Shown here: piece by piece, positions 1-64,000 of the stretch
How the letters are laid out: each line of letters opens with the position of its first letter
Numbering within the stretch: position 1 is the first letter of the stretch
Assembly: GCA_944332815.1 (NCBI GenBank)
Contig: CALVKQ010000003.1
Span: forward strand, 2,082-66,081
Direction: 5' to 3'
Source of the DNA: an uncultured Clostridia bacterium
GTDB taxonomy: Bacteria; Bacillota; Clostridia; Christensenellales; CAG-917
DNA length: 64,000 bases
Position numbers and translations under genes: made by a program
The notes under the pieces: generated by a model
Told to the model about the DNA's origin: nothing
Databases searched by the model: none
The model's input: only the letters and a program-made list of their open reading frames with translations

Positions 1-2884
1 TGGTTTGGAGGATGAGCACGGTGTCGTTCACAGTCACGCCCACTCCGAAGAAGGCTATCAGCACCAGGATCACGGAGAGTTCTATGAACATCATGCCGCG
101 GTTGAGCACCGAGAAGCCGAGGTTGAAGTCCGCACGCTTGCGCCTGAGGGGATTGATGAGCCAGACTATCGTGGGGATGAGCATGAGCGCCGCGCCGCCT
201 GCCATGATGGGCAGGAAGTACACATAACTTATCTCGCGCGCCAGACTTGCCCACATCACGGCGGCTTCCACCAGGAATATCGCCATCATGATGAGCCAGC
301 AGTCGCGGTTGAGCCTGTTTGCGCTGATGAAGTTGAAAGTGTAGTACTCCGAAGTGTTCCTGCGGTCGTAGGAGCGCAGTTTGAACCCTTCCGCATACAG
401 CCTGGATTTGAGGTTAGGCTCGGTGGGAGCGATCGCGCGCTCGGCAGGTTCCTTCGCTCTTTCGGGCTGGGTGTCGGCGATGGAGGAGAAGAACTCTCTG
501 TAATTGACGTCGCTGCGCTGATAATCGAAAGGTTCGGTGCGCGCGTTGCGGACTGCGGACACGACGTATTCTCCCTTATCCGTCTGCGTTGCGGCGTTTT
601 CTTCGGGGGCTTCTTCACGCACGGGAGGAGGCGCCTGCTCCCTGACGGGGCGCGTTTCGGCTGCGGCAGCAGCTTCCTCCGCCGCTGCGGCGTCGCGTTC
701 CTCTATGCGGCGGAATATCTCGCTCAAAGTGGCTTCGGGAGCGCGCCTAGGGGAGGTGTCCTCCTCGGTGACGTAAGCTTCCTGGCGGACGGTTTGCGGC
801 TCGGCGTCTGCGGCGGCTTCTCGCACCTCCGTGCGCCTTTCGGTGTAAACGTAGGTGGGTGCGGACTCCATGCGCGAGCGCATATCTTCCAGTTCGCGCG
901 CGATGCGTTCGAGTTCCGCTTTGCGCTCGGATTCCAGCCTGACCAGCTCTTCCATGAGCGCGGAGTCGGCGCTTTCAGTTTGGGGAGTTTCCTCGTTTTG
1001 TTCCGCGTCGTCCTCCATGCGCGCTTCTTCGGCGAGCAGCTCTTCCTCCTCGGTGAGTTCGACCGGGGCGGAAGGCGTGTCGGAGGGATCGCCGCCGTCG
1101 GATGCGGTTTCGTTCACCCACTCCGCGTCGTCGATTATGTACTCTTCTTCTTTGTCCTTTGCGTCGGAGTACTCCGAAGTGGCGTCAAGCGCCCGGAATA
1201 TCTCCTGCAATGTGGCGGTGGAGGGGATATCTTCGGAGGAGATCTCCTCGGAAGAGGGCGCCTCGGGCTCGTCTTCCGTCGCTTCTTCTTCCTCCTCCTT
1301 TATCTCTTCTTCCTCTTCGGCTTCTTTTTCTTCCGCTGTTTCGGCATCTTCGGCGACGGAAACAGGCTCTTCCTCGGTTTCCCGGGAGGGGAGAGTTTCC
1401 ACACGCCACTCGGCGCCTTCGACAATGAGGCGCTCATCCTGTTCCGACTCCTTTGCGTATTCGGATTCGGCGTCCAGGTTTTTGAACACGTCGTCCAGCG
1501 TCATGGTGGCTTGCGAGAGGAGAGCCTCCTCGCGTTCGCGCGCTTCGCGTTCCGCCTGCTCGCGCTTTTCCGCTTCGGCGCGTTCGTACGCCTCGCGTTT
1601 TGCGTCTTCTTCCGCTTTTTCCGCGAGGAATTTCTCGCGTTCTTCGGCGAAACGCTTTTCGGCTTCCAGCCTTTCGTTTTCTATGCGTTCGAGTTCGGCG
1701 CGTCTTTCCGCGTCCAGTCTTTCCGCCTCTTGCCTGCGCTCCTCTTCGGCGCGCTTTTCCTCTTCGAACTTCGCGTACTCTTCGCGGAAACGGGCTTCCG
1801 CCTCTTCGCGCTCGGCGGCGATGCGGTCCAGTTCCTCGATGTGGCGCGCGGTGTACTCGGCTTCTTTTGCGGCGTATTCCTCTTCCGCCGCCGCTTTTTC
1901 CGCGCGCAGACGCTCCACCTCTTCGGCGTGCTCGGCTTCCAGCTTTTCACGCTCGATGCGCGCCTCTTCCGCAAGCCTTTCAAGCTCCGCTTGCTTTTCT
2001 TCTTCCGCGCGGAGCATATCCGCTTCCTTTTCGGCGGAGAGTTTTTCGAGTTCCGCCTGCTTTTCTTCCTCTAAGCGTTCGAGTTCCGCCTGTTTTTCGG
2101 CTTCGGCGCGCTCTATTTCCGCCTGTTTTTCCTCTTCCAGACGTTCGAGCTCCGCTTGCTTTTCTTCCTCTATGCGAGTAAGCTCCGCTTCCTTTTCGGC
2201 GGCGAGTCTTTCGAGTTCAGCTTGTTTTTCTTCCTCTATGCGAGCGAGTTCGGCATCCTTTTCTGCACGGATGCGCTCTATCTCCTCCTGTTTTTCGGCT
2301 TGGATGCGCGCATATTCCTCTTCGGATACGGCGCGTCCCTGACCGCCTTCTTCCGCAAGACGCTGCGCCTCTTCCTCCGTGATCTCGTTGCCGCCTGCGT
2401 CTATGTATATCTTCTTCTCGACGAGGACGACTTTTTCCTTTTCCTTATAGACGACCTTGGCTTTGTCCGAATTATCCTTTTTGGTGTAGGGGCGCAGATC
2501 GTCCGTGTTGAAGGGGGCGGGCGTGGTGTCGAAGTCGAACTGCCTTGCGGACACGAGCTTGTCCAGGATGGTGCGTGAGTACTCATACTCCGACCTTTCC
2601 TTTTCGAGGAAGCTCCTGCCTTCGGCGGTGAGGGAATAGTAGCGTCTTCTGCCGCCGCCCGTATCGTCGGGATCGCCGTCATAAGAAGAGATCAGCCCCT
2701 GCTTTTCCAACCTTTTCAACTGGTTGTAAAGAGTGGGCTGTTTGAGCTTGTATTGACCTTCGCTTTTGAGTTCGATCTCTTTGAGGATGTCGTAACCGTA
2801 ACGGTCCCTGTTCCAAAGGGAGCCGAGTATGATGGTGGTCACGTTGCCCCGGATGAGATCGCTGTTGACGGAAGAAATGTCCAT
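1..2884 (-). CDS. PadR-family winged-HTH protein fused to a long acidic coiled-coil/repeat region and C-terminal transmembrane helices (3' end beyond window start, >=961 aa)
   Basis: Not in the ORF track because no stop lies in the window. Hand translation from ATG 2884 (GGAGAG RBS): MDISSVNSDLIRGNVTTIILGSLWNRDRYGYDILKEIELKSEGQYKLKQPTLYNQLKRLEKQGLI...RRRYYSLTAEG, the PadR signature. The same frame at the window start reads CWLIMMAIFLVEAAVMW...YFLPIMAGGAALMLIPTIVWLI...MMFIELSVILVLIAFFGVGV. Confidence 0.85.
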   Translation of the reverse strand, partial: MDISSVNSDLIRGNVTTIILGSLWNRDRYGYDILKEIELKSEGQYKLKQPTLYNQLKRLEKQGLISSYDGDPDDTGGGRRRYYSLTAEGRSFLEKERSEYEYSRTILDKLVSARQFDFDTTPAPFNTDDLRPYTKKDNSDKAKVVYKEKEKVVLVEKKIYIDAGGNEITEEEAQRLAEEGGQGRAVSEEEYARIQAEKQEEIERIRAEKDAELARIEEEKQAELERLAAEKEAELTRIEEEKQAELERLEEEKQAEIERAEAEKQAELERLEEEKQAELEKLSAEKEADMLRAEEEKQAELERLAEEARIEREKLEAEHAEEVERLRAEKAAAEEEYAAKEAEYTARHIEELDRIAAEREEAEARFREEYAKFEEEKRAEEERRQEAERLDAERRAELERIENERLEAEKRFAEEREKFLAEKAEEDAKREAYERAEAEKREQAEREAREREEALLSQATMTLDDVFKNLDAESEYAKESEQDERLIVEGAEWRVETLPSRETEEEPVSVAEDAETAEEKEAEEEEEIKEEEEEATEDEPEAPSSEEISSEDIPSTATLQEIFRALDATSEYSDAKDKEEEYIIDDAEWVNETASDGGDPSDTPSAPVELTEEEELLAEEARMEDDAEQNEETPQTESADSALMEELVRLESERKAELERIARELEDMRSRMESAPTYVYTERRTEVREAAADAEPQTVRQEAYVTEEDTSPRRAPEATLSEIFRRIEERDAAAAEEAAAAAETRPVREQAPPPVREEAPEENAATQTDKGEYVVSAVRNARTEPFDYQRSDVNYREFFSSIADTQPERAKEPAERAIAPTEPNLKSRLYAEGFKLRSYDRRNTSEYYTFNFISANRLNRDCWLIMMAIFLVEAAVMWASLAREISYVYFLPIMAGGAALMLIPTIVWLINPLRRKRADFNLGFSVLNRGMMFIELSVILVLIAFFGVGVTVNDTVLILQT
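1960..2320 (-). repeat. Intragenic 33-bp (11-aa) degenerate tandem repeat, about 11 copies
   Basis: Translation: EEYARIQAEKQ EEIERIRAEKD AELARIEEEKQ AELERLAAEKE AELTRIEEEKQ AELERLEEEKQ AEIERAEAEKQ AELERLEEEKQ AELEKLSAEKE ADMLRAEEEKQ AELERLAEEAR. Confidence 0.9.
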
Positions 2885-2913
2885 GATCGCTCTCCGACTT
2901 TTTTCTTACTGAA

Positions 2914-2942
2914 ATGATAACAAACTATTATCTCAAAGTCAA
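2914..2942 (-). promoter_or_regulatory. Putative sigmaA promoter of the PadR fusion gene
   Basis: TTGACT-17 nt-TATCAT on the minus strand, 30 nt upstream of the ATG. Confidence 0.6.
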
Positions 2943-3056
2943 TATTTTAGAATAGTACATTTACAAAATCGATAAAAAAGAGCGGTTTTGACAAGTTTAC
3001 GCCGCTCATTTTGCGATTTATGCCCTTTTTACGGCAAAGCCGTGGCGGTTCAGGGG

Positions 3057-4127
3057 TCAGACTTCGTCGTCATCGCGCAGGGTGACCGCTTTTGCCGCCA
3101 TTCGGCGATGGTCTTGTTCTATTGCCGCATAGTGCTTTTTCGTGGTGTTGACGTCGCGGTGTCCGAGGACGTCCGCCACCATGTAAATGTCGCCCGTCGC
3201 GCGGTAGAGATTGGTGCCGTAGGTGCTGCGCAGTTTGTGAGGGGAGATGCGTTTTAGCGGCGCGGCGACCGCGGCGTACTTTTTCACGAGATTTTCGACG
3301 GCGCGCACGCAGATGCGTTTGACCTGCAATGAAAGAAAGAGCGCGTCGGGGTCGGATATCTCCAGCTTCGGACAGCGCGAGAGCAGGGCTTTGCGTTCGC
3401 CCTCCACATAGTTTTCCAACGCTTCTTTAACGTCGTCGTTGAAGTACAATATGGCGCGGCTGCCTCCCTTTCTCGTGACGGTGAAAGCGTTGGACTCGAA
3501 GTCCACGTCCTTTACGTTCAGCCCCACGCACTCGCTCACGCGGATGCCTGTGCCGAGCAGCAGTGAAAGTATCGCCACGTCACGCGCTCGCGTGTTGAGC
3601 AATATCTTGCGCTGATGCGCGCTCATGCCTTCTCCGTCCTCCGCGGCGGAGAGGATGCGCTCTATCTCGTGGCGTTCCAGACGGATTATCTCCTTGTCGC
3701 GCTGTTTTGGGAGGGATATCTTTGCCGCGACGTTGACGGGGAGTTTGTCTTTGTTGAAAAAGTATTTGAAAAAGCTGCGCACGGTGGAGATCTTTCTCGC
3801 TTTTCCGCGGTCGCCGTTGGCAAATTCCTTGCCTTCGAACTCGTAAAGCGAGAGATATTCCATATAGTTTTCCAGGTGCGTGACCGTCACTTTTTCCATG
3901 TCGGCGAGGGTGATGTCCTCCGCATCCATTCCTTTGAACGGGCGGACGCGCTTTGTGAGGTAATCAAAAAATATGCGCAGGTCGTAAGCGTATCCCAGCC
4001 GCGTCAGCACGGTGGTCTGCGGCTCGACGCCGACGAAAAACTCGTCGCAAAACTCGGGCAGGGTGTCCCTGATCTCGCGCAGTCGGACGCTTACGTCGCG
4101 CTCACGCTCCTTGAAATAGTCCGCCAT
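3057..4127 (-). CDS. Xer-type tyrosine recombinase (about 356 aa)
   Basis: RDVAILSLLLGTGIRVSE, TRKGG, HKLRST, LGH and HY catalytic motifs; N-terminal SAM-like domain; ATG 4127 follows GAGGAG. Confidence 0.9.
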   Translation of the reverse strand: MADYFKERERDVSVRLREIRDTLPEFCDEFFVGVEPQTTVLTRLGYAYDLRIFFDYLTKRVRPFKGMDAEDITLADMEKVTVTHLENYMEYLSLYEFEGKEFANGDRGKARKISTVRSFFKYFFNKDKLPVNVAAKISLPKQRDKEIIRLERHEIERILSAAEDGEGMSAHQRKILLNTRARDVAILSLLLGTGIRVSECVGLNVKDVDFESNAFTVTRKGGSRAILYFNDDVKEALENYVEGERKALLSRCPKLEISDPDALFLSLQVKRICVRAVENLVKKYAAVAAPLKRISPHKLRSTYGTNLYRATGDIYMVADVLGHRDVNTTKKHYAAIEQDHRRMAAKAVTLRDDDEV

Positions 4128-4308
4128 ATAATTCTCCTCGAAGGGCGACCGCGCACTTCTCGGGTTTTTGCGCGCCCTTTTACCATACAGATCATACCAA
4201 ACTATTCGCAAAAAATCAAGGTCCGCGTGCAAAGCGCCGCGATTTAAGTCCCGTCGCCTTGCCAATTTTGCATACTTGTGTTAATATGACCGGAGCAGGA
4301 GGTGCCGC

Positions 4309-4881
4309 GTGAGAAAGATAAGAAAGGATGAAATAGGCAAGGTCAGCAGACTGTTCACTGACATTTTCGCGGAATATGAGGCGTACAGGCTCTTCTTTCC
4401 GGATGAGAAAAAACTCGCAAAAGGGATGGAAGCCTTTTTCCGTTACGAGATATTCGCCTCGCAGGATTACACCTGGGTGGAGGAGGACTTCCTTTCCGCC
4501 GCGGCGGTCAAGTGCCCCGGAGATAAGGACCACGATCCGCGCCTGCTTTTCCTTTCCCCCGTCTATACACTCTCTTTCTTCACCGCTGTCGGCGCCCACG
4601 CCCGTAAACTCGCAGCGGAATATCTGCGCTTTGCGGAGGAGATATCCTCAAAATATTACGACCCGGCGAGGGACGCTTACATCAAAAACATCGGCGTGGC
4701 GTTGCAGGCGAGAGGTCAGGGCAGACTGCGCCTCATGACGGATGAGCTCTGCGGCGACCTCCCCGTGTACTTGGAAACACATGACGAAAACAACGTCACA
4801 ATTTACGAGCATATGGGGTTCCGCATCTGTGAATCGGCAGACTTCCACGGCTACACCCATTACGCCATGCGCCGCGACTGA
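4309..4881 (+). CDS. GNAT-family N-acetyltransferase
   Basis: YIKNIGVALQARGQG and VYLETHDENNVTIYEHMGF motifs; AGGAGG RBS before GTG. Confidence 0.8.
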   Translation: MRKIRKDEIGKVSRLFTDIFAEYEAYRLFFPDEKKLAKGMEAFFRYEIFASQDYTWVEEDFLSAAAVKCPGDKDHDPRLLFLSPVYTLSFFTAVGAHARKLAAEYLRFAEEISSKYYDPARDAYIKNIGVALQARGQGRLRLMTDELCGDLPVYLETHDENNVTIYEHMGFRICESADFHGYTHYAMRRD

Positions 4882-4936
4882 CCGCCCGACCCACCTAATT
4901 TGCAGACTTTTTTGCGCAAATCAAGGGCGTCGAACA

Positions 4937-5779
4937 CTATTCTATTGTGTCGCCCTTTTCGGTATTGCACCTGTGACACAATGTTTGCAAATTATCATAG
5001 GTTGATTTTCCGCCCTTTGCTATCGGTATTATGTGGTCTATTTCAAGTGGTGCGTATCGATCCGAAACGCCACATTTACGACACCTGTAACCATCCCTTT
5101 TATATATTGCAAATCTCATCTTATTGGAAACTTTTCCTCTTTCCACACGGCAAATCGATTCCCAAATCTCGCGATCCAGATAAAAGTTTCCGCTTTTCCG
5201 ATTTAATCGTTTATTTATTGCAAATATATCTTCGGCTGTAAATATCTCACCTTTTTCTTCGCATACGCGCCCATTTATATTCGATCGGTAAAGAGTGACT
5301 CTCAGGCAAAATTGTGTGACAGGTACGCATGTTTTATCTTGCATTAACTTGCATTCGGTTTTTAACAGCCTTTCCGACTTTAATTTTCCGATCGGAGCCG
5401 CAAATTGTCCTGATGTATCAATAGAATTTACTTCGGCAAGATATTCTTTATATCGCGAACTATTATGATCCACCTTTTTTATTTGCTCGAAAAGTTTTGT
5501 TCTAATATATTGCAACTGATAGACCAAATAGTCTTGACAAGATATCATGTTAAAGAAGGTTTGATTATCGTAAGTATGGAATTGATCGAAACATACATAC
5601 GGATAAAAATCGTATCGGCGATTTATTTCGTCAAGCTTTTTTATGCTGATGCTGTTTTCAAGTACAAAATCATGATAATTCCTTTGTTCACGTCGCTTGA
5701 AAAGGCAGAATAGGATGATCGCAGCGGTCAGACCTATTACAGTAGATATGGCTATCGCTAGACCTGAAATCAAAGGCAT
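4937..5779 (-). CDS. HNH endonuclease with N-terminal transmembrane anchor
   Basis: C-terminal RFAIYKRDGYRCRKCG...EIDHIIPIAKGGKSTYDNLQTLCHRCNTEK; N-terminal hydrophobic LAIAISTVIGLTAAIILFCLF followed by KRR; visibly AT-richer than flanks. Confidence 0.88.
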   Translation of the reverse strand: MPLISGLAIAISTVIGLTAAIILFCLFKRREQRNYHDFVLENSISIKKLDEINRRYDFYPYVCFDQFHTYDNQTFFNMISCQDYLVYQLQYIRTKLFEQIKKVDHNSSRYKEYLAEVNSIDTSGQFAAPIGKLKSERLLKTECKLMQDKTCVPVTQFCLRVTLYRSNINGRVCEEKGEIFTAEDIFAINKRLNRKSGNFYLDREIWESICRVERGKVSNKMRFAIYKRDGYRCRKCGVSDRYAPLEIDHIIPIAKGGKSTYDNLQTLCHRCNTEKGDTIE

Positions 5780-5869
5780 TATTCCCTCACGTGGGCTTCA
5801 AAAGTTTTACTTAACAGTATCAATTTCGACAGGATTTGTCAAGAAGCACACACAGGGATCATACCACAT

Positions 5870-6633
5870 TCGACGGAATAGAGGTTTTTCTGCATTTGTT
5901 CTGCGTGCAGAGTCACGTGGGTAGAAAAAGTGCGCCGGCGTCGGGTAAGGATCCACCTGCCCAAAACAGAAAACCGCACTAAACAGTGCGGTTTTCTTGG
6001 TGGGAGGAGGTGGATTCGCAAGGAGAAAGGCGAGTGCTAACGCACCGCCTTCGACGGAATAGCGGTTTGCCGTTATCTGATCTGCGTGCGGAGTTCACGC
6101 AGAACGGCAAACGGCGTCAGCGACGGGTAAGGATCCACCTCTCCAAAACAGAAAACCGCACTTAACAGTGCGGTTTTCTTGGTGGGAGGAGGTGTGTGTT
6201 CGCCATAAGTGTAGGGCATTGAAAGGGTAGTGTTTTGGCGAGCGTTACATCACATCACGGACGATAGGAAAGGGCGAAAGCGTCACGCGGAGCGTGCCGC
6301 CGAACCTGCGCGCATAGAGGAAATTCCTGCAAAAGTTAAGCAACCTGCTGAGTACACATCACGCCCATTGTTTAATGTGGCGCGCATGGTTCGTCCACCG
6401 TCCCTCGCACAAACAAAAACCTCAACCGAATGGTTCGATTGAGGTTTTTGTTGGTGGGAGGAGGTGGATTCGCAAGGAGAAAGGCGAGTGCTAACGCACC
6501 GCCTTCGACGGAATAGCGGTTTGCCGTTATCTGATCTGCGTGCGGAGTTCACGCAGAACGGCAAACGGCGTCAGCGAAGGGTAAGGATCCACCTCTCCAA
6601 AACAGAAAACCGCACTTAACAGTGCGGTTTTCT
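5870..6633. repeat. Array of cassettes at the tRNA-Tyr 3' end: A (6452-6633), B (6180-6451), A' (5998-6179), truncated divergent A'' (~5870-5997)
   Basis: tRNA 3'-end copies TGGTGGGAGGAGGTG(GATTCG) at 5998, 6180 and 6452. A and A' are 182 bp and differ at one base (6124 C vs 6578 A). Confidence 0.92.
6604..6633 (-). terminator. Intrinsic terminator after tRNA-Tyr (copies at 6150-6179 and 5968-5997; different hairpin at ~6413-6451)
   Basis: AGAAAACCGCACT-TAAC-AGTGCGGTTTTCT perfect stem, followed by a U-rich tract on the minus strand. Confidence 0.8.
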
Positions 6634-6718
<85 letters not shown>

Positions 6719-6770
6719 ATGTGATACCCCATAAAATTTCGGAACGAAATTTGATGGGGACCCCCGTTAT

Positions 6771-6846
6771 TGGAGCTGGTGAACGGAATCGAACCATCAA
6801 CCTGCTGATTACAAATCAGCTGCTCTGCCTATTGAGCTACACCAGC
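6771..6846 (-). tRNA. tRNA-Thr(TGT)
   Basis: GCTGA-TTTGTAA-TCAGC anticodon arm, T-loop, CCA. Confidence 0.96.
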
Positions 6847-6895
6847 GTTTGATTTGACGACGGTGCGGTGAGGCGCGGTTGCGGCACCGGCTTTG

Positions 6896-6971
6896 TGGTG
6901 CCTCGGGGCGGACTTGAACCACCGACACAGGGATTTTCAGTCCCTTGCTCTACCAACTGAGCTACCGAGGC
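6896..6971 (-). tRNA. tRNA-Phe(GAA)
   Basis: GGGA-CTGAAAA-TCCC anticodon arm, CCA. Confidence 0.96.
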
Positions 6972-7055
6972 ATACGGTCTAGGGAAGTGGCAGTGACCTG
7001 GGCCACTGCCACTCGACCTTTTGTCCCGACCGAAGAGGTTCGGACGGGGTTTGCT

Positions 7056-7132
7056 TGGCGATCCGGAAGGGGCTCGAACCCTCGACCTCCAGCGTGACAG
7101 GCTGGCGTACTAACCAACTGTACTACCGGACC
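7056..7132 (-). tRNA. tRNA-Asp(GTC)
   Basis: CCAGC-CTGTCAC-GCTGG anticodon arm, GCCA end. Confidence 0.96.
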
Positions 7133-7140
7133 GTAAGTTT

Positions 7141-7217
7141 TGGTGGGCCTTCACGGACTCGAACCGCGGACCAATCGGTTATGAGCCGACCGCTCTAACC
7201 AACTGAGCTAAAGGCCC
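7141..7217 (-). tRNA. tRNA with CAT anticodon, most likely tRNA-Ile2 (lysidine)
   Basis: GGGCCTTTAGCTCAGTTGGTTAGAGC...CGGCTCATAACCG resembles Firmicute Ile2 rather than Met/fMet. Confidence 0.85.
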
Positions 7218-7251
7218 TCATCCGGTGGGAATGTTCCCGTTGTCGCGAATA

Positions 7252-7328
7252 TGGTCGGGGTGAGAAGATTCGAACTTCCGACCCCATGGTCCCAAACCAT
7301 GTGCGCTACCAAGCTGCGCCACACCCCG
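7252..7328 (-). tRNA. tRNA-Pro(TGG)
   Basis: CGGGGTG 5' end, CATGG-TTTGGGA-CCATG anticodon arm, CCA. Confidence 0.96.
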
Positions 7329-7356
7329 TGAGTCGGAAACGATTCGTGACTATGAC

Positions 7357-7385
7357 AATATACAATACGGCAAAGAGAATGTCAA
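7357..7385 (-). promoter_or_regulatory. sigmaA promoter of the tRNA operon
   Basis: TTGACA-17 nt-TATATT just upstream of tRNA-Pro. Confidence 0.8.
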
Positions 7386-7505
7386 CTTTTTTGCGGTGGA
7401 TTTTGAGAGATTTTATTGACAAAATACGTCGCCGACGGAAACCGTCCCGTCAAACTCCTTAAATTGCGCGCTCGGCGGTGCGTTAACATAGCGGAAGGAG
7501 GCAAT

Positions 7506-7814
7506 ATGGGTGTCAGATGCAATGCCGAACGCGGAAGAGTGACGTTCGCTTTTGACGGAGATATCGACGAGTACGCCTGCCGCACGCTGCGCGAAAGCAT
7601 AGACTCGGTGATCGCGGAAAAGCGTCCTGCCGAAGTGGTGTTCGACCTCGGCGGAGTGGCGTTTGTGGACAGTACGGGGCTGGGGCTCATCCTTGGCAGA
7701 TACAAAAAGATAGCGGCGACGGGCGGAGTCCTGCGCCTGAAAGACGTGCCGACGCAGGTGGACAAGGTGTTCAGGGCGAGCGGCGTTTATTCCGTAGTCG
7801 AAAAGGTGAGATGA
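7506..7814 (+). CDS. spoIIAA: Anti-sigma F factor antagonist (STAS)
   Basis: GDID...FVDSTGLGLILGRYKK; AGGAGG RBS; operon context. Confidence 0.93.
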   Translation: MGVRCNAERGRVTFAFDGDIDEYACRTLRESIDSVIAEKRPAEVVFDLGGVAFVDSTGLGLILGRYKKIAATGGVLRLKDVPTQVDKVFRASGVYSVVEKVR

Positions 7815-8269
7815 TGAGTGATAACCATATGAAAATGCTTATCCCGGCATACGGGAAGAACGAGAGTTTCGCACGCAACGCCGTCGCCGGTTTTGCGGTG
7901 GAATGCGCGCCTACGGTGAGCGAGATAAACGACATCAAGACCGCCGTCAGCGAAGCGGTCACCAACGCTGTCGTGCACGCTTACGAGGAGGAGCGCGCGG
8001 AAAACATGATAGAGATATGCGCCGATATCGACAGCGGAAACACTCTGACGGTCAGCGTGCGCGATTTCGGATGCGGCATCGAGGACGTGGCTGCCGCGCG
8101 CGAACCCTTTTTCACGACCAAGCCCGGTGAAGAACGCAGCGGCATGGGGTTCACGATGATAGAAACCTTCATGGACGACATGACGGTGGATTCCGCACCC
8201 GGAAAAGGCACCACGGTGGTGATGCGCAAGAGGATCGGCGGCGATGCTGGCACACGAAGAAACGCTTGA
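7811..8269 (+). CDS. spoIIAB: Anti-sigma F factor / kinase
   Basis: NESFAR...IKTAVSEAVTNA..HAY...PFFTTKPGEERSGMGFT. Confidence 0.95.
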   Translation: MMSDNHMKMLIPAYGKNESFARNAVAGFAVECAPTVSEINDIKTAVSEAVTNAVVHAYEEERAENMIEICADIDSGNTLTVSVRDFGCGIEDVAAAREPFFTTKPGEERSGMGFTMIETFMDDMTVDSAPGKGTTVVMRKRIGGDAGTRRNA

Positions 8270-8957
8270 ATTCATCAAACGCGCCCAAAGCGGAGATGAG
8301 TCGGCAAAGGAGCGGTTGATAACCGAAAATCTGCCGCTCGTGAAGTCCGTCGTAAAGCGGTTCAAAGGCAGGCTGGAATACGACGATCTCATGCAGCTGG
8401 GAGCGATAGGTTTCCTCAAAGCCGTGGCGCACTTCGACACGTCGTTCGGCGTGCGGTTTTCTACGTACGCCGTGCCCATGATCACGGGCGAGATAAAGCG
8501 TTTTCTGCGCGACGACGGCGCGGTGAAAGTGTCAAGGTGGGCGAAAGCGCTCGCGCAGAAAATAGCGGCGTACACCGACCAATTGGCGAAGGAGGACCGT
8601 GCGGAACCCACCGTCGAGGAACTCGCCGAGAAATTCGGGTGCGAGCCTGCCGACGTGGTGTTCGCCATGGACACGGGAAGAGCCGTAGTTTCCCTCAATG
8701 ACACTTGCGGCGACGAGGACGGAACGCCGCTGGGAGAAAGACTGGTGGGCGGCTACGGACCGGATGAGGACATCGACCGCATGATGCTGCGAGAAAGCAT
8801 TAAAAAGCTGCCCGAACGCGAGCGGAAAATAGTCATACTGCGCTATTTCAGGGATAAAACGCAGAGCGAAGTCGCGGCGGAACTCGGGGTGTCGCAGGTG
8901 CAGGTGAGCAGGCTGGAAAGCAGGATACTGGCTAAGATCCGGGATGATATGAGTTGA
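8244..8957 (+). CDS. sigF: RNA polymerase sporulation sigma factor F
   Basis: FSTYAVPMITGEIKRFLRDDG and RYFRDKTQSEVA..LGVSQVQVSRLE; follows spoIIAB. Confidence 0.93.
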   Translation: MLAHEETLEFIKRAQSGDESAKERLITENLPLVKSVVKRFKGRLEYDDLMQLGAIGFLKAVAHFDTSFGVRFSTYAVPMITGEIKRFLRDDGAVKVSRWAKALAQKIAAYTDQLAKEDRAEPTVEELAEKFGCEPADVVFAMDTGRAVVSLNDTCGDEDGTPLGERLVGGYGPDEDIDRMMLRESIKKLPERERKIVILRYFRDKTQSEVAAELGVSQVQVSRLESRILAKIRDDMS

Positions 8958-9142
8958 ATGTGGTTTTTTAGAGCCGCAGTGACGCACACATAAGAAGTTG
9001 CGCGCGCATAAGAACGGAGATTTCGTCCACACTTATACCGTGGACGTTTTTTATACGGAAAACCCGGAAACGCACGAGATCTTTTACGAATGCGACGCGC
9101 CTGAAGAGTGCGCGCGCCCCGAACGGGAAAGGAGGACGGAGC

Positions 9143-9580
9143 GTGACGGATAAAGCAGAATACCGCTTGTATGTGAAGAAAAATTCGCCGCGTTCGCCGA
9201 TGGTGCGTTCGCTGTTCGCGGCGTTCGTCGTAGGCGGACTGATATGCTGCGTGGGCGAAGGCATCCGCGACGGGATAAGTGCGCTTTTTCCCTCTTTTTC
9301 GGAGGAGGAAGTGGGTGCGTGGACCACGGTCGTAATGATATTTCTCGGTTCGTTTTTCACCGCGATAGGCGTATATGACAGGCTCGGGCGCTTTGCCGGC
9401 GGCGGCTCCATCGTCCCGATAACGGGGTTTGCCAACTCCGTGGTTTCGCCTGCGCTGGAATATAACCGCGAAGGCGTGTTTTTCGGGATATGCGCAAAGA
9501 TGTTCGTCATTGCCGGCCCCATCATAGTTTTCGGTGTGGTGAGCGGCATAGTGGTGGGGATCGTAGCGTGTTTGGTGTGA
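9143..9580 (+). CDS. spoVAC: Stage V sporulation protein AC
   Basis: AFVVGGLIC...GSIVPITGFANSVVSPALE...KMFVIAGPII. Confidence 0.93.
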   Translation: MTDKAEYRLYVKKNSPRSPMVRSLFAAFVVGGLICCVGEGIRDGISALFPSFSEEEVGAWTTVVMIFLGSFFTAIGVYDRLGRFAGGGSIVPITGFANSVVSPALEYNREGVFFGICAKMFVIAGPIIVFGVVSGIVVGIVACLV

Positions 9581-9590
9581 GGAGGTCGGA

Positions 9591-10844
9591 ATGAAAACGG
9601 GAAGGCAGAGTTTTACGGCAAATAGACCCGTGTACGTGCGCTCGTCCTATACCATAGTAGGACCCAAAGAGGGGGAAGGCAGGTTCGGAGAGGAGTTCGA
9701 TACCGTGCTGAAAGACGACCTTTGGGGGGAGAAGTCCTACGAAAAGGCGGAAAGCAAGATGCATCGCGAGGCGATAAGGGGCGCGGTGTGCCTTGCCGGG
9801 ATGACCCTCGAAGACGTGGATCTGATGCTCGCAGGCGATCTTCTTAACGAGCTCAGTGCGTCGGGCTTTGCCATGCGCTACTTCAAAGTGCCTTTTTTGG
9901 GGCTGTATAACGCCTGTTCGACGTTCAGTGAAGCCGTATTGTTGGGAGCCGCGCTGATAGACGGCGGCGCGGCGAAAACCGTGACGTGCTCCACATCCAG
10001 TCATTTTGCCTCCGCAGAAAGACAGTATCGCTATCCGTTGGAGCTGGGAAACCAGCGCACGCCCACTTCGCAGTGGACGGTGACGGGCGCAGGGTGCACC
10101 GTGCTCGGGGCGGAGCGCCCCACCGCGGAAGGCGACAGAGAAAGCAGGGAAAGGTTTTCGGAAAAGATGAAAGCGATGCGCGAAGAGTGCTTGGAAGCGG
10201 CAAAAGCGGAGGATGCGGAAAAGAAAACCAGGACGGAAGCAGGCGATAACACGTTGTTTTCGGTAAAAGGCGGTGCGTTTGACGCGCTGAAACGGCGATT
10301 TATCAGGGCATGGCGTCCCGAATGCCTCGCCGACCCCGTGTGCGACGCGGCATACGAAAGGAAATTCGTGGCGAAAATAACGGGAGGGACTTTCGGCAAA
10401 GTGACGGACTTCGGCATAGACGACGAGAGCAACATGGGAGGAGCGATGGCGCCTGCCGCCGCGGACACCTTCATCGCCCACCTTATGGACACGGGGAGAG
10501 CGCCCGAGGACTATGATGCGATTTTCACGGGGGATCTGGGGCGGTTCGGGAAGGAGGCGTTCGCGCACCTGCTCGCAAAAGAGGGGATAAAGACGGACGC
10601 ACGCTACGACGACTGCGGCGCGGCATATTACAAAGCCGAGCAGGAAACCTTCCAGGGCGGCTCGGGAGCAGGCTGTGTGAACACGGTTTTCAATGCGCAC
10701 ATCATAAAACGCATCGAAAGAGGAGAATTGAGGCGTGTGCTGGTGCTCGCAACGGGCGCGCTGCTCAACAAAGATACGCCTCTTCAAAAGGAAACCATAC
10801 CCGGCGTGAGTCACGCGTTTACCGTCGAGTGTGAGGAACTTTAA
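9591..10844 (+). CDS. spoVAD: Stage V sporulation protein AD with internal insertion
   Basis: VGPKEGEG, AGDLLN, SSHFASAERQYRYPLE, NMGGAMAPAA, QGGSGAGC motifs. Confidence 0.93.
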   Translation: MKTGRQSFTANRPVYVRSSYTIVGPKEGEGRFGEEFDTVLKDDLWGEKSYEKAESKMHREAIRGAVCLAGMTLEDVDLMLAGDLLNELSASGFAMRYFKVPFLGLYNACSTFSEAVLLGAALIDGGAAKTVTCSTSSHFASAERQYRYPLELGNQRTPTSQWTVTGAGCTVLGAERPTAEGDRESRERFSEKMKAMREECLEAAKAEDAEKKTRTEAGDNTLFSVKGGAFDALKRRFIRAWRPECLADPVCDAAYERKFVAKITGGTFGKVTDFGIDDESNMGGAMAPAAADTFIAHLMDTGRAPEDYDAIFTGDLGRFGKEAFAHLLAKEGIKTDARYDDCGAAYYKAEQETFQGGSGAGCVNTVFNAHIIKRIERGELRRVLVLATGALLNKDTPLQKETIPGVSHAFTVECEEL

Positions 10845-10939
10845 GGGTTCGGCAGGGTAGAAAGTATTATCGAAAACGCCGAAAAGTATTATACTATTTG
10901 CCAATAATTAGAATACTTTTGCGGCAGATGAGGGTCATA

Positions 10940-11311
10940 ATGGAGGTTTTTCTCGACTATTTGAAGGTTTTTGCGGTGGGCGGAGCGTTGTGCGCGCTCG
11001 GTCAGCTGCTCATAAACAAGACTAAAATGTCTTCCGCACGCATACTCGTACTTTTTATGCTGTTGGGGTTGGTGTTGGAAGTCGCAGGAGCTTTTTCATA
11101 TATGAAAGAGTTTGCGTCTTCCGGGGTGACCATCCCGATAACGGGTTTCGGGAGCAGCATCGCAAAGGGTGCGATCGAAGGAGCAAAAGAGGGTGGCGCG
11201 CTGGGCGCGGTGAGCGGAGGTCTGAAAGCCGCGGCTCCCGGGATATCCGCAGTGGTCTTCTTCGGATTTATCTTCGCACTGGTGTTCAGGTCGCACAGCA
11301 AGAAGATATGA
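10940..11311 (+). CDS. spoVAE: Stage V sporulation protein AE (AEb type)
   Basis: YLKVFAVGGALCALGQLLI...IPITGFG. Confidence 0.9.
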   Translation: MEVFLDYLKVFAVGGALCALGQLLINKTKMSSARILVLFMLLGLVLEVAGAFSYMKEFASSGVTIPITGFGSSIAKGAIEGAKEGGALGAVSGGLKAAAPGISAVVFFGFIFALVFRSHSKKI

Positions 11312-11556
11312 GTTCCTGAAATACAAAAAAACCGATTTTACGAGGTTGCAAAACTTTGTTTTGCAAATTACGATTTTTACTCGCCTCATGTGCGGTATGC
11401 CTGTGTCGCCAAGCAGGTGCGAACGGTTTGGGCGATCGTGTAAAGAGGATCTTGCGCGGTGGGGATATGCGGCACTGGGCTTTCGATTTTCGTCCGCATA
11501 TCGCCAAACAAAAATCTCGTTCCAGGGTGCGAGCAGTTCCGCGCCGTTGCGACCGG

Positions 11557-12234
11557 TCACGGTTTCGGAGTGAGGTCCAAAAATCCGCCGTTTTGTACGG
11601 AGTCGCCGAAATAGAATTGCGGCACGTCCCCCACGATGAGGTTTTCCGCCACCAGCACTTCCGCTTTTACGGTGATGGTGGGCTCGTCTATGGGGGTGAT
11701 GATGTTTATGACCGCGTGCACGTCTATGTATATCTTGTGCAGGGTCTGGTTTATGCCTGCGGAGGTGAAGTAACTTACGAAGTCGCAAAGGGCGGAGCCA
11801 ATTGGCATAATGCTTATGGTGACGTCCGGACCCAACCCCATGAGCAGAGCAAGCCCCGTGAACGTGCCTATCGGGATGGAGATGTCGCGCAGCCCCAGCT
11901 CGTCGAGGTTTGCCTGCGCTAAATTGGCTATCTCTCGCGCTATCATGTTTATTTCCGGCGAATTCGCCTGCACCATTTCCACGTTACCTTCGTCGTCGCG
12001 CACTACGCTGAACAGGTCTTCGTATTCCAGTCCGCCGCCCACCACCGTCGTGACTGCAAGATTGACGGAATTAGTGCACATGGCGCGCACCTCCGCCACC
12101 GCGCTGCCCATGACGGTGGGGACTATGTTGTTGCGGAAATGCACCGTGCAGAAAATGAACGCCGCCACAAACAAAGTCAGCGCTATGAGGATGCGGAGCG
12201 CCCCGGGACGAATGTGTTTTTCCCTCTTTTCCAC
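11557..12234 (-). CDS. yunB: Sporulation protein YunB
   Basis: N-terminal TM; IPIG...GP...F.SAGINQTLHKIY...IVGDVPQFY. Confidence 0.9.
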   Translation of the reverse strand: MEKREKHIRPGALRILIALTLFVAAFIFCTVHFRNNIVPTVMGSAVAEVRAMCTNSVNLAVTTVVGGGLEYEDLFSVVRDDEGNVEMVQANSPEINMIAREIANLAQANLDELGLRDISIPIGTFTGLALLMGLGPDVTISIMPIGSALCDFVSYFTSAGINQTLHKIYIDVHAVINIITPIDEPTITVKAEVLVAENLIVGDVPQFYFGDSVQNGGFLDLTPKP

Positions 12235-12318
12235 GCAACATTATATGCCGCAGGGGAGTTTTGCGAACTCGGTGACGATGCAAGAGGGGAAGGAAGCGCA
12301 TAATTTATGCGGCATGAG

Positions 12319-12347
12319 TTGACGCGAGCGCAAAATATTGATATGAT
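12319..12347 (+). promoter_or_regulatory. Putative sigmaA promoter of pheST
   Basis: TTGACG-17 nt-TATGAT, about 55 nt upstream of the pheS ATG. Confidence 0.6.
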
Positions 12348-12400
12348 AATCAAGTTAATTTTCGTGCGCGCACATCGCGTACGCATAAAACGGAGAACAC

Positions 12401-13435
12401 ATGAAAGCACAGATCGAAAGCATCAAACAGGCGGCTCTCGCAGCCGTTTCCGCCGCTTCCGACACGCAGGCGCTGGGCGAAGTCCGCGTGCGTTATCTCG
12501 GCAAGAGCGGCGAGATGACCTCTCTCATGAAGGGGTTGGGGGCGCTTTCAAAAGAAGAGCGTCCGGAAATGGGCAAAGTCATGAATGCCGCCAGAGCGGA
12601 GATAGAAGCCGCACTGGAATCCAAGACCGCGCAAGTCGCGCAGCGCGAAAAAGAAGAACGGCTGGCGCTTGAAAAACTCGACGTCACGCTCCCCGGCAGG
12701 CAGCCGGCGCGCGGCACGCTGCACCCCATAACCAGGGTGCGCGAGGACATTGTGAGAGTGTTCCTCGGCATGGGGTTCGAGGTGGCGGAGGGTCCGGAGA
12801 TAGAGAGCGACCTTTACAACTTCCAGCTGCTCAACGTCCCCAAGGATCATCCTGCGCGCGATATGCAGGACACCTTCTACGTGAATGACTCTTACGTCCT
12901 CCGCACGCACACTTCTCCCATGCAGGCTCGCATGATGACCACGCGTAAGCCTCCCATCCGCGTCGTCATACCCGGCAGGGTGTACCGTTCCGACGACGAC
13001 GCGTCCCACAGCCCCATTTTCCATCAGATAGAAGGGCTTGCGATAGACAAACACATCACTCTGGGGGATCTGGAAGGATGCCTGCTCGCGTTCGCGCAGC
13101 AGATGTTCACCAAGGACACCGAGATAAGGCTGCGTCCGTCCTACTTCCCCTTCACGGAGCCTTCCGTGGAAGTGGACGTCACCTGCGCCATTTGCGGCGG
13201 TAAGGGATGCCGCGTATGCAAAGGCACCGGCTGGGTGGAGATACTGGGCGCCGGCGTCGTCAATCCCGCCGTGCTGGAAATGTGCGGCATAGACAGCACG
13301 GAGTACGGCGGATTCGCATTCGGGCTGGGGCTCGAACGCATCGCGATGATAAAGTACGGCATTCCCAACATCAAACTCTTTTACGAGAATGACGTGCGTT
13401 TCCTCAAACAATTCAACGGGGAGGTGGAGAAATAA
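12401..13435 (+). CDS. pheS: Phenylalanine-tRNA ligase alpha subunit
   Basis: HPARDMQDTFY, LRTHTSP, RPSYFPFTEPS, GFAFGLGLER. Confidence 0.98.
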   Translation: MKAQIESIKQAALAAVSAASDTQALGEVRVRYLGKSGEMTSLMKGLGALSKEERPEMGKVMNAARAEIEAALESKTAQVAQREKEERLALEKLDVTLPGRQPARGTLHPITRVREDIVRVFLGMGFEVAEGPEIESDLYNFQLLNVPKDHPARDMQDTFYVNDSYVLRTHTSPMQARMMTTRKPPIRVVIPGRVYRSDDDASHSPIFHQIEGLAIDKHITLGDLEGCLLAFAQQMFTKDTEIRLRPSYFPFTEPSVEVDVTCAICGGKGCRVCKGTGWVEILGAGVVNPAVLEMCGIDSTEYGGFAFGLGLERIAMIKYGIPNIKLFYENDVRFLKQFNGEVEK

Positions 13436-15828
13436 TGCTTGCACCCATCTCATGGCTCAAAGATTACGTGGACATCAACGTGTCCCCCGAAAAGCTCGCC
13501 GAAAAACTCGTGGCGATAGGCTTTGAAGTGGAGGGCATAGAATATCAGGCAAAGAAAGCAACTTCGGTCAAGACCTGCAAGATAGTTTCCGTGGAGAAAC
13601 ATCCCAATGCGGACAAACTGCGCGTGGCGCAGGTAGACATCGGGTCTTCCGTCATACAGGTGGTCACCAACGTCCCCGTCGAGGGCGGCGAGTACACCGC
13701 CGTGGCGTTGGACGGCGCGCGTCTTGCGGACGGACACGAGATAAAGCGCGGCGAACTGCGCGGCGTGCTTTCGGAAGGGATGCTGTGCGGTCCGGAGGAG
13801 ATAGGTATGACCGCAGCCGACATCGACGGGCAGAAAGAGGACGACATCCTGCGCTTCCCGGAGGGAACGCCCCTCGGAGAGGACGCGGCGGTCGCTCTCG
13901 GGTTCGACGACGTGATACTCGACGTTTCCGTGACCGCCAACCGCCCCGACTGCAACAGCATATACAAGCTGGCGAAAGAGGTCGCGGTGGCGCTCGACAC
14001 CGAGTGCCGCGAACCGGAGATAGCGTACGAAGCGACGGGCGACGACGTGCGCGGCGCGGTGGACGTAAAAGTGCTCAACGACGCGCTTTGCCCGAGGTAT
14101 ATGGCGGCTTGCGTGCGTAACGTCAAGATATTCCCGTCCCCTCGCAAGATGCGTATGCGTCTGCGCGCGGTGGGCATCCGCCCCATCAACAATATCGTCG
14201 ATATCACCAATTACGTGCTTACGGAGATTGGGCAGCCCATGCACGCTTTCGACCTCAGATATCTTTCCGGCGGCGAGATCGTGGTGCGTAACGCGGACGA
14301 AGGGGAGCACATCGTGACCCTGGACGGCAAGGACAACACCATGACGTCCTCCATGCTCGCCATATGCGACGCGGAAAAACCCGTTGCCGTCGCAGGTATC
14401 ATGGGCGGAGAGTTCAGCGGCATACAGCCCGACACCTCCACCATCATCTTCGAATCCGCGAAATTCGCGCGCGACAGCGTGCGCCGCACGTCGAGGGCGC
14501 TCAATCTGCGTTCGGACAGCTCCGCAAGGTTCGAGAAGGGCATAGATTTCGCCTCGCAGGAATACGGGCTGAAACGCGCTCTCACCCTCGTTTATCAGAC
14601 GGGCAGCGGCGAGATAGGAAAGGGCGTCATCGACGTCAAAGTGGACTATCCCGAGGTCAAAGATATAGAATTCACCACCGCGCAGCTGGGCAGGATACTC
14701 GGCTGTTCGGTGCCCAAAGCCAAGCTGGTGTCCATACTCGCAAAGCTGGGCATCCCCGTCACTCCGAAGGAGGGCGGCAAACTGGTCGCGCACGTGCCCG
14801 ACGCGCGTTCGGATATAGACGGCGTGAACGATATCGCGGAGGAGTTCATCCGCGTTTACGGCTACTCTCACATCAAGCCCACGCTGTTCAAGTACGCTGC
14901 GCTCACTCGCGGCGGAGTGCCCCGTGACATCGCTTTCAGGAACAGGGTCAAAGAAGAACTTGCCGCGCTCGGGCTCAACGAATGCATAACCTATTCCTTC
15001 ACGTCCCCCTCGTTTGCGGACAAACTCCGCATCCCCGGGGACAGCGAACTGCGCAAGTGGGTGAGCCTCATCAATCCGCTCGGCGAGGCGCTCAGCGTCA
15101 TGCGCACCGTGCTCACGCACAGTATGCTGGAAGTGCTGGCGTACAATGCGGCGCACTTCAACAAGAGCGCGGCGCTGTTCGAGATAGCGAAGACTTACCA
15201 TCCCAAGGCGCTGCCACTTACGGAGCTGCCCGAAGAGAGGGAGAAACTGGTCATCGGGATGTACGGCGCGGACGCCGACTATTTCGCACTCAAAGGCGTG
15301 GCGGAAGGGTTGTTTGCCGCATTGCACGTCGAGGCGGAGTACGCTCCGTCCTCCCTTGCCTTCCTGCATCCCGGCAGGGGCGCGGACGTGACAGTGAACG
15401 GCAGGAATGTCGGATATCTCGGCGAGATACATCCCGACGTCGCGGAGGCATACGGCGCGGACGTGAGATTGTACGCCGCGGAGTTCGACCTGGAAAAACT
15501 GCTCGAAGAGTGCACGGGAAAGGCGAGTTTCCGCGAATTCTCCCGTTATCCCTCCGTAGAGCGCGATCTTGCGGTCGTCGTGAGCGACGAAGTCCCTGCC
15601 GGCGACATGGTTAAAGCCGCTCTTAATGCCGGAGCTGAGGATCTGACCTCCGCGGAAGTCTTCGACGTCTACCGCGGCGCGCAGATAGGAGAGGGCATGA
15701 AGAGCGTGGCAATGAGTTTCACGTTCTCTTCCGTGGAGCGCACGCTTACGGATGAGGAGATATCCTCCCGTATGCAGAAGATATATTCCGCGCTGGAAAG
15801 CGCGTTCGGAGCAAAGATCCGCGCCTGA
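13435..15828 (+). CDS. pheT: Phenylalanine-tRNA ligase beta subunit
   Basis: HPNADKL, NRPDC, RPINNIVDITNYV, C-terminal FDVYRG anticodon-binding domain. Confidence 0.98.
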   Translation: MLAPISWLKDYVDINVSPEKLAEKLVAIGFEVEGIEYQAKKATSVKTCKIVSVEKHPNADKLRVAQVDIGSSVIQVVTNVPVEGGEYTAVALDGARLADGHEIKRGELRGVLSEGMLCGPEEIGMTAADIDGQKEDDILRFPEGTPLGEDAAVALGFDDVILDVSVTANRPDCNSIYKLAKEVAVALDTECREPEIAYEATGDDVRGAVDVKVLNDALCPRYMAACVRNVKIFPSPRKMRMRLRAVGIRPINNIVDITNYVLTEIGQPMHAFDLRYLSGGEIVVRNADEGEHIVTLDGKDNTMTSSMLAICDAEKPVAVAGIMGGEFSGIQPDTSTIIFESAKFARDSVRRTSRALNLRSDSSARFEKGIDFASQEYGLKRALTLVYQTGSGEIGKGVIDVKVDYPEVKDIEFTTAQLGRILGCSVPKAKLVSILAKLGIPVTPKEGGKLVAHVPDARSDIDGVNDIAEEFIRVYGYSHIKPTLFKYAALTRGGVPRDIAFRNRVKEELAALGLNECITYSFTSPSFADKLRIPGDSELRKWVSLINPLGEALSVMRTVLTHSMLEVLAYNAAHFNKSAALFEIAKTYHPKALPLTELPEEREKLVIGMYGADADYFALKGVAEGLFAALHVEAEYAPSSLAFLHPGRGADVTVNGRNVGYLGEIHPDVAEAYGADVRLYAAEFDLEKLLEECTGKASFREFSRYPSVERDLAVVVSDEVPAGDMVKAALNAGAEDLTSAEVFDVYRGAQIGEGMKSVAMSFTFSSVERTLTDEEISSRMQKIYSALESAFGAKIRA

Positions 15829-15835
15829 TCACGCC

Positions 15836-17884
15836 ATGTTTGACGACAAAAGTCTGAATACGCTCGAATACGGCAAAATACTCGAAATGCTTGCCGCCCA
15901 CGCACAGTCGGAGGGCGGCAAAGCCGCGTGCCGCGCGCTGCGCCCATGCGACGTGCGCGAAGAGGCGCAGCTTGCGCTGGACATGACTGCGGAGGCGGAC
16001 AGGACTTTGTTCGAGTTTTCCGTATCTCCCTCTTTTGCGGTGGACGACATCGAGGAGATACTCGTAAAAGCGGAAAAGGGCGCCGTGCTCGCCATCCCGG
16101 AGATACTCAAAGTGGGCAGGGCGCTGCGCGTCGCGAGGCGTGTGGCGAAGTCCGTTTCCCCCGTGTCCGGCATCCCCGGGCTGCAAGCCATGCTGAACGG
16201 GCTGTTTTGGGACGATAAACTGGAAAAGGATATCTTCGACTCCTTTATCTCCGACACGGAAGTCGCCGACAACGCCACTCCCGAACTGCGCGCGATAAGG
16301 ATACGCATAAGGAGGCTGGGCGACAACGTCAAGACCAAATTGCAGCTTTTCGTCACTTCGCCCACCTATCACAAGTATTTGCAGGACAGCATCGTCACCG
16401 TGCGCGGCGACAGGTACGTCATCCCCGTGAAGAGCGAGTTCAAAGGCGCGATAAGCGGACTTGTGCACGACCAGTCGGCGTCGGGTGCGACGCTGTATGT
16501 CGAGCCCATGCAGATAGTGGAGCTCAACAACGAACTCAAAACCGAAAAACTTAACGAACAGGCGGAGATAGAGCGCATATTGCGCAGTTTTTCCGCGGCA
16601 GTAAGCGCGCACGGGGACAGACTGAAAGCCAGTTACGCCACCATCGTGGAGATGGATTCCGTGTTCGCGAGAGCGCAGCTGGCGCATGAGATGAAAGCCG
16701 TGCGTCCCGAATTGGACGTTTCGGGAGAGCTTTCCGTCAAAGCCGGCAGGCATCCCCTGATAGACAAAACCAAAGTTGTGCCTCTCACCCTCGCCATGCG
16801 CCCGGAGGAGAGGATGCTGCTCATCACCGGTCCCAATACGGGCGGCAAGACGGTCACCCTCAAAATGGTGGGGCTGTTCGTGTGTATGGCGCTCTCCGGG
16901 CTGTATGTGCCGGCAAAGAGCGCGAAGACCCCCGTGTTCGACGGGGTGTACAGCGACATCGGCGACGAACAGAGCATAGAACAGAGCCTTTCCACTTTCT
17001 CCGCGCACATCAAAAACATAATCGGCATACTTGCAGTCATCACGGAGAGGTCGCTGGTGCTGTTCGACGAACTGGGCGCAGGCACAGATCCGGGAGAAGG
17101 CGCGGCGCTTGCGGTCAGTATCTCCGATCACGTGATGTCCACGGGCGCGAAGTTTTTGGTGACTTCTCACTTCAACGACCTCAAAGAGTATGCCTTGACC
17201 ACTCCCGGCGTGGTGGCGGCTTCCATGGAGTTCGACACCGCGACCTTCCGCCCCACGTTCAGGCTGGCGATGGGTGCGATAGGCACGTCCAACGCCTTGG
17301 ATATCGCGTCCACCCTCGGGCTGGACAAAAGCATAGTGGAGAGTGCGCGCGGCAGGATATCCGCCGAAAAAAGGCAGTTCGACAACGTGCTTTCCGCAGC
17401 CGAACAGACGCGCAGGCGCGCCGAACAGCTGGTCAGCGACGCGTCCCTCGACCGCGAAAAGGCGGCGAGCGCGCTGCGAGAGGCGGAAAAAGAGAAGAAG
17501 ATCATCGCGGAGAAACGCGAGAAGCTGGACGAGAGCATCCGCCGCGAAACCAAAAAACTCATCGAGGACTCAGTGGAGGAAGCGGACGAGATACTGGACA
17601 AGCTCAAAGAATTGCTCAACAATCCTGTGGTGGAGGACAAGGACGTGTTCGAAGCGCGCGCGCTCAAACGCAAGCTGCAAAACATTTCCGCGAAGTACGA
17701 CACCGAAAGCATAGTGGAGGACGAACCAGATCATTCCCCTCTGCGCCCCGGCGACCCGGTCTGGGTGAAGTCGCTGTCGAGGCGAGGGGTCTACAAGGGG
17801 TGCAATCCGCGCGGAGAAGCGGACGTTTCCTTCGGAAAACTCACCGTCAAGGTGAAGTCCGGGGACTATTATAAGGTGAAATGA
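15836..17884 (+). CDS. mutS2: MutS2-family ATPase lacking C-terminal Smr domain
   Basis: HDQSASGATLYVEP, ITGPNTGGKTVTLK, DIGDEQSIEQSLSTFSAH, DELGAGTDP; ends after a KOW-like segment. Confidence 0.92.
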   Translation: MFDDKSLNTLEYGKILEMLAAHAQSEGGKAACRALRPCDVREEAQLALDMTAEADRTLFEFSVSPSFAVDDIEEILVKAEKGAVLAIPEILKVGRALRVARRVAKSVSPVSGIPGLQAMLNGLFWDDKLEKDIFDSFISDTEVADNATPELRAIRIRIRRLGDNVKTKLQLFVTSPTYHKYLQDSIVTVRGDRYVIPVKSEFKGAISGLVHDQSASGATLYVEPMQIVELNNELKTEKLNEQAEIERILRSFSAAVSAHGDRLKASYATIVEMDSVFARAQLAHEMKAVRPELDVSGELSVKAGRHPLIDKTKVVPLTLAMRPEERMLLITGPNTGGKTVTLKMVGLFVCMALSGLYVPAKSAKTPVFDGVYSDIGDEQSIEQSLSTFSAHIKNIIGILAVITERSLVLFDELGAGTDPGEGAALAVSISDHVMSTGAKFLVTSHFNDLKEYALTTPGVVAASMEFDTATFRPTFRLAMGAIGTSNALDIASTLGLDKSIVESARGRISAEKRQFDNVLSAAEQTRRRAEQLVSDASLDREKAASALREAEKEKKIIAEKREKLDESIRRETKKLIEDSVEEADEILDKLKELLNNPVVEDKDVFEARALKRKLQNISAKYDTESIVEDEPDHSPLRPGDPVWVKSLSRRGVYKGCNPRGEADVSFGKLTVKVKSGDYYKVK

Positions 17885-18390
17885 CCGGAAATTACGTTCA
17901 AAAAGTGGAAGTCGCGCTCCGAAGCGGAGCGAGGCGGGATCAGATCCTGGGCATAGTGTTGCAGCTGATGGGGCTGGGGCTCATCCCCGTTGCCGTGTTT
18001 TTCAGTTACTGGATCTTTTTTGTCGCAGCGGCTGCGCTTGCCGTCGGCATCCTGCTCACGCAGCGGTTTTATTCGATGCCCAAGGAGTTCGGCTACGCTT
18101 TCACCGAGAACAAACTCATAGTGTCAAAGGTCAACATAGCAGGGCGCGGCAGAAGGATGTTGGAGATAGCGTATTCCGACGTCAGCGCGTTCACGGTGTT
18201 TTACGACATAGTGACCGAGCGCGACATTTTGGTTGCCGATAACACGCCCGACCTCAAAGCCATGACATTCCGCGTGGGCGGAGAGGAATACAGGCTGTTG
18301 TTCGCGCCCGACGAGTATCTCTGCGCGCTGCTCGGCGAGCGTCTGCGCAGGCAGAAAAACGCGTGTGCGGAAAGCGGAGGGAAGGCATGA
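17881..18390 (+). CDS. Hypothetical membrane protein (2 N-terminal TMs plus soluble domain)
   Basis: Overlaps mutS2 stop and iscS start by ATGA; two hydrophobic helices. Confidence 0.7.
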   Translation: MTGNYVQKVEVALRSGARRDQILGIVLQLMGLGLIPVAVFFSYWIFFVAAAALAVGILLTQRFYSMPKEFGYAFTENKLIVSKVNIAGRGRRMLEIAYSDVSAFTVFYDIVTERDILVADNTPDLKAMTFRVGGEEYRLLFAPDEYLCALLGERLRRQKNACAESGGKA

Positions 18391-19523
18391 TATATCTTGA
18401 CAACGCGGCAACGACAAGGATGTATGACGACGCTCTGGACGTCCTGATGCAGGCGAACCGCACCCGTTGGTTCAACGCGTCCGCGTTGTACGGCGAAGCG
18501 TCCGAAGAGAGCGTGCGCATAAAGCAGGCGAGAGAGGTCATATCTTCGGCGGTGCGCGCAGGCGACGGGGAACTTTACTTCCTCTCCGGCGGCACGGAGG
18601 CGGACAATACCGCTTTGTTTTGCGCAAGAAAGGCGCGCGGCAGTCGCATCATCGTGGGAGAAGGGGAGCACGACGCCGTGATAAACCCTGCCAAAGCGCT
18701 TAAAGAGCAGGGTTTTGACGTGGTGTTCGCCCCCATACGTCCGGACGGCGGCGTGGACGAGGAAAAGTTCCGCGCGCTGCTTACCCCCGAGGTGTCGCTG
18801 GTGTCCGTCATGCACGTCAGCAACGAAACGGGGGCGGTGAACGATATCAAAAAACTGGTCGCAATGACCAAAAAAGTCGCGCCGAAAGCGCTCTTCCACA
18901 GCGACGGGGTGCAGGCGTTCGGCAAAATACGCGTAAATCTGCGCGACCTCGGCGCAGATCTTTACACCCTCTCTGCGCACAAGATACACGGACCCAAAGG
19001 GATAGGCGCGCTGTACGTGGCAAAAGGCGCGTCCGTAAAACCGTTGGTGTACGGCGGAGGGCAGGAAAAAGGTTTTCGCTCTGGCACGGAAAACGGACCG
19101 GGGATAGAGGCGTTCGCGGCTGCGGCAGAGCGGTCTATGCGAGAACTCGAGGCAAACTATTCTAAAAAACGCGCTTATTTAGAAATGTTGCGTGAGGGGT
19201 TGGAGAGTTCCGACGTGGATGTCAAGGTGATAACGGACACGGAACATTCCGCGCCGCACATACTGACGGTGGCGTTCGGGGGCGTGCGCGGCGAAGTTTT
19301 GCTGCATTCCCTGGAAAAGAGAGGGATACTGGTGGGCGTGGGTTCCGCCTGTTCCTCCCACAGAGAGAGCAGGTTCAAATCCCTTTTGGGGTTGGACGAA
19401 GCGCACCGCGACGGGATAGTCAGGTTCAGCGTGTCGCAGTTCAATGAGGCGGAGGAAGTGCCCGAAGTGGTCGCCGCCATCTCGGAAGAAGTGGCAAGAT
19501 TGCGCGAATATGCGAGAAAATAG
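18387..19523 (+). CDS. Cysteine desulfurase (IscS/NifZ type, partner of ThiI)
   Basis: MIYLDNAATT, SGGTEADN, SAHKIHGPKG, GSACSS. Confidence 0.95.
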   Translation: MIYLDNAATTRMYDDALDVLMQANRTRWFNASALYGEASEESVRIKQAREVISSAVRAGDGELYFLSGGTEADNTALFCARKARGSRIIVGEGEHDAVINPAKALKEQGFDVVFAPIRPDGGVDEEKFRALLTPEVSLVSVMHVSNETGAVNDIKKLVAMTKKVAPKALFHSDGVQAFGKIRVNLRDLGADLYTLSAHKIHGPKGIGALYVAKGASVKPLVYGGGQEKGFRSGTENGPGIEAFAAAAERSMRELEANYSKKRAYLEMLREGLESSDVDVKVITDTEHSAPHILTVAFGGVRGEVLLHSLEKRGILVGVGSACSSHRESRFKSLLGLDEAHRDGIVRFSVSQFNEAEEVPEVVAAISEEVARLREYARK

Positions 19524-19654
19524 TGTTCGGCTCGCGTTTGCGGCAGGATAACCGACCGGGGCGGAAAGGCATTTTAACGGCGTTTTCTCCCTGAAACAAG
19601 AAACACACAACAAAGAAATACACAAAAACGGCGTTTTGCGCCCTACGGAAGGTC

Positions 19655-20833
19655 ATGGAAAAAGTCGTAGTCATCAGGTTCGGGGAGCTTTTCCTCAAAG
19701 GAAAGAACAGGGATTATTTCGAGTCCCTGCTCATACGCAACATCAAAAGCGCGCTGCGCGGTGTCCAGTTCACGTTTGAGAGGTCGCAGGGCAGATATTT
19801 CGTGGAAAAATTTGCGGAAGACGACCTCGGGGAAGTGATCGAGCGTTTGAAAAAGGTGTTCGGCATCCATTCTCTCTCCGTGGCGGATAAAGTCGCGGTG
19901 AGGTGGGAAGAGGATTTTCCCGAGATAAGGGCAAGGCTCGCCGCCGCCGCGCGGAAGATAGCGGAAAGCGCGGACGGGAAGATACCTTTCCGTGTGACGG
20001 TGAAGCGCGCGGACAAGCGCATCCCCATGACTTCGGCGCAGATAGCGGCGGCGCTCGGAGGCACGGTGCTTTCCCTCGGCGCGTTCAAAGTTGATCTGAC
20101 GGGCTATGACTGCGACTTCAAAGTGGACATCAGAGAAAACGGAGTCGCGCTGGTCTACACGGACGTCATCCCGGGTGCGGGCGGACTTCCCGTCGGCTGT
20201 TCGGGGAGAGGTATGCTGCTGCTGTCGGGTGGGATAGATTCCCCAGTGGCGGCTTACATGATGGCGAAACGCGGCATGAAAATTTTCGCCGTTCACTTCG
20301 CGTCCCCTCCATATACTTCCGACAAAGCGCGTGAAAAGGTGGTGGAACTGCGCGATCTCGTTTCGCGTTACGCAGGCGATATCAGGCTGTTCGTCGTGCC
20401 GTTCACGGATATCCAGCTTGCGATACACAAGCATTGCCCGGCAAATTACATGATTACGATAATGCGCAGGTTCATGATGAGGATAGCCTGTCTGCTCGCG
20501 GACGCGCACGACTGCGGCGCGCTGATAACGGGCGAGAGCCTGGGGCAGGTGGCTTCCCAGACGGTAGAGAGCATGACCTGCACGGGCGACACCGCGAGCC
20601 TTCCCGTGTTCCGTCCCCTCATAGGCATGGATAAGGAGGAGATAATGGACATCGCCAAGAAGATAGGCACTTACGAAACATCCATACAGCCTTACGAGGA
20701 CTGCTGCACGGTGTTTTTGCCGAAATCTCCCGTCATACACCCCTCTTTGGAGGCAGTGAGGAAGGCGGAAAGCGCGCTGGCGGTGGACGAACTGGTCCGA
20801 GCGGCGCTTGCCGCGGCAGAGGAGTGCCGATAA
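19655..20833 (+). CDS. thiI: tRNA 4-thiouridine synthase
   Basis: GELFLKGKNR, THUMP domain, LLSGGIDSPVA, GESLGQVASQT, PYEDCC. Confidence 0.97.
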   Translation: MEKVVVIRFGELFLKGKNRDYFESLLIRNIKSALRGVQFTFERSQGRYFVEKFAEDDLGEVIERLKKVFGIHSLSVADKVAVRWEEDFPEIRARLAAAARKIAESADGKIPFRVTVKRADKRIPMTSAQIAAALGGTVLSLGAFKVDLTGYDCDFKVDIRENGVALVYTDVIPGAGGLPVGCSGRGMLLLSGGIDSPVAAYMMAKRGMKIFAVHFASPPYTSDKAREKVVELRDLVSRYAGDIRLFVVPFTDIQLAIHKHCPANYMITIMRRFMMRIACLLADAHDCGALITGESLGQVASQTVESMTCTGDTASLPVFRPLIGMDKEEIMDIAKKIGTYETSIQPYEDCCTVFLPKSPVIHPSLEAVRKAESALAVDELVRAALAAAEECR

Positions 20834-23223
20834 GGGAAGCAGTCCGCACTCACGGAGCCTATCACGGCGTCATCGCCGCCCGATATGCTAAGTTTCAAGG
20901 TGTAAGTCACCTTTCCTCCGAAAGAAAACGGCGTGTGCCCGAGCGTGACCTTGACGTCAGGATAGCGGCATTCGCCTTTTATCTTTTCCGTGCCCAGCAG
21001 GGTCAGCCCCGAAGAGGCTCCCGGGAAGGCGGAAAAGGATCTTTGAGGGAGATCGAGGGACATCTTTTCCGCGGAGAAGCTGCCCAGCACGCGTTCGCCG
21101 AGCGCGTCGCGGCACAGCACCGTGTAAACGAAAGGTCCTTGCGCGGTGAAAGTCAGTTGCGTCCCCCCGTCGCTCGCTGCGCGCACCGTAAGATCGGTCG
21201 TGGGGCTAATAAAAGCCGAGCCGCGCTCATCCGGCAGATACCTTGTTAAAAACAGTTCCGTCCGCGTGTATTTTTGGGGCGTAGACGGAGTCGCCAGCGT
21301 AGGACGCCTGTTGCGGAAGGTGGAGTAATCGTCTATGACACAGCGTTCCACGCCGCGTGGGAGAAGGAAATTTCCCGGTTTTTTATCCCCGTATATCCTC
21401 CGCCAGATGTTGGCGGCATGACGCGTCGGATGACCGCCGCCGAGTTCCGTCATCTTGTCCCCTCCGTGCCACACCGCAAGCGTATGTTCGGTGGTATAAC
21501 TCACGCTCCAGGCGTCGGTGTTGTGGTCTGCGTCCTTTTGCACCGTGCCCGTTTTGCCTGCCAGGGGGAAAGGGAGAGAGGAGAGGGCCCGCGCCGTTCC
21601 GTCTTTTACGGTATCGAGCAGTATGTCCGTGGTCACCGCTGCGGTTTCCGGGGAGAAAACGCGTTTTTCGGAAAGTTCCGCCGACCACACTTTCACGCCG
21701 TCTTTGACCACCGCGCGCACGAAATGCGGACGGATATATCCGCCGCCGCGCGCGAGAGATGCGTACGCGCCTGCCAGGGTCACGGTATCGAGTCCTTTTG
21801 CGGTGGAGCCCAGAGCGAGCGCGAGATTGGCGTCGGAGGAGGAGAGAGGGAGTCCCAGCCGTATGCCGTAGTCCACGGCGCGCTCCGCCCCGAGGTAGGA
21901 AAGCGCTTTCACCGCCGCAGTGTTCATAGACTTTTTGAGGGCTTCGCGCGGAGTGGTGTCGCCGTAATATACGCCGCCGAAGTTTTCGGGCGAGTAGCCG
22001 GAAAAATCCGTCTTTTCGTCCTTTAACGGAGTAGCGGCGGTAAGCGTGCCCGTGTCGAACGCAGGGGCATACACGACGAGGGGTTTCAAAACAGAGCCTG
22101 CCTGCCGCGATATTACGTAGCCGGTGGTGCAGTGATACGCCGTCACTTCTCCCGTCACGTTGTCGATGAGCGCGGCGGCGCCGTCCACGCCGTTTGCGGA
22201 ATAATTGCCGCGCTCCGCGGTTTCCTCCGTCAGCGCTTTTTGGTGCTCGGGGTCGTAGGCGGTCATTACGGTAAGCCCCGAGTTTTGCAGGCGGTACTCC
22301 GTCATCCCGAGCAGCTTGCAGACTTCGTCCACCGCCGCCGCGACGTACTGCGCCGCGCGGTCGTCATGCGTTTCGGACTCTTCCGCAAGCCGCATTTTTT
22401 CCTTTTTGGCGGCGTCGCGTTCCTCTTCGGTCAGGTAACCCTCGCGGCACATGACGTCCAGCACCAGATTGCGCCTTTCCGTCGCGCGTTTTATGCTGTT
22501 TTTGGGGGAGTAGCGCGCCGGGTTTTTGAGTATGCCGGCAAGCGTCGCCGCCTGCGCCGCGGTGAGGCGGTCGGGCGAACAGCCGAAATATACGCGGCTG
22601 GCTTGGTTGATGCCGTACGCGCCCGCGCCGAAATATATGACGGAGAGATACATAGCAAGTATCTCGTCCTTCGAGTAGTTTTCCTCTATCTTCATGGCGA
22701 TGGCTATCTCGTTCAGCTTTCTTTTGAGCGTACGTTCGGAACTCAGATGAGTGTTTTTGACCAACTGCTGCGTGATAGTGGAGGCGCCTTCCACCATGCC
22801 GCCCGAGGTCACGTTGCGAACGAGCGCGCGGAGCATCGCTTTGACGTCATAGCCTTTATGGGAGTAAAATCTCCTGTCTTCCAGCGCGACGAAAGCGCCC
22901 TTGACCACCTCGGGGATGTCGCTCGGGGCGATGTAGTCGTCTGCGGCATACTCCATCTCGTTGCCGTACCTGTCCAAAATGGTGGGCATAGCCGTGGCGG
23001 TGGGGAGGAGCGCCGCGTCGAATTCCGCGTCCTTAGCCCACTCCGTGAACCAGATGTAACCTCCGAGGGCGGTAAGCCCAGTGAGCAAGAGCAAAACGGC
23101 GATGGTCACCGCCGTTCCTTTCAATATCTTTTTCCCGAGGCTTTTCCCCGTTTTTTGTTCGGTTTTTCCCCGACCGCCGCCCGACGGGGAGGTCGGAGAG
23201 CACTCACGCATTCTTTTTTTCAT
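20692..23223 (-). CDS. Class A penicillin-binding protein (transglycosylase-transpeptidase)
   Basis: EDRRFYSH, GASTITQQLVKN, RK..E; SVLK, SMN and KTG motifs; N-terminal TM. Start uncertain. Confidence 0.92.
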   Translation of the reverse strand: MKKRMRECSPTSPSGGGRGKTEQKTGKSLGKKILKGTAVTIAVLLLLTGLTALGGYIWFTEWAKDAEFDAALLPTATAMPTILDRYGNEMEYAADDYIAPSDIPEVVKGAFVALEDRRFYSHKGYDVKAMLRALVRNVTSGGMVEGASTITQQLVKNTHLSSERTLKRKLNEIAIAMKIEENYSKDEILAMYLSVIYFGAGAYGINQASRVYFGCSPDRLTAAQAATLAGILKNPARYSPKNSIKRATERRNLVLDVMCREGYLTEEERDAAKKEKMRLAEESETHDDRAAQYVAAAVDEVCKLLGMTEYRLQNSGLTVMTAYDPEHQKALTEETAERGNYSANGVDGAAALIDNVTGEVTAYHCTTGYVISRQAGSVLKPLVVYAPAFDTGTLTAATPLKDEKTDFSGYSPENFGGVYYGDTTPREALKKSMNTAAVKALSYLGAERAVDYGIRLGLPLSSSDANLALALGSTAKGLDTVTLAGAYASLARGGGYIRPHFVRAVVKDGVKVWSAELSEKRVFSPETAAVTTDILLDTVKDGTARALSSLPFPLAGKTGTVQKDADHNTDAWSVSYTTEHTLAVWHGGDKMTELGGGHPTRHAANIWRRIYGDKKPGNFLLPRGVERCVIDDYSTFRNRRPTLATPSTPQKYTRTELFLTRYLPDERGSAFISPTTDLTVRAASDGGTQLTFTAQGPFVYTVLCRDALGERVLGSFSAEKMSLDLPQRSFSAFPGASSGLTLLGTEKIKGECRYPDVKVTLGHTPFSFGGKVTYTLKLSISGGDDAVIGSVSADCFPYRHSSAAASAARTSSSTASALSAFLTASKEGCMTGDFGKNTVQQSS

Positions 23224-23312
23224 CGCGATTATTATTGTTTTTTCGCGCTTTTTTATGTATAATGACTTAATCACCGTGATATGCGCGCACTCGCGCGTGC
23301 GAAAAGGACAGA

Positions 23313-24665
23313 ATGCGGTATAGGATAGTCACCTACGGTTGCCAGATGAACGTCCACGAGTCGGAGAAACTCGCAGGAGAATTGGAGAGCATGGGCATGA
23401 CCGCGTGTAAGGATGAAACCGAGCGCGCGGATGTCATCGTGTTCAACACCTGCTGCATACGCGATAATGCGGAACGGCGCGCATTGGGCAATATAGGCGT
23501 GGTGAAAGCGGAAAAGAAAAGAGATCCCGACCTCATCATCGCGGTGTGCGGATGCATGACGCAGCAGGAGGGCATGGCGGAGGTCATAAAGGAGAGATAT
23601 CCGTATGTGGATATCGTCCTCGGCACGCGCAACATCTTCAAGCTGCCCGAGGAGATAGAGAAGGTGCGCGCCGCCCGTGCGCGCATAAAAAAGCGCTCGG
23701 ACAAGCGTTACCGCGCATTCGATACGGCGTATCCCGAAGACTATCTCGCCGCCGACGAGAATGCTCCCGTCGCGCGCACCAGCTATCCGAACGCGTGGGT
23801 GAACATCATTTACGGGTGCAACAACTTCTGCACGTATTGCATAGTGCCGTACGTCAGAGGCAGGGAGCTTTCGCGCCCCATGTCCGCGGTGGTGGACGAG
23901 GTGCGCAGAGCCGTGGACGAGGGTTACGGCGAGATAACCCTGCTCGGGCAAAACGTCAACTCTTACGGGCACGACCTGACGGGAGGGGAGAGCTTTGAGA
24001 AACTGCTGCGCGAGGTGGACCGCATAGAGGGCAAATTCCGCGTGCGCTTCATGACCTCGCATCCCAAGGATCTGACGGACGGGGTCATCGCCGCCATGGC
24101 GGAGTCGGACAAGATATGCTCCAACATCCATCTGCCCGTCCAATCGGGCTCGGACAAGGTGCTGAAAGACATGAACCGCCGTTACACGCGCGACAGATAC
24201 TTCTCCCTCATCCGGAAACTGCGCGAAGCGATGCCCGACATCGGCATAACCACCGATGTCATGGTGGGGTTTCCTACGGAGAGCGAAGAGGACTTTGCCG
24301 ACACCATGGATCTGGTGCGCAGAGTGCGTTTTTCCAACGCGTTCACGTTCATATATTCGCCGCGCAAAGGCACTCCTGCCGCCGCAATGCCGCAGATACC
24401 TTATGCGGTAAAACGCGAGCGCATAGGCGAGCTCATAAAATTGCAGAACTCCGTCACCAAGGAACTTTCCGAAGACTATGTAGGAGGGGTGTTCGAGGTG
24501 CTGGCGGAGGACGTTTCCCCTAAACACGAGGGGATGCTGTGCGGCAGGACGGAGAGCGGCAGGCTCGCCACCTTCCCGGGAGAGGCTTCCCGTGTGGGGG
24601 AATTCATCAAAGTGCGCGTGACGGAGGCGCGTTCGGCGTCGCTGTTCGGCGTGGCGGAGGACTGA
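23313..24665 (+). CDS. miaB: tRNA-2-methylthio-N6-dimethylallyladenosine synthase
   Basis: TYGCQMNVHESE, CNNFCTYC, TRAM domain. Confidence 0.97.
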   Translation: MRYRIVTYGCQMNVHESEKLAGELESMGMTACKDETERADVIVFNTCCIRDNAERRALGNIGVVKAEKKRDPDLIIAVCGCMTQQEGMAEVIKERYPYVDIVLGTRNIFKLPEEIEKVRAARARIKKRSDKRYRAFDTAYPEDYLAADENAPVARTSYPNAWVNIIYGCNNFCTYCIVPYVRGRELSRPMSAVVDEVRRAVDEGYGEITLLGQNVNSYGHDLTGGESFEKLLREVDRIEGKFRVRFMTSHPKDLTDGVIAAMAESDKICSNIHLPVQSGSDKVLKDMNRRYTRDRYFSLIRKLREAMPDIGITTDVMVGFPTESEEDFADTMDLVRRVRFSNAFTFIYSPRKGTPAAAMPQIPYAVKRERIGELIKLQNSVTKELSEDYVGGVFEVLAEDVSPKHEGMLCGRTESGRLATFPGEASRVGEFIKVRVTEARSASLFGVAED

Positions 24666-24666
24666 T

Positions 24667-27300
24667 ATGGAAGTGGATGTGAGCAAACTTTCTCCCATGA
24701 TGCAGAGGTATTTCGAGATAAAGGCAAATTATCCCGATTGTCTGCTTTTCTTCCGTCTTGGGGACTTTTACGAGATGTTTTTCGATGACGCAGAAACGGC
24801 GTCGCGAGTGCTGGATCTGACGTTGACGGGGCGCGAATGCGGACTCAAAGACAGGCGCGCGCCCATGTGCGGAGTGCCTCATCACGCCGTGGATAACTAC
24901 ATCCGCAAGCTCATCGACGCCGGCTACCGCGTGGCTATATGCGAGCAGCTCACCGACCCTGCCACCTCCAAAGGGATGTTGGAGCGCGACGTGGTGCGCG
25001 TCGTCACTCCCGGCACCGTGATGGAGGAGGAAATACTGGACGAGAAAGAAACCAATTATCTCGCTTCCGTCTGCGTGTCCGGGGAAGCGTTCGGGTTGGC
25101 GTGGTCGGACATCAGCACGGGGGAATTCTGTTTTTACGAGTACGGCGGCGAGGATTGGAGGGTCAGGCTGTCCGATCTGCTGTCTTCCGTGAAACCCTCC
25201 GAAGTGGTGTGCGACGAAAGATTCGAGTCGCTTTGGAGGAGCGTGCCGTATTTCTCGTCCACCGACGTGAAACCGCATTGCTATCACGATTTCGCTTACC
25301 GTCCCGGGACTGCGGAAAAGAAGCTCAGAGAGGCTTTCGGCGTGGTGTCGATCGCCGTCTTCGAGTGCGAGGATAAAAAACTTGCCGTGTCCGCCGCAGG
25401 CGGTATGCTGGAATATCTCGCGCAGACGCAAAAGCGTGCGCTCGCGCAGCTCTCCGCGCCAGTATATCTTCACGACGATTCCTTCATGATGCTGGACGCT
25501 TACACTCGCCGCAATCTCGAGATCACGGCGCGTGCGCGCGACGGCAAAAAGACGGGCTCTTTGCTCGGCGTCCTGGACAAAACGAGGACGGCGATGGGCG
25601 CAAGACTTCTGCGTGCGTGGCTGGAAAGGCCGCTGCGCGACGAAAAGGCTATAAACGCAAGGCTGAACGCGGTGGAAGCGTTCGTCGAGGTCAAAGGCGC
25701 GAGGGAAAGAGCGGCGGAACTGCTTTCCGGCGTGCGCGACCTGGAAAGACTGGCGGCAAGGATCGCGTACGGCAGCGCTGTGCCGGGGACGCTCATTTCG
25801 GTGTCCGACACCTTAAACGTGCTGCCCGACCTCAAAAAGACGCTCGCGGAGGTCAAAGAACCCCTCGTTAAGAAGGTGACGGCAGAGATATCTCTGCTTC
25901 CCGATCTTGCGGCGGTGTTAAATTCCGCACTGGAACGCGGCGTGGGGAAGCAGGATAAGGAGTCGGGCAGCCGCATCATCGCGAGCGGTTACGACGACAG
26001 GCTGGACGCGCTGCGCGACATCAGATCCACCGCGCAGGGCTGGATATCCAATCTGGAAACGCGCGAACGCGAAGCCACGGGCATCCGCACCCTGAAAGTG
26101 AAGTATAACCGCGTGTTCGGCTATTACATCGAAGTGTCCAACTCCTTTTTGGACAAGGTGCCGTACCGCTATCAGCGCAAGCAGACGCTTGTGGGCGGCG
26201 AAAGGTTCATCACGGACGAACTGAAAGAACTGGAAACGCGCATCCTCACCGCGCACGAAGAGGCGACCGCGCTGGAAAACCGCCTTTTCGACGAACTCAA
26301 AGCCATGGCGTTCAAAGAGCTTGCCGCGCTTCAGAAGACGGCGAGAGCCATAGCCGCGCTGGATGTGTTGATCTCCTTTGCCGCAGTCGCGGTGAAAGAG
26401 GATTACGTCAAGCCCGTCATCGGGAAAAAGGTCAAAGCCATAGACATTAAGGAGGGCAGACATCCCGTGGTGGAAACCATCCTCGAACACGGGGCGTATG
26501 TGCCCAACGACACCCTTCTGGACGGCGGCGACAACCGCACCATCATCCTGACCGGTCCTAACATGGCAGGCAAGAGCACTTATATGCGGCAGGTCGCGCT
26601 CATCACGCTCATGGCGCATATCGGTTCCTTCGTGCCGGCGAAGAGCGCGGAGATAACCTTGACGGACAGGATATTCACCAGGATAGGCGCCAGCGACGAC
26701 CTCACGGGAGGGCAGTCCACGTTCATGGTGGAGATGATAGAAGTCGCCACCATACTCAATTACGCGACCTCTTCCTCCCTCCTCATCCTGGACGAGATAG
26801 GGCGCGGCACATCCACTTACGACGGGCTCAGCATCGCGTGGGCGGTGCTGGAATACATCACGTCCGAGATCCGCGCGAAGACGCTTTTCGCCACTCATTT
26901 CCACGAGCTCACGGACGCGGAAAGTTTCGGAGGAGTCAAAAACTACCGCGTGCTGGTCAGCGAAACGAAGGATAGGATAGTTTTTCTGCATAAGATCGCA
27001 AGGGGCAGCGCCTCTCGCAGTTTCGGCGTGGAAGTCGCTTCGCTCGCAGGCGTCAAAAAGAGCGTCATAGAGCGCGCGCGCAGGATAATGCAGGAGCTGG
27101 AAAGGCGCGCCGCCGACCGCGATTCCAACAGCATTTTGCTCGCCTCCGGCGCAGACAGCCGCGCCGTGAAGCAGACCAGCCTTTTCGACCGCGAAGAGTC
27201 GGAAGTCGAAAAGGAACTTAGAGAGATAGACGTGGAAAATCTTACCCCGTTGCAGGCGCTCACCGTCCTCAACGACCTGAAAAAGAAATCGGAAGGCTGA
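24667..27300 (+). CDS. mutS: DNA mismatch repair protein MutS
   Basis: FRLGDFYEMF, TGPNMAGKSTYMRQ, GQSTFMVEM, DEIGRGTST. Confidence 0.98.
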   Translation: MEVDVSKLSPMMQRYFEIKANYPDCLLFFRLGDFYEMFFDDAETASRVLDLTLTGRECGLKDRRAPMCGVPHHAVDNYIRKLIDAGYRVAICEQLTDPATSKGMLERDVVRVVTPGTVMEEEILDEKETNYLASVCVSGEAFGLAWSDISTGEFCFYEYGGEDWRVRLSDLLSSVKPSEVVCDERFESLWRSVPYFSSTDVKPHCYHDFAYRPGTAEKKLREAFGVVSIAVFECEDKKLAVSAAGGMLEYLAQTQKRALAQLSAPVYLHDDSFMMLDAYTRRNLEITARARDGKKTGSLLGVLDKTRTAMGARLLRAWLERPLRDEKAINARLNAVEAFVEVKGARERAAELLSGVRDLERLAARIAYGSAVPGTLISVSDTLNVLPDLKKTLAEVKEPLVKKVTAEISLLPDLAAVLNSALERGVGKQDKESGSRIIASGYDDRLDALRDIRSTAQGWISNLETREREATGIRTLKVKYNRVFGYYIEVSNSFLDKVPYRYQRKQTLVGGERFITDELKELETRILTAHEEATALENRLFDELKAMAFKELAALQKTARAIAALDVLISFAAVAVKEDYVKPVIGKKVKAIDIKEGRHPVVETILEHGAYVPNDTLLDGGDNRTIILTGPNMAGKSTYMRQVALITLMAHIGSFVPAKSAEITLTDRIFTRIGASDDLTGGQSTFMVEMIEVATILNYATSSSLLILDEIGRGTSTYDGLSIAWAVLEYITSEIRAKTLFATHFHELTDAESFGGVKNYRVLVSETKDRIVFLHKIARGSASRSFGVEVASLAGVKKSVIERARRIMQELERRAADRDSNSILLASGADSRAVKQTSLFDREESEVEKELREIDVENLTPLQALTVLNDLKKKSEG

Positions 27301-27302
27301 TA

Positions 27303-29252
27303 ATGGGAAAGATAAACATACTTCAACCGAGCGTGTTCAACATGATCTCCGCAGGCGAGGTGGTGGAAAGACCTGCGTCCGTGGTCAAGGAACTTGTCGA
27401 GAACAGCATCGACGCTGGCGCGACCGAGATATCTGTCACCGTCGAGGAGGGAGGCATCAGGCGCATCGTAGTCAGCGACAACGGCACGGGCATACTGAAA
27501 GAGGATATGCGCGCGGCGTTTTTGCCTCACGCGACGAGCAAACTCGCGGAGATATCCGACCTGGACACCATCGCCACGCTGGGGTTCAGAGGGGAAGCTC
27601 TGGCAAGCATAGCCTCCGTGAGCGAAGTGACCATGGTGTCGCGAGCGGACGGCGCGGACTGCGCCGAAAGGTTGGTCCTTAAAGGCGGAAAAGTGATCGA
27701 CGAATGCGCGGACAGCCGCGCAAAAGGCACTTCCGTCACGGTGGAGAACCTCTTTTTCAACACGCCGGCGCGTCTGAAATTCCTCAAAAAACCTTCCGTT
27801 GAACAAGGGCACGTGGCGGACGCGGTGGAGAAGATCATTCTCGCGGAGCCCTCGCTCAAAATCTCTCTGCATTCCGAAAAAGGGACTTTGATAGAACATA
27901 ACGGCGGCGATCTGAAAGACGCTCTCGGCGCAGTCTATCCCGACCTCGACCTCGCGCGCTTTTTGGAGGTGGACAGGGTTTCGTCATCCGGCGTACGCGT
28001 GAAAGGGTACATCTCCGAGGTGGACTACACCGCGCCCACGCGCTCCCGTCAGACCGTCATCGTGAACGGACGCACGGTGGTGAATGACACCGTGACCGCA
28101 GCCGTCGACAAGGCGTACAGGGAGTATCTGGTCAAACGCACGTTCCCGATGTACGTGCTGGACATCGTGGTCCCGTTCGAGGAGGTGGACGTCAACGTCC
28201 ATCCTGCGAAGACGGAGGTGCGTTTCCGCAACAAAAATGCGGTTTTCGGGGCGGTATTCCGTGCGGTCGAAGACGCTGTCAACGCCTCTTTCGGGCAGGA
28301 AAAACACGGTTTTGACCGCATAGAGCCCGGCGATGCAGTCGAGCGCGAACGCTATGAACAGACCTCTATGGACACCGCGGAATTGTATTCTTGGCAGGGG
28401 TCGCCGTCGCCGTACGGAGATGTCAGCCCGACGGGTCCCTCCGAGGAAGAGCTTCCGCATCCCGTTTACGACGGGCGCGGATACGCGCCGGATATCTCGT
28501 CGCTGCGCAAGGCAGGCGGCGTGAGCGTACGTCCGCAATACCGCGGACGCTCGGTTGCCGACAGCGGCATATCGCCGTATGCGATGCCTTATTCGAACAC
28601 CGACGAAGCGTTTTTGAGGATAAGCAGCGAACCTGACGATACGGATTTAGCGAATAGTTTGAACAATAAATTCCGACTCTTCGACGGGACGGTTGTGGGA
28701 CAGGTCTTCGACACCTATCTCATCGTCGAGCGCGCGAACGTGGTCTACGTCATCGATCAGCACGCCGCGCACGAACGTATACTTTACGAGAAACTTTCCG
28801 CCTCGCTGTCTTCCGAATATTCCCAGCTCTTGCTCATACCGCATAAGCTGCGCCTTTCGGGGGAAGAAGGGGAATATTTCGAAAAGATAATGCCGTCCCT
28901 CAACGCCATGGGGTTCTCCATCGAGAAAAATCCCGGGAACTTTATGGTGTACGCCGTGCCTGCGCCCGTCGTCAGGATGGACTTCAACCGTTTTCTTGCG
29001 GAGCTGTTCTCCCATATGCTCGACGACGGCGAAGTTAAAATGACGGATCTGTTAAAAGACGTAATATGCCGCGACGCCTGCCGTGCCGCGATAAAGGGCG
29101 GCGAGCACCTTACCAAACGTCAGATCGAATACGTGCTCTCAAATCTGATAGACGAAAAAGGCGATCTGCCGCAAAAATGTCCTCACGGGCGCCCTGCGGT
29201 GGTCGCTCTGACCAAGCGCGACTTCGAAAAGATGTTCATGAGGATAGTATGA
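27303..29252 (+). CDS. mutL: DNA mismatch repair endonuclease MutL
   Basis: AGEVVERPASVVKELVENS, GFRGEAL, DQHAAHER, CPHGRP. Confidence 0.98.
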   Translation: MGKINILQPSVFNMISAGEVVERPASVVKELVENSIDAGATEISVTVEEGGIRRIVVSDNGTGILKEDMRAAFLPHATSKLAEISDLDTIATLGFRGEALASIASVSEVTMVSRADGADCAERLVLKGGKVIDECADSRAKGTSVTVENLFFNTPARLKFLKKPSVEQGHVADAVEKIILAEPSLKISLHSEKGTLIEHNGGDLKDALGAVYPDLDLARFLEVDRVSSSGVRVKGYISEVDYTAPTRSRQTVIVNGRTVVNDTVTAAVDKAYREYLVKRTFPMYVLDIVVPFEEVDVNVHPAKTEVRFRNKNAVFGAVFRAVEDAVNASFGQEKHGFDRIEPGDAVERERYEQTSMDTAELYSWQGSPSPYGDVSPTGPSEEELPHPVYDGRGYAPDISSLRKAGGVSVRPQYRGRSVADSGISPYAMPYSNTDEAFLRISSEPDDTDLANSLNNKFRLFDGTVVGQVFDTYLIVERANVVYVIDQHAAHERILYEKLSASLSSEYSQLLLIPHKLRLSGEEGEYFEKIMPSLNAMGFSIEKNPGNFMVYAVPAPVVRMDFNRFLAELFSHMLDDGEVKMTDLLKDVICRDACRAAIKGGEHLTKRQIEYVLSNLIDEKGDLPQKCPHGRPAVVALTKRDFEKMFMRIV

Positions 29253-30223
29253 CCTCACGCGCAGACAAGCATCCGTTTGCCGCGCCTTCCGCGGTGTTCG
29301 TCATGGGTCCGACCGCTTCCGGGAAGTCGGAGTTCGCGTTCAGGCTCGCCGAGTCGGTGGGCGGCGCCGTCATTTCCGCGGACAGTATGCAGATATACCG
29401 CGGATTGGATATCGGCACCGCAAAAGAAAGCGCGGAACGCCGCACCGTTGTCCCTCACTACATGATAGACGTCGTAGACCCCGACGAAGAGTTTTCGGTG
29501 GCGGAATATCGCGAGGGCGCGTTTTCGGCAGCGAAGGAAGCCGAAAAGAAAGGTCTGTTGCCCATATTCGTGGGCGGAACGGGGCTGTATTTCGAGAGTT
29601 TGTTCTATCCGTTGAGTTTCGGCGACACGGAAAAGAACGATACTTTGCGGCGCGAATTAAGCGAAGAGGCGGCAAAACGCGGCGCGGAGTTCATGCACGC
29701 AAAACTGGCAGCCCTCGACGCTGCGACCGCTCAAAAATTGCATCCAAACGATAAAAAACGCGTTATCCGCGCGTTGGAAGTGGTCATAAGCAGCGGAAAA
29801 CCTCTTTCCGCCGCTCGGGATCGCAGCGAAGACCCCGATGTCATAGCCGTGATGTTCGACCCGTCCGACCGCAAAAAGCTGTATGAACGCATCGACGCTC
29901 GCACGGATGCCATGTTCCGCGAGGGGCTGCCCGATGAAATCGCCGCGCTTTCCCCCGATTTTTCCTCGCAAAGTATGCAGGCGATAGGCTACAAAGAGTT
30001 TGCGCCTTATGCCGACAGGATAAAGGACGGAAAACTCGAAATGACGGACGCGGAACTTGCCGAAGTGTGCGAACTCATAAAAAAACACACCAGAAACTAC
30101 GCAAAACGTCAACTCACATGGTTCCGTCGCTACGCTTTTGCCGCAAGATTCGACGTCGGCGACTTTGACGGCGCGATGAGCTATGTGATAAAAAGGCTCG
30201 GGGATCCGGCGGAAAAAGTATGA
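29249..30223 (+). CDS. miaA: tRNA dimethylallyltransferase
   Basis: GPTASGKS, SADSMQIYRGLDIGTAK, TRNYAKRQLTW. Confidence 0.97.
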   Translation: MTSRADKHPFAAPSAVFVMGPTASGKSEFAFRLAESVGGAVISADSMQIYRGLDIGTAKESAERRTVVPHYMIDVVDPDEEFSVAEYREGAFSAAKEAEKKGLLPIFVGGTGLYFESLFYPLSFGDTEKNDTLRRELSEEAAKRGAEFMHAKLAALDAATAQKLHPNDKKRVIRALEVVISSGKPLSAARDRSEDPDVIAVMFDPSDRKKLYERIDARTDAMFREGLPDEIAALSPDFSSQSMQAIGYKEFAPYADRIKDGKLEMTDAELAEVCELIKKHTRNYAKRQLTWFRRYAFAARFDVGDFDGAMSYVIKRLGDPAEKV

Positions 30224-30341
30224 ACGACCGCCCTTGTTACGGGCAAATTTCGTAGCCGTATGCAAAACCGACAGAATATCCGAAATGCCGAAAGCATTAT
30301 AAAAAACAGGAAAAACGAGAATACTCGAAAGGAAAACCGAC

Positions 30342-31589
30342 ATGGATAAAGCTGCTGCCGCAAAAATCGTTGAAGAAAGCATCGCCGCATTGAGCGAGGA
30401 ATACGCCGTTTTGGACGATATCGCGCTGTATAATCAGGAAAAAGTCCTGAATGCGTTCAGAAAAAACGCCGTTCAAGCCAGGCATTTCGTCGGAAGCACC
30501 GGTTACGGCTACGACGACGCAGGCAGAGATACGCTTTCGCAGGTCTTTGCGGACGCTCTGGGAGCCGAATCCGCCGTGGTTTCGCCCATGATAACGGCAG
30601 GCACCCAGGCGTTGACGCTCATGTTGTTCGGAGTTTTGCGCCCGGGCGACCTTTTCATCTCCGTTTCCGGCAAGCCTTACGATACGCTTACGGACGTCAT
30701 TTCGGGTGAAAATTGCGGTTCTTTGAAGGAATTCGGCGTGGATTTTGCCGTGATCGGGCTCAAAACCGAGGGGTTGATCCCCGTATTCGATCTTGAAGCC
30801 ATAGAAAAAGCGCTTAAAAGTCGCTTTGCCAAAGCCGTTTTCGTGGGACGCAGCCGCGGATACGAATGGCGCAGCGCGATATCCGTGGCGCAGATCGGAG
30901 AAATGATAGCGTTTGTCAAAAAAATCAGCCCGGATACGCTGGTTTTGGTGGACAATTGCTATGGTGAATTCGTTGAAAAAACCGAGCCCACGGACGTGGG
31001 CGCGGACCTTATCGCGGGCTCGCTCATCAAAAATATCGGCGGCGGCATAGCGCCCACGGGCGGTTATATCGCAGGCAAAAAGCACCTCGTGGAGCTGGTC
31101 GCAAAACGTCTTACCGCGCCTTCTCTCGGCATGGAAGTCGGCTCTTACGACGGCGGTTACGCCAGGTTTTATCAGGGGCTTTTCCTTGCGCCGCAAGTCA
31201 CTAAAAACGCACTGAAAAGTTCGTTTTTGTTTGCAAAAGCCTACGGTTCGCTAGGGTTTGAAACGCTCCCGAAGCCCGGTATGCGCGCCTATGACATCGT
31301 GACCGGCATCCGCATGAACTCCGAGAAACAGCTCACGGGTTTTTGTGAGGCGGTGCAAAGCGTTTCGCCCGTTGACAGCAATGTTGTTCCCGTCCCGTGG
31401 GCGATGCCCGGATATCAGCACGATGTCATAATGGCGGCAGGCGCGTTCGTGCAAGGCTCATCCATCGAACTCAGCGCCGATGCGCCCATCAAAGAGCCGT
31501 ACATAGTTTATGTTCAGGGCGCGTTGACGTTCGAACATGCGTGCATCGCGGTGCGAGAAACCTTGCAAAAAGTGATCGCGGACAATTGA
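30342..31589 (+). CDS. YnbB-like methionine gamma-lyase family (aluminium resistance) PLP protein
   Basis: STGYGYDDAGRD, VDNCYGEFVE, AGSLIKNIGGG, GSSIELSADAP. Confidence 0.92.
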   Translation: MDKAAAAKIVEESIAALSEEYAVLDDIALYNQEKVLNAFRKNAVQARHFVGSTGYGYDDAGRDTLSQVFADALGAESAVVSPMITAGTQALTLMLFGVLRPGDLFISVSGKPYDTLTDVISGENCGSLKEFGVDFAVIGLKTEGLIPVFDLEAIEKALKSRFAKAVFVGRSRGYEWRSAISVAQIGEMIAFVKKISPDTLVLVDNCYGEFVEKTEPTDVGADLIAGSLIKNIGGGIAPTGGYIAGKKHLVELVAKRLTAPSLGMEVGSYDGGYARFYQGLFLAPQVTKNALKSSFLFAKAYGSLGFETLPKPGMRAYDIVTGIRMNSEKQLTGFCEAVQSVSPVDSNVVPVPWAMPGYQHDVIMAAGAFVQGSSIELSADAPIKEPYIVYVQGALTFEHACIAVRETLQKVIADN

Positions 31590-32004
31590 CGGCGGCAGGA
31601 AACACTCATTGTCGGTCAAAATCGACGCGCGAACGATTTACAAGCCGAATGGTGCGGCGCAGGCGAAAATCAGCGGCGCATGACTCAAACCCGTGTTATT
31701 GCGGTCCGTAAAAAACAACGAACCGATCGGTCGGGGAGTCGTAAAAAACAATTAGTTCTTCTGAAAACCGATTTATTATATTTATGTAAAACGGCGGCAA
31801 GACGATCCTCAAAGAACGAAATTTACTCGTCGGCAGCAAACCGAAACCGTAAATTCGCGACTAAAATTCAGTATTCGACGCTTAATATCCGACGGTCACC
31901 GTCGAAATCGCTCGAAACCACCATATAGTCGTCAAGTCTTCAAAGATGCGTTACGGCATTTGAAAAAGCGTCCGGGAAAAGAAAATAAACACTGCGCAGA
32001 GATG

Positions 32005-32225
32005 CAGAACCTCCAAAGCAAATTATTTAGAGCCACCGAAACGGTTTAAGTGTCGCCGGATTTTGGGTCGGACATGAAAATCGCAAAATTAAAACCACCG
32101 AATGAGGTCAAAATCATCAAACTAAAAACCTTCGAGCAATTAATTATATAGAGTCATTAAAGCGGTTTATCAAGTGTCACCGGATAGGGCATTAAAAAAT
32201 GCCGAATGTGGTCAAATCATCAAAA
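32005..32225. repeat. Degenerate two-copy tandem repeat (~100-120 bp) in AT-rich intergenic DNA
   Basis: AATTAT.TAGAG.CA...A.CGGTTTA..AGTGTC.CCGGAT...CCGAATG.GGTCAAA.TCATCAAA occurs at ~32005-32121 and ~32122-32225. Confidence 0.65.
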
Positions 32226-32423
32226 TGAGATCTGATCATTAGTTCTGCAACGTTCTGTCGTTGCGGTAAAAGGCTTTTAACTAAACAAATCATAAAACTT
32301 CGTTTCGCGTCGTTTTAATGTTAACTCTACCGAAAACTAGCATTTTTACCGCTTTCTATTCGCAAAAGCTGTGTTTTGCGAATAGATTAGTAGGCTCTCT
32401 GCCCTCAAATTTTTTGAAAATTT

Positions 32424-32795
32424 TCAAAAATTTTTCGGTTTTTCGAAGTATGTTCTCTGCAAATACATAACGATATTTAGCAACTGTTCCTTCGTTTTTG
32501 ACTTGAAATAAGCGAAGTCGTAATACCGACGAGTATCGTATGCCGCCTCGATGTTTTTCACTTCCTCGTCAAGACGCGCATTCTGCTCCGCGACCATCTT
32601 TTCCTCGTCTACTCTGTTATAATTCAGATTCGCAACAGGCTGCCCGAGTTCCGCAACGGTCATTTTCGGATCTTTGGCGTACAACAAAATCATGATATTA
32701 TGTGGATCGCGGCGCGACGGTGAGGTGATGGCGAGGCGGTGGATACGGTTTATATATGCGGTGGCGATGACAAAGAGCATTCCCTGCCGGCGCAT
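32424..32795 (-). CDS. Small hypothetical protein (start uncertain, possibly ~32693)
   Basis: Protein-like C-terminal ~90 aa; divergent from the XRE gene; no family recognised. Confidence 0.5.
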   Translation of the reverse strand: MRRQGMLFVIATAYINRIHRLAITSPSRRDPHNIMILLYAKDPKMTVAELGQPVANLNYNRVDEEKMVAEQNARLDEEVKNIEAAYDTRRYYDFAYFKSKTKEQLLNIVMYLQRTYFEKPKNF

Positions 32796-32902
32796 ATGAT
32801 GGTATCGCGGCGCACGTGTGAACTGCCCTATAAACTTTTGTTAGGCTTTTTATTCGGGACAGCGGCTTTACAATGTCCGTCCGTCGCGATATAATATAAA
32901 TA

Positions 32903-33124
32903 ATGGGTTTAGGAAGCAGAATAAAGGAGCTCCGCATCATGAGCGCTCTCACCCAAGCGGAGCTTGCCGAAAAAGTGGGAGTCGATCCGAGCGCGGTTTC
33001 GCTGTGGGAGAATGACGTGAATGAGCCAAAGGCAAGCTATATTGTGCGCATGGCTCTCATTTTCGATGTGTCCGCGGACTATCTGCTCGGCATTGAGGAC
33101 GAAGCCGGCGGCAAATACGAATGA
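32903..33124 (+). CDS. XRE/Cro-family HTH transcriptional regulator
   Basis: RIKELR...LTQAELAEKVGV..SAVSLWE...P......A.IFDVSADYLLG. Confidence 0.9.
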   Translation: MGLGSRIKELRIMSALTQAELAEKVGVDPSAVSLWENDVNEPKASYIVRMALIFDVSADYLLGIEDEAGGKYE

Positions 33125-33174
33125 CGCGGTCACGCGATCATATCAGCCGACTGCTCTTTGTTTGCCCGAACACG

Positions 33175-33210
33175 CAAAAAAGCCACGCATCGCGCGTGGC
33201 GGTTTTATTT
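33175..33210. terminator. Bidirectional intrinsic terminator between converging genes
   Basis: AAAAAA-GCCACGC-ATCGC-GCGTGGC-GGTTTTATTT. Confidence 0.65.
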
Positions 33211-33229
33211 GTAAGGTTTGTTTGCCGCT

Positions 33230-34114
33230 TTATTTGCCGTTTGCACGGAGCCATATATCGCGCATTTCGGCGGAGTCCTCCGCTTGGGTGCCTGCGGATT
33301 CCGAAAGTATGTGAGGCGTCAACCCGTACTTGACGATGACCTCCGCAAAAGGCTCGAAATCGGGTCCGTAGATATCGTCTGCGAAGGTAAGATGCCTTAT
33401 CTCCCCTTTCGCGCCGTACTGTATTTTCGAGAAGTGGACGTGCATATTTCGCGTCTTTTGTTCCCCCAGCCCGTCAAAAAGTTTTTTGACGATGACCTCA
33501 AAATCCTCGGCGCGTTTGAGCGTTCCGCCGTAAAGGGCGTTGACGTGACCGAAGTCCACGCACGGATAAACGTTTTCGCCGAGGCGGCAGAGCTCGATGA
33601 CCTCTTCCACCGTGCCTATCTGCGCCTGTTTGCCCATGGTTTCGGGGCAAACGATAAGGTCCTTATACTCCGGCTCTTCCCCGATAAGGTCGAGCGCGTG
33701 AGCGAACGCCTCTTTTGTGCGGGCGAATGCGACATCGCGCGATTCTTTCCCCTGCGCACCCGGGTGGAAAACGCAGCGTTCGCCGCCGAAACAACGGAGG
33801 ATCTTCAAAGACGAAAGCAAGTACCCCACGGAATTTGCCGCTTTTTCGGGTTCTGGAGATGCAAAATTGATGAAATAAGGCGCGTGAACGCTCATTTCGA
33901 TGCCGAACTCGTCGCATTTTGCGCCTATCGCACGCGCGGTTTCGGAGGAAACGCGCACTCCTCTCCCGAAGGAATATTCAAAGATGTCCAGACCGCGTGC
34001 GGCGATCCATTCGGGCATATCCGCCGTCGATGTGTGCCCTTCCGCGGCGTAACTCTCCGCGTGTCCCGACGGCCCGAAGAGAGGACGCAGCCCCGAAAAT
34101 CTGTTAAGACTCAT
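33230..34114 (-). CDS. Endonuclease IV-like (AP endonuclease family 2) TIM-barrel protein
   Basis: HAPYFINF, VFHPG, PETMGK..QIGT, DFGH, HVHFS.I, HL, SES. Confidence 0.85.
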   Translation of the reverse strand: MSLNRFSGLRPLFGPSGHAESYAAEGHTSTADMPEWIAARGLDIFEYSFGRGVRVSSETARAIGAKCDEFGIEMSVHAPYFINFASPEPEKAANSVGYLLSSLKILRCFGGERCVFHPGAQGKESRDVAFARTKEAFAHALDLIGEEPEYKDLIVCPETMGKQAQIGTVEEVIELCRLGENVYPCVDFGHVNALYGGTLKRAEDFEVIVKKLFDGLGEQKTRNMHVHFSKIQYGAKGEIRHLTFADDIYGPDFEPFAEVIVKYGLTPHILSESAGTQAEDSAEMRDIWLRANGK

Positions 34115-35024
34115 AAGTTTTCTCCGCAAAAAGTTTTCTTATGCTCGCGACATCCCCGTCCAGTTGCCTTGCAAGCGCGTCTGCGGACGGGAATTTTTTT
34201 ATGTCGCGCAGTTTGTCGTAGAAAGCCAGTTTTATCTCCTTACCGTAAATATCCCCGTCAAAGTCGATGATGAATGTTTCCACGGAAGTGATGTCATCCC
34301 CGAATGTGGGTTTTGCGCCGACATTCGTGCCGCCCGGGTAAACCTTGCCGTCCACGGACACGCTTGTCGCGTACACTCCGCACGCAGGCAGCAGACGGCT
34401 GCCGTCGGGGAGGATGTTCGCGGTCGGGTAACCGAAAGTGCTCCCCCTGCCGTGCGCGTGGGAAACTCTGCCGAGCATGAAATACGGCTGAGTGAGAAGT
34501 TCGTTCGCGAGAAGGATATCCCCTGCGGCAAGCGCGGTCTTTACGTCGGTGGAAGATATCTTTTTGCCGTCCGCTTGAAGCAGAGGCAGGATGTCTACGG
34601 GGATGCCCTCTTTCGCCATACGGCGTTTCAGGCTGTCCGCCCTTCCTGCCGCACGCGCTCCGTAAGAGTAATCCTCCCCTGCCGCCACCCCTACTATGTT
34701 CAGTGTGGAAAGCAGTTTGAAAAGGAAATCATCCGCTCCGAGCGCGGCAAACTCATCTTCGAATTCCGCAGCGACGACGTGTTCCACTCCCAGCGCTTCC
34801 AGCGCGGCGAGCCGCTCCTCGAATGTGTATATGCGCTTTTGTTTGCTGAGGTATGTACCGGGGTCGTTGGAAAAGGTGAAGACAGCGCATTCCGCACCGC
34901 ACTTCTCCGCTCTTTGGGCAGCGGCGGATATCACGGCGGCATGCCCCTTGTGTACGCAGTCGAAAAACCCCAACGCCAACGCGACGGGTGTGTCGTATTT
35001 TTCTCCGAAACGTACAACTTTCAT
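34104..35024 (-). CDS. ribF: Riboflavin kinase / FAD synthetase
   Basis: LGFFDCVHKGH, KISST, GYPTAN, NVGAKPTF, LRDIKKF. Confidence 0.95.
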   Translation of the reverse strand: MKVVRFGEKYDTPVALALGFFDCVHKGHAAVISAAAQRAEKCGAECAVFTFSNDPGTYLSKQKRIYTFEERLAALEALGVEHVVAAEFEDEFAALGADDFLFKLLSTLNIVGVAAGEDYSYGARAAGRADSLKRRMAKEGIPVDILPLLQADGKKISSTDVKTALAAGDILLANELLTQPYFMLGRVSHAHGRGSTFGYPTANILPDGSRLLPACGVYATSVSVDGKVYPGGTNVGAKPTFGDDITSVETFIIDFDGDIYGKEIKLAFYDKLRDIKKFPSADALARQLDGDVASIRKLFAEKTYES

Positions 35025-35911
35025 AGCCTTACCTTTAATTTCAATCCGTTTTCCGACACCGAACCTATGCCGAGGAGGGTGCCGTTTTGGGTATAAACCG
35101 CAGCGCTCGCGCACTCTATGTCCGTTTTCACGGGCACGCCGTTAAGGATGCGTTTGGCGTCCGCGTCGTCCAGAATGACTTTCGGCTTATCGGAGATGCC
35201 GAACTCCACGGGCAACAAATATTTTTCGGGATTGTCGCGGAACTCTCCTATCGTGACGGAATCTTCCACAAGGAAGGGTCCGGACGCTACGCGCGTAAGC
35301 CGGCTCATATAGGCGCAGGTGCCGAGAGCTGCGGCGATATCCCGTGCCAGCGCGCGGATGTAGGTCCCTCCGCCGCACGCTATGTCGAAAGCGAAAGTGC
35401 CGCCTTCCTCTTCTTTGATGAGAGATATAGAATGCACGGTAACTTTTCGCGCAGGCAGTTCGAGCGCTACTCCGCTGCGAGCGTAAGCGTACGCGCGCTT
35501 TCCGTCCACGGATTTTGCCGAATAAGCAGGCGGCACCTGCATGATGTCCCCGATAAACTTCGGAAGGACGGCTTTTATCTCCTCTGCGGTCGGGATCCTG
35601 CCTCCGCTTTCGGTGGTTTTTCCTCCTCTGTCCAGCGTGTCGGTGGAGGTGCCGAAAGTGAAGCGCGCGATATAGCGTTTTGTTTTGAACGCGAGCAGGT
35701 CGAAGAGAGCCGTCGCTTTTCCGAGAGCGATGGGCAGCACTCCGCACGCAAGCGGATCGAGAGTGCCCAGATGTCCCGTCTTCTGTCTGCCGCCTATAAG
35801 GCGTGATAAAACGCCGCGCACTATGCACACGGCGTCCGAAGAGGTCATGTCGCAGGGTTTGAAGATATTCACGAACCCCGTCAAAGAGTCGGGTGAAGAG
35901 CCGCGCGCCAT
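35021..35911 (-). CDS. truB: tRNA pseudouridine(55) synthase
   Basis: GHLGTLDPLACGVL, QVPPAYSA, GTYIRALARD. Confidence 0.96.
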   Translation of the reverse strand: MARGSSPDSLTGFVNIFKPCDMTSSDAVCIVRGVLSRLIGGRQKTGHLGTLDPLACGVLPIALGKATALFDLLAFKTKRYIARFTFGTSTDTLDRGGKTTESGGRIPTAEEIKAVLPKFIGDIMQVPPAYSAKSVDGKRAYAYARSGVALELPARKVTVHSISLIKEEEGGTFAFDIACGGGTYIRALARDIAAALGTCAYMSRLTRVASGPFLVEDSVTIGEFRDNPEKYLLPVEFGISDKPKVILDDADAKRILNGVPVKTDIECASAAVYTQNGTLLGIGSVSENGLKLKVRL

Positions 35912-35912
35912 A

Positions 35913-36866
35913 TCAGAGCCTGTCCCGTGCGGCTTTGAGGAGTTTGTCTTTCACGTCCTCGTAAAAGCCGTTCATCCTGCAACCTGCCGCTTTGGAGTGA
36001 CCGCCTCCGCCGAAGACGGCGGCGATATCGCTTGCGTCGGCGTGATCTTTGGTGCGCACGCTTACCTTGAAATTCTTATCCCCCACTTCGGATATCGCAA
36101 ACGCTACTTCCACGCCGTCGATGTCTATCGCGGAAGCGATGATGCCTTCGGTGTCGGAGGGACGGGTGCCCGTGGCTTCGAAGTCCTCCTTCGTAAAGGT
36201 GACGACTGCGATCTTTCCTTCGTCGAACAGACGGCATTTGGAAAGCACGCGCATTTTGAGCGTGAAAACCTCGGGGGTCAGACGTCTGTGCACGCGGTAC
36301 ACGATGTCAGCAGCGTCAATGCCCTTTTCGATGAGTTTTGCCGCGATCTCGTGAGTGCGCGAGGTGGTGGAAGGATATTGAAAACATCCCGAATCCGCAA
36401 CGATGCCGGCAAACAGCAATGCGGCTGTGCCTTTGTCCACCGCGCCCATGCCGTCCAGCAACAGATAAATTATCTCCGCGCAAGCCGCCGAATCCGCCTC
36501 CGTATAGTCCGTCTGCGCAAAATTGACGTGGGAGAGATGATGATCGACGGAAGCGCGTTTTTTTGCGGAAAGAAAACTTTTGGACGCGCCGCCCAGCCTG
36601 TCCGGTCCGCTGCAATCCACGGCGAGCGCCATCTCGTGCACGCGCTTGTCCGGGCGAATAAATTTGTCCGCGCCCTCCATGAAGAGGTATTTTTCCGGGA
36701 CAGCGTCTTCGCAGACGGGAGTGACCGTCTTGCCCTGCGCCCCGAGCGCGCGGCATACGGAAAGCGCGCAGGCTATCGTGTCGCCGTCGGGATTGGAATG
36801 ACAATACACGGCGATATCGCTCGCAGCTTTCAGCATATCCGCTATCTTTTGCAGTCTTTCTTTCAT
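35913..36866 (-). CDS. nrnA: DHH-family phosphoesterase (NrnA type)
   Basis: HSNPDGD, VDHH, DSGCF, GGGGH. Confidence 0.9.
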   Translation of the reverse strand: MKERLQKIADMLKAASDIAVYCHSNPDGDTIACALSVCRALGAQGKTVTPVCEDAVPEKYLFMEGADKFIRPDKRVHEMALAVDCSGPDRLGGASKSFLSAKKRASVDHHLSHVNFAQTDYTEADSAACAEIIYLLLDGMGAVDKGTAALLFAGIVADSGCFQYPSTTSRTHEIAAKLIEKGIDAADIVYRVHRRLTPEVFTLKMRVLSKCRLFDEGKIAVVTFTKEDFEATGTRPSDTEGIIASAIDIDGVEVAFAISEVGDKNFKVSVRTKDHADASDIAAVFGGGGHSKAAGCRMNGFYEDVKDKLLKAARDRL

Positions 36867-37234
36867 TTGTCCTCTTCGGGCAGGGGCGGTATGTCTATGG
36901 TCCGCAGGATGCCGTCTATCTTCATGCCGTAGTCCACGCTGGTGTCGAGCTTGAAATCGAGGTCAGGCAACAGCCTTATCTGGACGAGTTCTTTCAGTCT
37001 GTTACGGATGAAGTTTTTGGAGCGTCGCGCAGTTTCCAGCGCAGCGAGCCGCTCCTCTTCCGTCTTTGCGTAGACGGAGAGATACACCTTGGCGAATTTG
37101 AGATCGGGCGTCGTGGACACTTTGGTGACGCTGACTATGCCCGACCCCAGCCTCGGATCTTTGAGGTCGTGCGCGATGACCGCCGCTATCTGCTTTTGCA
37201 GTTCGGAGTTGACGCGCTCTATCCTAATCTTCAT
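36863..37234 (-). CDS. rbfA: Ribosome-binding factor A
   Basis: LKDPRL...VTKV..TPDLKFAKVY...PDLDFKLD.S. Confidence 0.96.
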   Translation of the reverse strand: MKIRIERVNSELQKQIAAVIAHDLKDPRLGSGIVSVTKVSTTPDLKFAKVYLSVYAKTEEERLAALETARRSKNFIRNRLKELVQIRLLPDLDFKLDTSVDYGMKIDGILRTIDIPPLPEEDK

Positions 37235-39977
37235 TGATCTGCTCCATTACGAAGGCTTCTATGACGTCGCCGACTTTGATGTCCTGATAGTTGAGGAGCA
37301 TTATGCCGCAGTCGAAGTTCTTCGCCATCTCCTTGACGTCGTCCTTGCCGTGACGCAGGGACGCGATCTCGCTGTTGGCTTCCACCGCGCCGTTACGCAG
37401 CAGTCTTGCCTTTGCGCCGCGGACGATCTTGCCCTCCGTGACATGGCAGCCTGCAATGATGCCGACGCCCGTGATCTTGAACAGTTCTCTGACTTCCGCG
37501 CTGCCGAGGACGTTCTCGCGGAACTTGGGCTCCAAAAGACCTTTGACCGCCTTTTCGATGTCCTCGATGGCATTATAGATGATGTCGTAGAAGCGGATGT
37601 CGATGTGCTTCTGCGCCGCGAGCGCTTTGGCATTCGCGTCGGGGCGCACGTTGAAGCCGATGATGATGGCTTTTGCCGTATCGGCAAGGGTGACGTCGCT
37701 CTCTTTGATAGCGCCCACCGCGCCGTGGATGATGTCGATGTCCACTTCCTCGTTGCCGAGTTTGGAAAGCGACTGCTTGACCGCTTCCAACGAACCCTGA
37801 ACGTCCGCTTTGATGATGAGCTTGACGGATTTGAGTTCCCCTTTCTTGATCTTGTCGAAGAGGTCGTTGAGGGACACGGATCCCGTTTCCTCCGCACCTG
37901 CGGCAAGTTTCAGGCGGCGTTCCTCCGCAAGTTCTCTTGCGAACTTCTCGTCGGCAACGACGTCGATGATGTCGCCGGCTTCCGGCACTTCGTCCCAACC
38001 CGTGACTGACACGGGGGTGGAGGGACCTGCCTTTTTGACCTTTCTGCCCTTGTCGTCCACCATGGCTCTTATCTTGCCGGTGGATGTGCCTGCGACCACG
38101 TTGTCGCCGATGTGCAGAGTGCCCGTTTGAACAAGTATGGTCGCCACTTTGCCCACGCCTTTGTCCAGACGCGCTTCGATGATGGTGCCGCGTGCCGGAC
38201 GGTCGGGATTGGCTTTGAGTTCGCGGATCTCCGCCATGATAAGGATGTTTTCCAGCAGGCTCTCAACGCCTTCGCCCGTCTTTGCGGACACGCGGACGAC
38301 GGGAGTTTCACCGCCCCATTCTTCGGGCAGGAGGTCGTAGTTCGTGAGCTGCTGCAACACCTGATCGGGGTTCGCGCCGGGTTTGTCGATCTTGTTTATG
38401 GCGACTATGATGGGCACTTCCGCCTGACGCGCGTGGTTGATTGCCTCGACGGTCTGCGGCATGATGCCGTCGTCCGCCGCCACCACCAGCACCGCGACGT
38501 CCGTGACCTGCGCGCCTCTCGCACGCATGGACGTGAACGCTTCGTGACCGGGCGTGTCCAGGAATGTGATGGGCGCGCCTTTCAGCGACACCGTATATGC
38601 GCCGATGTGCTGGGTTATGCCGCCTGCTTCCCCTCCTGCGACGTTGGCTTTGCGGATATAGTCCAAAAGCGAGGTCTTGCCGTGGTCGACGTGTCCCATG
38701 ATGGTGACCACGGGAGGACGGGGTTTGAGCTTGTCCGTATCCTCGTCGTCGATGATGAGTTTTGCGGACAGAGTTTCTTCAAGGGTGACCTCGGGTTTGA
38801 GTTCGAGGGTGATGGGACGGTTTTTGGTTATCTCGCTGACCACGAGTTCCGCAGTGGCAAAATCCACGCTTTCGTTGATGGTCTTGATGATGCCCAGCAT
38901 GAACAGCGTTTTGATGAGTTCTGCCACGGGGATGCCCGTCTTTTCGCTCAAAACCTTGATGGGGACGGGATCGGTGGTGATGACGGCGTGTTCCACGTAA
39001 GAGGACTGTCCGCCGCCGGAGGCTTTGGATTTGCTCTTGAACACGCGCACCCTCGGATCTTCGTCGTCCATGACCATCTTGCTGTCGTCCACGATGTAGC
39101 CTTTCTTCATGAGCGCGCGCTTATTCATGCTGCCGCGGTCGTCAAAACGCTGACCGCCGGCAGGCTTGTTCGCGCTCTTGTTCTTCTGGGTGGAAGGCTT
39201 GCCCGTGGGCATAGCGGCTGCTTTTTGAAGATTTGCCGCCATATTGTCGCGGCGCAGTCCGCCGCCCTGGAAAGCCGGACGCGCGCCCTGCTGGGGTCTG
39301 TCCCCTTGCGGACGCGGAGATCTGCCTCCGGTGTAGCCGCCGTCGAACACCCTCGTCTTGATGTTGCTCTTAGGCGTGGGGGCTGGCGGCACGTATATCT
39401 TTCTCACCTCTCCGTTGGGGAGTATCTCCTGCTTGACGGAAGGATTGGAGGTGGGGATTATCTTTCTCTCCTGCTTGGGTGCGGAGGTCTTTTCCTCCGG
39501 CTTTTCCTCTTTTTCGACTTCGGGAGCCTTGGCGTCGGGGACGGGAGTTTCCGCCTGCTCGACGGGCGCGGCGGTTTCCTCCGCCTTATCGCTCTCGGAG
39601 CTCTCCGAAGGCGCGGTCTGCTCCGCCTCTTCCGGGACGGGGGCGGCGGCTTCCGCCTTTTCTTCACCTGCGACGGATCCTTCCGACGCGCCGACAGTCC
39701 TTTCTTCCGCGACGGTTTCCTCCGCCTCTTCGGGGACGGTTTCCTTTTCTTTCTCCGCCTCTTTTTCCGCGATCTCGGCGCGCTTCTCCTCTTCCGCCCT
39801 CCTCGCTTCCTCTTCCGCGAACAGGATATCGCGGCGGCTGCGCACAGCCGTCATAAGAGCGAGGGCTTTGGCTTTCTGCGCCGCGACGGCAGCGCGAAGC
39901 TCGGCAAGTTTGCCCGTTTTGTAGGGGGCGAGCTGCCTTACGGAGTCTTGTGTGGTTTCCTTTTTGATTTCACTCAT
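37224..39977 (-). CDS. infB: Translation initiation factor IF-2
   Basis: [38 protein letters not shown]; ATG 39977 follows GAGGT. Confidence 0.97.
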
Positions 39978-39979
39978 AG

Positions 39980-40261
39980 CTACCTCATGAGGTCGATTAT
40001 CGCCGCCGCGAGAGAAGGATCCGTGACGGCTATGGCTTTTACGTTTTCGCGATGCGTGGCGAGGGGGAGCTGCTCCACCTCGGCGCACGGCGTGTTTTTG
40101 CAATTTGCAGCGAGCTTGCTTTTGAACTTTTCAGGCGCGGCGGAATCCATCAGCACGACGAGAGGACGCGCCCCTCTTTCCGTGATCCTTTCCGCGCCGT
40201 ACAGCACGGAACCTTTCCTTTGTGCGAAGCCCACATACGGTGCGATCTCAGACGCGTGCAT
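39980..40261 (-). CDS. L7Ae-family RNA-binding protein (YlxQ-like)
   Basis: GFAQRKG.V.YG motif; position between ylxR and infB. Confidence 0.75.
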   Translation of the reverse strand: MHASEIAPYVGFAQRKGSVLYGAERITERGARPLVVLMDSAAPEKFKSKLAANCKNTPCAEVEQLPLATHRENVKAIAVTDPSLAAAIIDLMR

Positions 40262-40505
40262 CCAATTCCTCCGTCACGCTCTCCGGGACGGCGCATTTGA
40301 AAGCGGCGTTCAGAGCGTGTTTCTTTTTGAGGAGGGCGACGCATTCTTTATTTTTATGCACCCACGCTCCTCTTCCGTCCGCATTTCCGGTATCGTCCAC
40401 GAAAACTTTGCCGTCGGCGGAGCGGCACACGCGTATCATTTCCGATTTGGGCGCGTGCTCGCGGCAAGCGACGCATCTGCGCACATCGGGCGCGTTACTC
40501 GGCAT
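40248..40505 (-). CDS. ylxR: YlxR/RnpM family protein
   Basis: RRCVACR...K.EMIRV...D.TG..DGRGAW. Confidence 0.9.
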   Translation of the reverse strand: MPSNAPDVRRCVACREHAPKSEMIRVCRSADGKVFVDDTGNADGRGAWVHKNKECVALLKKKHALNAAFKCAVPESVTEELDARV

Positions 40506-41580
40506 CCGCAGCCTCTTCTTCCGCGCCGCCTTCCGCAGCCATGATGCTCGAATAGGGTTTGACGTCTATCTTCCAGCCCGTGAGCTTTGCGGCGAGTCTG
40601 GCGTTCTGCCCGTTCCTGCCTATGGCAAGGCTGAGTTTTTCGTCGGGGACGACGACGCGCGCGTGTTTTTCTTCCTCGTTGATGGACACCATCAGCACCT
40701 GTGCCGGACTTAACGCCCTCGCGATATACTCTATCGCGTCCGCGCACCACTCGATGACGTCCACTTTCTCGCCTGCGAGTTCACCCACGACGGCGTTCAC
40801 ACGCACGCCCTTGTTGCCTATGCAGGCGCCGACCGCGTCCACGTTGGGGTCTTCGGAGTAGACTGCGAGCTTGGTGCGGAAACCGCCCTCGCGGACGATG
40901 TTGACTATCTTGACAAGCCCTGCTTTGATTTCGGGCACTTCCAGCTCGAACAGACGCTTGACAAAGCCCGAAGAGCTTCTGGACACCACCACCTGGGGGC
41001 CGTTCTTGCCTTCGCGTATCTTCTTGATGAACACCTTGATTATGTCGCCGACGTTGTAGCGCTCGGTGGGTATCTGATCGCCGGGAGCCATCACGCCTTC
41101 CATCTGCGTGCCGCTGATCTCGACGTAGACGGTGGCGCCTTCCTTGCGCCTGACTATGGCGTTGAGTATCTCGCCCTGACGCTCGGTCATCTCGTTGCGC
41201 ACGAACTCTTTCTTAGCGTCGTTGAGTTTCTGCATGATGACCTGCTTCGCGGTCTGGGCGGCTATCCTGGAAAACTCGTTGGGATTGATGTCCTCTATGA
41301 CGACCTCGCCGACCTTGTAGGTGGGCTTGATCTCGCGCGCTTCTTCCAAAGATATCTCTTCGTCGGGGTTCTCCACCTCTTCGACGACTATCCTGTGAGC
41401 GTACACCTTGACGGACTGCTTCTCCTCGTTGTATCTGACCGCAATGGGTTTGCTCTCGCCGTACTCTTTTTTGTAAGCGGCGGCAATGCCCGATTCGAGC
41501 GCGTCGATGACCACTTCCCTGGAGATCATTTTTTCCTTTGCGAACTCCTCGAGGGCTTGAAAGAATTCCTTGTTGATCAT
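40495..41580 (-). CDS. nusA: Transcription termination factor NusA
   Basis: RIAAQTAKQVI, LFELEVPEI, LSLAIGRNGQNARLAAKLTGWKID. Confidence 0.98.
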   Translation of the reverse strand: MINKEFFQALEEFAKEKMISREVVIDALESGIAAAYKKEYGESKPIAVRYNEEKQSVKVYAHRIVVEEVENPDEEISLEEAREIKPTYKVGEVVIEDINPNEFSRIAAQTAKQVIMQKLNDAKKEFVRNEMTERQGEILNAIVRRKEGATVYVEISGTQMEGVMAPGDQIPTERYNVGDIIKVFIKKIREGKNGPQVVVSRSSSGFVKRLFELEVPEIKAGLVKIVNIVREGGFRTKLAVYSEDPNVDAVGACIGNKGVRVNAVVGELAGEKVDVIEWCADAIEYIARALSPAQVLMVSINEEEKHARVVVPDEKLSLAIGRNGQNARLAAKLTGWKIDVKPYSSIMAAEGGAEEEAADAE

Positions 41581-41589
41581 TGTTTCCTC

Positions 41590-42075
41590 CTAAAACCCGA
41601 TGTACGGTTGCACCTTGGTTTTGTTATTTCTGTTTATGGTTTTTTCTTTTTCGTATTTGCCGCCGGTGAGAATGGTGAAGTCCTCCGCCGTGTATGCGGT
41701 GAGCGTGCCGCGGTAAGTGCACTCGGGAGCGATCGCCTCTATCTCCGTGCCCAGCGCGCGCCTGAAATCGTCGTCGGTGACGATGGGACGGTCCAGCCCC
41801 GAGGAAGACACGTTCAGAACGTACTCGTCCGGGAAGAGGTCGTCCACCTTGTCCAGCGCGTCGGAGAGCGCGTTATGCACCTTTTCGCAGTCGTCCAGCG
41901 TCACTTCGTCGGCGTGCCAGATGAACACGGTGAGGTTGAACCTGCCGTATTCTTTCGTGTAACGCACCTCCACCACCTCGAAACCGGAGTCGACCCCGGT
42001 CACGGTGTCGGCGACTATCCGTTCTATCCTGTCGCGCGCTTCCTGCGGAAGCGTCCGCGTCGCGTCCTTCGCCAT
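41590..42075 (-). CDS. rimP: Ribosome maturation factor RimP
   Basis: TLDDCEKV...YVLNVSS.GLDRP; first gene of the nusA-infB operon. Confidence 0.93.
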   Translation of the reverse strand: MAKDATRTLPQEARDRIERIVADTVTGVDSGFEVVEVRYTKEYGRFNLTVFIWHADEVTLDDCEKVHNALSDALDKVDDLFPDEYVLNVSSSGLDRPIVTDDDFRRALGTEIEAIAPECTYRGTLTAYTAEDFTILTGGKYEKEKTINRNNKTKVQPYIGF

Positions 42076-42093
42076 ATACTCTCCTTAAAACAA

Positions 42094-42115
42094 AGAGTGA
42101 GCAGCTGCTCACTCT
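42094..42115 (-). promoter_or_regulatory. rimP leader hairpin
   Basis: Perfect palindrome AGAGTGAGCAGCTGCTCACTCT just upstream of the rimP RBS, like the GAGTG..CACTC hairpin in Firmicute rimP leaders. Confidence 0.6.
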
Positions 42116-42227
42116 CAGTAGTTTCTACTTAAAGCATATATAAAATAGCACATTAAAATAATATATGCAAGCGTTTTGCGGCGTTTTATTCCGAAAAGGA
42201 GGATTTTTTGTGCAACGCGCGGCGCGC

Positions 42228-43808
42228 CTACATCCTTTCCGCGATTATACGCAGCAATTCCACGGTCGCGAACACGTCCGCCATGGCGCGGTGGGCGTTC
42301 ACGTGCGTGATGTCGAACATCTTCGTCAGGGCTTCCAGACCGACGTGACGGGCCTCGGGGATATATTTGCGCGCGAGGACGATGGTGTCTTCCAGTTCGT
42401 TGTCGAAGATGTACCCTTCCGCGGACGCATACTTGTTAAGGAGGGGGAAATCGTAGCCGGAGATGTTGTGCCCCACCAGCACGGCGTTTCTCGTGAACTT
42501 GAAAAAGTCGGGAAGTATCTCCTTGAAAGTGGGCATCCCACGCACCATATCGTCGTTTATCGCCGTCTTTTGCGCCACTTCGTCGGGGATGTGGCATTTG
42601 GGGTCCAGCAGCGTGGTGAAGGTTTCCGTCACCTTTCCGTCCACTATCCTTGCCGCTCCTATCTCTATCGGCTCTATGGTCGCGATGTCCAGCCCCGTGG
42701 CTTCGAAGTCGAAGACGACGAAAGTCTTGCCTTTGAAATAATCGGGTACGGGCTTTTCCGCGTCGTCGAAGAGGGATTTTTTCACCGCGACTTCCTTGAA
42801 AGGCTGCGGTTTAAGGACGGAATAATATCTGGGCACCGGCTTCGACGCCGCCGCCTGCACGGAAGAAAAATCTATCTTCGCCGTGAACAGAGCGTTTATC
42901 GCAAAGCTGGGCGCGCCGTTATAGGAGGATATGGTCACTTTGCCCGTGCATATCACTTCGTCTTTTTCGTTCAGGCTGTCAAAAGCGTCCGCGTCATCGG
43001 GGCGAGGGAAGCAAACGCAGTCCATCCTGCCCGTGGTATCGTCCATGAAAAAGCGGATGAGAGGGAGCTCCTCCGGCCCGTTTTTGGGGTCGTCGGGGGT
43101 GTATTTTTTGTTCTTGTAAGTGCGTTTGACGACGCCGCTTATCCTGCCGCAAAGCACGACGTTGTCCACCGCATGCCTGATGTCGCCGATATACGCCGGC
43201 ATCTGACTGATGCCCGATATCTTTCCTCTTGCGTAGATCTTCTTGACGGCTTCCGCGTATATAAGCCTGGAAGAACTGTCCTTCACCACCACGCTCTCCA
43301 TAGGATTCGTTATCACGGAAGCGTCACTGTCCTCCGTTTCGCGGAGCCCTACGGATATTTTGTGGTTGAAATTGAGGTCCAGAAAGTCGGCGAGTTCCTT
43401 CAAGGCGTCGGAGGAGCGCAGCATATTGCACATGGAATGTTCCAGCTCCAGGGTGACGGACACGGTGGAGTCGTTCACAGCGACGGTGATCTTATCGGGA
43501 GTGAGCATTCTCAGCACCAACTGGTTGTGAGTGTTGAAAAACTCCGCGATCTTATTGCGGACGGTGCTCTCGTCCGCGAATGTGCGGATATATTCCGCCC
43601 TTACGTCCACGCCGGCAAATATCTTTTTAAGCGTTTCGTCCACCTTCTTTCTGCATTCGTCGTCAAAAGCCCTCGCGTCGTACGCCGATATAAGGAAGCG
43701 CACGGCGAGAGTCCCGACATCCTTTTGATAGGACGCGGACTTGAATTTGAGCATGGGGAACGCTCCGCCCGTCAGTTTTTCAAACTCTTCCGTAAATTTA
43801 TTATGCAC
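42228..43808 (-). CDS. PolC-derived protein: PolC N-terminal domains + OB fold + DEDDh 3'-5' exonuclease, no PHP or polymerase core
   Basis: OB-like VVLCGRI...FFMDDTTGRMDCVCF...GKV; Exo motifs FVVFDFEATG, GHN...YD, HRAMAD; occupies the polC position upstream of rimP. Confidence 0.85.
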   Translation of the reverse strand: MHNKFTEEFEKLTGGAFPMLKFKSASYQKDVGTLAVRFLISAYDARAFDDECRKKVDETLKKIFAGVDVRAEYIRTFADESTVRNKIAEFFNTHNQLVLRMLTPDKITVAVNDSTVSVTLELEHSMCNMLRSSDALKELADFLDLNFNHKISVGLRETEDSDASVITNPMESVVVKDSSSRLIYAEAVKKIYARGKISGISQMPAYIGDIRHAVDNVVLCGRISGVVKRTYKNKKYTPDDPKNGPEELPLIRFFMDDTTGRMDCVCFPRPDDADAFDSLNEKDEVICTGKVTISSYNGAPSFAINALFTAKIDFSSVQAAASKPVPRYYSVLKPQPFKEVAVKKSLFDDAEKPVPDYFKGKTFVVFDFEATGLDIATIEPIEIGAARIVDGKVTETFTTLLDPKCHIPDEVAQKTAINDDMVRGMPTFKEILPDFFKFTRNAVLVGHNISGYDFPLLNKYASAEGYIFDNELEDTIVLARKYIPEARHVGLEALTKMFDITHVNAHRAMADVFATVELLRIIAERM

Positions 43809-43844
43809 ATTTGCCTCCGCCCCTTCGGTATCGGGTCAAAACTA

Positions 43845-44942
43845 TTATCGTTTTGGGCTATTTTTAGAATAGTCGGCTATGTAGTCCTCCAGCATGCTCA
43901 TGAACAGCGGCAACACCATCTTCCCCGGGACTTTTGCGACTATCTCGCCGTCGCGCAGGATGACGGACTTGTCTTTTCCGCCTGCTATCGCGAGGTCGCT
44001 GTTTTTGCCCTCGCCTATCCCGTTCAACGGACAGCCCATGACCGCTATTTTGAGAGGGAGCCGCACATGCGCGGTGGCGCGTTCCACCGCGGACGCCAGC
44101 CCCTCCACGTCTATCTCCGTGCGCGCACAGGTAGGACAGGATACGACTTCCGCGCAGTCCTTTTTCAGACCGAGCGAGCGCAGCAGCGTCTTTGCCGCCA
44201 GCACTTCCTCAACGGGAGGCGCGGACAGGGACACTCTCACGGTGTCGCCTATGCCCTCGCCGAGCAACATGCCTATGCCTATGGAGGACTTCACCAGTCC
44301 GCTGCGGAGCGTGCCTGCTTCCGTCACGCCGAGATGAAGAGGAAAGTCGCAGGCGGCAGCCGCTTTTCGGTTGGCACGCACCATGGTTATGACGTCGGAG
44401 GCTTTTATGGCGAGCACGATATCCTTCATGCCGCAGCTTTCAAACACATTCGCGCATTCGAGCGCGCTTTCCACCAGCGCGTCGCTCTCATCCATCCCGT
44501 CGAATTTCGGGTCCAGCGAACCGCCGTTCACCCCCACTCTGACGGGAACTCCTGCGTCCGCCATTCTCTTTGCGAGGTATTTTATTTCGGAGAAGTCCCT
44601 CATGTTGCCGGGGTTCATCCGTATCTTTTTCGCTCCGGCGTCCAGCGCCATGTGCGCCAATTTGTAGCTGTAATGTATGTCCGCGATAAGCGGCAGCCCC
44701 GTCCTTTTCGCGATCGTGCCGAACGCTTCCGCGGAGGCTTCGTTGGGCACCGCGAGCCGCACGAGGTCGCACCCTGCGTCCGTGAGCTCGTTTATCTGCG
44801 CGACGCAGGCGTCAACGTCAACGGTAGGCGTGTTGAGCATGGACTGTATGCTCACGGGCGCGCCTCCGCCTATCTTCACGTTTCCGACGCGGACTTGTCT
44901 TGTTTTTCGCCTTGACGGCATGTTTTTATCTTCGGTCTTCAT
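43845..44942 (-). CDS. ispG: HMBPP synthase
   Basis: IGGGAPVSIQSM, ADIH, R.NPGN, HLGVTEAG, SCPTCAR, VMGC. Confidence 0.97.
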   Translation of the reverse strand: MKTEDKNMPSRRKTRQVRVGNVKIGGGAPVSIQSMLNTPTVDVDACVAQINELTDAGCDLVRLAVPNEASAEAFGTIAKRTGLPLIADIHYSYKLAHMALDAGAKKIRMNPGNMRDFSEIKYLAKRMADAGVPVRVGVNGGSLDPKFDGMDESDALVESALECANVFESCGMKDIVLAIKASDVITMVRANRKAAAACDFPLHLGVTEAGTLRSGLVKSSIGIGMLLGEGIGDTVRVSLSAPPVEEVLAAKTLLRSLGLKKDCAEVVSCPTCARTEIDVEGLASAVERATAHVRLPLKIAVMGCPLNGIGEGKNSDLAIAGGKDKSVILRDGEIVAKVPGKMVLPLFMSMLEDYIADYSKNSPKR

Positions 44943-44968
44943 ATCCTCTTACTTCTTTTCCGCGCGTT

Positions 44969-46069
44969 TCACGTCCTGACCAGGTGGAAGATATCCAGGA
45001 ATACCGCAAGCAGCACCAACAGCACCAAGCCTACGACGTGTATCACCGCTTCCACCTTGCGTGGCACCGGTCGTCGGAAAATCATTTCTATCAGTGTGAA
45101 CACCATTCGCGAGCCGTCCAGCGCCGGCAGCGGAAGCAGGTTCATGACCGCCAGGTTTGCCGAGATTATCGCCACTACGTACAAAAACGAGCCGAACCCC
45201 GTGGAACTGACTTCCGCTATCGTGGTTATCACCGTTATGGTGCCGCCTGCGGCTTCCAGCCCCACTTGTCCCGTGAGCAGCGCGCCGATAGACGCCAGTA
45301 TCTTGAACACGATGAAGAAACTGAACCCGAACGAGCGCCCCAGCGAGCGGAAAAAGCCCAGTTTTACGGACTGCGCGCCGTAGATGATGCCTGCGCCCGT
45401 GCGCTCCGGGGACTCGCCCTCTTCCAGGAATTCTTCGTCTTCTATGGTGTATTTGCCCACCGTGACGGTGACGGTCATCGCCTTTCCGTCGCGAAGTATC
45501 TTGAATTTTGTCCCCGTCTTCACGTCATCGAAGGTGCCGAGTATGTCGTCGTAGGTCATGATGTTGACCTGCAACCCGTCCTTTGCCAGTATGACGTCGC
45601 CGGGACGGAAGACGTTTTCCTGCCCGTTCACCTCGTAGGCGGTATTGACGACGGGCAGCACCTGACCGTACGCGGTGAAGTACACCGTTATGATGAGGAT
45701 CGCGCTCAAAAAGTTGAAAAACGCGCCCGAAAACAGCACGATGAGGCGTTTCCAGGGCTTTTGACGGTTGAACGCGGTCGGGTCGTCCTCCCCTTCCTCC
45801 GAGTCCTCGCCGCGGAAGGCGCAGAATCCGCCCAGCGGCAGTATGCGAAGCGTGAAGAGTTCCCCCGTCTTTTTGTTGCGCTTTTTGAGGATGGGAGGAC
45901 CGAACCCTATCGCGAATTCGTCTATCCCGAACCCCAACAGCTTGCCTGCCAGATAATGCCCCGACTCGTGGATGACGATCATTATCATCAGGGCGACGAG
46001 CGCAAGCAGTACATACCCGATATAGGTGAACACTTCACCTGCCGTTGCGGATGTCAGCGTAAGCAGCAC
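44969..46069 (-). CDS. rseP: Site-2 (M50) intramembrane metalloprotease
   Basis: HESGH, FAIGFGP, PDZ-like middle, NLLPLPALDG. Confidence 0.95.
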   Translation of the reverse strand: MLLTLTSATAGEVFTYIGYVLLALVALMIMIVIHESGHYLAGKLLGFGIDEFAIGFGPPILKKRNKKTGELFTLRILPLGGFCAFRGEDSEEGEDDPTAFNRQKPWKRLIVLFSGAFFNFLSAILIITVYFTAYGQVLPVVNTAYEVNGQENVFRPGDVILAKDGLQVNIMTYDDILGTFDDVKTGTKFKILRDGKAMTVTVTVGKYTIEDEEFLEEGESPERTGAGIIYGAQSVKLGFFRSLGRSFGFSFFIVFKILASIGALLTGQVGLEAAGGTITVITTIAEVSSTGFGSFLYVVAIISANLAVMNLLPLPALDGSRMVFTLIEMIFRRPVPRKVEAVIHVVGLVLLVLLAVFLDIFHLVRT

Positions 46070-46070
46070 T

Positions 46071-47237
46071 TTACTTTACTCCTATGGAATAAGTGTATTT
46101 CCTGGCTTCCGCGTCTATACCGATCATATCTTCCAGGGCGACGTTGCCCACTTTTGCGAATTTGCGCTCCACCTTATCCAGCACCGCGGCGATGTCCGTG
46201 AACTTTATTGTCCCTGCGATGAACGCGTCCACCAACACCTCGTCCGCAGCCGACACCGCGATGCATGCGCCTTCCCCGGCTTTCGCCGCGCGCATGGCGA
46301 CTTCAAGACAGGGGTATCTCGAAAGGTCAGGCGCGCCGAATTCCAGCGAACCGAGTTTGGCAAGGTCGAGTTCCTGCACCGCGCCGGGGACTTTGGTAGG
46401 ATAAAATAGCGCGGTCTGTATCGCGAGCGCCATATCGGGGGTGCTGAGCAGGGCTTTGATGCCGCCGTCCACGAATTCCACCATACCGTGGATGACGCTC
46501 TCCCGGTGCATGAGCACTTTTACTTTGTCCGCGTCCACGCCGAAGAGTCTCATCGCCTCTATGACTTCCAGCCCCTTATTGAAGAGGGTCGCAGAGTCGA
46601 TGGTGACCTTTTTGCCCATGCTCCAAACGGGATGATTGAGCGCCTCCCTCGCCGTCACTTTGCAAAGTTTCTCCTGCGGCAGATCGCGGAGAGCGCCGCC
46701 GCTTGCAGTGAGGATAAGGCTCTTTACGCTCTTGGGGTCCGCCCCGGACAGACATTCCATTATGGCGGAGTGCTCGGTGTCGAGGGGAAGTATCTTGCCG
46801 CCGTACTTCTTTTCCAGCGCTTTTAAGTGCCTGCCTGCGCAGACGATGGTTTCTTTGTTTGCAATGGCGAGAGTGCCGCCGCGTTTGAGCACCGCGACCG
46901 CCGCCCACAGCCCGGCTATGCCGCTCACCGCCGACACTGTGATGTCGGCAGTATGATCCGCCAGCTCTTCCAGACTTCCCACACATTTGGAGGCGAATTT
47001 TTCATCGTCCAGAAAGTCGAAAAGACTGCTCTGTATCTCCACTCCGCCGGCAGGATAGTAGTAATGCTTGGGGGAATATTTGTCTATCTGTTCGCGCAAC
47101 AGCTTTTCGTTGGTGAAAGCCGAAAGCCCGACCACTTTGAAACGGTCGGGATGGCGGTCCACCACGGCGAGCACTTGTCTTCCCACGGACCCCGTGCTGC
47201 CCAGAACGGTGAGGGTCACTGTTTTCTTTTCAGCCAT
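46071..47237 (-). CDS. dxr: 1-deoxy-D-xylulose-5-phosphate reductoisomerase
   Basis: LGSTGSVG, ANKE, DTEHSAI, HPVWSMGKKVTIDSAT. Confidence 0.97.
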   Translation of the reverse strand: MAEKKTVTLTVLGSTGSVGRQVLAVVDRHPDRFKVVGLSAFTNEKLLREQIDKYSPKHYYYPAGGVEIQSSLFDFLDDEKFASKCVGSLEELADHTADITVSAVSGIAGLWAAVAVLKRGGTLAIANKETIVCAGRHLKALEKKYGGKILPLDTEHSAIMECLSGADPKSVKSLILTASGGALRDLPQEKLCKVTAREALNHPVWSMGKKVTIDSATLFNKGLEVIEAMRLFGVDADKVKVLMHRESVIHGMVEFVDGGIKALLSTPDMALAIQTALFYPTKVPGAVQELDLAKLGSLEFGAPDLSRYPCLEVAMRAAKAGEGACIAVSAADEVLVDAFIAGTIKFTDIAAVLDKVERKFAKVGNVALEDMIGIDAEARKYTYSIGVK

Positions 47238-47294
47238 TTTATCTCCGTGCGGCAGCGCCCGATAGCCTGCCGTTGATAGCTTTTCGGATGAGGG

Positions 47295-48191
47295 TCAGAA
47301 CCCTATTATGCCTTGCGCGCCGTATATCGCGCTGAAAGACACCAAGAGGACGAGGATGCCTGCCATGATGCTGTCGAAGCGATCCATTATCCCCCCGTGT
47401 CCCGGGAATATCTTCCCGAAATCTTTGATGCCAAGCGCGCGTTTGATGCGCGAAGCGGCAAGGTCGCCGAGCTGCCCTGCGACCGCGCCCACAAGACCTA
47501 TCGCAAGATATATGAGCGCAGACTTCCACGCGGCGTCCGTGAACGGGATGTACCCTGCTTCCGGGAAGAGCAAGAACTGCTCAAAGAGCAGGAACATTAT
47601 CACCGCGACCAGCATACCGCCGAAAAGTCCGCCGCAAAAGCCTGCGACAGTCTTTTTGGGGCTGATGGAGGGGCACAGTTTTTTGCCGCCTATCATGCTG
47701 CCGAACCAGTAGGCAAAGGTGTCCGCGCCGACGGGAAGGAAGATCGCGAACGGGATGGCGTACACTGCGGAAAACCGCTGCACCAGCATCCACGCAAGGG
47801 ATATGAGCAGCCCGGGATACACCATGACGAACACCGTGGCAAACAGGTCTTTGGGGGTGTTGCGCTCGGGGTCTGCGAATGTAAACACTATGAGCGCTGC
47901 GAGCACGCTCGCGCCGAACGCGATCGCGAGCCCCAGATATCCCTGATGCATGAAGTGCTCCATCAGGTACATAACGGGGTAAGAAGTCAGCAAAAACAGC
48001 GCCAGCGGCAGGCGGAAGAGTTTGAACCCTGCTTCCTGCATGCAAAAGTACATCTCTCTTATCGCGCCCGTGAGCAGGATCCAGATGAAGAGGTCCAGGA
48101 AGATATTGCCGTGATCGACAAAATAGCTCAGAGCGAAGAGCCCGATGAGCAAAGCGATGAGAAGCACTGCCGTTACCGTACGTTTGAGCAT
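47295..48191 (-). CDS. cdsA: Phosphatidate cytidylyltransferase
   Basis: DTFAY, ISPKKT, GDL..S.IKR..GIKDFG..FPGHGGIMDRFDS. Confidence 0.95.
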   Translation of the reverse strand: MLKRTVTAVLLIALLIGLFALSYFVDHGNIFLDLFIWILLTGAIREMYFCMQEAGFKLFRLPLALFLLTSYPVMYLMEHFMHQGYLGLAIAFGASVLAALIVFTFADPERNTPKDLFATVFVMVYPGLLISLAWMLVQRFSAVYAIPFAIFLPVGADTFAYWFGSMIGGKKLCPSISPKKTVAGFCGGLFGGMLVAVIMFLLFEQFLLFPEAGYIPFTDAAWKSALIYLAIGLVGAVAGQLGDLAASRIKRALGIKDFGKIFPGHGGIMDRFDSIMAGILVLLVSFSAIYGAQGIIGF

Positions 48192-48201
48192 GGTCGTGTT
48201 T

Positions 48202-48855
48202 TTATGCGCCGAATTTGCGCGTGCGTGAGGCGAACTCCGCAAGGAGCGCGTCCACGTCCTCCGCCGTCATATCAGGCCAGAGTTTGTCCGTGAAAAGCAG
48301 TTCCGCATAAGCCGCCTCGTAAAGCATAAAGCCGGAAAGCCGCTTCTCACCTCCGCTCCTCACGACTGCGTCCAAGGGTGGCAGCCCTGCGGAAGAAAGT
48401 TCGTTTTCCAGCGAGCTTTGGGTCAGAACGCCCTTTTTTGCGGCTTTCTGCGCCGCGAGCAGGATGTCCCGTCGTCCGCCGTAGCCCAGCGCGATATTGA
48501 GGCGCAGCCCCGTGTTGTCACGGGTGCGCTCCTCCACCTCGCGGATGCTTTTCACGACGTTATCCGGAAAGAGGTCGCGCTCTCCCATATACGTCACCTT
48601 CCAGCAGCCGTCGTAAGAGGAATTCCAACTTGCGACGGTGCGCAGGACGGCGGATATCTCCTCCGAAGGCCTCGCAAAGTTTTCGGAGGAAAAGGCGTAC
48701 ACGCTGGCGGCGGCAACTCCCCTCTCTTCGGTGCGTGCGAGAACGCGCAGCATGGCTTTGAGCCCTTCGGCATAACCTGCGCTGCGCGGCAGACCGCGGC
48801 TTTCAGCCCATCTGCCGTTGCCGTCCATGATGTAGCCTATGTGCCTCGGAAGCAT
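48202..48855 (-). CDS. uppS: Isoprenyl transferase (undecaprenyl diphosphate synthase)
   Basis: PRHIGYIMDGNGRWA, YAFSSEN..RP, YGGR, R.GGEKRLS. Confidence 0.92.
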   Translation of the reverse strand: MLPRHIGYIMDGNGRWAESRGLPRSAGYAEGLKAMLRVLARTEERGVAAASVYAFSSENFARPSEEISAVLRTVASWNSSYDGCWKVTYMGERDLFPDNVVKSIREVEERTRDNTGLRLNIALGYGGRRDILLAAQKAAKKGVLTQSSLENELSSAGLPPLDAVVRSGGEKRLSGFMLYEAAYAELLFTDKLWPDMTAEDVDALLAEFASRTRKFGA

Positions 48856-49430
48856 CAGACGGAAAGGATCTCCTGTTCCTTTTCTTTGGTCAGCTTCTCG
48901 ATGTCCTCTATCTCAGAGGCGAGAGCCTTGTCCACGTCGGAGGTGAAGTCTTTGAGGTCGTCCTCGGTGATCTCGGAATCCTTTTCCAGCTTTTTGAGGG
49001 CGTCGATGGCGTCGCGGCGAGCGTTACGCAGCACGACTTTTGTGCTCTCCGTATTGTTTTTGAGGTCCTTGACCAACGCTTTTCTGCGCTCTTCCGTAAG
49101 TTCCGGGAAAATGAGGCGGATGACGTTGCCGTCGTTGTTGGGCGTGATGCCGATGTTGGCGGCGAGGATGGCTTTTTCCACGTTTTTGAGCGCGCTCTTG
49201 TCCCAAACCGAGATGACCAGCAGCCTGGCTTCGGGGACGGTGATGTTCGCCATATTGTTGATGGGGGTCGCGACGCCGTAATAATCGACGGTTATCTTGT
49301 CCAGGATGTGCGGATTCGCTCTGCCTGCGCGCATGCTTTTGAGCTCCGTTGAAAAGTTATGGACGGTCTTGGAGAATTTCTCCTTCATTTCCTCGAAGAT
49401 GAGGTCGACGGAATCTATTCCGTATGCCAT
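48855..49430 (-). CDS. frr: Ribosome recycling factor
   Basis: RAGRANP..LD.I.VDYYG, PELTEERRK. Confidence 0.97.
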   Translation of the reverse strand: MAYGIDSVDLIFEEMKEKFSKTVHNFSTELKSMRAGRANPHILDKITVDYYGVATPINNMANITVPEARLLVISVWDKSALKNVEKAILAANIGITPNNDGNVIRLIFPELTEERRKALVKDLKNNTESTKVVLRNARRDAIDALKKLEKDSEITEDDLKDFTSDVDKALASEIEDIEKLTKEKEQEILSV

Positions 49431-49501
49431 AAATTGCCTCCTGATAGGTTTTTAATCATTATACCAAATGCGCGCGTATAAATCAACATCAAATACTCAA
49501 A

Positions 49502-49525
49502 GAACGCACCTTGAAAGGTGCGTTC
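49502..49525 (-). terminator. Hairpin downstream of pyrH
   Basis: GAACGCACCT-TGAA-AGGTGCGTTC. Confidence 0.55.
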
Positions 49526-49559
49526 CCGGTATATTCGCGCGCAAAAGGGTCAAATGCCC

Positions 49560-50273
49560 TTACTTGCCGATGTAAGTGCCTATCTTCTCCCCCGTTATCG
49601 CGCGCTTGATGCTGCCCTCTTCGTTGAGGCTGAACGCGATGATGGGTATCTCGTTGTCCATGCACATGGTGATGGCGGTGGTGTCCATGGCTTTCAGACC
49701 TTTGGAGATGACCTGCATATAGGTGAGCGTTTCGAATTTCACCGCCTGCGGATTGGTCTTGGGATCGCTGTCATAAACGCCGTCCACGTTCTTTGCGAGC
49801 AGCAGCGCGTTCGCGCCTATCTCCGCCGCACGCAGCGCAGCGCCAGTATCCGTGGAGAAATAGGGGTTGCCCGTGCCGCAGGCAAAGATGACTATCCTGC
49901 CCTTTTCCAGGTGACGGAGGGCTTTGCGCAGGATGTAAGGCTCCGCCACTTTCGTGACGGTGAGCGCGGTCTGCACCCTGACTTCCGCTCCCTTTCGCTC
50001 GATGCAATCCTGCAAGGCGAGCGCGTTTATGATGGTGGCGAGCATCCCCATGTGATCCGCGGTGCTGCGGTTCATCTCGCTGTCCGCCTGCCGTCCGCGC
50101 CAGAAGTTGCCGCCGCCTATGACGACGCCGACTTGCGCGCCCATTTTCTTGACTTCCACGATCTGCTCGGACACTTTGGCAAGTTTGGCGTGGTCAATGC
50201 CTGCGCCGTTCTCACAGGCGAGCGCCTCGCCCGAAAGTTTGATGATAACGCGGTCGTATTTGAGTTTGGACAT
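49560..50273 (-). CDS. pyrH: UMP kinase
   Basis: KLSGEAL, GGGNFWRG, GTGNPYFSTD. Confidence 0.98.
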   Translation of the reverse strand: MSKLKYDRVIIKLSGEALACENGAGIDHAKLAKVSEQIVEVKKMGAQVGVVIGGGNFWRGRQADSEMNRSTADHMGMLATIINALALQDCIERKGAEVRVQTALTVTKVAEPYILRKALRHLEKGRIVIFACGTGNPYFSTDTGAALRAAEIGANALLLAKNVDGVYDSDPKTNPQAVKFETLTYMQVISKGLKAMDTTAITMCMDNEIPIIAFSLNEEGSIKRAITGEKIGTYIGK

Positions 50274-50319
50274 AAATGCCTCCCTGTTCGTGTGTGGCTG
50301 CGGCGTTTGCCGCGACGAA

Positions 50320-50346
50320 AAAAAGGAACGCTTTCGCGTTCCTTTC
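50320..50346 (-). terminator. Intrinsic terminator after tsf
   Basis: AAAGGAACGC-hairpin-GCGTTCCTTT with a long T run on the minus strand. Confidence 0.7.
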
Positions 50347-50350
50347 GGAG

Positions 50351-51013
50351 TTATTTGTTGAGCCCTGCCTGCGCCATGACTTCTTCTGCGAAGTTGTCCT
50401 CGCGCTTTTGCAGACCTTCACCCATCTGATAGCGCACGAAACGCCTGACGGTGATCTTCTCGCCGATGGAGGCGATGGCTTCCGTCACGAGCTGGCTGAT
50501 GGTCTTGGAGCTGTCGCGCACGTAGACCTGCTCCATGAGGCAGACGTCCTTGTAATATTTCTGGATCCTGCCGTCCACCATTTTGTGGATGATGGCGTCG
50601 GGCTTGGGATTGGGTTCGTTCTTCGCCTGGGCGATGAGGATCTCTCTCTCCTTCTCGAGTTCTTCGGAGGGGACTTCCTCCTTGGTGACGTAAGAGGGAG
50701 CAGCAGCGGCGATGTGCATGGCGATGTTGTGCACGAGCTCTTTGAAGACGGGGCTCATTGCTACGAAGTCGGTTTCGCAGTTGACTTCGAGCAGCACGCC
50801 GATCTTGCCGTTCATGTGGATGTAGCTGTCAACGATGCCCTGGGAGGCGATCCTGCCCTGCTTCTTCGCGGCGGAGGCGATACCTTTTTCGCGGAGATAA
50901 TCGATCGCTTTCTCCATGTTGCCGTCGGTTTCGACGAGGGCTTTCTTGCAATCCATCATGCCAACGCCGGTGCGCTGGCGGAGTTCCATAACGTCTTTGC
51001 TGGTAAATGCCAT
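50351..51013 (-). CDS. tsf: Elongation factor Ts (short form)
   Basis: [27 protein letters not shown]. Confidence 0.97.
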
Positions 51014-51084
51014 AATATTCTCCTGTTTTTAACTGTTAAATCCTTTGAAAGGCGTGCGCCCGAAGGCGCACGCGCAAAAATCCG

Positions 51085-51939
51085 TTACTCTTCCTCGCTC
51101 TCTTTCTCTGCGATGGCTTTTTCGAGAGCTTCTTCGGGGGTGAGCGCCACTTCTTCGACTGCGGCTTCGGGGGTGACTGCCTCCTCTTCGGGGGCTGCCT
51201 CTTCTGCTGCCTGTTCGACGGGAGCGGCTTCGGGGGCTGCTGCCGCGCCGAAGGACTCGCCCTGACGTGCCTCTATCACCGCGTCAGCGATGACGGATGC
51301 GAACAGCTGTATCGCGCGGATGGCGTCGTCATTGCCGGGAATGACGTAATCCACGAGGTCGGGATCGCAGTTGGTGTCCACGACGGCGACGATGGGGATG
51401 TTCAGCTTGCGGGCTTCTCTGACGGCGTTCTCTTCTCTTTTGAGGTCGACGACAAAGAGGCATCCGGGCAGAGTGCGCATATTCTTGATGCCGCCCAGGT
51501 TCTGTTCCAGCTTATCGCGCTCGGCTTTGAGTTTGAGGACTTCCTTCTTGGGGAGGAGCTCGAACTCACCGACGATCTCCATCTGATTGATCTTGTTCAG
51601 CCTGTCGATACGGGTGCGGATGGTCTTGAAGTTGGTGAGCGTGCCGCCCAGCCATCTCTGGTTGATGTAGTACATGTCGCAGCGCTCCGCTTCGTGCTTG
51701 ATAGCGTCCTGCGCCTGCTTCTTGGTGCCGACGAAAAGGACGGACTTGCCCTCCGCCGCGACGCTCTTCACGAACTGGTAAGCGGCTTCCACATGATCGA
51801 CGGAGATCTGAAGGTCGATGATGTGAATGTCGTTCCTGGTCGCGTAGATGTACTTTGCCATCTTGGGGTTCCAGCGCTTGGTCTGGTGACCGAAGTGCAC
51901 GCCTGCTTCGAGCAGGGCTTTCATGGTTGTGACTGCCAT
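51085..51939 (-). CDS. rpsB: 30S ribosomal protein S2
   Basis: [35 protein letters not shown]. Confidence 0.98.
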
Positions 51940-51944
51940 ATTAG

Positions 51945-52066
51945 GCCTCCTTTTTTGTTTTTACCTCCCCCGGCTTCACCGCCGCAGCCACATTGCTGAA
52001 CGTCTGCGGCTCCGCCGAGGTGTGCGGTGCATTTGCGATTATATTATATAAAAAAAGTTTTTGCAA
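51945..52066 (-). promoter_or_regulatory. rpsB sigmaA promoter and probable S2 autoregulatory leader
   Basis: TTGCAA-17 nt-TATAAT (52066-52038), then CACAC...GC-rich stem...GGAGG leader before the RBS. Confidence 0.65.
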
Positions 52067-52195
52067 GAAATTTCGCGCAAAAAAACGGCGTTATTTTCCC
52101 GAATTTTCGCGGAGAGCGCGGATGGTTTTCGTCAAGGCGCGGACATCGCCGCGCCGCCGCCCGGAGCTATTCGGAAAACACGGGTCAAAAGAGGG

Positions 52196-52510
52196 TCACT
52201 CTTCCTCTTCTTCCTCGATGGAATCCACCTCTTTCATGAACTCATCGAAGACTTTTTGCAAGAGCGCTTCGTCCTCTATCGCGACGAACACGTCGCCGTC
52301 GTCGCCGTCGCGGACTTCGTAGATGAGGACTTCGTCATCCTCGATGTCGGGAAGTTTCTCGACGGGTTTCATCACCACGAACCATTTGTCGTCCACGTCC
52401 AGCGTGGCGAGATGATAAAAATCCTCGTCGCAGTCGCGCTCCTCGTTGTAGAGGGTTATGATGTCGTCATCTTCTTCCATATTGTTCTGGTCATCGAAAA
52501 AATCTGCCAT
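52196..52510 (-). CDS. DUF1292-family acidic protein
   Basis: Very acidic; ITL..E....E.F...IEDE....KVFDEF; follows ruvX as is typical in Firmicutes. Confidence 0.8.
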   Translation of the reverse strand: MADFFDDQNNMEEDDDIITLYNEERDCDEDFYHLATLDVDDKWFVVMKPVEKLPDIEDDEVLIYEVRDGDDGDVFVAIEDEALLQKVFDEFMKEVDSIEEEEEE

Positions 52511-52551
52511 TGTGAACTCCTTCGGGCTTCGCCCAGTTTATCTTAACCCGT

Positions 52552-52971
52552 TCAGCGTTTGCCGTCAAGGTAGGATTGCAAAATTATGGTCGCCGCCACT
52601 TTGTCGATGACCTTTTTGCGCTTGTCGCGTCTGACGTCGGCGTCTATCAGCATGCGTTCGGCGGACACCGTGGTGAGGCGTTCGTCGACGTATATGACAG
52701 GGATGCCGCTCATTTTTGTCAGAAGCTCCCCGAACTCGCGCGTTATCTCCGCTCTGGGACCTTCCGTCCCGTCCATATTTTTGGGCAGCCCGAGCACGAA
52801 CGCGTCCGCGTCCTCTCGCTTTGCGTACTCCGCAAAATAGTCCGCGTCCGCCGTCGGATCCTCCTTTTTGCGCACGTAAGTTTCGCGCGGATTCGCGCAG
52901 ATGCCCATAAGGTCGCTCACCGCAACGCCTATCCTCACGTCGCCCACGTCCAGCCCTATCTTCCGTTTCAT
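52552..52971 (-). CDS. ruvX: YqgF/RuvX family pre-16S rRNA nuclease
   Basis: GLDVGDVRIGVAVSD, GLPKNMDG, DERLTT, ID.VAA..ILQSYL. Confidence 0.96.
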   Translation of the reverse strand: MKRKIGLDVGDVRIGVAVSDLMGICANPRETYVRKKEDPTADADYFAEYAKREDADAFVLGLPKNMDGTEGPRAEITREFGELLTKMSGIPVIYVDERLTTVSAERMLIDADVRRDKRKKVIDKVAATIILQSYLDGKR

Positions 52972-52988
52972 GTCACACCTCTCACCGT

Positions 52989-54719
52989 TTATTTGAGGAA
53001 AGGCCCACGCCTTCCGCCCAAACTTCCCGTTTTCCGTCCCGATACGGCGCGGTTCTCCCCTATCTTCTCAAAAAGAGGCAAGCCTTTTTCGTAAAGTATA
53101 TAAAGTCCGGCAGCCGCCACCGCCGCGGCGACGACCAGGATGATCCCCCAGTACAGCCCCAGCACGCCGCTCCTTCCGAGGGAAGGTTCCAGCCCTGCCA
53201 TGAACACGCCGGCGACCACGAACCCTACCGCAGGGATGATGCTTATGAGCACGGGGAGGATGGCAGCCACGCCGCCGCCTGCGCTCGCCCTCATGTCCGC
53301 CTGCGTCTTCCAGTGCACGTTGCCTTTTTTGATGTCCAGATAGATATGCAGTCCGCTAGTGCCGGCGCAGAACAACAGCGAAGTGACGACCAGAGCTACG
53401 GAAGAGCCTGCGTCCAACCCGTAAAGAGCTACGGCTATCACGAATATGACCGCGAGCGCCGCCGCCGACGTCAGCATGGAAAACAGCAGTTTTGCGTTCA
53501 CCGAAGTCTTTGGCGCGATGGGCAGGAATTTGGAGATGAAGAAGGACTCCCCCTCCCTCGAATATGCCGTCATCGCCACCATGTTGGTGCCGCAGAGGAA
53601 GATGATGGGATAAAGCAGGACTATGCCCACCATCATCATTTCGGAGGAAAATTCGTTCGCCGCTTGTCCCTCGGGTTTGACGAAGAAGTACATTATGACC
53701 ATGACGATGGGCGCTATCACCGTGTTCGAGAAAGTCGCCATCGCAAGCGACGGGTTGCGCATTATGCTCAACATATCCTTTTTTATGAGCGCGCCGAGCA
53801 ACGGAGTGCGTTTATACACCTGCCTGCCCCTTCCCTCTTCGGGGTGCGCCTCTATGCGGCGAGAGGTTATCCTGCGGTAGAAAAGCGCCGCGAGCAGCAC
53901 CGTCGCAGCCGCTACGCCCGTCCATATCCCGAGCGATATGCCGAAGTTCGTGCCGGAGTCTATCCCGAGGCACATGGATATCAGGACGGAGTTGGGGTAC
54001 ATGACCTTCGCAAGCGCGTCGAGTCCGCTCAGCACTTCTTCGCCGACGATATCCCCCTGCTGTCCGAAACCGCGTGTGTTGATGAAAAAGACCAGCGCCA
54101 TATACGCCGCCATCAACAGGATGTAGAACAACAGCGAAAACACCGTCGTCAGCACGGAGCGGCCTTTCAGGTAAGAGCCTATCCACATGGCAGGCATGGA
54201 GAAAAGCACCACCAGGAACACCGGAAGCAGCGGCGATGCGGCGACTATCAGCGCGATGAGAGGGAAAAACCCGTAAAACATAGAGTTGCCGTACGCTGCG
54301 TAGACTATGGACACCGTGAGCATGGACGGCACCAAAAACACCGCGGCGGTCTTCAACGCGCTGATGTAGACCAGCAGCAGTTTTGCGGAAAATACCGCCG
54401 TCGGCCGCAGAGGCAGCGCGGAAAGGAACGCCGCGTCTTCGGACGCGTAGAGGGTGCCGAGCATGGTGGGCAAGGTCATGAACACCACGAAAAGCTGTAC
54501 GGCTGAAAGTATGGCGTTAAGGAGGGTCATTGCGGAATAACGCGTGGTGAGTTGCGCCGCGATGAGCCCGAGTATAACGCAAATGACCGCCACCATGGGA
54601 AGCATGGAGAGGATCATCACCGTATTTTTGGTCAGTTTTCTTTTGCCCGTGTTGCTCTCTTTTTCCACCGAATAACGGTTTTTGTAGAGCACGCGGAAGA
54701 CTATCGCAAAATCTTTCAT
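52989..54719 (-). CDS. ABC-2-type exporter permease (duplicated membrane domain)
   Basis: Many TM helices; FLSALPL and SREG..F....LP repeats; coupled to the ATPase. Confidence 0.85.
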   Translation of the reverse strand: MKDFAIVFRVLYKNRYSVEKESNTGKRKLTKNTVMILSMLPMVAVICVILGLIAAQLTTRYSAMTLLNAILSAVQLFVVFMTLPTMLGTLYASEDAAFLSALPLRPTAVFSAKLLLVYISALKTAAVFLVPSMLTVSIVYAAYGNSMFYGFFPLIALIVAASPLLPVFLVVLFSMPAMWIGSYLKGRSVLTTVFSLLFYILLMAAYMALVFFINTRGFGQQGDIVGEEVLSGLDALAKVMYPNSVLISMCLGIDSGTNFGISLGIWTGVAAATVLLAALFYRRITSRRIEAHPEEGRGRQVYKRTPLLGALIKKDMLSIMRNPSLAMATFSNTVIAPIVMVIMYFFVKPEGQAANEFSSEMMMVGIVLLYPIIFLCGTNMVAMTAYSREGESFFISKFLPIAPKTSVNAKLLFSMLTSAAALAVIFVIAVALYGLDAGSSVALVVTSLLFCAGTSGLHIYLDIKKGNVHWKTQADMRASAGGGVAAILPVLISIIPAVGFVVAGVFMAGLEPSLGRSGVLGLYWGIILVVAAAVAAAGLYILYEKGLPLFEKIGENRAVSGRKTGSLGGRRGPFLK

Positions 54720-55495
54720 TTCACTTCGGGCGCGTCGCCTTCGGCGTCCGGCGCCTCCCCTTCCGCCGCGATCGGCGCGTCCGTTATTTTGAGGAAGAGT
54801 TCTTCAAGGGAATTGTCCAGTCCACCTGCGCGGAGTTCGGCGAGCGTGCAGTCCGCGACCAGCTTTCCGCCGTCGATGATGCCCACTCTGTCGCATATCT
54901 TTTCCACCACGTCCAGAACGTGGGAACTGAAAAATACACAGTTCCCCTTCGATGCGTGTTCGCGCATGAGGTTTTTGAGGTGGTAAGCGGACTTGGGATC
55001 CAACCCCGTCATAGGCTCGTCCAGTATCCACACTTTCGGCTCGTGGATGAGGGCGCCTATGATGTTGAGTTTCTGTTTCATGCCGTGGGAATAGGACTTG
55101 ATCTGCTTGCCTATCGCGTCGCGGAGGGCAAAGAGGTCGAGATACCGCTCCAACCTTTCCTCGCGCTCTGCGGAAGGGACGTCAAAGACGTCGCATATGA
55201 AATTGACGAACTCCGTCCCCGTCAGCCCTTCGTAAAGGATATGGTCGTCGGACACATAGCCTATCAGCCTTTTTGCGGCGAGCGGATCGTCTTTGAGGTT
55301 GACGCCGCACACCGTCACGGAACCGCTCTCGAAGCCCACTATGCCTGTTATGCACTTGATGGTGGTGGACTTGCCTGCCCCGTTAGGACCTATGAAGCCG
55401 TATATCTCCCCCTCTCCCACGCTGAGGGTCAGGTTGTCGACGGAGGGCGAATGATTGCCCGAATAAGTTTTGGTGAGCGCGTTGATGTTGAGCAT
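54716..55495 (-). CDS. ABC transporter ATP-binding protein
   Basis: GPNGAGKST, YSHGMKQK, LDEPMTGLDP, SSH. Confidence 0.95.
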   Translation of the reverse strand: MLNINALTKTYSGNHSPSVDNLTLSVGEGEIYGFIGPNGAGKSTTIKCITGIVGFESGSVTVCGVNLKDDPLAAKRLIGYVSDDHILYEGLTGTEFVNFICDVFDVPSAEREERLERYLDLFALRDAIGKQIKSYSHGMKQKLNIIGALIHEPKVWILDEPMTGLDPKSAYHLKNLMREHASKGNCVFFSSHVLDVVEKICDRVGIIDGGKLVADCTLAELRAGGLDNSLEELFLKITDAPIAAEGEAPDAEGDAPEVK

Positions 55496-55845
55496 CTTTC
55501 CACCTTTCAGGGTATCACGCGTCGCCTTGGCGCGCGTATCACTGACAGCATACCAAAATAGCAAAACAATGTAAAGAAAAACGCTTCGGTGCGCGTCCGG
55601 CTCACCCGAAAAATTTGTCGAATACGAAAAGGCGTACGCCGCGCGCTTTATAAGCGGTGCCGCATACCGCGGCCTTGCGTTTCGTCCGCTATATGGTCTC
55701 ACCGTTTCCGCTTATCGCCGTGTCGGGTTTTCTCCGCATCACCCGGAGAAGAAGCAAGAGAGCCCTGCGGCGCGGCACAGGTAATGATCCGGTACGGCAA
55801 ACCGGAGTCAGCAGGAGAGGTCGGCGGCGGCTGACATTGTTCGTA

Positions 55846-57261
55846 TTATTCCGCTCCGGCGCCATCCTGCGGCAAAGTGAAAGTGATGTCCAGCGGACTG
55901 TCCCCGAGAGTGACGGCAGGGACTCCCTTCATAAGAGTGCCGTTCACGGTGACGGTGGGCTCCTCGCCGCTGCGCACTATGCGCACCGTGTGCTCCGTTC
56001 CCGAGTGCAAAAGAGTACATTGCACGGAGGGTATTTCCCGTGGCGGTGTGTCAGAGAGAAACACCTTGTCCCCTCTCACGACAATGCCGAAGTTCAGGGA
56101 AGGTGTTCCCGTTTTAGGGAGATAACTACTCTTGATTTTTGCATTTTTTATAATACTTTTGCTTTTTTTGTCCCCATTGCCCTCCCCGAACAGCATCTGC
56201 ATCATCACTCCGGAGGAGATGGCGCGCGCAGGCATCAGGAGGTCGCCCTTGACGTATGCCGCGATAAGGCTCCCCTTGCCTATGGCGAGCCGTTTGACAT
56301 TGAGAGGAGGCAGTCTGCCGTAGTCGCCGAAGTTTTCCAGCCTGACGGCGTAAGCGTATTCGTCCAGGTTTTCCGCGTCGCTCAACTCTCCCAATTTTTT
56401 GCAGAGTGCGGAACGCGCCTCGGGAGAAGCGGAAAGGTAGGCGTCGTAACGCGAGAGTATGCCGCAGGGCTCGTAATAGGCGGAAAAATCGAATATCTCC
56501 ACGTTGTCCAGTGAGTCAATGACGTTTCCGAGCATCTCGGCAAGCCCGTCCGTGACGGTGAGATATCTCTTTTCGAAAACCGCGATGTCGTAGCCCATCT
56601 CCCCTGCGCAAAAACGGGCGAAGATCACGCTTTTAGTGCGCCTGACTCGAGGGAGAAGTTTGTAAAGGACGGGATGCGCCGCCACCCTCAACGCCGTGCG
56701 GCGTATCTTTTCCGTGAGCATGAGCCTTTCGCATAGGAACGCCAACTTCCTGAACAGGACGTATTTGAACGCCAGGCGCATATTTTCCGTTTCCGAAAAG
56801 GTCAGGGTGCGCACCGCATTGAAAGCGGTGAGCGCGGTTTCCGCCCTCTCGGCGCAGAATATGAAACGCGAACATTCCAGCGTGAGCGCAGCAGCCGTGA
56901 CCCCTCTCGGTGTGCCGTCCGACTGCGGCATATCCTGCAAGGCGGAAAAATCCTCCTTTGCCAGCTTTTTCAGGTCTTCTTTACGCTCTGCGAGCAACAT
57001 GAAAAGTCGGGTCAGTTCCCCGTCGCCGTGGGCGTGTTCCGAGCGCGATATCGCGCGCATGATCTGTCTTTTGAAGGGAGCGGTTTTCGGGGCGTCGCCG
57101 CCGTCCGTAGGCGCGGCAAGCGTTTCCGCACAGCGTTTCGCGCGCGCGGCAAACTCCTCCTCGTTGAGTGCGGAAACGAACTTTTCCCTTTCCTTGGGGC
57201 GCGTCACGAGATACAGCAATATGAACAGCGCCGTCACCCCTCCCGCTATCGCGTATTCCAT
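55846..57261 (-). CDS. Membrane-anchored protein resembling the N- and extreme C-terminus of cyclic beta-1,2-glucan synthase (Cgs/NdvB), catalytic core absent
   Basis: TPRGV..A...AF..VRTLTFSE...RLA...LFRKL and LGNVIDSL...FDF...AY....EAR recall the Cgs N-terminal region; FGIVVRGDKV...P...VTVNG recalls the GH94 C-terminal beta domain. Confidence 0.55.
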   Translation of the reverse strand: MEYAIAGGVTALFILLYLVTRPKEREKFVSALNEEEFAARAKRCAETLAAPTDGGDAPKTAPFKRQIMRAISRSEHAHGDGELTRLFMLLAERKEDLKKLAKEDFSALQDMPQSDGTPRGVTAAALTLECSRFIFCAERAETALTAFNAVRTLTFSETENMRLAFKYVLFRKLAFLCERLMLTEKIRRTALRVAAHPVLYKLLPRVRRTKSVIFARFCAGEMGYDIAVFEKRYLTVTDGLAEMLGNVIDSLDNVEIFDFSAYYEPCGILSRYDAYLSASPEARSALCKKLGELSDAENLDEYAYAVRLENFGDYGRLPPLNVKRLAIGKGSLIAAYVKGDLLMPARAISSGVMMQMLFGEGNGDKKSKSIIKNAKIKSSYLPKTGTPSLNFGIVVRGDKVFLSDTPPREIPSVQCTLLHSGTEHTVRIVRSGEEPTVTVNGTLMKGVPAVTLGDSPLDITFTLPQDGAGAE

Positions 57262-57403
57262 GCCGTTAGTGTTGCCATGATCGCGGAAAATAATCCGCGG
57301 AGTCCGCCTCTTGTGACTCGCTTTTTACCACATTAGTTCCGATATGCCGAAGCGAATAATGCTGCGCGCCGCTCTCCGCCCGAACCGCTTCATCCGCGTT
57401 GCT

Positions 57404-57727
57404 ATGCCAGACAGGAATAATATGAACCAGCCTCGGAGCAATTCTTTTCGGCGCTTTTGCACAGCCGAACCTTGCCAATATGTATACTATTGGCGGCGTT
57501 TCGCCAGTGCAACATCATCCGAAAATCTCTTGCTCTGAGGTGCGAGCAGTTCCGCGCCAGCCGATTTTTGGCTGAGCAATTTCGGGGTCCCCGAGTGAAA
57601 ATCTATGATTTTCAGTTGGGGTAAAAGTCGGCGCAGCTAATACCAGCCCGTATTAGCAAGGCGACTGACGCGGTTCAGGCGGAAATCGGCGGCGCGGAAC
57701 CTGGTTCGTATTATTCCTGTCTGGCAT
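57404..57727. repeat. ~324-bp MITE-like element with 27-bp terminal inverted repeats and nested hairpins
   Basis: ATGCCAGACAGGAATAATATGAACCAG (57404-57430) vs CTGGTTCGTATTATTCCTGTCTGGCAT (57701-57727), 1 mismatch. Confidence 0.7.
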
Positions 57728-57749
57728 TCCTATCCGGCATACGGATATG

Positions 57750-57780
57750 CAAAAAGACAGGGGTGTTCCCTGTCCTTTTG
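57750..57780 (-). terminator. Terminator after rnpB
   Basis: AAAAAGACAGGG...CCCTGTCCTTTT hairpin. Confidence 0.7.
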
Positions 57781-57783
57781 CGC

Positions 57784-58096
57784 GAGCATAGTCTGTAAGC
57801 CGAGTTCTGTCTTGGACGACGATCTATCTTGACCGCATGTTGCCATACGGTTCCAGCGAACGGGAGCTTGCGGGCCGCATTTCACGCTCCTTTCTTGCAT
57901 CGGGTGGGGTTTACATCGCGCCTCGTCGCCGATTTGCGGGTGAGCTCTTACCTCGCCTTTCCATCCTTACCCTTTCGGGCGGTTTTTTTCTGTTGCACTA
58001 TCCTTGAAGTCGCCTTCACAGGCAGTTGACCTGCACCCTTGCCCTGTGATGCTCGGACTTTCCTCACGGTCACCCGTGCCGCCGCCCGGCTATCTC
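57784..58096 (-). ncRNA. rnpB: RNase P RNA (type A, compact)
   Basis: GAGGAAAGTCCGAGC, AGTGCAACAGAAA, TAAACCCC and ACAGAACTCGGCTTA conserved regions; P1 end pairing. Confidence 0.96.
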
Positions 58097-58234
58097 GCCC
58101 CATAATTTAAGCACACATACGCGTTTTAGGCAAGCATATGCGCGGAAAAGATGAACGCGCCCTGCGGCGCGTTCCGTTTTTTTAGCGTTTCAAGCGTAGA
58201 TTTTTGGGGTACAGGTCTTTGCCGCCGACACTTT

Positions 58235-59929
58235 TCAGTGCGCGAGAGAGTTTTTATATTCCTCCGCCCATTTTTTCATTTCCTGCGCGTGAGGCACGGC
58301 GTGAGCGGAATAATCGCTCGCGCCTATAAGGCGCGCCACTTCTTCCGTGTCGTCTTCAAGCAGCGTGAGATGCGTGAGCGTCTTGCCGTCCTCCACCGAC
58401 TTCGCGATGAGGAAGTGGCTGTCCGCCATTGCGGCAAGGGACGGCATATGCGTGATCGCGATGACCTGACGGGTGCGCGAGATGTTGCACATCTTCTCCG
58501 CAACGACGGCGGAAATGCGCCCTGAAATGCCGGTGTCTATCTCGTCGAACACCATCGTGCCGATGCGGTCTATGCCTGCGACTATATTTTTCAGCGCGAG
58601 CATGAAACGCGACATCTCTCCGCCCGAGATTATCTTGGCAAGCGGTTTCAGGGGTTCGCCGACGTTGGGCGAGATGAGGAACTCCACCCTGTCGCCCCCC
58701 GTTTCGCCCACGCTGTCGGGGGTGTGGTCGCTTGCGATGTCCACCTTGAACGTGGTGCCGCTCATGCCGAGATCCCCAAGCTCTCGCGTCATATCGCGCT
58801 CGAATTTCTCCGCGGCGGCGCGGCGCAGTTCCCCCAGCGTATCCGCGGCTTTTTGCAATCGTGCGCCGACTTCGGATATCTCGCGTTCCAGCTTTTCGGT
58901 GCGTTCGGAGGCGTTTTCCAGCTCGGACGCTTCCGCGCTCGCTTTTTGGTAAAATGACTGCACTGCCTGATAACTTCCGCCGTATTTGCGCAGCACCGAC
59001 CTGATCAGTTCGAGCCGCTCCTCGATGCTGTCCGCGCTCTTGGCGTCAAAGTCCAGCTCGCGCATTATCTCCCCGACCGTTTCGGTGATGTCGGCTATCT
59101 CCGTCTTTGCCGCGTCCAGCCTTTCGCACAGAGGAGGGATGGCGGCGTCGTAGGACTCTATGGTCTTCAGACTGCCTTCCGCGGCTTTGATGTTGCCCGT
59201 CACGGAAGCGCCGTCGTAGCCGTCCAACACATTCATGGCGGAGGACAGTGCGGAAAGAATTTTTTCCGTATTACGTATGCGGCGGCGTTTTTCGAGCAGG
59301 TCTTCCTCCTCTCCCTCGCCTATCGCGGCACGCTCTATCTCCTCCACCTGAAAACGCAGCACGTCCAGACGCCTTGCCCTTTCGCTTTCGTCGCCGTAAC
59401 GCGCGTATTCCGCCTTCAATGCGCGGTATTTAAGGCATAACTCTTTTACTTTATCGCGCGCGGATGCGAGTTCCGCTCCGCCGATGTCGTCCAATAAAGC
59501 TTCGTGATTGGCTTGTTTAGCAAGGGACTGGTGCTCGTGCTGCCCGTGTATGTCGACCAGCAGCTCCGTAAGCCCTTTGAGCACCGAAAGCGTGGTGAGC
59601 CTGCCGTTTATGCGGCACTCGTTTTTGCCGTCCGCGCTCATTTTGCGGCGCAGGATGAGCACTTCTTCCTGCTCTATGCCCATGTCGTCGAGATAGGCGG
59701 AAACCTGCGGAGTGAGATAATCGGAGAACACGGCTTCCACGCTCGCCTGATCGGTGCCGTAGCGTATGAGGGAGCGGTCCGCTCTCTCGCCGAGAACGAA
59801 ATTGAGCGCGTCGATTATGAGGGATTTGCCTGCCCCCGTTTCACCGCTCAGGATGTTGAGCTTTTCCCCGAGTTCGAATTCCAGCTTATCGATGAGGGCT
59901 ATGTTTTTGACGCTGACCGATCTTATCAT
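58235..59929 (-). CDS. recN: DNA repair protein RecN
   Basis: LSGETGAGKS, DIHGQHEHQ, SGGEMSR, FDEIDTGISG. Confidence 0.97.
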   Translation of the reverse strand: MIRSVSVKNIALIDKLEFELGEKLNILSGETGAGKSLIIDALNFVLGERADRSLIRYGTDQASVEAVFSDYLTPQVSAYLDDMGIEQEEVLILRRKMSADGKNECRINGRLTTLSVLKGLTELLVDIHGQHEHQSLAKQANHEALLDDIGGAELASARDKVKELCLKYRALKAEYARYGDESERARRLDVLRFQVEEIERAAIGEGEEEDLLEKRRRIRNTEKILSALSSAMNVLDGYDGASVTGNIKAAEGSLKTIESYDAAIPPLCERLDAAKTEIADITETVGEIMRELDFDAKSADSIEERLELIRSVLRKYGGSYQAVQSFYQKASAEASELENASERTEKLEREISEVGARLQKAADTLGELRRAAAEKFERDMTRELGDLGMSGTTFKVDIASDHTPDSVGETGGDRVEFLISPNVGEPLKPLAKIISGGEMSRFMLALKNIVAGIDRIGTMVFDEIDTGISGRISAVVAEKMCNISRTRQVIAITHMPSLAAMADSHFLIAKSVEDGKTLTHLTLLEDDTEEVARLIGASDYSAHAVPHAQEMKKWAEEYKNSLAH

Positions 59930-60381
59930 GGCCGCAGTATGCCCTCCAACTTTTCGGCGACGGCGACGGCGTTCTCCGCCGCGTCCACCGCCACGAATAT
60001 GGTGTTATCACCTGCGATGACGCCGAGTATGCAATCCATTTGCAGACGGTCTATGGTTTCCGCCGCTGCGTTTGCGGAGCCCGTTTCCGTCTTGATGACC
60101 ACCAGATTTTCCGCAGAACGGATGGATAATACGGTATTGCGGAAAACGCTTATGAAGCGTTCCGTGCGGCTGTCCTTCTGCGACTGCGCCTGATAGCGGT
60201 AATTCCTGCCGTCGGCGGAAAGCACCTTCACAAGGCTCATGTCGCGGATATCCCTGGACACGGTGGCTTGCGTGACGTTGAACCCTTCCGCGGCGAGGCG
60301 GCGTGCAAGTTCCTCCTGCGTGTCGATATCGTGCGCGGAGATTATCTCCAAAAGTTTTTTCTGTCGTGCTTCTCTGCCCAT
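59926..60381 (-). CDS. argR: Arginine repressor
   Basis: TQEEL...VTQATVSRDI, VIKT..GSA, G.IAGDNTIF. Confidence 0.96.
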   Translation of the reverse strand: MGREARQKKLLEIISAHDIDTQEELARRLAAEGFNVTQATVSRDIRDMSLVKVLSADGRNYRYQAQSQKDSRTERFISVFRNTVLSIRSAENLVVIKTETGSANAAAETIDRLQMDCILGVIAGDNTIFVAVDAAENAVAVAEKLEGILRP

Positions 60382-61190
60382 CACTCGTTCACCTCCGCCG
60401 ATTGCGCGGACCCCCATCTGTTCATTTTATCCAGCAGTCTTTCGTAAAAATCGTCCTTGCCCACATCCAGGAACAGCGCGCTTTCCGCCGCTCTTCTGAC
60501 CGTGACGGAGGTCGCCTTTATAGGTCTTACCTCCCCGTCAACGACGAGTTGCGCCTCCCCTCCGCCTATCACGCGGAGCTCTATGACGGAAGCGGCGCTG
60601 ACCACCAGCGGACGGGAATGCAGCGTGTGCGGACACACCGGGTTCACCACAAGCGCGGAAAGTTCGGGCGCTAGCACGGGACCGCCTGCGGAAAGGGAAT
60701 ACGCCGTAGAGCCCGTGGGCGTCGCGACTATCACGCCGTCACTGCGGTAAGCGTCCGAAAACTGCCCGTCCACGTATAATTCCACGCTGACCGGACGGGT
60801 GGAAGAACTTTTCACCACCACGTCGTTAAGCGCGAGGAAAGACGCGCCCTCCGCCTTGCATTCCAGCAGCATCCTTCGCTTCACACCGCCGCTTTTGAGG
60901 GCTGCCGCCACCTCCTCCGCACTCGCGGAAGAGTCCAATTGAGTGAGAAAACCGAGGTTGCCGATGTTGACTCCGAGGAGAGGGACGCCGCGGCGTGCGG
61001 AGCGTACCGCCGCATCCAACATCGTGCCGTCGCCGCCGAATGCGAGAACGCGCTCGCAGTCGGAGGGGATGTCCTCGCCCGGAAGGATATTTTTAAGCTC
61101 CATACCGGGCATGGCGGAAAGCGACGCGATGAGCGACGTGCGCACGGGATGTCCCGTCAGAGTAGACTTTGTGTAAACCGCTATTTTCAT
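60381..61190 (-). CDS. nadK: NAD kinase
   Basis: GGDGTML, GNLGFL, LND, DG..VATPTGSTAYSLSAGGP. Confidence 0.96.
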   Translation of the reverse strand: MKIAVYTKSTLTGHPVRTSLIASLSAMPGMELKNILPGEDIPSDCERVLAFGGDGTMLDAAVRSARRGVPLLGVNIGNLGFLTQLDSSASAEEVAAALKSGGVKRRMLLECKAEGASFLALNDVVVKSSSTRPVSVELYVDGQFSDAYRSDGVIVATPTGSTAYSLSAGGPVLAPELSALVVNPVCPHTLHSRPLVVSAASVIELRVIGGGEAQLVVDGEVRPIKATSVTVRRAAESALFLDVGKDDFYERLLDKMNRWGSAQSAEVNE

Positions 61191-61377
61191 AATTTTATCC
61201 GTTTGGTAAATTATACATTGCGTGCGCGAGTTATTCAAGCAAAAAACGGACGCGAAAGTAATTTTTTTGAATTAAATCGGATTTTATGCGCAAAAAGTAG
61301 CGTAATATGCAAAATATGGCGTATCGGCGAATATGCGGCGAATAATTATAAAATGTATAAAAGCGGCGTTTCCTGCG

Positions 61378-62085
61378 TTATTTGAGGAGATGAAGCAGAT
61401 ATTCCCTGTTTTTATCGGCGTAAACGACGGGGGAAGGAGTCATGTCCGCGACTTTGAATCCGCACCCTTCTGCGGCGTTCGCCACCGACTCCACCGCTCT
61501 CATACGCTCCTTTTCGGAAAGTACTATGCCCTTTTTGCTGAGCGCGGCGCGCCCTGCTTCGAACTGCGGCTTTACCAAAACGACCGCGTGTCCGCCATCC
61601 TTCAACAGCCCGAAAAAGCTCGGGAGCACGAGTTTTAACGATATGAAACTGAGGTCCGCCGAAAGCAGGTCGATGTCAGACGTCGGGGGAAGTTCGCGCG
61701 CGTTGGCTTGCAAAAAAGTAACGCGTTCGTCGGAAAGGATGTGTTCGGGAAGCGCGCATTCTCCTACATCCACCGACAGGACGTGGGCGGCTCCTTCTCG
61801 CAGCATCACATCCGTGAAACCGCCGTTGGAGCAACCGATATCCGCGCAATCCAGCCCTTTGGGGCTGATGGCGAAAACGCGCAGAGCCTCGAGCAGTTTA
61901 TACGCGCCCTGCGAAGCGTAATCCTCATCTGCGGTTATCCTTACGTCGTCCTCCGCCGTAACGGAGAACGAGGGCTTCGCGACCACCTTTCCCTGCACGG
62001 TCACTTGACCTCGGAGGATGAGGTTTTCGGCATACGTGCGCGAACGCAGACCGAACTTTTCCAGCAAGAATTTGTCAAGTCGCAT
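61378..62085 (-). CDS. tlyA: TlyA-family rRNA 2'-O-methyltransferase
   Basis: S4 domain MRLD, DIGCSNGGFTD, DLSFISL, LVKPQFEAG. Confidence 0.95.
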   Translation of the reverse strand: MRLDKFLLEKFGLRSRTYAENLILRGQVTVQGKVVAKPSFSVTAEDDVRITADEDYASQGAYKLLEALRVFAISPKGLDCADIGCSNGGFTDVMLREGAAHVLSVDVGECALPEHILSDERVTFLQANARELPPTSDIDLLSADLSFISLKLVLPSFFGLLKDGGHAVVLVKPQFEAGRAALSKKGIVLSEKERMRAVESVANAAEGCGFKVADMTPSPVVYADKNREYLLHLLK

Positions 62086-62950
62086 TGCCGTGGGGAGGGT
62101 CGGAGGACGCGTCGGCGGCGTGTGCCCTTGCTGCGGCTTCCGCTGCGGTCAAAGGCTTCTTTTGCTTTTGTTTGGAGGGGCGGTCTTTATTATCGTCGCG
62201 GTCTGCCGAGGGCGGAAGGGCGTCCTTTTTCGCCGCGGCGTCGAACTTCTTTTTCTTTTCCGCCTGATGTTTCCTGCGCCTGCGTTCTTCGGGATGGAAC
62301 ACCGCGATTATCTTCGCCACGAACATGACGAATTCCTTGGAATTAGAAATGGCGATGTTTTTGAGGAAGGCTTTGCCTCCCACCATGACGGCGGAAATGA
62401 GAGCGGACACGCCAATAGAGAGCCATTGCTGCCAGCTCTCTTCCAGGTTCACGGTTATGGCGATGACTATCGCCGCGCCGCAGGAACCCGAAATGATGCT
62501 GATGATGTCCCCCACCACGTCGTTACATACGCTGGACACTTTCTCGTTGTTTTTGACCAGCCACATGGCGGTCTTTGCGCCGTACTCCTTTTTGGACGCC
62601 ATGGAAACGATGGGGGTTATGTCGCAGGAGGTGACGGCGACGCCTATGCCGTCGGCGAGAATGCCTGCAAGGACGATGAAAAGCAGGAGGATTACGGTGA
62701 CGATGATGTTGCCGGCAGATGAGGTTATCTCCGTGAGAAAACTTATGAAAGCGGACAAAAACAGCGTCACCACGGTGATCTTGATCGCCCAAAGATTACG
62801 CTTTTTTCTGTGTTTTTTGGTTTTTTTGCCCGGCGCGGCGCCCTCCGCGTCCGCACCTGCCGTGGCAACGGGAAGTTGTGCGCCTGCCGCTTCCTCTTCC
62901 GTGAGCGCGGCTTCACCGTCGGGCTTTTTGGTGACTTCCTCTTCCGACAC
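62075..62950 (-). CDS. oapA: OLE-associated membrane protein A
   Basis: Four TMs; GILADGIGVAVT and CNDVVGDIISIISG motifs; directly downstream of OLE RNA; GTG start follows GGAAAGGAG. Confidence 0.88.
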   Translation of the reverse strand: MSEEEVTKKPDGEAALTEEEAAGAQLPVATAGADAEGAAPGKKTKKHRKKRNLWAIKITVVTLFLSAFISFLTEITSSAGNIIVTVILLLFIVLAGILADGIGVAVTSCDITPIVSMASKKEYGAKTAMWLVKNNEKVSSVCNDVVGDIISIISGSCGAAIVIAITVNLEESWQQWLSIGVSALISAVMVGGKAFLKNIAISNSKEFVMFVAKIIAVFHPEERRRRKHQAEKKKKFDAAAKKDALPPSADRDDNKDRPSKQKQKKPLTAAEAAARAHAADASSDPPHGNAT

Positions 62951-63008
62951 GTTTTCTCTCCTTTCCAAATGCGCCCGGAATAAGTCCGAGCGCGTCATAC
63001 ATCATGTT

Positions 63009-63587
63009 CGCTGGCAGCAGCCTGAGTAAACCTTGCGCCATCAGGTTCGGTAGGCTTTCCCCCTGCGGAAACTCGTCGTCGCCGTACGAGAGGTTTCCCA
63101 TTACTCCGCAAGATGCAGGGTTTCCCACTGCACAACCGAATCGCCACTTAGAGCACACTATAATCCCCAAGCTGCCTCGTGAGAACAGTCTAGAAGATTT
63201 CCTTGACAATTTTCGTCCGCCCTTATCTTTTTTTGCAGACAACATTTCGAGAGGCGATCGCCCGTCGGCGTCGGCCGGACGCGTCGGGGCGTGGATCCTC
63301 TGTCCCTGAAGCTCCACTCAAAGCAGGCTACACTGCACACAGCGCTTGCGCACCGCATAGCAGGTTTAACCCCGGTCAGTAGGCGCAACGCCCACCGAGT
63401 CGGGTCTCCGCGACAGTCGGGTCGAGTTTCGCATGCCGTTGCGAAGCGCCCGAAAGTCTTAACTCCCAGCAACAGCCCCGGTTTGGGCAACCAAAGCCAT
63501 CACCAGAAACTTCATCGATATGCCCTTTAGCGATATTTTACCCCCGCCTTCGGGTCGGCGAAAACTGACTAGAATACTGCGCCAGCG
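63009..63587 (-). ncRNA. ole: OLE RNA (ornate, large, extremophilic)
   Basis: TTCTAGTCAG...GGGCATATCGATGAAGTT.CTGGTG...GCTGGGAGTTAAG...GGAGACC...GTAGCCTGC.TTGAGT...TCTAGACTG...GGGGATTA.AGTG..CT.AGTGG.A blocks; ends pair (CGCTGGCGCAG/CTGCTGCCAGCG); oapA-tlyA-nadK-argR-recN context. Confidence 0.92.
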
Positions 63588-63594
63588 GTCTATT

Positions 63595-63623
63595 ATTATA
63601 TTCTCTACACTTTTGTTTGTCAA
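63595..63623 (-). promoter_or_regulatory. Perfect sigmaA promoter for OLE RNA
   Basis: TTGACA-17 nt-TATAAT, ending 7 nt before the predicted OLE 5' end. Confidence 0.88.
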
Positions 63624-63698
63624 GGATAACATGGATAACAGCGAAAACACGACAAGCGCGCCGAGCTCGCCCGTGCGGCGTCAGGCTCCTGCGCGTAC

Positions 63699-64000
63699 TC
63701 AGCTGTCCAGCGTCACGCGCACCACTTTTTCTGCGAATTTGCGGTAAGTTTCGGGAGCAAAGGAGGAAAGGAAATACTCCGTTATCGCTCTTGCCTTACA
63801 CGCAGGCAGCTCCCTTGCCGCTTTTAAGACGCCGGGCGTCATGGGAAGCCCCAGTCCCGGGGTGAGCGTCGCACCGCTTTGTACGGTGCCGAGCAGATCT
63901 CCGGCTCCCCTCATCTCGAAGTCGCGTTCGGCGACTACGGCTCCGTCGTTGCACTCGGTCACGGCGCTCAAACGCCGCAGCGCGCGCTCGGAAGTGTGCG
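63699..64000 (-). CDS. recG: ATP-dependent DNA helicase RecG, C-terminal part (5' end beyond window)
   Basis: RL..V.ECNDG..VAERDFEMRGAGDLLGT.QSG (TRG motif). Confidence 0.88.
   Translation of the reverse strand, partial: HTSERALRRLSAVTECNDGAVVAERDFEMRGAGDLLGTVQSGATLTPGLGLPMTPGVLKAARELPACKARAITEYFLSSFAPETYRKFAEKVVRVTLDS

What the first reader, a model, noticed from the sequence alone, without database searches (positions are those of the whole stretch)
5870..6654. Stack of tiny non-coding cassettes serially inserted at the tRNA-Tyr 3' end
Seen, reading in tRNA sense (minus strand): tRNA-Tyr-CCA, terminator, cargo A, 21-bp tRNA 3'-end copy (6452-6472), a different terminator, cargo B, 15-bp copy (6180-6194), terminator, cargo A again (181/182 identical), 21-bp copy (5998-6018), terminator, diverged truncated cargo. 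Known: integrative elements that use tRNA 3' ends leave this att duplication and supply a replacement terminator, and E. coli tyrT has ~178-bp repeats containing the tRNA-Tyr 3' end. Inference: the mixed order A-B-A-A'' looks more like repeated site-specific integration of 180-270 bp non-autonomous elements than simple slippage. The locus may be an accreting cassette array with no integrase of its own. Best candidate here for an undescribed system.
Basis: partly seen in the sequence, partly recalled or inferred. Interest (0 to 1): 0.8.

Follow-up and report, generated by a model that had tools for sequence, protein, structure and literature searches.

The report
RtT-like repeat modules behind tRNA genes
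Behind the tyrosine tRNA gene sits a tandem stack of small, structured, non-coding repeat modules that each end in a copy of the tRNA's tail; the same kind of module trails many other tRNA genes in this chicken-gut bacterium and its relatives, and resembles the little-understood RtT repeats behind tyrT in E. coli.

Summary
tRNA-Tyr (6634-6718, minus) is followed by four modules, A-B-A-A', bounded by 21/15/21-nt copies of the tRNA 3' end. A1 and A2 are 181/182 identical.

The modules are not arbitrary cargo. Each starts with a long near-palindrome: tRNA tail, terminator-like hairpin, inverted copy of the tail. Type A then carries a conserved core with covarying helices and three invariant motifs. 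It ends with a direct copy of the local tRNA tail through CCA.

The same core trails at least 13 other tRNA/tmRNA genes in this genome, each time with the local tRNA's own tail. It occurs in 13 of 14 congeneric genomes and patchily across the order.

Module order differs between species (A-B-A-A' against B-A-B'). A tree shows cores exchanged between tRNA loci.

The architecture (internal complement pairing with a tRNA-tail copy, CCA overhang, tandem repeats behind tRNA-Tyr) matches E. coli RtT (RF00391). No Rfam model matches.

I read it as a new, genome-wide, RtT-like family of tRNA-trailer repeat elements. Arrays are reshuffled by recombination at the tail copies. Serial integrase-driven insertion is possible but unsupported: no dedicated integrase, no circles, and no reverse transcriptase in this genome. 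Function and seeding mechanism remain unknown.

The parts
6634..6718 (-). tRNA-Tyr(gta), last gene of the Pro-Met-Asp-Phe-Thr-Tyr operon; its last 21 nt (C56..A76) are the repeated 'tail'
   Evidence: ARAGORN; Rfam tRNA 54.1 bits
6599..6633 (-). module A1: terminator-like hairpin T1 (A-run, 13-bp stem, T-run)
   Evidence: with the flanking tail and inverted tail it folds at -41.7 kcal/mol, z -8.15
6585..6598 (-). module A1: inverted (complementary) copy of the tRNA-Tyr tail (att')
   Evidence: ranks 1 of 44 tRNA tails in duplex energy
6473..6584 (-). module A1 core: TTACCC, CTGACGC, covarying helix P2 with hairpin P3, CTATTCCGTCG, hairpin P4, CTCCTTG
   Evidence: CM R1 72.7 bits; covariation; fold -66.5 kcal/mol, z -8.05 for 6452-6598
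6452..6472 (-). 21-nt direct copy of the tRNA-Tyr 3' end, through CCA
6388..6451 (-). module B: different terminator-like hairpin T2 (6415-6449), then an inverted copy of the tRNA-Tyr T-arm/acceptor region (6388-6410)
   Evidence: 6388-6475 folds at -46.8 kcal/mol, z -8.66
6195..6387 (-). module B body (second, distant type; has GTGACGC at 6280-6286, ends CACTTATGGCGAACACA)
   Evidence: B-type modules behind tRNA-Tyr in G009, G002, G003, G012, G013
6180..6194 (-). 15-nt direct copy of the tRNA-Tyr 3' end
5998..6179 (-). module A2 (T1 at 6145-6179, att' at 6131-6144, core at 6019-6130, 21-nt tail copy at 5998-6018); 181/182 identical to A1
5838..5997 (-). module A' (T1' at 5963-5997, att' at 5949-5961, diverged core at 5838-5948); no tail copy, cut off by low-GC DNA
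   Evidence: (68.9 bits); GC drops to 0.34-0.43 below 5800

Best explanation
The stretch is a tandem array of four members (A, B, A, truncated A') of a family of small non-coding repeat elements. These elements live in the 3' trailers of tRNA and tmRNA genes in this Clostridia lineage. They are built like the E. coli RtT repeats behind tyrT. Shown: each module has three parts. (i) A long near-palindrome made of the preceding tRNA tail (or its copy), a terminator-like hairpin, and an inverted copy of that tail. (ii) In type A, a conserved core with covarying helices and three invariant single-stranded motifs. (iii) A 15-23-nt direct copy of the local tRNA tail, usually starting at C56 and running through CCA. 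Also shown: the family is genome-wide and old. It is kept at the same tRNA loci across species. Module number and order change between species, and cores are exchanged between different tRNA loci. Inferred: arrays grow, shrink and reshuffle by recombination or template switching between the repeated tail-plus-hairpin palindromes, not by a dedicated integrase. Inferred: cores spread between loci by gene conversion or microhomology at the near-universal T-loop sequence. Inferred: the modules are read-through products of the tRNA operon. The inverted tail can pair either back onto the tRNA tail or forward onto the tail copy. The forward pairing gives a minihelix with a CCA overhang that tRNA-end enzymes could trim into a stable small RNA. 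The function of that RNA is unknown.
For: Genome-wide, tRNA-linked. 21 nhmmer hits at E<1e-3 in the 1.63-Mb genome. 16 of the 21 lie within 700 nt downstream of 6 tRNA genes on the same strand, where 1.1% of strand-positions lie within 1.5 kb downstream of a tRNA. The other 5 carry the tails of tRNA-Thr(ggt) and tRNA-Lys(ctt) at contig ends, or of tRNA-Leu(cag) beyond a 15.7-kb insertion. The covariance model adds Ser-tga, Ser-gga, tmRNA, Val-tac and Ala-cgc. Pro-ggg, Pro-cgg, Ser-cga and Leu-tag were found by eye only.

Local tails. 7 of 12 exact copies are 21 nt long. The copies follow the local T-loop variant.

Inverted tail. The local tRNA ranks 1st of 44-45 tails in 6 of 30 first modules and in the top 3 in 15 of 30. 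Three non-adjacent control tRNAs rank 7, 33 and 35. The inverted tail tracks the species' own tRNA-Tyr variant, G000 against G010. Junction hairpins fold at -36 to -47 kcal/mol, z -6.7 to -8.7.

Structure. 71 matches, 66 distinct. 93.5% of cells are paired against 77.4% in shuffles (0 of 500 as high). All 8 pairs of helix 2 show compensatory changes. Slid controls give 25-66% paired. G-U 60 against A-C 16 favours the tRNA-sense strand.

Distribution. Hits in 59 of 108 family genomes. All listed hits above 40 bits are in the genus, which is hit in 13 of 14 genomes. 9 of 151 order genomes at E<=1e-4, outside the family in four other families. 8 of 16 loci from other genera of the family have a tRNA directly upstream. 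Of 5 loci viewed from other families, 2 show a tRNA directly upstream and the rest carry tail-like copies at contig starts.

Dynamics. Order differs among species. In the tree, Tyr-A clusters by locus (SH-aLRT 99). G000 Arg-acg, Arg-cct and Asn-b cluster by genome (98). G010 Tyr groups with G010 Ser-gct (97).

RtT parallel. The Rfam RtT consensus closes with an internal complement paired to the tRNA-Tyr tail copy and ends in CCACCA. There are four tandem copies at tyrT-tyrV.
Against: No direct evidence that the modules are transcribed or processed. The only RNA-library signal is one contig at depth 4.5, and DNA carry-over cannot be excluded. Each module starts with a terminator-like hairpin that should limit read-through. 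The inverted tail is weak or absent within 40 nt of the core in 9 of 30 first modules, ranks 29-41. Some of these instead carry the complement of the T-stem 5' strand, so the closing helix is not universal. In G004 and G010 the tail copy is interrupted by a 21-22-nt insert. Single-sequence folds of 4 of 5 type-A modules are not better than shuffles, z -0.3 to -1.1. In genus g19 and others the core sits in about 380-nt dispersed intergenic repeats far from tRNAs. That fits a mobile DNA element better than a tRNA-trailer RNA. No Rfam RtT hit, so any link to RtT is architectural only. How a module first arrives at a new tRNA with both a direct and an inverted copy of that tRNA's tail is not explained.
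Confidence: 0.6

Rival explanations
1. Each module is a miniature non-autonomous integrative element that excises as a circle and integrates site-specifically at the tRNA tail. It duplicates the attachment site and brings its own terminator. The array is an accreting cassette stack served by an integrase encoded elsewhere.
For: At single-module loci the duplication is exactly 21 nt with different hairpins on the two sides: Ser-gga, Pro-ggg, Val-tac. Hairpin type travels with the body that follows it (T1 with A, T2 with B), and order differs between species. An identity block from the T-loop to CCA is what I recall for T-loop-class tRNA integrases. That is recalled knowledge, not tested here. 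Real mobile elements do use these tails: an integrase gene next to tRNA-Lys(ctt), and a 15.7-kb insertion at tRNA-Leu(cag).
Against: One integrase would have to accept more than 13 different tRNA tails, or each element would need its own. The genome has only 3 tyrosine recombinases. One is Xer-like and syntenic, one is Xer-sized at 322 aa, and one is inside an element at tRNA-Lys. Integration from another tRNA would replace the target's tail with a foreign one. The inverted tail copy in every module is not predicted. Several arrays end with a tail copy plus part or all of the hairpin (39 to about 85 nt repeated), which is not a fixed attachment site. No phage or plasmid relative.
Confidence: 0.15
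2. The core is the cis-acting end of a single-strand DNA transposon relative, a REP/PATE-like element moved by an IS200/IS605-type or RAYT tyrosine transposase. It inserts at hairpin tips. The tRNA-tail palindromes are simply its preferred hairpin targets.
For: The core is flanked by inverted repeats and carries TTAC at both ends in this genus. I recall TTAC as the IS608 target; that is not tested here. It has conserved single-stranded motifs beside hairpins. It occurs as a dispersed intergenic repeat in other genera. Other small palindromic repeats are nested in it. The genome has one RAYT-like Y1 transposase.
Against: The Y1 gene is flanked by its own, different palindromes. Y1_Tnp is found in 34 of 108 family genomes and does not track the element. 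G010 (97% complete) has 10 model hits and no Y1 gene, and G004 likewise has none. The left TTAC is missing in other genera. The G-U excess fits RNA better than DNA.
Confidence: 0.12
3. Neutral local repeats. A single ancestral trailer segment behind each tRNA was duplicated by slippage or unequal crossover, as proposed for the 178-bp tyrT repeats. There is no function and no movement between loci.
For: A1 and A2 are 181/182 identical. Arrays have non-integer copy numbers ending in a tail copy, as at E. coli tyrT. Long palindromes are recombinogenic (established knowledge).
Against: The three motifs are nearly invariant across genera and families, while the helices between them covary. Cores at different tRNAs in one genome are closer to each other than to orthologous-locus cores in sister species. 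Orthologous loci carry different core types in different species: tmRNA and Ser-tga in G009 and G006 against G000.
Confidence: 0.08
4. Debris of repeated integration and decay of large mobile elements (prophages, islands) at tRNA-Tyr, or an assembly artefact of a single repeat.
For: Low-GC genes are lodged in or beside arrays: the HNH gene at 4937-5779 here, and a restriction-modification gene between A modules in G009.
Against: The modules have a conserved structured core shared by many tRNAs. There are no coding remnants. The neighbouring recombinase is syntenic and Xer-like. Multi-module arrays are assembled independently in G002, G003 and G009.
Confidence: 0.04

Closest known systems
RtT RNA / the 178-bp repeats of the E. 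coli tyrT-tyrV operon (Rfam RF00391, gene rttR)
   Same: Tandem non-coding repeats directly behind tRNA-Tyr, on the same strand. Each unit ends in a copy of the tRNA 3' end through CCA. An internal segment complementary to that tail forms the closing helix and leaves a CCA-bearing overhang. The array ends in a partial unit.
   Different: No sequence or model similarity: 0 hits at E<=1 in the whole genome, while the control rings in E. coli only. Here each unit starts with a terminator-like hairpin that extends into a palindrome with the tRNA tail. A distinct conserved core is present. The family trails many different tRNAs and tmRNA, not only tRNA-Tyr. It spans genera and families of Clostridia, and also occurs away from tRNAs.
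Integrative elements that target tRNA 3' ends (att duplication)
   Same: A direct repeat of the tRNA tail flanks inserted DNA, and the tRNA gene stays intact. True examples occur in this genome at tRNA-Lys(ctt) and tRNA-Leu(cag).
   Different: Modules are 180-270 bp with no genes and no dedicated integrase. They carry an inverted tail copy as well. The same core sits at many tRNAs, each time with a matching tail.
REP/BIME/REPIN-type intergenic palindromic repeats and their RAYT transposases; MITEs
   Same: Short, structured, non-coding and multi-copy. They sit after genes, are prone to nesting, and in some genera are dispersed.
   Different: No terminal inverted repeats of its own, and no fixed target duplication. 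There is a strong tRNA-tail association with locus-specific flanks. No co-distribution with Y1 transposases.
tRNA 3' external transcribed spacer RNAs (such as 3'ETS-leuZ in E. coli; recalled, not consulted here)
   Same: Small RNAs that would be released from tRNA operon trailers by tRNA-processing enzymes.
   Different: Those are single, non-repeated spacers without tRNA-tail copies. Expression of the present modules is not shown.

Membership tests
RtT RNA (Rfam RF00391) | Scores at or above the family's gathering threshold (45 bits) with the Rfam covariance model | tested here: not met
   No RtT match at E<=1 in window 5000-8000 or in the whole 1.63-Mb genome. The same model gives 133-138 bits on four E. 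coli units.
RtT RNA (Rfam RF00391) | Tandem units directly downstream of tRNA-Tyr on the same strand, each ending in a copy of the tRNA 3' end with CCA | tested here: met
   compare E. coli.
RtT RNA (Rfam RF00391) | Closing helix between an internal complement and the tRNA-tail copy, leaving a CCA overhang | tested here: met
   Module A fold has a 12+4-bp outer helix and a 5-nt CACCA overhang, -66.5 kcal/mol, z -8.05. The RtT consensus structure is shown. The helix is not universal across the new family.
RtT RNA (Rfam RF00391) | Released as a discrete RNA by processing of the tRNA operon transcript | not testable with these tools
   Only assembled contigs of RNA libraries were available. One contig at depth 4.5 covers 6451-6535.
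tRNA-targeting integrative element | Element encodes, or is served by, a site-specific integrase | tested here: not met
   The modules have no genes. The adjacent recombinase is Xer-like (XerS model 170.9 bits, below its cut-off) and syntenic in G004 and G010. Only 3 tyrosine recombinases in the genome.
tRNA-targeting integrative element | Direct repeats of the tRNA tail at both ends of the inserted DNA | tested here: met
tRNA-targeting integrative element | Excised circles and empty sites | not testable with these tools
   Contig-level read laying only. tRNA-Tyr with no module is seen in G025, which belongs to another family.
MITE | Terminal inverted repeats belonging to the element, plus a short fixed target-site duplication | tested here: not met
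   The inverted repeats are the locus-specific tRNA-tail copies, not element ends. The repeated flank ranges from 12 to about 85 nt.
REP/REPIN with RAYT | Co-occurrence with a cognate Y1 (RAYT) transposase flanked by the same repeats | tested here: not met
   The one Y1 gene is flanked by different palindromes. G010 has 10 model hits and no Y1 gene.
Retroelement-derived repeat | Reverse transcriptase in the genome | tested here: not met
   0 RVT_1 matches in the 97%-complete genome.

The most novel reading that the evidence does not exclude
A previously undescribed class of selfish or domesticated element that hitch-hikes on tRNA gene ends. It has a small conserved structured core. Its two flanks are re-templated on whichever tRNA it lands behind: one inverted and one direct copy of the tail, meeting at the palindromic T-loop sequence. 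No enzyme of its own is involved. Template switching at the terminator and T-loop palindromes would do the work. Its transcripts would be tRNA-tail mimics trimmed by RNase P and 3'-end enzymes. On this reading E. coli RtT is the lone, long-known enterobacterial example of a general phenomenon.
Probability: 0.25. Interest if true: 0.85.

Novelty: new variant of a known kind. Interest (0 to 1): 0.62.

Why it matters
The tyrT repeats and RtT RNA of E. coli are, as I recall, a long-known curiosity without an agreed function or origin. Here the same architecture appears in an unrelated sequence family. It sits behind more than a dozen tRNA and tmRNA genes per genome, and it has a core conserved across genera and families. 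That turns a one-locus oddity into a comparative problem. There are many independent loci at which to ask how a repeat acquires both a direct and an inverted copy of its host tRNA's tail. The same loci can show whether tRNA-processing enzymes release tail-mimicking small RNAs, and what the invariant motifs bind. It also has practical bearings. These palindromic arrays break assemblies: several contigs of this genome end in them. They create false partial-tRNA signals. They also mark hotspots where islands carrying defence-type genes are lodged. The family is a candidate new entry for RNA-family and repeat libraries.

Tried and rejected
Rfam. No family other than tRNA matches the modules at E<=1 in the window or at E<=0.1 in six other loci. 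The C6 locus has no gathering-level hit.

Coding. ORFs across the array, for example 6464-6619 plus strand, are not conserved in other modules. The frame hits stops in the Trp module, by eye. Coding rejected.

Expression. In two RNA libraries only one contig (depth 4.53, 6451-6535) and traces over B lie on the array. tRNA bins are shared with other organisms. This shows nothing either way about transcription. The depth ratio A:B in DNA run X1 (294-656 against 122) fits more than one A per B, but the tool warns that depth is not copy number.

Integrase. The 3057-4265 recombinase was considered as the trans-acting enzyme. Rejected as a specific candidate because it is Xer-like and syntenic.

HNH protein at 4937-5779. 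HNH domain only. It is not found in the four relatives' loci searched, lies in low-GC DNA, and is not general.

Y1/RAYT. Not co-distributed.

Reverse transcription. No RT in this genome.

Phage or plasmid parent. None found.

My first exact-run test of the inverted tail was too crude and mixed in non-terminal tRNAs. It was replaced. A regex census used a faulty motif and is not used. One search replaces it.

Hammerhead, group II intron, integron attC, bridge-RNA and TnpB guide-RNA readings were considered from recalled consensus features. They were dropped because the motifs do not fit. No formal test beyond Rfam.

Literature. Searches found only the E. coli rtT/tyrT mentions. I read passages of 10.1101/2024.07.17.603846 and PMC3318445. 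I also read unrelated passages of PMC9897764 and PMC3718332. I found nothing in print on tRNA-trailing repeats of this kind in Clostridia. The library lacks most subscription papers, and the 1991 rtT paper was not held. Supplements were not consulted.

Full report
WHAT IS THERE. The window's minus strand carries a tRNA cluster, Pro-Met-Asp-Phe-Thr-Tyr (7328 down to 6634). A promoter-like site lies upstream at 7385-7357, 11 of 12 matches.
- Module A1 (6633-6452) ends in a 21-nt copy of the tRNA 3' end.
- Module B (6451-6180) ends in a 15-nt copy.
- Module A2 (6179-5998) ends in a 21-nt copy and is 181/182 identical to A1.
- Module A' (5997 to about 5838) is diverged, 79% over 136 nt, and lacks a tail copy.

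The tail pattern occurs 3 times, against 0 expected. Below about 5800 the GC content falls to 0.34-0.43, and an HNH-domain gene (4937-5779) follows. The four relatives' loci searched hold no match to it, so it looks like a later insertion that cut A' short.

ANATOMY OF A MODULE. Each module opens with a hairpin plus T-run: T1 for type A, a different T2 for B. That hairpin is only the centre of a much longer near-palindrome. The preceding tRNA tail (or tail copy) pairs across the hairpin with an inverted copy of the tail (att') that follows it. These junctions fold at -41.7, -36.3 and -46.8 kcal/mol, with z -8.15, -6.70 and -8.66.

In type A there follows TTACCC, then CTGACGC, then a helix P2 enclosing hairpin P3, then CTATTCCGTCG, then a small hairpin P4, then CTCCTT(A/G)C, and finally the direct tail copy. 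The inverted tail can also pair forward with this tail copy. That closes the whole module into a multi-stem structure with a 5-nt CACCA overhang: -66.5 kcal/mol, z -8.05 in the tRNA sense, against z -5.17 for the opposite strand.

The tool's terminator scan did not call T1 or T2. I infer this is because the T-run is paired to an A-run. Their terminator function is inferred only.

NOT A LOCAL ODDITY. The window lies in a 1.63-Mb, 17-contig, 97%-complete genome. It carries sporulation-type genes next to the array. The public runs that hold the stretch are mostly chicken-gut and gut metagenomes.

A profile of the core finds 21 hits at E<1e-3. 16 of the 21 lie within 700 nt downstream of six tRNA genes (Tyr, Trp, Thr-cgt, Arg-acg, Arg-cct, Asn), on the tRNA's strand. 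Only 1.1% of strand-positions lie within 1.5 kb downstream of a tRNA. The other five are explained as follows. Three sit at contig ends and carry the tails of tRNA-Thr(ggt) and tRNA-Lys(ctt). Two carry the tail of tRNA-Leu(cag), which lies 15.7 kb away. The DNA in between ends in a large serine recombinase gene.

The covariance model adds modules behind Ser-tga, Ser-gga, tmRNA, Val-tac and, across a contig break, Ala-cgc. Modules behind Pro-ggg, Pro-cgg, Ser-cga and Leu-tag were recognised by eye only.

In every case the copy is of the local tRNA's tail. 7 of 12 exact copies are 21 nt long, C56 to A76. They reproduce the local T-loop variant.

THE INVERTED TAIL IS ALSO LOCAL. I computed duplex energies between the 40 nt upstream of the core and 44-45 tRNA tails. 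The local tRNA ranks first in 6 of 30 first modules and in the top three in 15 of 30. Three tRNAs that are not adjacent to the array rank 7, 33 and 35. Nine of the 30 rank 29-41. Several of these instead hold the complement of the T-stem 5' strand plus T-loop.

Between species, the inverted tail follows the species' own tRNA-Tyr variant: G000 against G010. In G013, G009 and G002 one junction type has arms of about 29 nt with only three mismatches and includes the complement of CCA. It looks like a DNA-level inverted duplication.

A CONSERVED STRUCTURED CORE. RNAalifold on 8 modules predicts 23 pairs, 12 with compensatory changes. The larger set has 71 model matches, 66 distinct.
- 93.5% of cells pair, against 77.4% in shuffles (0 of 500 as high).
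- Partners slid by 1-3 columns give 25-66% paired.
- All 8 pairs of helix 2 show changes on both sides.
- The alignment was fitted to the model and the sequences are related, so these figures lean towards the structure.
- G-U pairs (60) outnumber A-C (16). This is mostly a U-G at the base of the outer core helix that alternates with C-G and U-A. It favours folding of the tRNA-sense strand.

The three motifs are nearly invariant from this genus to other genera and families. The helices between them vary from about 20 to 140 nt.

DISTRIBUTION.
- Model R1 hits 59 of 108 genomes of the family. All listed hits above 40 bits are in the genus, which is hit in 13 of 14 genomes.
- In other genera of the family, 8 of 16 fetched loci have a tRNA directly upstream, with the same motifs and a local tail copy.
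- The other 8 are cores without a tRNA within 1.5 kb. Those inspected lie inside intergenic repeats of up to about 380 nt, with 25 hits in G061 alone.
- Across the order, 9 of 151 genomes have hits at E<=1e-4, outside the family in four other families. Of 5 such loci viewed, 2 show a tRNA directly upstream. The others carry tail-like copies at contig starts, in tandem.
- No match in 50,697 phage or 72,556 plasmid records.

DYNAMICS. The tRNA-Tyr trailer differs among congeners.
- A-B-A-A' here.
- B-A-B' in G009 and G002.
- B-A-B-A on a G003 contig.
- A plus partial A in G004.
- One A plus a stub in G010.
- B first in G012 and G013.
- A hairpin-plus-inverted-tail stub without a core in G006.
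- No module in G025, which belongs to another family.

In G009 further A modules lie 24-27 kb away and flank a low-GC restriction-modification gene.

A tree of 36 cores (short alignment, quick search) gives a mixed picture. Tyr-A modules of G000, G002 and G009 form one group (SH-aLRT 99). G000's Arg-acg, Arg-cct and Asn-b cores form a group (98) that excludes the Arg-acg and Arg-cct cores of sister species. G010's Tyr core groups with G010's Ser-gct core (97). So modules persist at a locus over speciation, and cores are also exchanged between tRNA loci within a genome.

MECHANISM. Shown: the breakpoints between module types fall at the tail copies, since T1 or T2 follows CCA directly. Shown: arrays end in a tail copy plus a variable part of the palindrome, repeating 21 to about 85 nt.

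Inferred: arrays change by unequal homologous recombination or template switching at these repeats. A-B-A-A' follows from B-A by one duplication and one deletion. Cores move between loci by gene conversion or by microhomology at the near-universal T-loop sequence. That would explain why identity to the local tRNA starts at C56.

A dedicated integrase is not evident. The neighbouring recombinase is Xer-like (XerS model 170.9 bits, below its cut-off) and is syntenic at 80-82% identity in G004 and G010. There are only three tyrosine recombinases, no reverse transcriptase, and one RAYT-like Y1 transposase with its own, different palindromes. That gene family does not track the element. How a module first acquires both a direct and an inverted copy of a new tRNA's tail is unexplained. 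Fold-back template switching at the terminator and T-loop palindromes is my best guess.

COMPARISON WITH WHAT IS KNOWN. The E. coli K-12 tyrT-tyrV region has four RtT units (133-138 bits). The Rfam consensus closes with an internal complement paired to the tRNA-Tyr tail copy and ends in CCACCA. That is the same design. The RtT model finds nothing in this genome at E<=1, while its control rings in E. coli only. The new family therefore works like RtT but is not a member of it. It differs in four ways: its terminator palindromes, its own conserved core, its presence behind many tRNAs and tmRNA, and its spread over genera and families of Clostridia.

Passages read in two papers describe rttR only as one of the repeated tyrT units with a suggested role in the stringent response. 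The original papers were not available to me. I found no report of such repeats in Clostridia in six searches.

VERDICT. The 'integrating cassette' mechanism is not shown, and it is less economical than recombination among RtT-like repeats. I rate it a new variant of a known kind. It is of real interest because it generalises a long-standing curiosity and offers many loci at which to test it. Expression, processing and function are untested.

Noticed in passing
window 4937-5779 (minus), with TTGACA at 5837-5842 and TACTGT at 5814-5819: A low-GC (0.34-0.43) gene for a 280-aa protein with a C-terminal HNH domain, sitting exactly where module A' is cut off. No match in the four relatives' loci searched. 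A promoter-like TTGACA-17-TACTGT lies inside the remnant of A'.
   Followed up: partly
G000 contigs C1:1-100, C3:52-200, C6:8880-8960, C6:31760-31930, C11 and C16 ends: A palindromic repeat of about 38 nt (CCCCAGCC..GAAAATC..GGGGACCCC type) is nested inside several modules, often in tandem, and lies at several contig ends. It probably causes assembly breaks.
   Followed up: no
G000 C1:269300-269700 and C1:292990-293300; C2:48990-49400: An insert of about 230 nt with inverted ends (MITE-like) is nested at the same position of modules behind Arg-acg and Arg-cct, between TTACC and the GACGC motif. A related copy lies in the Ser-tga array.
   Followed up: no
G000 C6:9050-24965 (locus L008 for the lower end): A 15.7-kb insertion separates tRNA-Leu(cag) from its module array. 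Its array-proximal end encodes a large serine recombinase (Recombinase, Zn_ribbon_recom and Resolvase domains).
   Followed up: partly
G009 contig C5:4900-32500 (loci L023, L024): The tRNA-Tyr array is split. Extra A modules 24-27 kb from the tRNA flank a low-GC N6-methylase/restriction-type gene. A large serine recombinase-like gene, a truncated rolling-circle Rep-like ORF and a type IV pilus cluster lie in between. These names are by eye from the translations; no family search was run.
   Followed up: partly
G000 C1:120235-121071 (locus L075 1402-2238): A single 278-aa Y1 (IS200-like/RAYT-like) transposase gene, flanked on both sides by 44-50-nt palindromes of its own type. They are unrelated to the tRNA-trailer core.
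   Followed up: partly
G000 C16:430-1100: tRNA-Lys(ctt) is followed by a hairpin and then a phage-type integrase gene (416-aa frame). Copies of the tRNA-Lys tail with a module lie at the ends of C11 and C16. This is a classical tRNA-integrated element next to a module array.
   Followed up: no
G000 C5:23352-23480: Behind tRNA-Ile(gat), which follows tRNA-Ala(tgc) in a pair that may belong to an rRNA operon (not checked), an inverted copy of the tRNA tail plus its first downstream bases lies about 100 nt away. It encloses two hairpins, and the unit is repeated. This is a different, core-less design.
   Followed up: no
G012 C1 (locus L100) and G000 C3:134310-134420: The same hairpin-plus-downstream segment follows module B at tRNA-Tyr in G012 and follows tRNA-Ala(ggc) directly in G000. 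This is a further module type shared between different tRNAs.
   Followed up: no
window 7416-8957 (plus): Three adjacent ORFs lie upstream of the tRNA operon and are transcribed divergently from it. By eye they look like a sporulation spoIIAA-spoIIAB-sigF operon; no family search was run. They are conserved in G002, G004, G009 and G010.
   Followed up: partly

Follow-up and report, generated by a model that had tools for sequence, protein, structure and literature searches.

In the 64,000-nt stretch of DNA from an uncultured Clostridia bacterium analysed here (hereafter the window), the last gene of a six-tRNA cluster on the minus strand, tRNA-Tyr(GTA), is followed on its 3' side by a row of gene-less units that repeat the end of the tRNA and can be folded into hairpins. 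What these units are, on which strand and in which molecule their fold is used, and how copies of the tRNA end came to stand in them are the questions considered below. Counted from tRNA-Tyr, four units were found in the order A2, C, A1 and truncated B (Table 1). Unit A, for which the original prediction had proposed a folded structure under selection, is one copy of a gene-less cassette family situated behind many tRNA genes.

Table 1. Positions in the window of the tRNA-Tyr gene, the units behind it and the parts of unit A1
Feature	Position	Strand	Remarks
tRNA-Tyr(GTA)	6634..6718	-	Intact target gene
Unit A2	6452..6633	-	Adjoins the tRNA; one base different from A1
Unit C	6180..6451	-	Second cassette class with other core and right end, 272 bp
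Unit A1	5998..6179	-	Class-A cassette, 182 bp; the structure originally predicted spans 5998-6149
Unit B	about 5863..5997	-	Diverged class-A cassette without right hairpin and tRNA-end copy
A1 direct copy	5998..6018	-	tRNA 3' end from T-loop position 56/57 to CCA
A1 right hairpin	6026..6052	+	Lengthened version of the family's short GC-GNA-GC hairpin
A1 conserved core	6053..6119	+	GAC/GTC foot, GGAATA bulge at 6056-6061, apical C-GGA-G loop at 6089-6093
A1 inverted copy	6131..6145	+	tRNA 3' end (T-stem and part of acceptor)
A1 terminator-like hairpin	6150..6179		13 bp, at the head of the unit

Beyond unit B lie an HNH gene and a XerS-like recombinase gene, the latter 1.6 kb off. The product of the former (4937-5779, minus strand) has 280 aa and carries its HNH domain at the C-terminus; the gene occupies a low-GC stretch adjoining the truncated unit, probably an accessory insertion. 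The window also carries sporulation genes, a class A RNase P RNA (57779-58097, minus strand) and an OLE RNA (62995-63601, minus strand). A separate repeat with GGGGACCCC arms was seen inside some cassette hairpins and between tRNA genes (L227; the end of G000:C16; window 6726-6767).

The four-part layout of the units, read on the tRNA strand, comprises a terminator-like hairpin, which stands ahead of every unit, an inverted copy of the tRNA 3' end, a core followed by a small hairpin and TCCTTAC, and a direct copy of the tRNA 3' end. The family core consists of TGACGC, a variable hairpin and then CGCTATTCCGTC on the same strand. The hairpin at the head of A1 was not picked up by the consensus terminator scanner.

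Scans of the sequence collections revealed the family in at least 118 and at least 117 stretches, and the records bearing it belong mostly to Clostridia or Christensenellaceae. Among the matches listed, we kept the first unit when it lay at most 330 nt from a CCA-ending tRNA and dropped duplicates, which left 145 units; they stand behind 30 tRNA types, with a median distance of 159 nt to the start of the copy. The cassettes have a median size of about 160 bp. Besides tRNA genes, tmRNA also carries a class-A cassette. Most motif matches (124 of 185) are located within 800 nt of a tRNA on the same strand, many of the others being at contig ends or behind islands, and the full right-end motif sits at tRNA/tmRNA ends, island ends or contig ends. 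In this genome, the class-A motif was revealed at 13 of the 30 operon-terminal tRNA/tmRNA genes with enough flank, and a cognate inverted copy was present at 10 of these 13 genes versus 1 of the 17 others. The right-end pattern was found in all 14 genus relatives, 28 of 108 family genomes and 20 of 301 genomes of the order, and in none of 399 phylum genomes outside the family; the viral contigs, phages and plasmids searched contained no member of the cassette family. One core type recurs at different tRNAs within one genome. Class C was also observed near tRNA-Ser, Ala, Val and Lys. At another locus (L230:300-1700), tmRNA is followed by a class-A cassette, a low-GC gene for 313 aa and a second, partial right end.

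The direct copies are specific for the tRNA that they follow: 74 of 98 units match their own tRNA, versus 2 of 8444 non-cognate comparisons, and among the matches listed the copy is near-perfect and CCA-ended in 104 of 145 units. In unit A it is 21 nt long. An inverted copy of the cognate tRNA end is significant in 55 of the 145 units, and none is clear in the remaining 90. In 46 of the 55 significant copies the offset from the mirror position, taken about the apex of the terminator, is no more than 3 nt, and the inverted copy of A1 stands at the mirror position too; the best inverted match falls within this distance in 80 of the 145 units listed versus 217 of 1450 non-cognate controls. Terminator, inverted copy and real tRNA end thus make up one long palindrome.

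Both copies break at T-loop position 56/57 and carry an altered T-loop. Of the 55 inverted copies, 29 match tRNA position 57, 9 match position 56 and 10 match position 55, while 25-27 match positions 54-52; the direct copy matches position 55 in no unit, a base that the search pattern itself fixes. The 5' strand of the T-stem is replaced in the cassette, so that no T-arm can form. The acceptor end is poorly paired, since the inverted copy matches positions 72, 71 and 70 in only 22, 25 and 33 of the 55 units. Of the 91 copies that are perfect over 20 nt, the match ends at CCA in 37, 1-3 nt beyond it in 19 and at least 5 nt beyond it in 35; duplication this far past CCA points to an event at the level of DNA. 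In some relatives (L007, L006 and L282), a short extra insert splits the direct tRNA-Tyr copy just after GAATC. Elsewhere, at G000:C5 23352-23450, the 3' end of tRNA-Ile together with seven further bases recurs behind the gene, about 70 nt away, as a perfect inverted copy with no class-A core.

All stems named in the original prediction were found in the sequence. In unit A, 6027-6032 and 6034-6037 pair with 6042-6051, and the covarying 10-bp and 7-bp stems of the core are formed by 6065-6074 with 6103-6112 and by 6082-6088 with 6096-6102, respectively. The diverged copy B was said to keep its pairing, and it does so in both stems (5885-5893/5921-5929 and 5901-5907/5914-5920), with three G-T pairs on the plus strand. 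The helix proposed to close the unit (6007-6017 with 6131-6141, containing a single T-G pair, 6016/6132) is real as a pairing but represents only one of two possible partnerships: the inverted copy pairs equally well with the tRNA-end copy across the terminator.

We analyzed covariation in 18 homologues of the central hairpin, namely 17 of 29 cores of similar length that share the bulged hairpin of unit A, plus B, with A1 taken in place of A2. Watson-Crick pairs occupy 312 of 378 cells, versus a mean of 233 and a maximum of 251 when columns were shuffled, and more than one pair type occurs at 14 of 21 pairs. The covariation is therefore real, and the compensatory changes in the central hairpin support the claim that the structure is under selection. 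The region folds more stably than all 200 shuffles on both strands, with z of -5.25 (plus) and -6.62 (minus) for RNA and -6.26 (plus) and -6.94 (minus) for DNA. With z between -5 and -7 on either strand, the energy of folding does not favour the plus strand, and the strand asymmetry in folding expected from the original prediction did not appear.

The G-T pairs cited for the plus strand are four in number, one in the closing helix and three in copy B; such a bias holds in copy B but does not extend to the family, and we rejected it as evidence for the plus strand. Two further pairs of unit A itself, 6052/6026 and 6119/6052, are G-T on the tRNA strand. In the 18 homologues there are 20 G-T pairs on the tRNA strand (15 of them at one terminal pair) versus 6 on the plus strand. 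A strand-blind count of stems in 96 de-duplicated cargos gave 30 on the tRNA strand versus 20 on the other; the same count gave 21 versus 7 toward the tRNA strand for the terminators taken as a control (an RNA pattern) and 17 versus 23 for tRNA genes as a positive control, this last result arising because short chance stems were included. The three G-T positions of B are Watson-Crick in the B-type copies of relatives (L004, L282) and thus look like decay in a truncated copy.

A signature of the strand was revealed instead by the loops. The loop of the right hairpin had been left free in the search pattern, and among 301 distinct contexts 198 contained triloops. GNA stands on the anti-tRNA strand in 119 of these 198 versus 1 on the tRNA strand, counts that overstate independence because the copies are related; with distinct sequences counted once the figures are 16 versus 1 of 50, and in metagenome loci alone 46 versus 0 of 79. 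According to a review (PMC13037366, section 2.3), of all 64 triloops GNA alone gives the DNA mini-hairpin, its stability falling in the order A > G > C > T, and an RNA tetraloop counterpart is much less stable. The abundance of the loops in the family (GAA 53, GGA 31, GCA 18, GTA 14) follows the same measured order (PMC13037366). Another 52 of the 198 triloops are ANA, which in that source is not a mini-hairpin (PMC13037366). Among 49 tetraloops, GNNA occurs in 25 on the anti-tRNA strand versus 0 on the tRNA strand, 9 of the 25 not being GNRA. The apical loop of the central hairpin is C-GGA-G or C-GAA-G on the plus strand in 12 of 18 homologues, and tandem GA/GA mismatches number 27 on the anti-tRNA strand versus 1 (12 and 4 in shuffles).

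The bias has its exceptions: the right hairpin of unit A1 carries its mini-hairpin loop on the tRNA strand, against the family, which makes unit A a mixed case, and class C has no strand signature in its loops (4 versus 4 in 18 copies). Conservation of the loops could also reflect ancestry or the sequence preference of a protein. The TNC-G pattern might have come from UNCG tetraloops of the tRNA strand, a reading that we rejected because the stems centre on triloops and none of the 49 right-hairpin tetraloops is UNCG. Replication strand was likewise discarded as the cause of polarity: cassettes occur on both replichore orientations (8 leading, 6 lagging), so the polarity follows the tRNA. The proposal of a single-stranded DNA fold on the strand opposite to the tRNA is thus supported by DNA-type GNA loops and not by the G-T pairs originally adduced for it, while an antisense RNA, offered alongside it, fits worse than DNA because triloops dominate.

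The order of units at tRNA-Tyr varies: it is A-C-A-B here, C-A in G002 and G009 and C alone in G012 and G013, A is first in G004 and G010, and the tRNA-Tyr locus of G001 and G006 contains no core motif. In one case (L243) a cassette lies inside a tRNA operon; after the displaced tRNA-Leu end come a short spacer and then the next tRNA gene. No excised circle and no empty/filled pair within one species was found in the assembled contigs, a material uninformative for excision joints. Serine- and tyrosine-integrase islands enter the same tRNAs via other junctions and push the cassettes away. Large serine recombinase islands were observed at the CCA end of tRNA genes (L238, L239, L240, L241; G000:C6 9299-10714), their recombinase gene ending beside a tRNA-like attachment sequence, and this genome has 8 recombinase-domain matches. 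An 11-kb tyrosine-integrase element at tRNA-Lys(CTT) is followed by a class-A-like cassette (G000:C16 603-11147). Neither kind of element qualified as the source of the cassettes: the large serine recombinases upstream of some of them form their junction at the CCA end and push the cassette aside (L238), and the element at tRNA-Lys has its own long attachment repeat starting at the anticodon arm.

We searched for a gene whose product might move the cassettes. The long or tRNA-less cassettes inspected contained no enzyme gene, an integrase included. The single RAYT-like Y1 transposase of this genome (L031:1300-2340; G000:C1 about 120,100-121,200) scores 79.5 bits versus a cut-off of 80 and is flanked on both sides by long inverted repeats of its own; these repeats differ from the cassettes, and the protein gained no support as the enzyme. 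Y1 proteins in general occur in only 8 of 14 genus relatives, which counts against them; in the family they were found in 34 of 108 genomes and overlap with the cassettes only loosely. For an Ssn nuclease, no SRM motif was detected in 106 cassettes and no GIY-YIG gene of Ssn size in 15 genomes, whose only 94-aa frame is at the edge of a contig. The search detected a reverse transcriptase in 2 of 15 genus genomes, with no hit in the present genome. The recombinase near the array gives its best score to XerS and scores far below the integron cut-offs, and of 61 family genomes 56 have a XerS-like gene, most of the 56 being free of cassettes; neither enzyme gained support as a candidate.

Taking these data together, we consider it moderately probable that unit A is a non-autonomous element inserted at the T-loop via folded single-stranded DNA of the anti-tRNA strand by a predicted enzyme acting in trans, its inverted copy arising by fold-back at the terminator. 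As we infer the course of events, an ssDNA enzyme that recognises hairpins (HUH/Y1 or Ssn-like) would cut at the T-loop, and fold-back synthesis on the terminator hairpin would make the inverted copy; such synthesis would explain the mirror position and would allow the element to adapt to any tRNA. Repair would then leave the tRNA whole and shift its old 3' end downstream, the altered T-loop in both copies would block re-targeting, and arrays would grow, shrink and swap cores through recombination between repeats.

Other explanations deserve comparison with this insertion of folded ssDNA. It is somewhat unlikely, in our estimate, that the units serve as RNA of the tRNA strand, in which read-through would yield a species of about 150 nt resembling RttR, with an acceptor/T-stem helix and a CCA end, that would act as a decoy or a small RNA after processing by tRNA enzymes. 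The minus strand, ending in ACCA, does have an RNA z of -6.62, most direct copies retain CCA, there is a slight tilt of G-T pairs to the tRNA strand, and RttR and RrA/B/F of E. coli are transcribed and processed (PMC8144298, PMC4986893). However, the units have a terminator-like hairpin ahead of them, most lack a clear inverted copy, the T-arm is precluded, and the loops of the tRNA strand are pyrimidine triloops with no UNCG tetraloops. The original suggestion of a tRNA mimic can point to RttR as a precedent, but a mostly unpaired acceptor end weakens it here, and the Rfam RtT family did not match unit A at the gathering score or at any E up to 5, matches below the gathering score being counted as chance. 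The retro-insertion of such a CCA-ended RNA, whose anti-tRNA-strand cDNA would fold and reinsert in the manner of a bacterial SINE, would explain the DNA-type antisense loops whatever the replichore as well as the 37 perfect copies that end exactly at CCA; with 35 of the 91 reaching into the terminator, reverse transcriptase so rare in the genus, and an opposite polarity in the E. coli elements described below, it is highly improbable.

We regard it as unlikely that the units are passive products of fold-back or slippage at tRNA terminators, spread by gene conversion at the T-loop with no dedicated enzyme, the mini-hairpins persisting because they promote such events. Mirror placement of the inverted copy, terminators duplicated in roughly one copy in three, the decay or truncation of copies such as B, and the negative search for an enzyme (in cassettes, and for Ssn and reverse transcriptase) all agree with such an origin. 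Against it stand the compensatory changes, which indicate selection, and a fixed core with its conserved bulge and a fixed T-loop break, seen among the matches listed at 30 tRNA types and in seven or more families, a combination hard to obtain without specific recognition. In the original proposal, a tyrosine recombinase would integrate the units at the T-loop as attC-like or attP-like cassettes; this reading has in its favour the nearby XerS-like gene and the facts that tRNA 3' ends are standard integrase targets and that integron attC sites are folded single strands. Tyrosine integrases need an identical 7-bp overlap, whereas the sequence shared at the junction here amounts to C-RARTC alone, with a changed T-loop in both copies; moreover, one arm is tRNA-specific and the other variably spaced, integrase islands beside the cassettes use other junctions and merely displace them, no integrase gene lies in the cassettes inspected, and the XerS-like gene is family-wide. 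We therefore judge it very unlikely.

To place the family among known systems, we compared it with the tRNA-linked repeats (TLRs) of E. coli (tyrT 178-bp repeats/RttR; Egan and Landy 1978, Rudd 1999, as cited in PMC8144298). These repeats lie behind tRNA or rRNA genes in one to five copies and end in the last 18-19 bp of the upstream gene; some are released as discrete RNA in tRNA processing. TLRs have been studied as RNAs, and neither an origin nor a function for them has gained acceptance since 1978 (PMC8144298). Unit A falls under the same definition, being located downstream of a tRNA, with a 21-nt copy of its end and tandem copies in the one-to-five range. In E. coli K-12 we examined 13 units at tyr, lys, arg and pro loci (tyrV, lysT-lysQ, argV-argQ, proK and lysV; L180, L383, L384, L385, L387), while glyY and alaX contained no repeat. 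The 13 units have a hairpin, an inverted copy in most of them, a shared core, a direct copy and GNA mini-hairpins, the latter numbering 38 on the tRNA strand versus 4 on the other. Thus, the Clostridial cassettes and the TLRs have in common the four-part plan and GNA mini-hairpins, but differ in several respects: (i) GNA loops are on the anti-tRNA strand in the cassettes and on the sense strand in TLRs; (ii) the direct copy starts at position 56/57 (20-21 nt) in Clostridia and at position 58 (18-19 nt) in TLRs; (iii) the inverted copy is mirror-placed in the cassettes and not in TLRs; and (iv) the Clostridial family covers 30 tRNA types in one order of Clostridia, with no sequence-family match to TLRs. 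A literature search that did not cover the original TLR papers returned no account of the Clostridial family or of GNA loops in TLRs; the inverted copy of the E. coli repeats may already be in print.

Several other systems resemble the cassettes in part. REP/REPIN are non-autonomous repeats mobilised by RAYT (HUH Y1) transposases (bioRxiv 2020.06.25.170514, 2024.07.17.603846), and the cassettes are like them in being non-autonomous hairpins with variable loops and local amplification that depend on an enzyme in trans, which for the cassettes is predicted. Unlike REP/REPIN, they are restricted to tRNA ends and have tRNA-specific arms; no cognate RAYT gene flanks them, and they are not spread over many intergenic regions. 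Ssn nucleases act on NTS/SRM hairpin repeats (PMC11893778), and here the likeness, on the cassette side only proposed, is that of a strand-specific ssDNA hairpin read by sequence and structure and cut in a variable flank; the cassettes contain no SRM consensus, no single-domain GIY-YIG gene of about 94 aa was found, and the main text of the Ssn paper does not mention tRNA (PMC11893778). In its probable way of working, unit A comes closest to an ssDNA hairpin of REP or SRM type, yet appears to belong to neither group. Arrays at one site and a duplicated tRNA end are likewise features of integron attC cassettes and tRNA-integrating islands. The cassettes differ from both in the absence of cargo genes and of an integrase in cis, in the altered T-loop and in the inverted copy, and neither an integron integrase nor attI was found in cis.

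Tentatively, the Clostridial cassettes and the E. coli TLRs may be parts of one widespread class of mobile ssDNA-hairpin elements that would retarget to any tRNA by copying its 3' end twice, inverted and direct, with a putative enzyme cutting at the T-loop; if so, they would represent self-programming site-specific insertion without an RNA guide. The existence of a Clostridial family with the TLR plan and of strand-specific DNA mini-hairpins in both groups moves the question of TLRs to DNA, where it becomes testable in E. coli itself as well as with short oligonucleotides. Should an enzyme insert hairpin DNA at any T-loop, tRNA hotspots would have a new route for gaining sequence, and a possible insertion tool would be at hand. 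The cassette family thereby offers a testable origin for the unexplained TLRs.

Follow-up and report, generated by a model that had tools for sequence, protein, structure and literature searches.

The interval between ispG and rimP in the window, by which is meant the whole 64,000 nt stretch of DNA analysed here, raises the question of what a 526 aa protein lacking any polymerase is doing in the chromosomal slot of polC, and of how a lineage carrying it replicates and proofreads its genome. The initial annotation had described an intact open reading frame at this position, and the gene, here termed X, does run without interruption on the minus strand (43808 to 42228). The features of the locus to which the text refers are these:

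42228..43808, minus strand: gene X, encoding a 526 aa polymerase-less PolC derivative in the polC slot; GTG start, intact frame.
43575..43808, minus strand: NI domain of X (aa 1-78), homologous to PolC N-terminus I (hhalign 93.0%).
Within 43575..43808, minus strand: predicted site in NI for the C-terminal tail of DnaX (aa 1-8, 22-34 and 63-67), from the complex model.
43335..43574, minus strand: NII domain of X (aa 79-158), with a type II KH-like fold (hhalign 88.0% to PolC N-terminus II).
43275..43328, minus strand: flexible linker of X (aa 161-178), pLDDT below 50.
42864..43271, minus strand: OB fold of X (aa ~180-315), from Pfam PF01336 and hhalign.
42768..42782, minus strand: position of the putative clamp-binding motif (aa 343-347), reading KKSLF here; from column counts and a shuffle test.
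42231..42722, minus strand: DEDDh 3'-5' exonuclease domain of X (aa 363-526), with D367, E369, D453, H506 and D511.
43845..44942, minus strand: ispG, the upstream neighbour (Pfam GcpE), marking the polC slot.
41590..42075, minus strand: rimP, the downstream neighbour, marking the polC slot.

Pfam models place an OB fold at aa 250-298 and an RNase_T domain at aa 364-519, and all five DEDDh residues are intact, with the C terminus lying 15 residues past D511; an OB fold and a complete nuclease motif, as first proposed, are both present. The alignment-based structural model has a mean pLDDT of 90, the linker being its one disordered segment. No Rfam match was found over positions 41900-44100 of the window, and promoter and terminator scans around X returned matches at chance level only. 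Between X and rimP lies a 10 bp hairpin followed by a T-rich tail (42093-42116, minus strand), again with no Rfam match, which may terminate or attenuate transcription into the rimP-nusA-infB operon.

The claim that X begins with a PolC-like N-terminal domain (NTD) needed a profile test, because the Pfam models of the PolC N terminus (NI and NII) matched none of 72 X family members; these models also miss two of the three true PolCs scanned. Compared by hhalign with ten PolCs from the same order as the window genome, X was found to be collinear with them, the NTD matching at 96.3% (E 2e-9), the OB fold at 98.6% and the exonuclease at 100%, as against 0.1% for the controls against the PolC core. 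Taken together, the two N-terminal subdomains matched the PolC NTD at 96-97%, and a profile of the NTD, OB fold and linker, with the nuclease left out, matched the N termini of full PolCs down to E 4e-28. The OB fold is nearer to that of PolC (hhalign E 5e-19) than to that of DnaE (9e-11), the closest PDB sequence matches of the nuclease are PolC exonuclease domains, and a Foldseek search with the X model ranks the PolC structure 9qpc first, over 402 columns. A tree of the exonuclease domain alone did not separate X plus PolC from other DEDDh enzymes (support 70). In the alignment, the N-terminal half of the PolC PHP domain, with its HLHT, TDHG and GVEGY motifs, is replaced in X by a linker of around 45 aa, and no PHP domain match was found in the 72 family members; X is accordingly not a simple 3' truncation, as the initial annotation had recognised. 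By these sequence comparisons X is a derivative of PolC that has lost both the PHP half and the polymerase.

With standard family models, X scores 104 against the PolC model, for which the cut-off is 1043, and falls below the cut-offs of the DnaQ families TIGR01406 (61 versus 223) and NF004316 (58 versus 196); the generic domain model TIGR00573 is the only one passed (74.8 versus 71.5), and the nearest Atlas clusters are hypothetical or generically named. A 2011 paper reportedly related the PolC NTD to domain V of tau. In our comparisons NII matched the C-terminal domain of DnaX at 81.6% and NI at 53%, the latter a distant relationship, and homology of NI to the C-terminal domain of DnaE, also considered, had no support (1.5%). 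A fold search with NII, taken alone as the single-sequence NTD model is weak for NI (pLDDT ~50), returned KH-type structural matches (Z 7-8.7), with tau domain V absent among the best 50.

In the window genome, which is 97% complete, the PolC model TIGR01405 has no match over its cut-off and X is the only match to PF00929. A first sample of 41 genomes comprised 11 with a full PolC and 30 in which a short frame matched PolC in its exonuclease part only. The main sample took in 221 genomes from the order, all with a completeness of 90% or more, and a PolC core was called in them at E <= 1e-60: it is present in 110, and every one of the 111 PolC-less genomes, which make up 17 whole families on one branch, has X, broken across contigs in two of them (G096 and G119). 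Around 100 homologues are 450-590 aa long and share 25-76% identity; those with names come from uncultured Clostridia, among them Ca. Limadaptatus, at 63% identity, and a genome labelled Christensenella, at 45%. X is preceded by ispG and/or followed by rimP or nusA at all 41 of the loci examined, and full polC in the relatives holds the same slot, with at least one such neighbour at 19 of 20 loci. Neither of the two observations that the initial annotation had set against its own proposal, a polC elsewhere in the genome or a form that was unique and decaying, was made: no polC core, full-length or split, was found, and X is common to 17 families. A split or relocated polC was also rejected as a candidate for the 111 genomes as a whole, none having a PolC core at the above threshold.

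An unrooted marker tree, built for 58 genomes on 11 locus proteins joined end to end and with three sparse rows dropped, separates the 40 X genomes from the 18 PolC genomes (SH-aLRT 100), and the change is read as running from PolC to X because elsewhere in the class PolC is the rule. Across the class (201 genomes), full-length X occurs, among the best 150 of 194 matches, only in eight X-clade genomes of this order, and no independent origin elsewhere was evident among these same matches. In PolC genomes, the N-terminal-profile matches listed, which take in all but the 11 weakest, fall in PolC-length frames, except in G197, where polC is split over two adjacent frames (G197:C107:38234-42139). 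The polC of G241, at G241:C1:1280076-1282400, seemingly lies in two frames or is broken by stops. Two loci in genomes of 0.9-1.1 Mb (L069 and L070, family f32) retain X but have no pyrH, dxr or ispG. Within family f4, L024 (G027:C6) has a full PolC, the exonuclease is sub-threshold in nine of 11 genomes and the G027 protein is without the usual D-x-E pattern; the PolC nuclease may be degenerate in L024 and its family.

The lineage had been proposed to replicate with DnaE alone, and this is upheld throughout the clade, in which DnaE is the only Pol III of replicase length. The window genome encodes one full C-family polymerase, DnaE, in a 1214 aa frame, and each of 30 X genomes checked has a single TIGR00594 match at E <= 1e-150. 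The motif HHDHEHCDH, by which a PHP domain is reported to be called active (PMC12926913), is complete in 29 of the 30, the last showing eight of the nine positions after re-extraction; the polymerase aspartates and clamp motif of DnaE are likewise complete in 29. With a PHP motif still present in DnaE, X would add a second proofreader rather than supply the only one, and the idea that it compensates for a dead PHP site was rejected. MutS is present in four of five X genomes checked. A 362 aa DnaE-like fragment (L002:853-1941, G000:C2) lies close to the end of a contig, where GC content is low, beside what we take to be a recombinase C terminus; considered as a possible part of PolC, it was set aside as degenerate and DnaE-like. 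PolC is reported to be often associated with strong gene-strand bias (PMC4070872). In G000, a rough gene call that yielded 1096 ORFs of 100 codons or more puts 354 of the 465 genes (76%) of the two largest contigs (C1 and C2) on one strand, and such bias is apparently retained here although the PolC polymerase is gone.

The linker that stands in place of the PHP half contains a short motif with the family consensus Q-x-[S/D/N]-[L/F/M]-F, which agrees with the clamp-motif consensus QL[S/D]LF given in PMC3919608. Among 77 sequences, the columns have Q in 60, S/N/D in 63, L/F/M/I in 67 and F in 52, and the pattern Q..[LIMF]F is found in 36 of the linkers, where the expectation is 1.3 from shuffling and 0.4 from the remainder of the protein. 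Even a loose form of the pattern is missed by 20 of the 77 members, and the window copy, KKSLF, is degenerate in having no Q; at the level of the family, X carries a putative clamp-binding motif. The ten PolCs have their clamp motif at the C terminus, and none was seen before the nuclease among the nine listed.

A second contact is predicted for the N terminus. In B. subtilis PolC is reported to be recruited by DnaX (PMC13220808), and the polymerase-binding site of E. coli tau is placed at its extreme C terminus (PMC1888804); the PolC NTD is described as unresolved in the cryo-EM structure (PMC12592400). When residues 1-160 of X were modelled with the last 106 residues of the DnaX of the window genome, the pair reached an ipSAE of 0.62 (0.62, 0.61 and 0.62 over the runs), compared with 0.01 for the best of three controls; the score mark, reached by 116 of 157 solved complexes and two of 215 mismatched pairs, is roughly valid for this pair, for which our own alignments were used. 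Of the partners suggested at the outset, DnaX is the one that this prediction covers. The runs have at least 84% of their contacts in common, with a partner pLDDT of 84, and the last 16 residues of DnaX, which include a conserved L-x-x-[LM]-F-G element, pack on NI in the model. A PDB sequence search with both modelled chains gave nothing better than E 0.04. The interface columns exceed the other columns of NI only slightly in conservation (mean entropy 2.70 versus 2.89), and the model may be biased towards a homologue-like contact, NI being itself a distant relative of the DnaX C-terminal domain. The tether of X predicted by this model is likely to be the clamp loader, through the DnaX tail, rather than DnaE.

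The DnaX C-terminal domain is kept in most X genomes, and the NTD of X was therefore rejected as a substitute for a lost tau domain. In five loci (L135, L167, L160, L161 and L171, of G098, G072, G110, G023 and G142 respectively) the dnaX frame ends at around 360-390 aa, mostly with the stop right past an A-rich stretch encoding KK or KKN, and in at least three of these cases the tau-like C-terminal domain resumes in another frame. These short frames may reflect frameshifting or slippage that yields gamma and tau, or an assembly error in a homopolymer.

The reading that we favour, and consider fairly probable, is that X is a PolC-derived second proofreader to DnaE, tethered to tau, with an additional, non-catalytic role in tethering. 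The ancestor would have had both PolC and DnaE1, each binding tau; with synthesis taken over by DnaE1, PolC would have shed its PHP and polymerase parts whilst retaining the tau tether, OB fold and nuclease, and the linker of the shortened protein would have acquired a clamp motif. X would then sit in the 'polymerase slot' of tau, gain access to primer ends with its OB fold and the help of the clamp, and, acting in trans, trim 3' ends that are mispaired or stalled, second to the PHP site of DnaE. There are reported precedents both for proofreading of DnaE in trans, by the PolC exonuclease of B. subtilis (PMC5627055), and for a clamp-binding second proofreader beside a PHP domain, in mycobacterial DnaQ (PMC11348249).

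The dN/dS analysis that had been called for gave 0.13-0.19 for X against three close relatives and 0.06 within a second family (f17), where measurable, the values being rough since synonymous sites are near saturation, with many rows saturated and two out-of-register L011 rows dropped. On these values X is under purifying selection and is not a decaying relic. Of the 41 copies sampled, 29, from 16 families, have perfect DEDDh residues, and the other 12 have lost them: all six of f25 and six of the eight of f39, which sit on separate branches of the marker tree, each beside active copies. In these dead copies all five catalytic positions are degraded, and the full length, NTD, OB fold and Q-x-x-F type motif are retained, with a dN/dS of 0.17 overall and 0.22-0.24 in the dead domain where measurable. 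Two separate lineages having lost the catalytic residues and kept the protein, X would also have a non-catalytic role; with the DnaE of the dead-nuclease lineages retaining its PHP motif, proofreading by X would not be essential everywhere.

The same copies are the argument for regarding X as chiefly a structural adaptor joining tau, the clamp and single-stranded DNA, with a dispensable nuclease and little part in proofreading. This nevertheless seems rather unlikely, as the nuclease is intact in most of the copies sampled and, in active lineages, no other domain is as well conserved (83-86% identity, versus 61-66% for the NTD); furthermore, all five dead-nuclease genomes checked carry some other PF00929 match, and such DEDDh proteins could in some of them have taken over. 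On the favoured reading, that of a tau-tethered second proofreader, the dead copies persist because the tethering role would outlive catalysis.

The initial annotation had envisaged an epsilon-like subunit, and in its strict form, as a dedicated proofreader bound directly to DnaE, this is improbable. X is indeed PolC-derived with a conserved nuclease, and is the sole PF00929 protein of the window genome; a PolC-DnaE interaction is reported in B. subtilis (PMC5627055), and clostridial DnaE1 is described as having a putative epsilon-binding patch (PMC3919608). However, X ends at the last nuclease helix, with no tail like the PHP-binding segment described for epsilon (PMC3664792), its NTD is predicted to be occupied by DnaX, and its nuclease is dead in two lineages; the intact PHP motif of DnaE also argues against X being the sole proofreader. 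The descent and the conserved nuclease stand; X is predicted to be tethered to DnaX and would be an additional proofreader, and it may in addition touch DnaE directly.

It is distinctly improbable that X has left the replisome to serve repair or recombination as a general 3' exonuclease on single strands. Degradation of single-stranded DNA would suit a DEDDh nuclease joined to an OB fold, and clamp motifs occur in repair proteins too, but both N-terminal domains are kept in all lineages, DnaX binding is predicted, and X is found in every PolC-less genome and retained when catalytically dead. Readings of X as a pseudogene in decay, as an artefact of assembly or as one half of a polC split in two are scarcely credible and are refuted by its distribution: the assemblies are mostly drafts, and two copies are broken across contigs, but the roughly 100 homologues, a dN/dS far below one, the confident structural model and the lack of a PolC core in 111 near-complete genomes all stand against it.

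More tentatively, the clade may represent a new replisome design, the fourth in bacteria, in which a polymerase-less PolC in the tau slot bridges the clamp loader, the clamp and single-stranded DNA as a near-universal component of the fork, with proofreading optional. Were this so, the PolC NTD would be a DnaX-binding module in all PolC bacteria, and strong gene-strand bias would outlast the PolC polymerase. X would amount to a natural dissection of PolC, in which the polymerase has been removed and the parts that the replisome apparently still needs have been kept. It bears on the role of the PolC NTD and on the division of labour in the clostridial PolC and DnaE1 system, called uncharacterised in PMC3919608; the predicted contact between NI and the DnaX tail is directly testable in B. 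subtilis, and the clade could show whether gene-strand bias is driven by PolC. These bacteria also lack the catalytic target of PolC inhibitors, which would matter for predicted effects on gut communities.

Some Clostridia are already reported to replicate with DnaE alone, and PolCs without the exonuclease have been described as well (PMC3919608). No description of a PolC keeping its exonuclease and losing its polymerase was found in the literature searched, which took in few subscription journals and no supplements, and the genus is not placed in the available part of PMC8035907. The retained remnant is the new part, although X could be listed in supplements among unassigned DnaQ homologues.

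Set against known systems, X has in common with PolC the chromosomal slot, the collinear NI-NII-OB-Exo order, the predicted DnaX partner and a DEDDh nuclease whose closest PDB relative is that of PolC itself; it differs in having no PHP, palm, thumb, fingers or HhH, and in the putative clamp motif preceding the nuclease rather than lying at the C terminus. E. coli Pol III epsilon (DnaQ) is likewise a separate DEDDh subunit working beside DnaE as the only replicase, and has its clamp motif in a linker, as X putatively does, but X is of PolC descent, has KH-like and OB domains and no C-terminal PHP-binding tail, and is partnered with a DnaE whose PHP motif is intact. The X clade resembles the DnaE1-only Clostridia, from which PolC polymerase is likewise absent, in having a single DnaE with the PHP motif HHDHEH[C/H]DH, a clamp motif and a C-terminal domain; no retained PolC fragment is described for those bacteria in the available part of PMC3919608, whereas here the remnant is fixed in 17 families. 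By analogy, the best functional counterpart of X would be the non-canonical DnaQ of mycobacteria, reported to be an extra clamp-binding DEDDh proofreader beside a PHP-proofreading DnaE1 (PMC11348249), from which X differs in origin and architecture, in its predicted tether to the clamp loader and in its persistence when the nuclease is dead.
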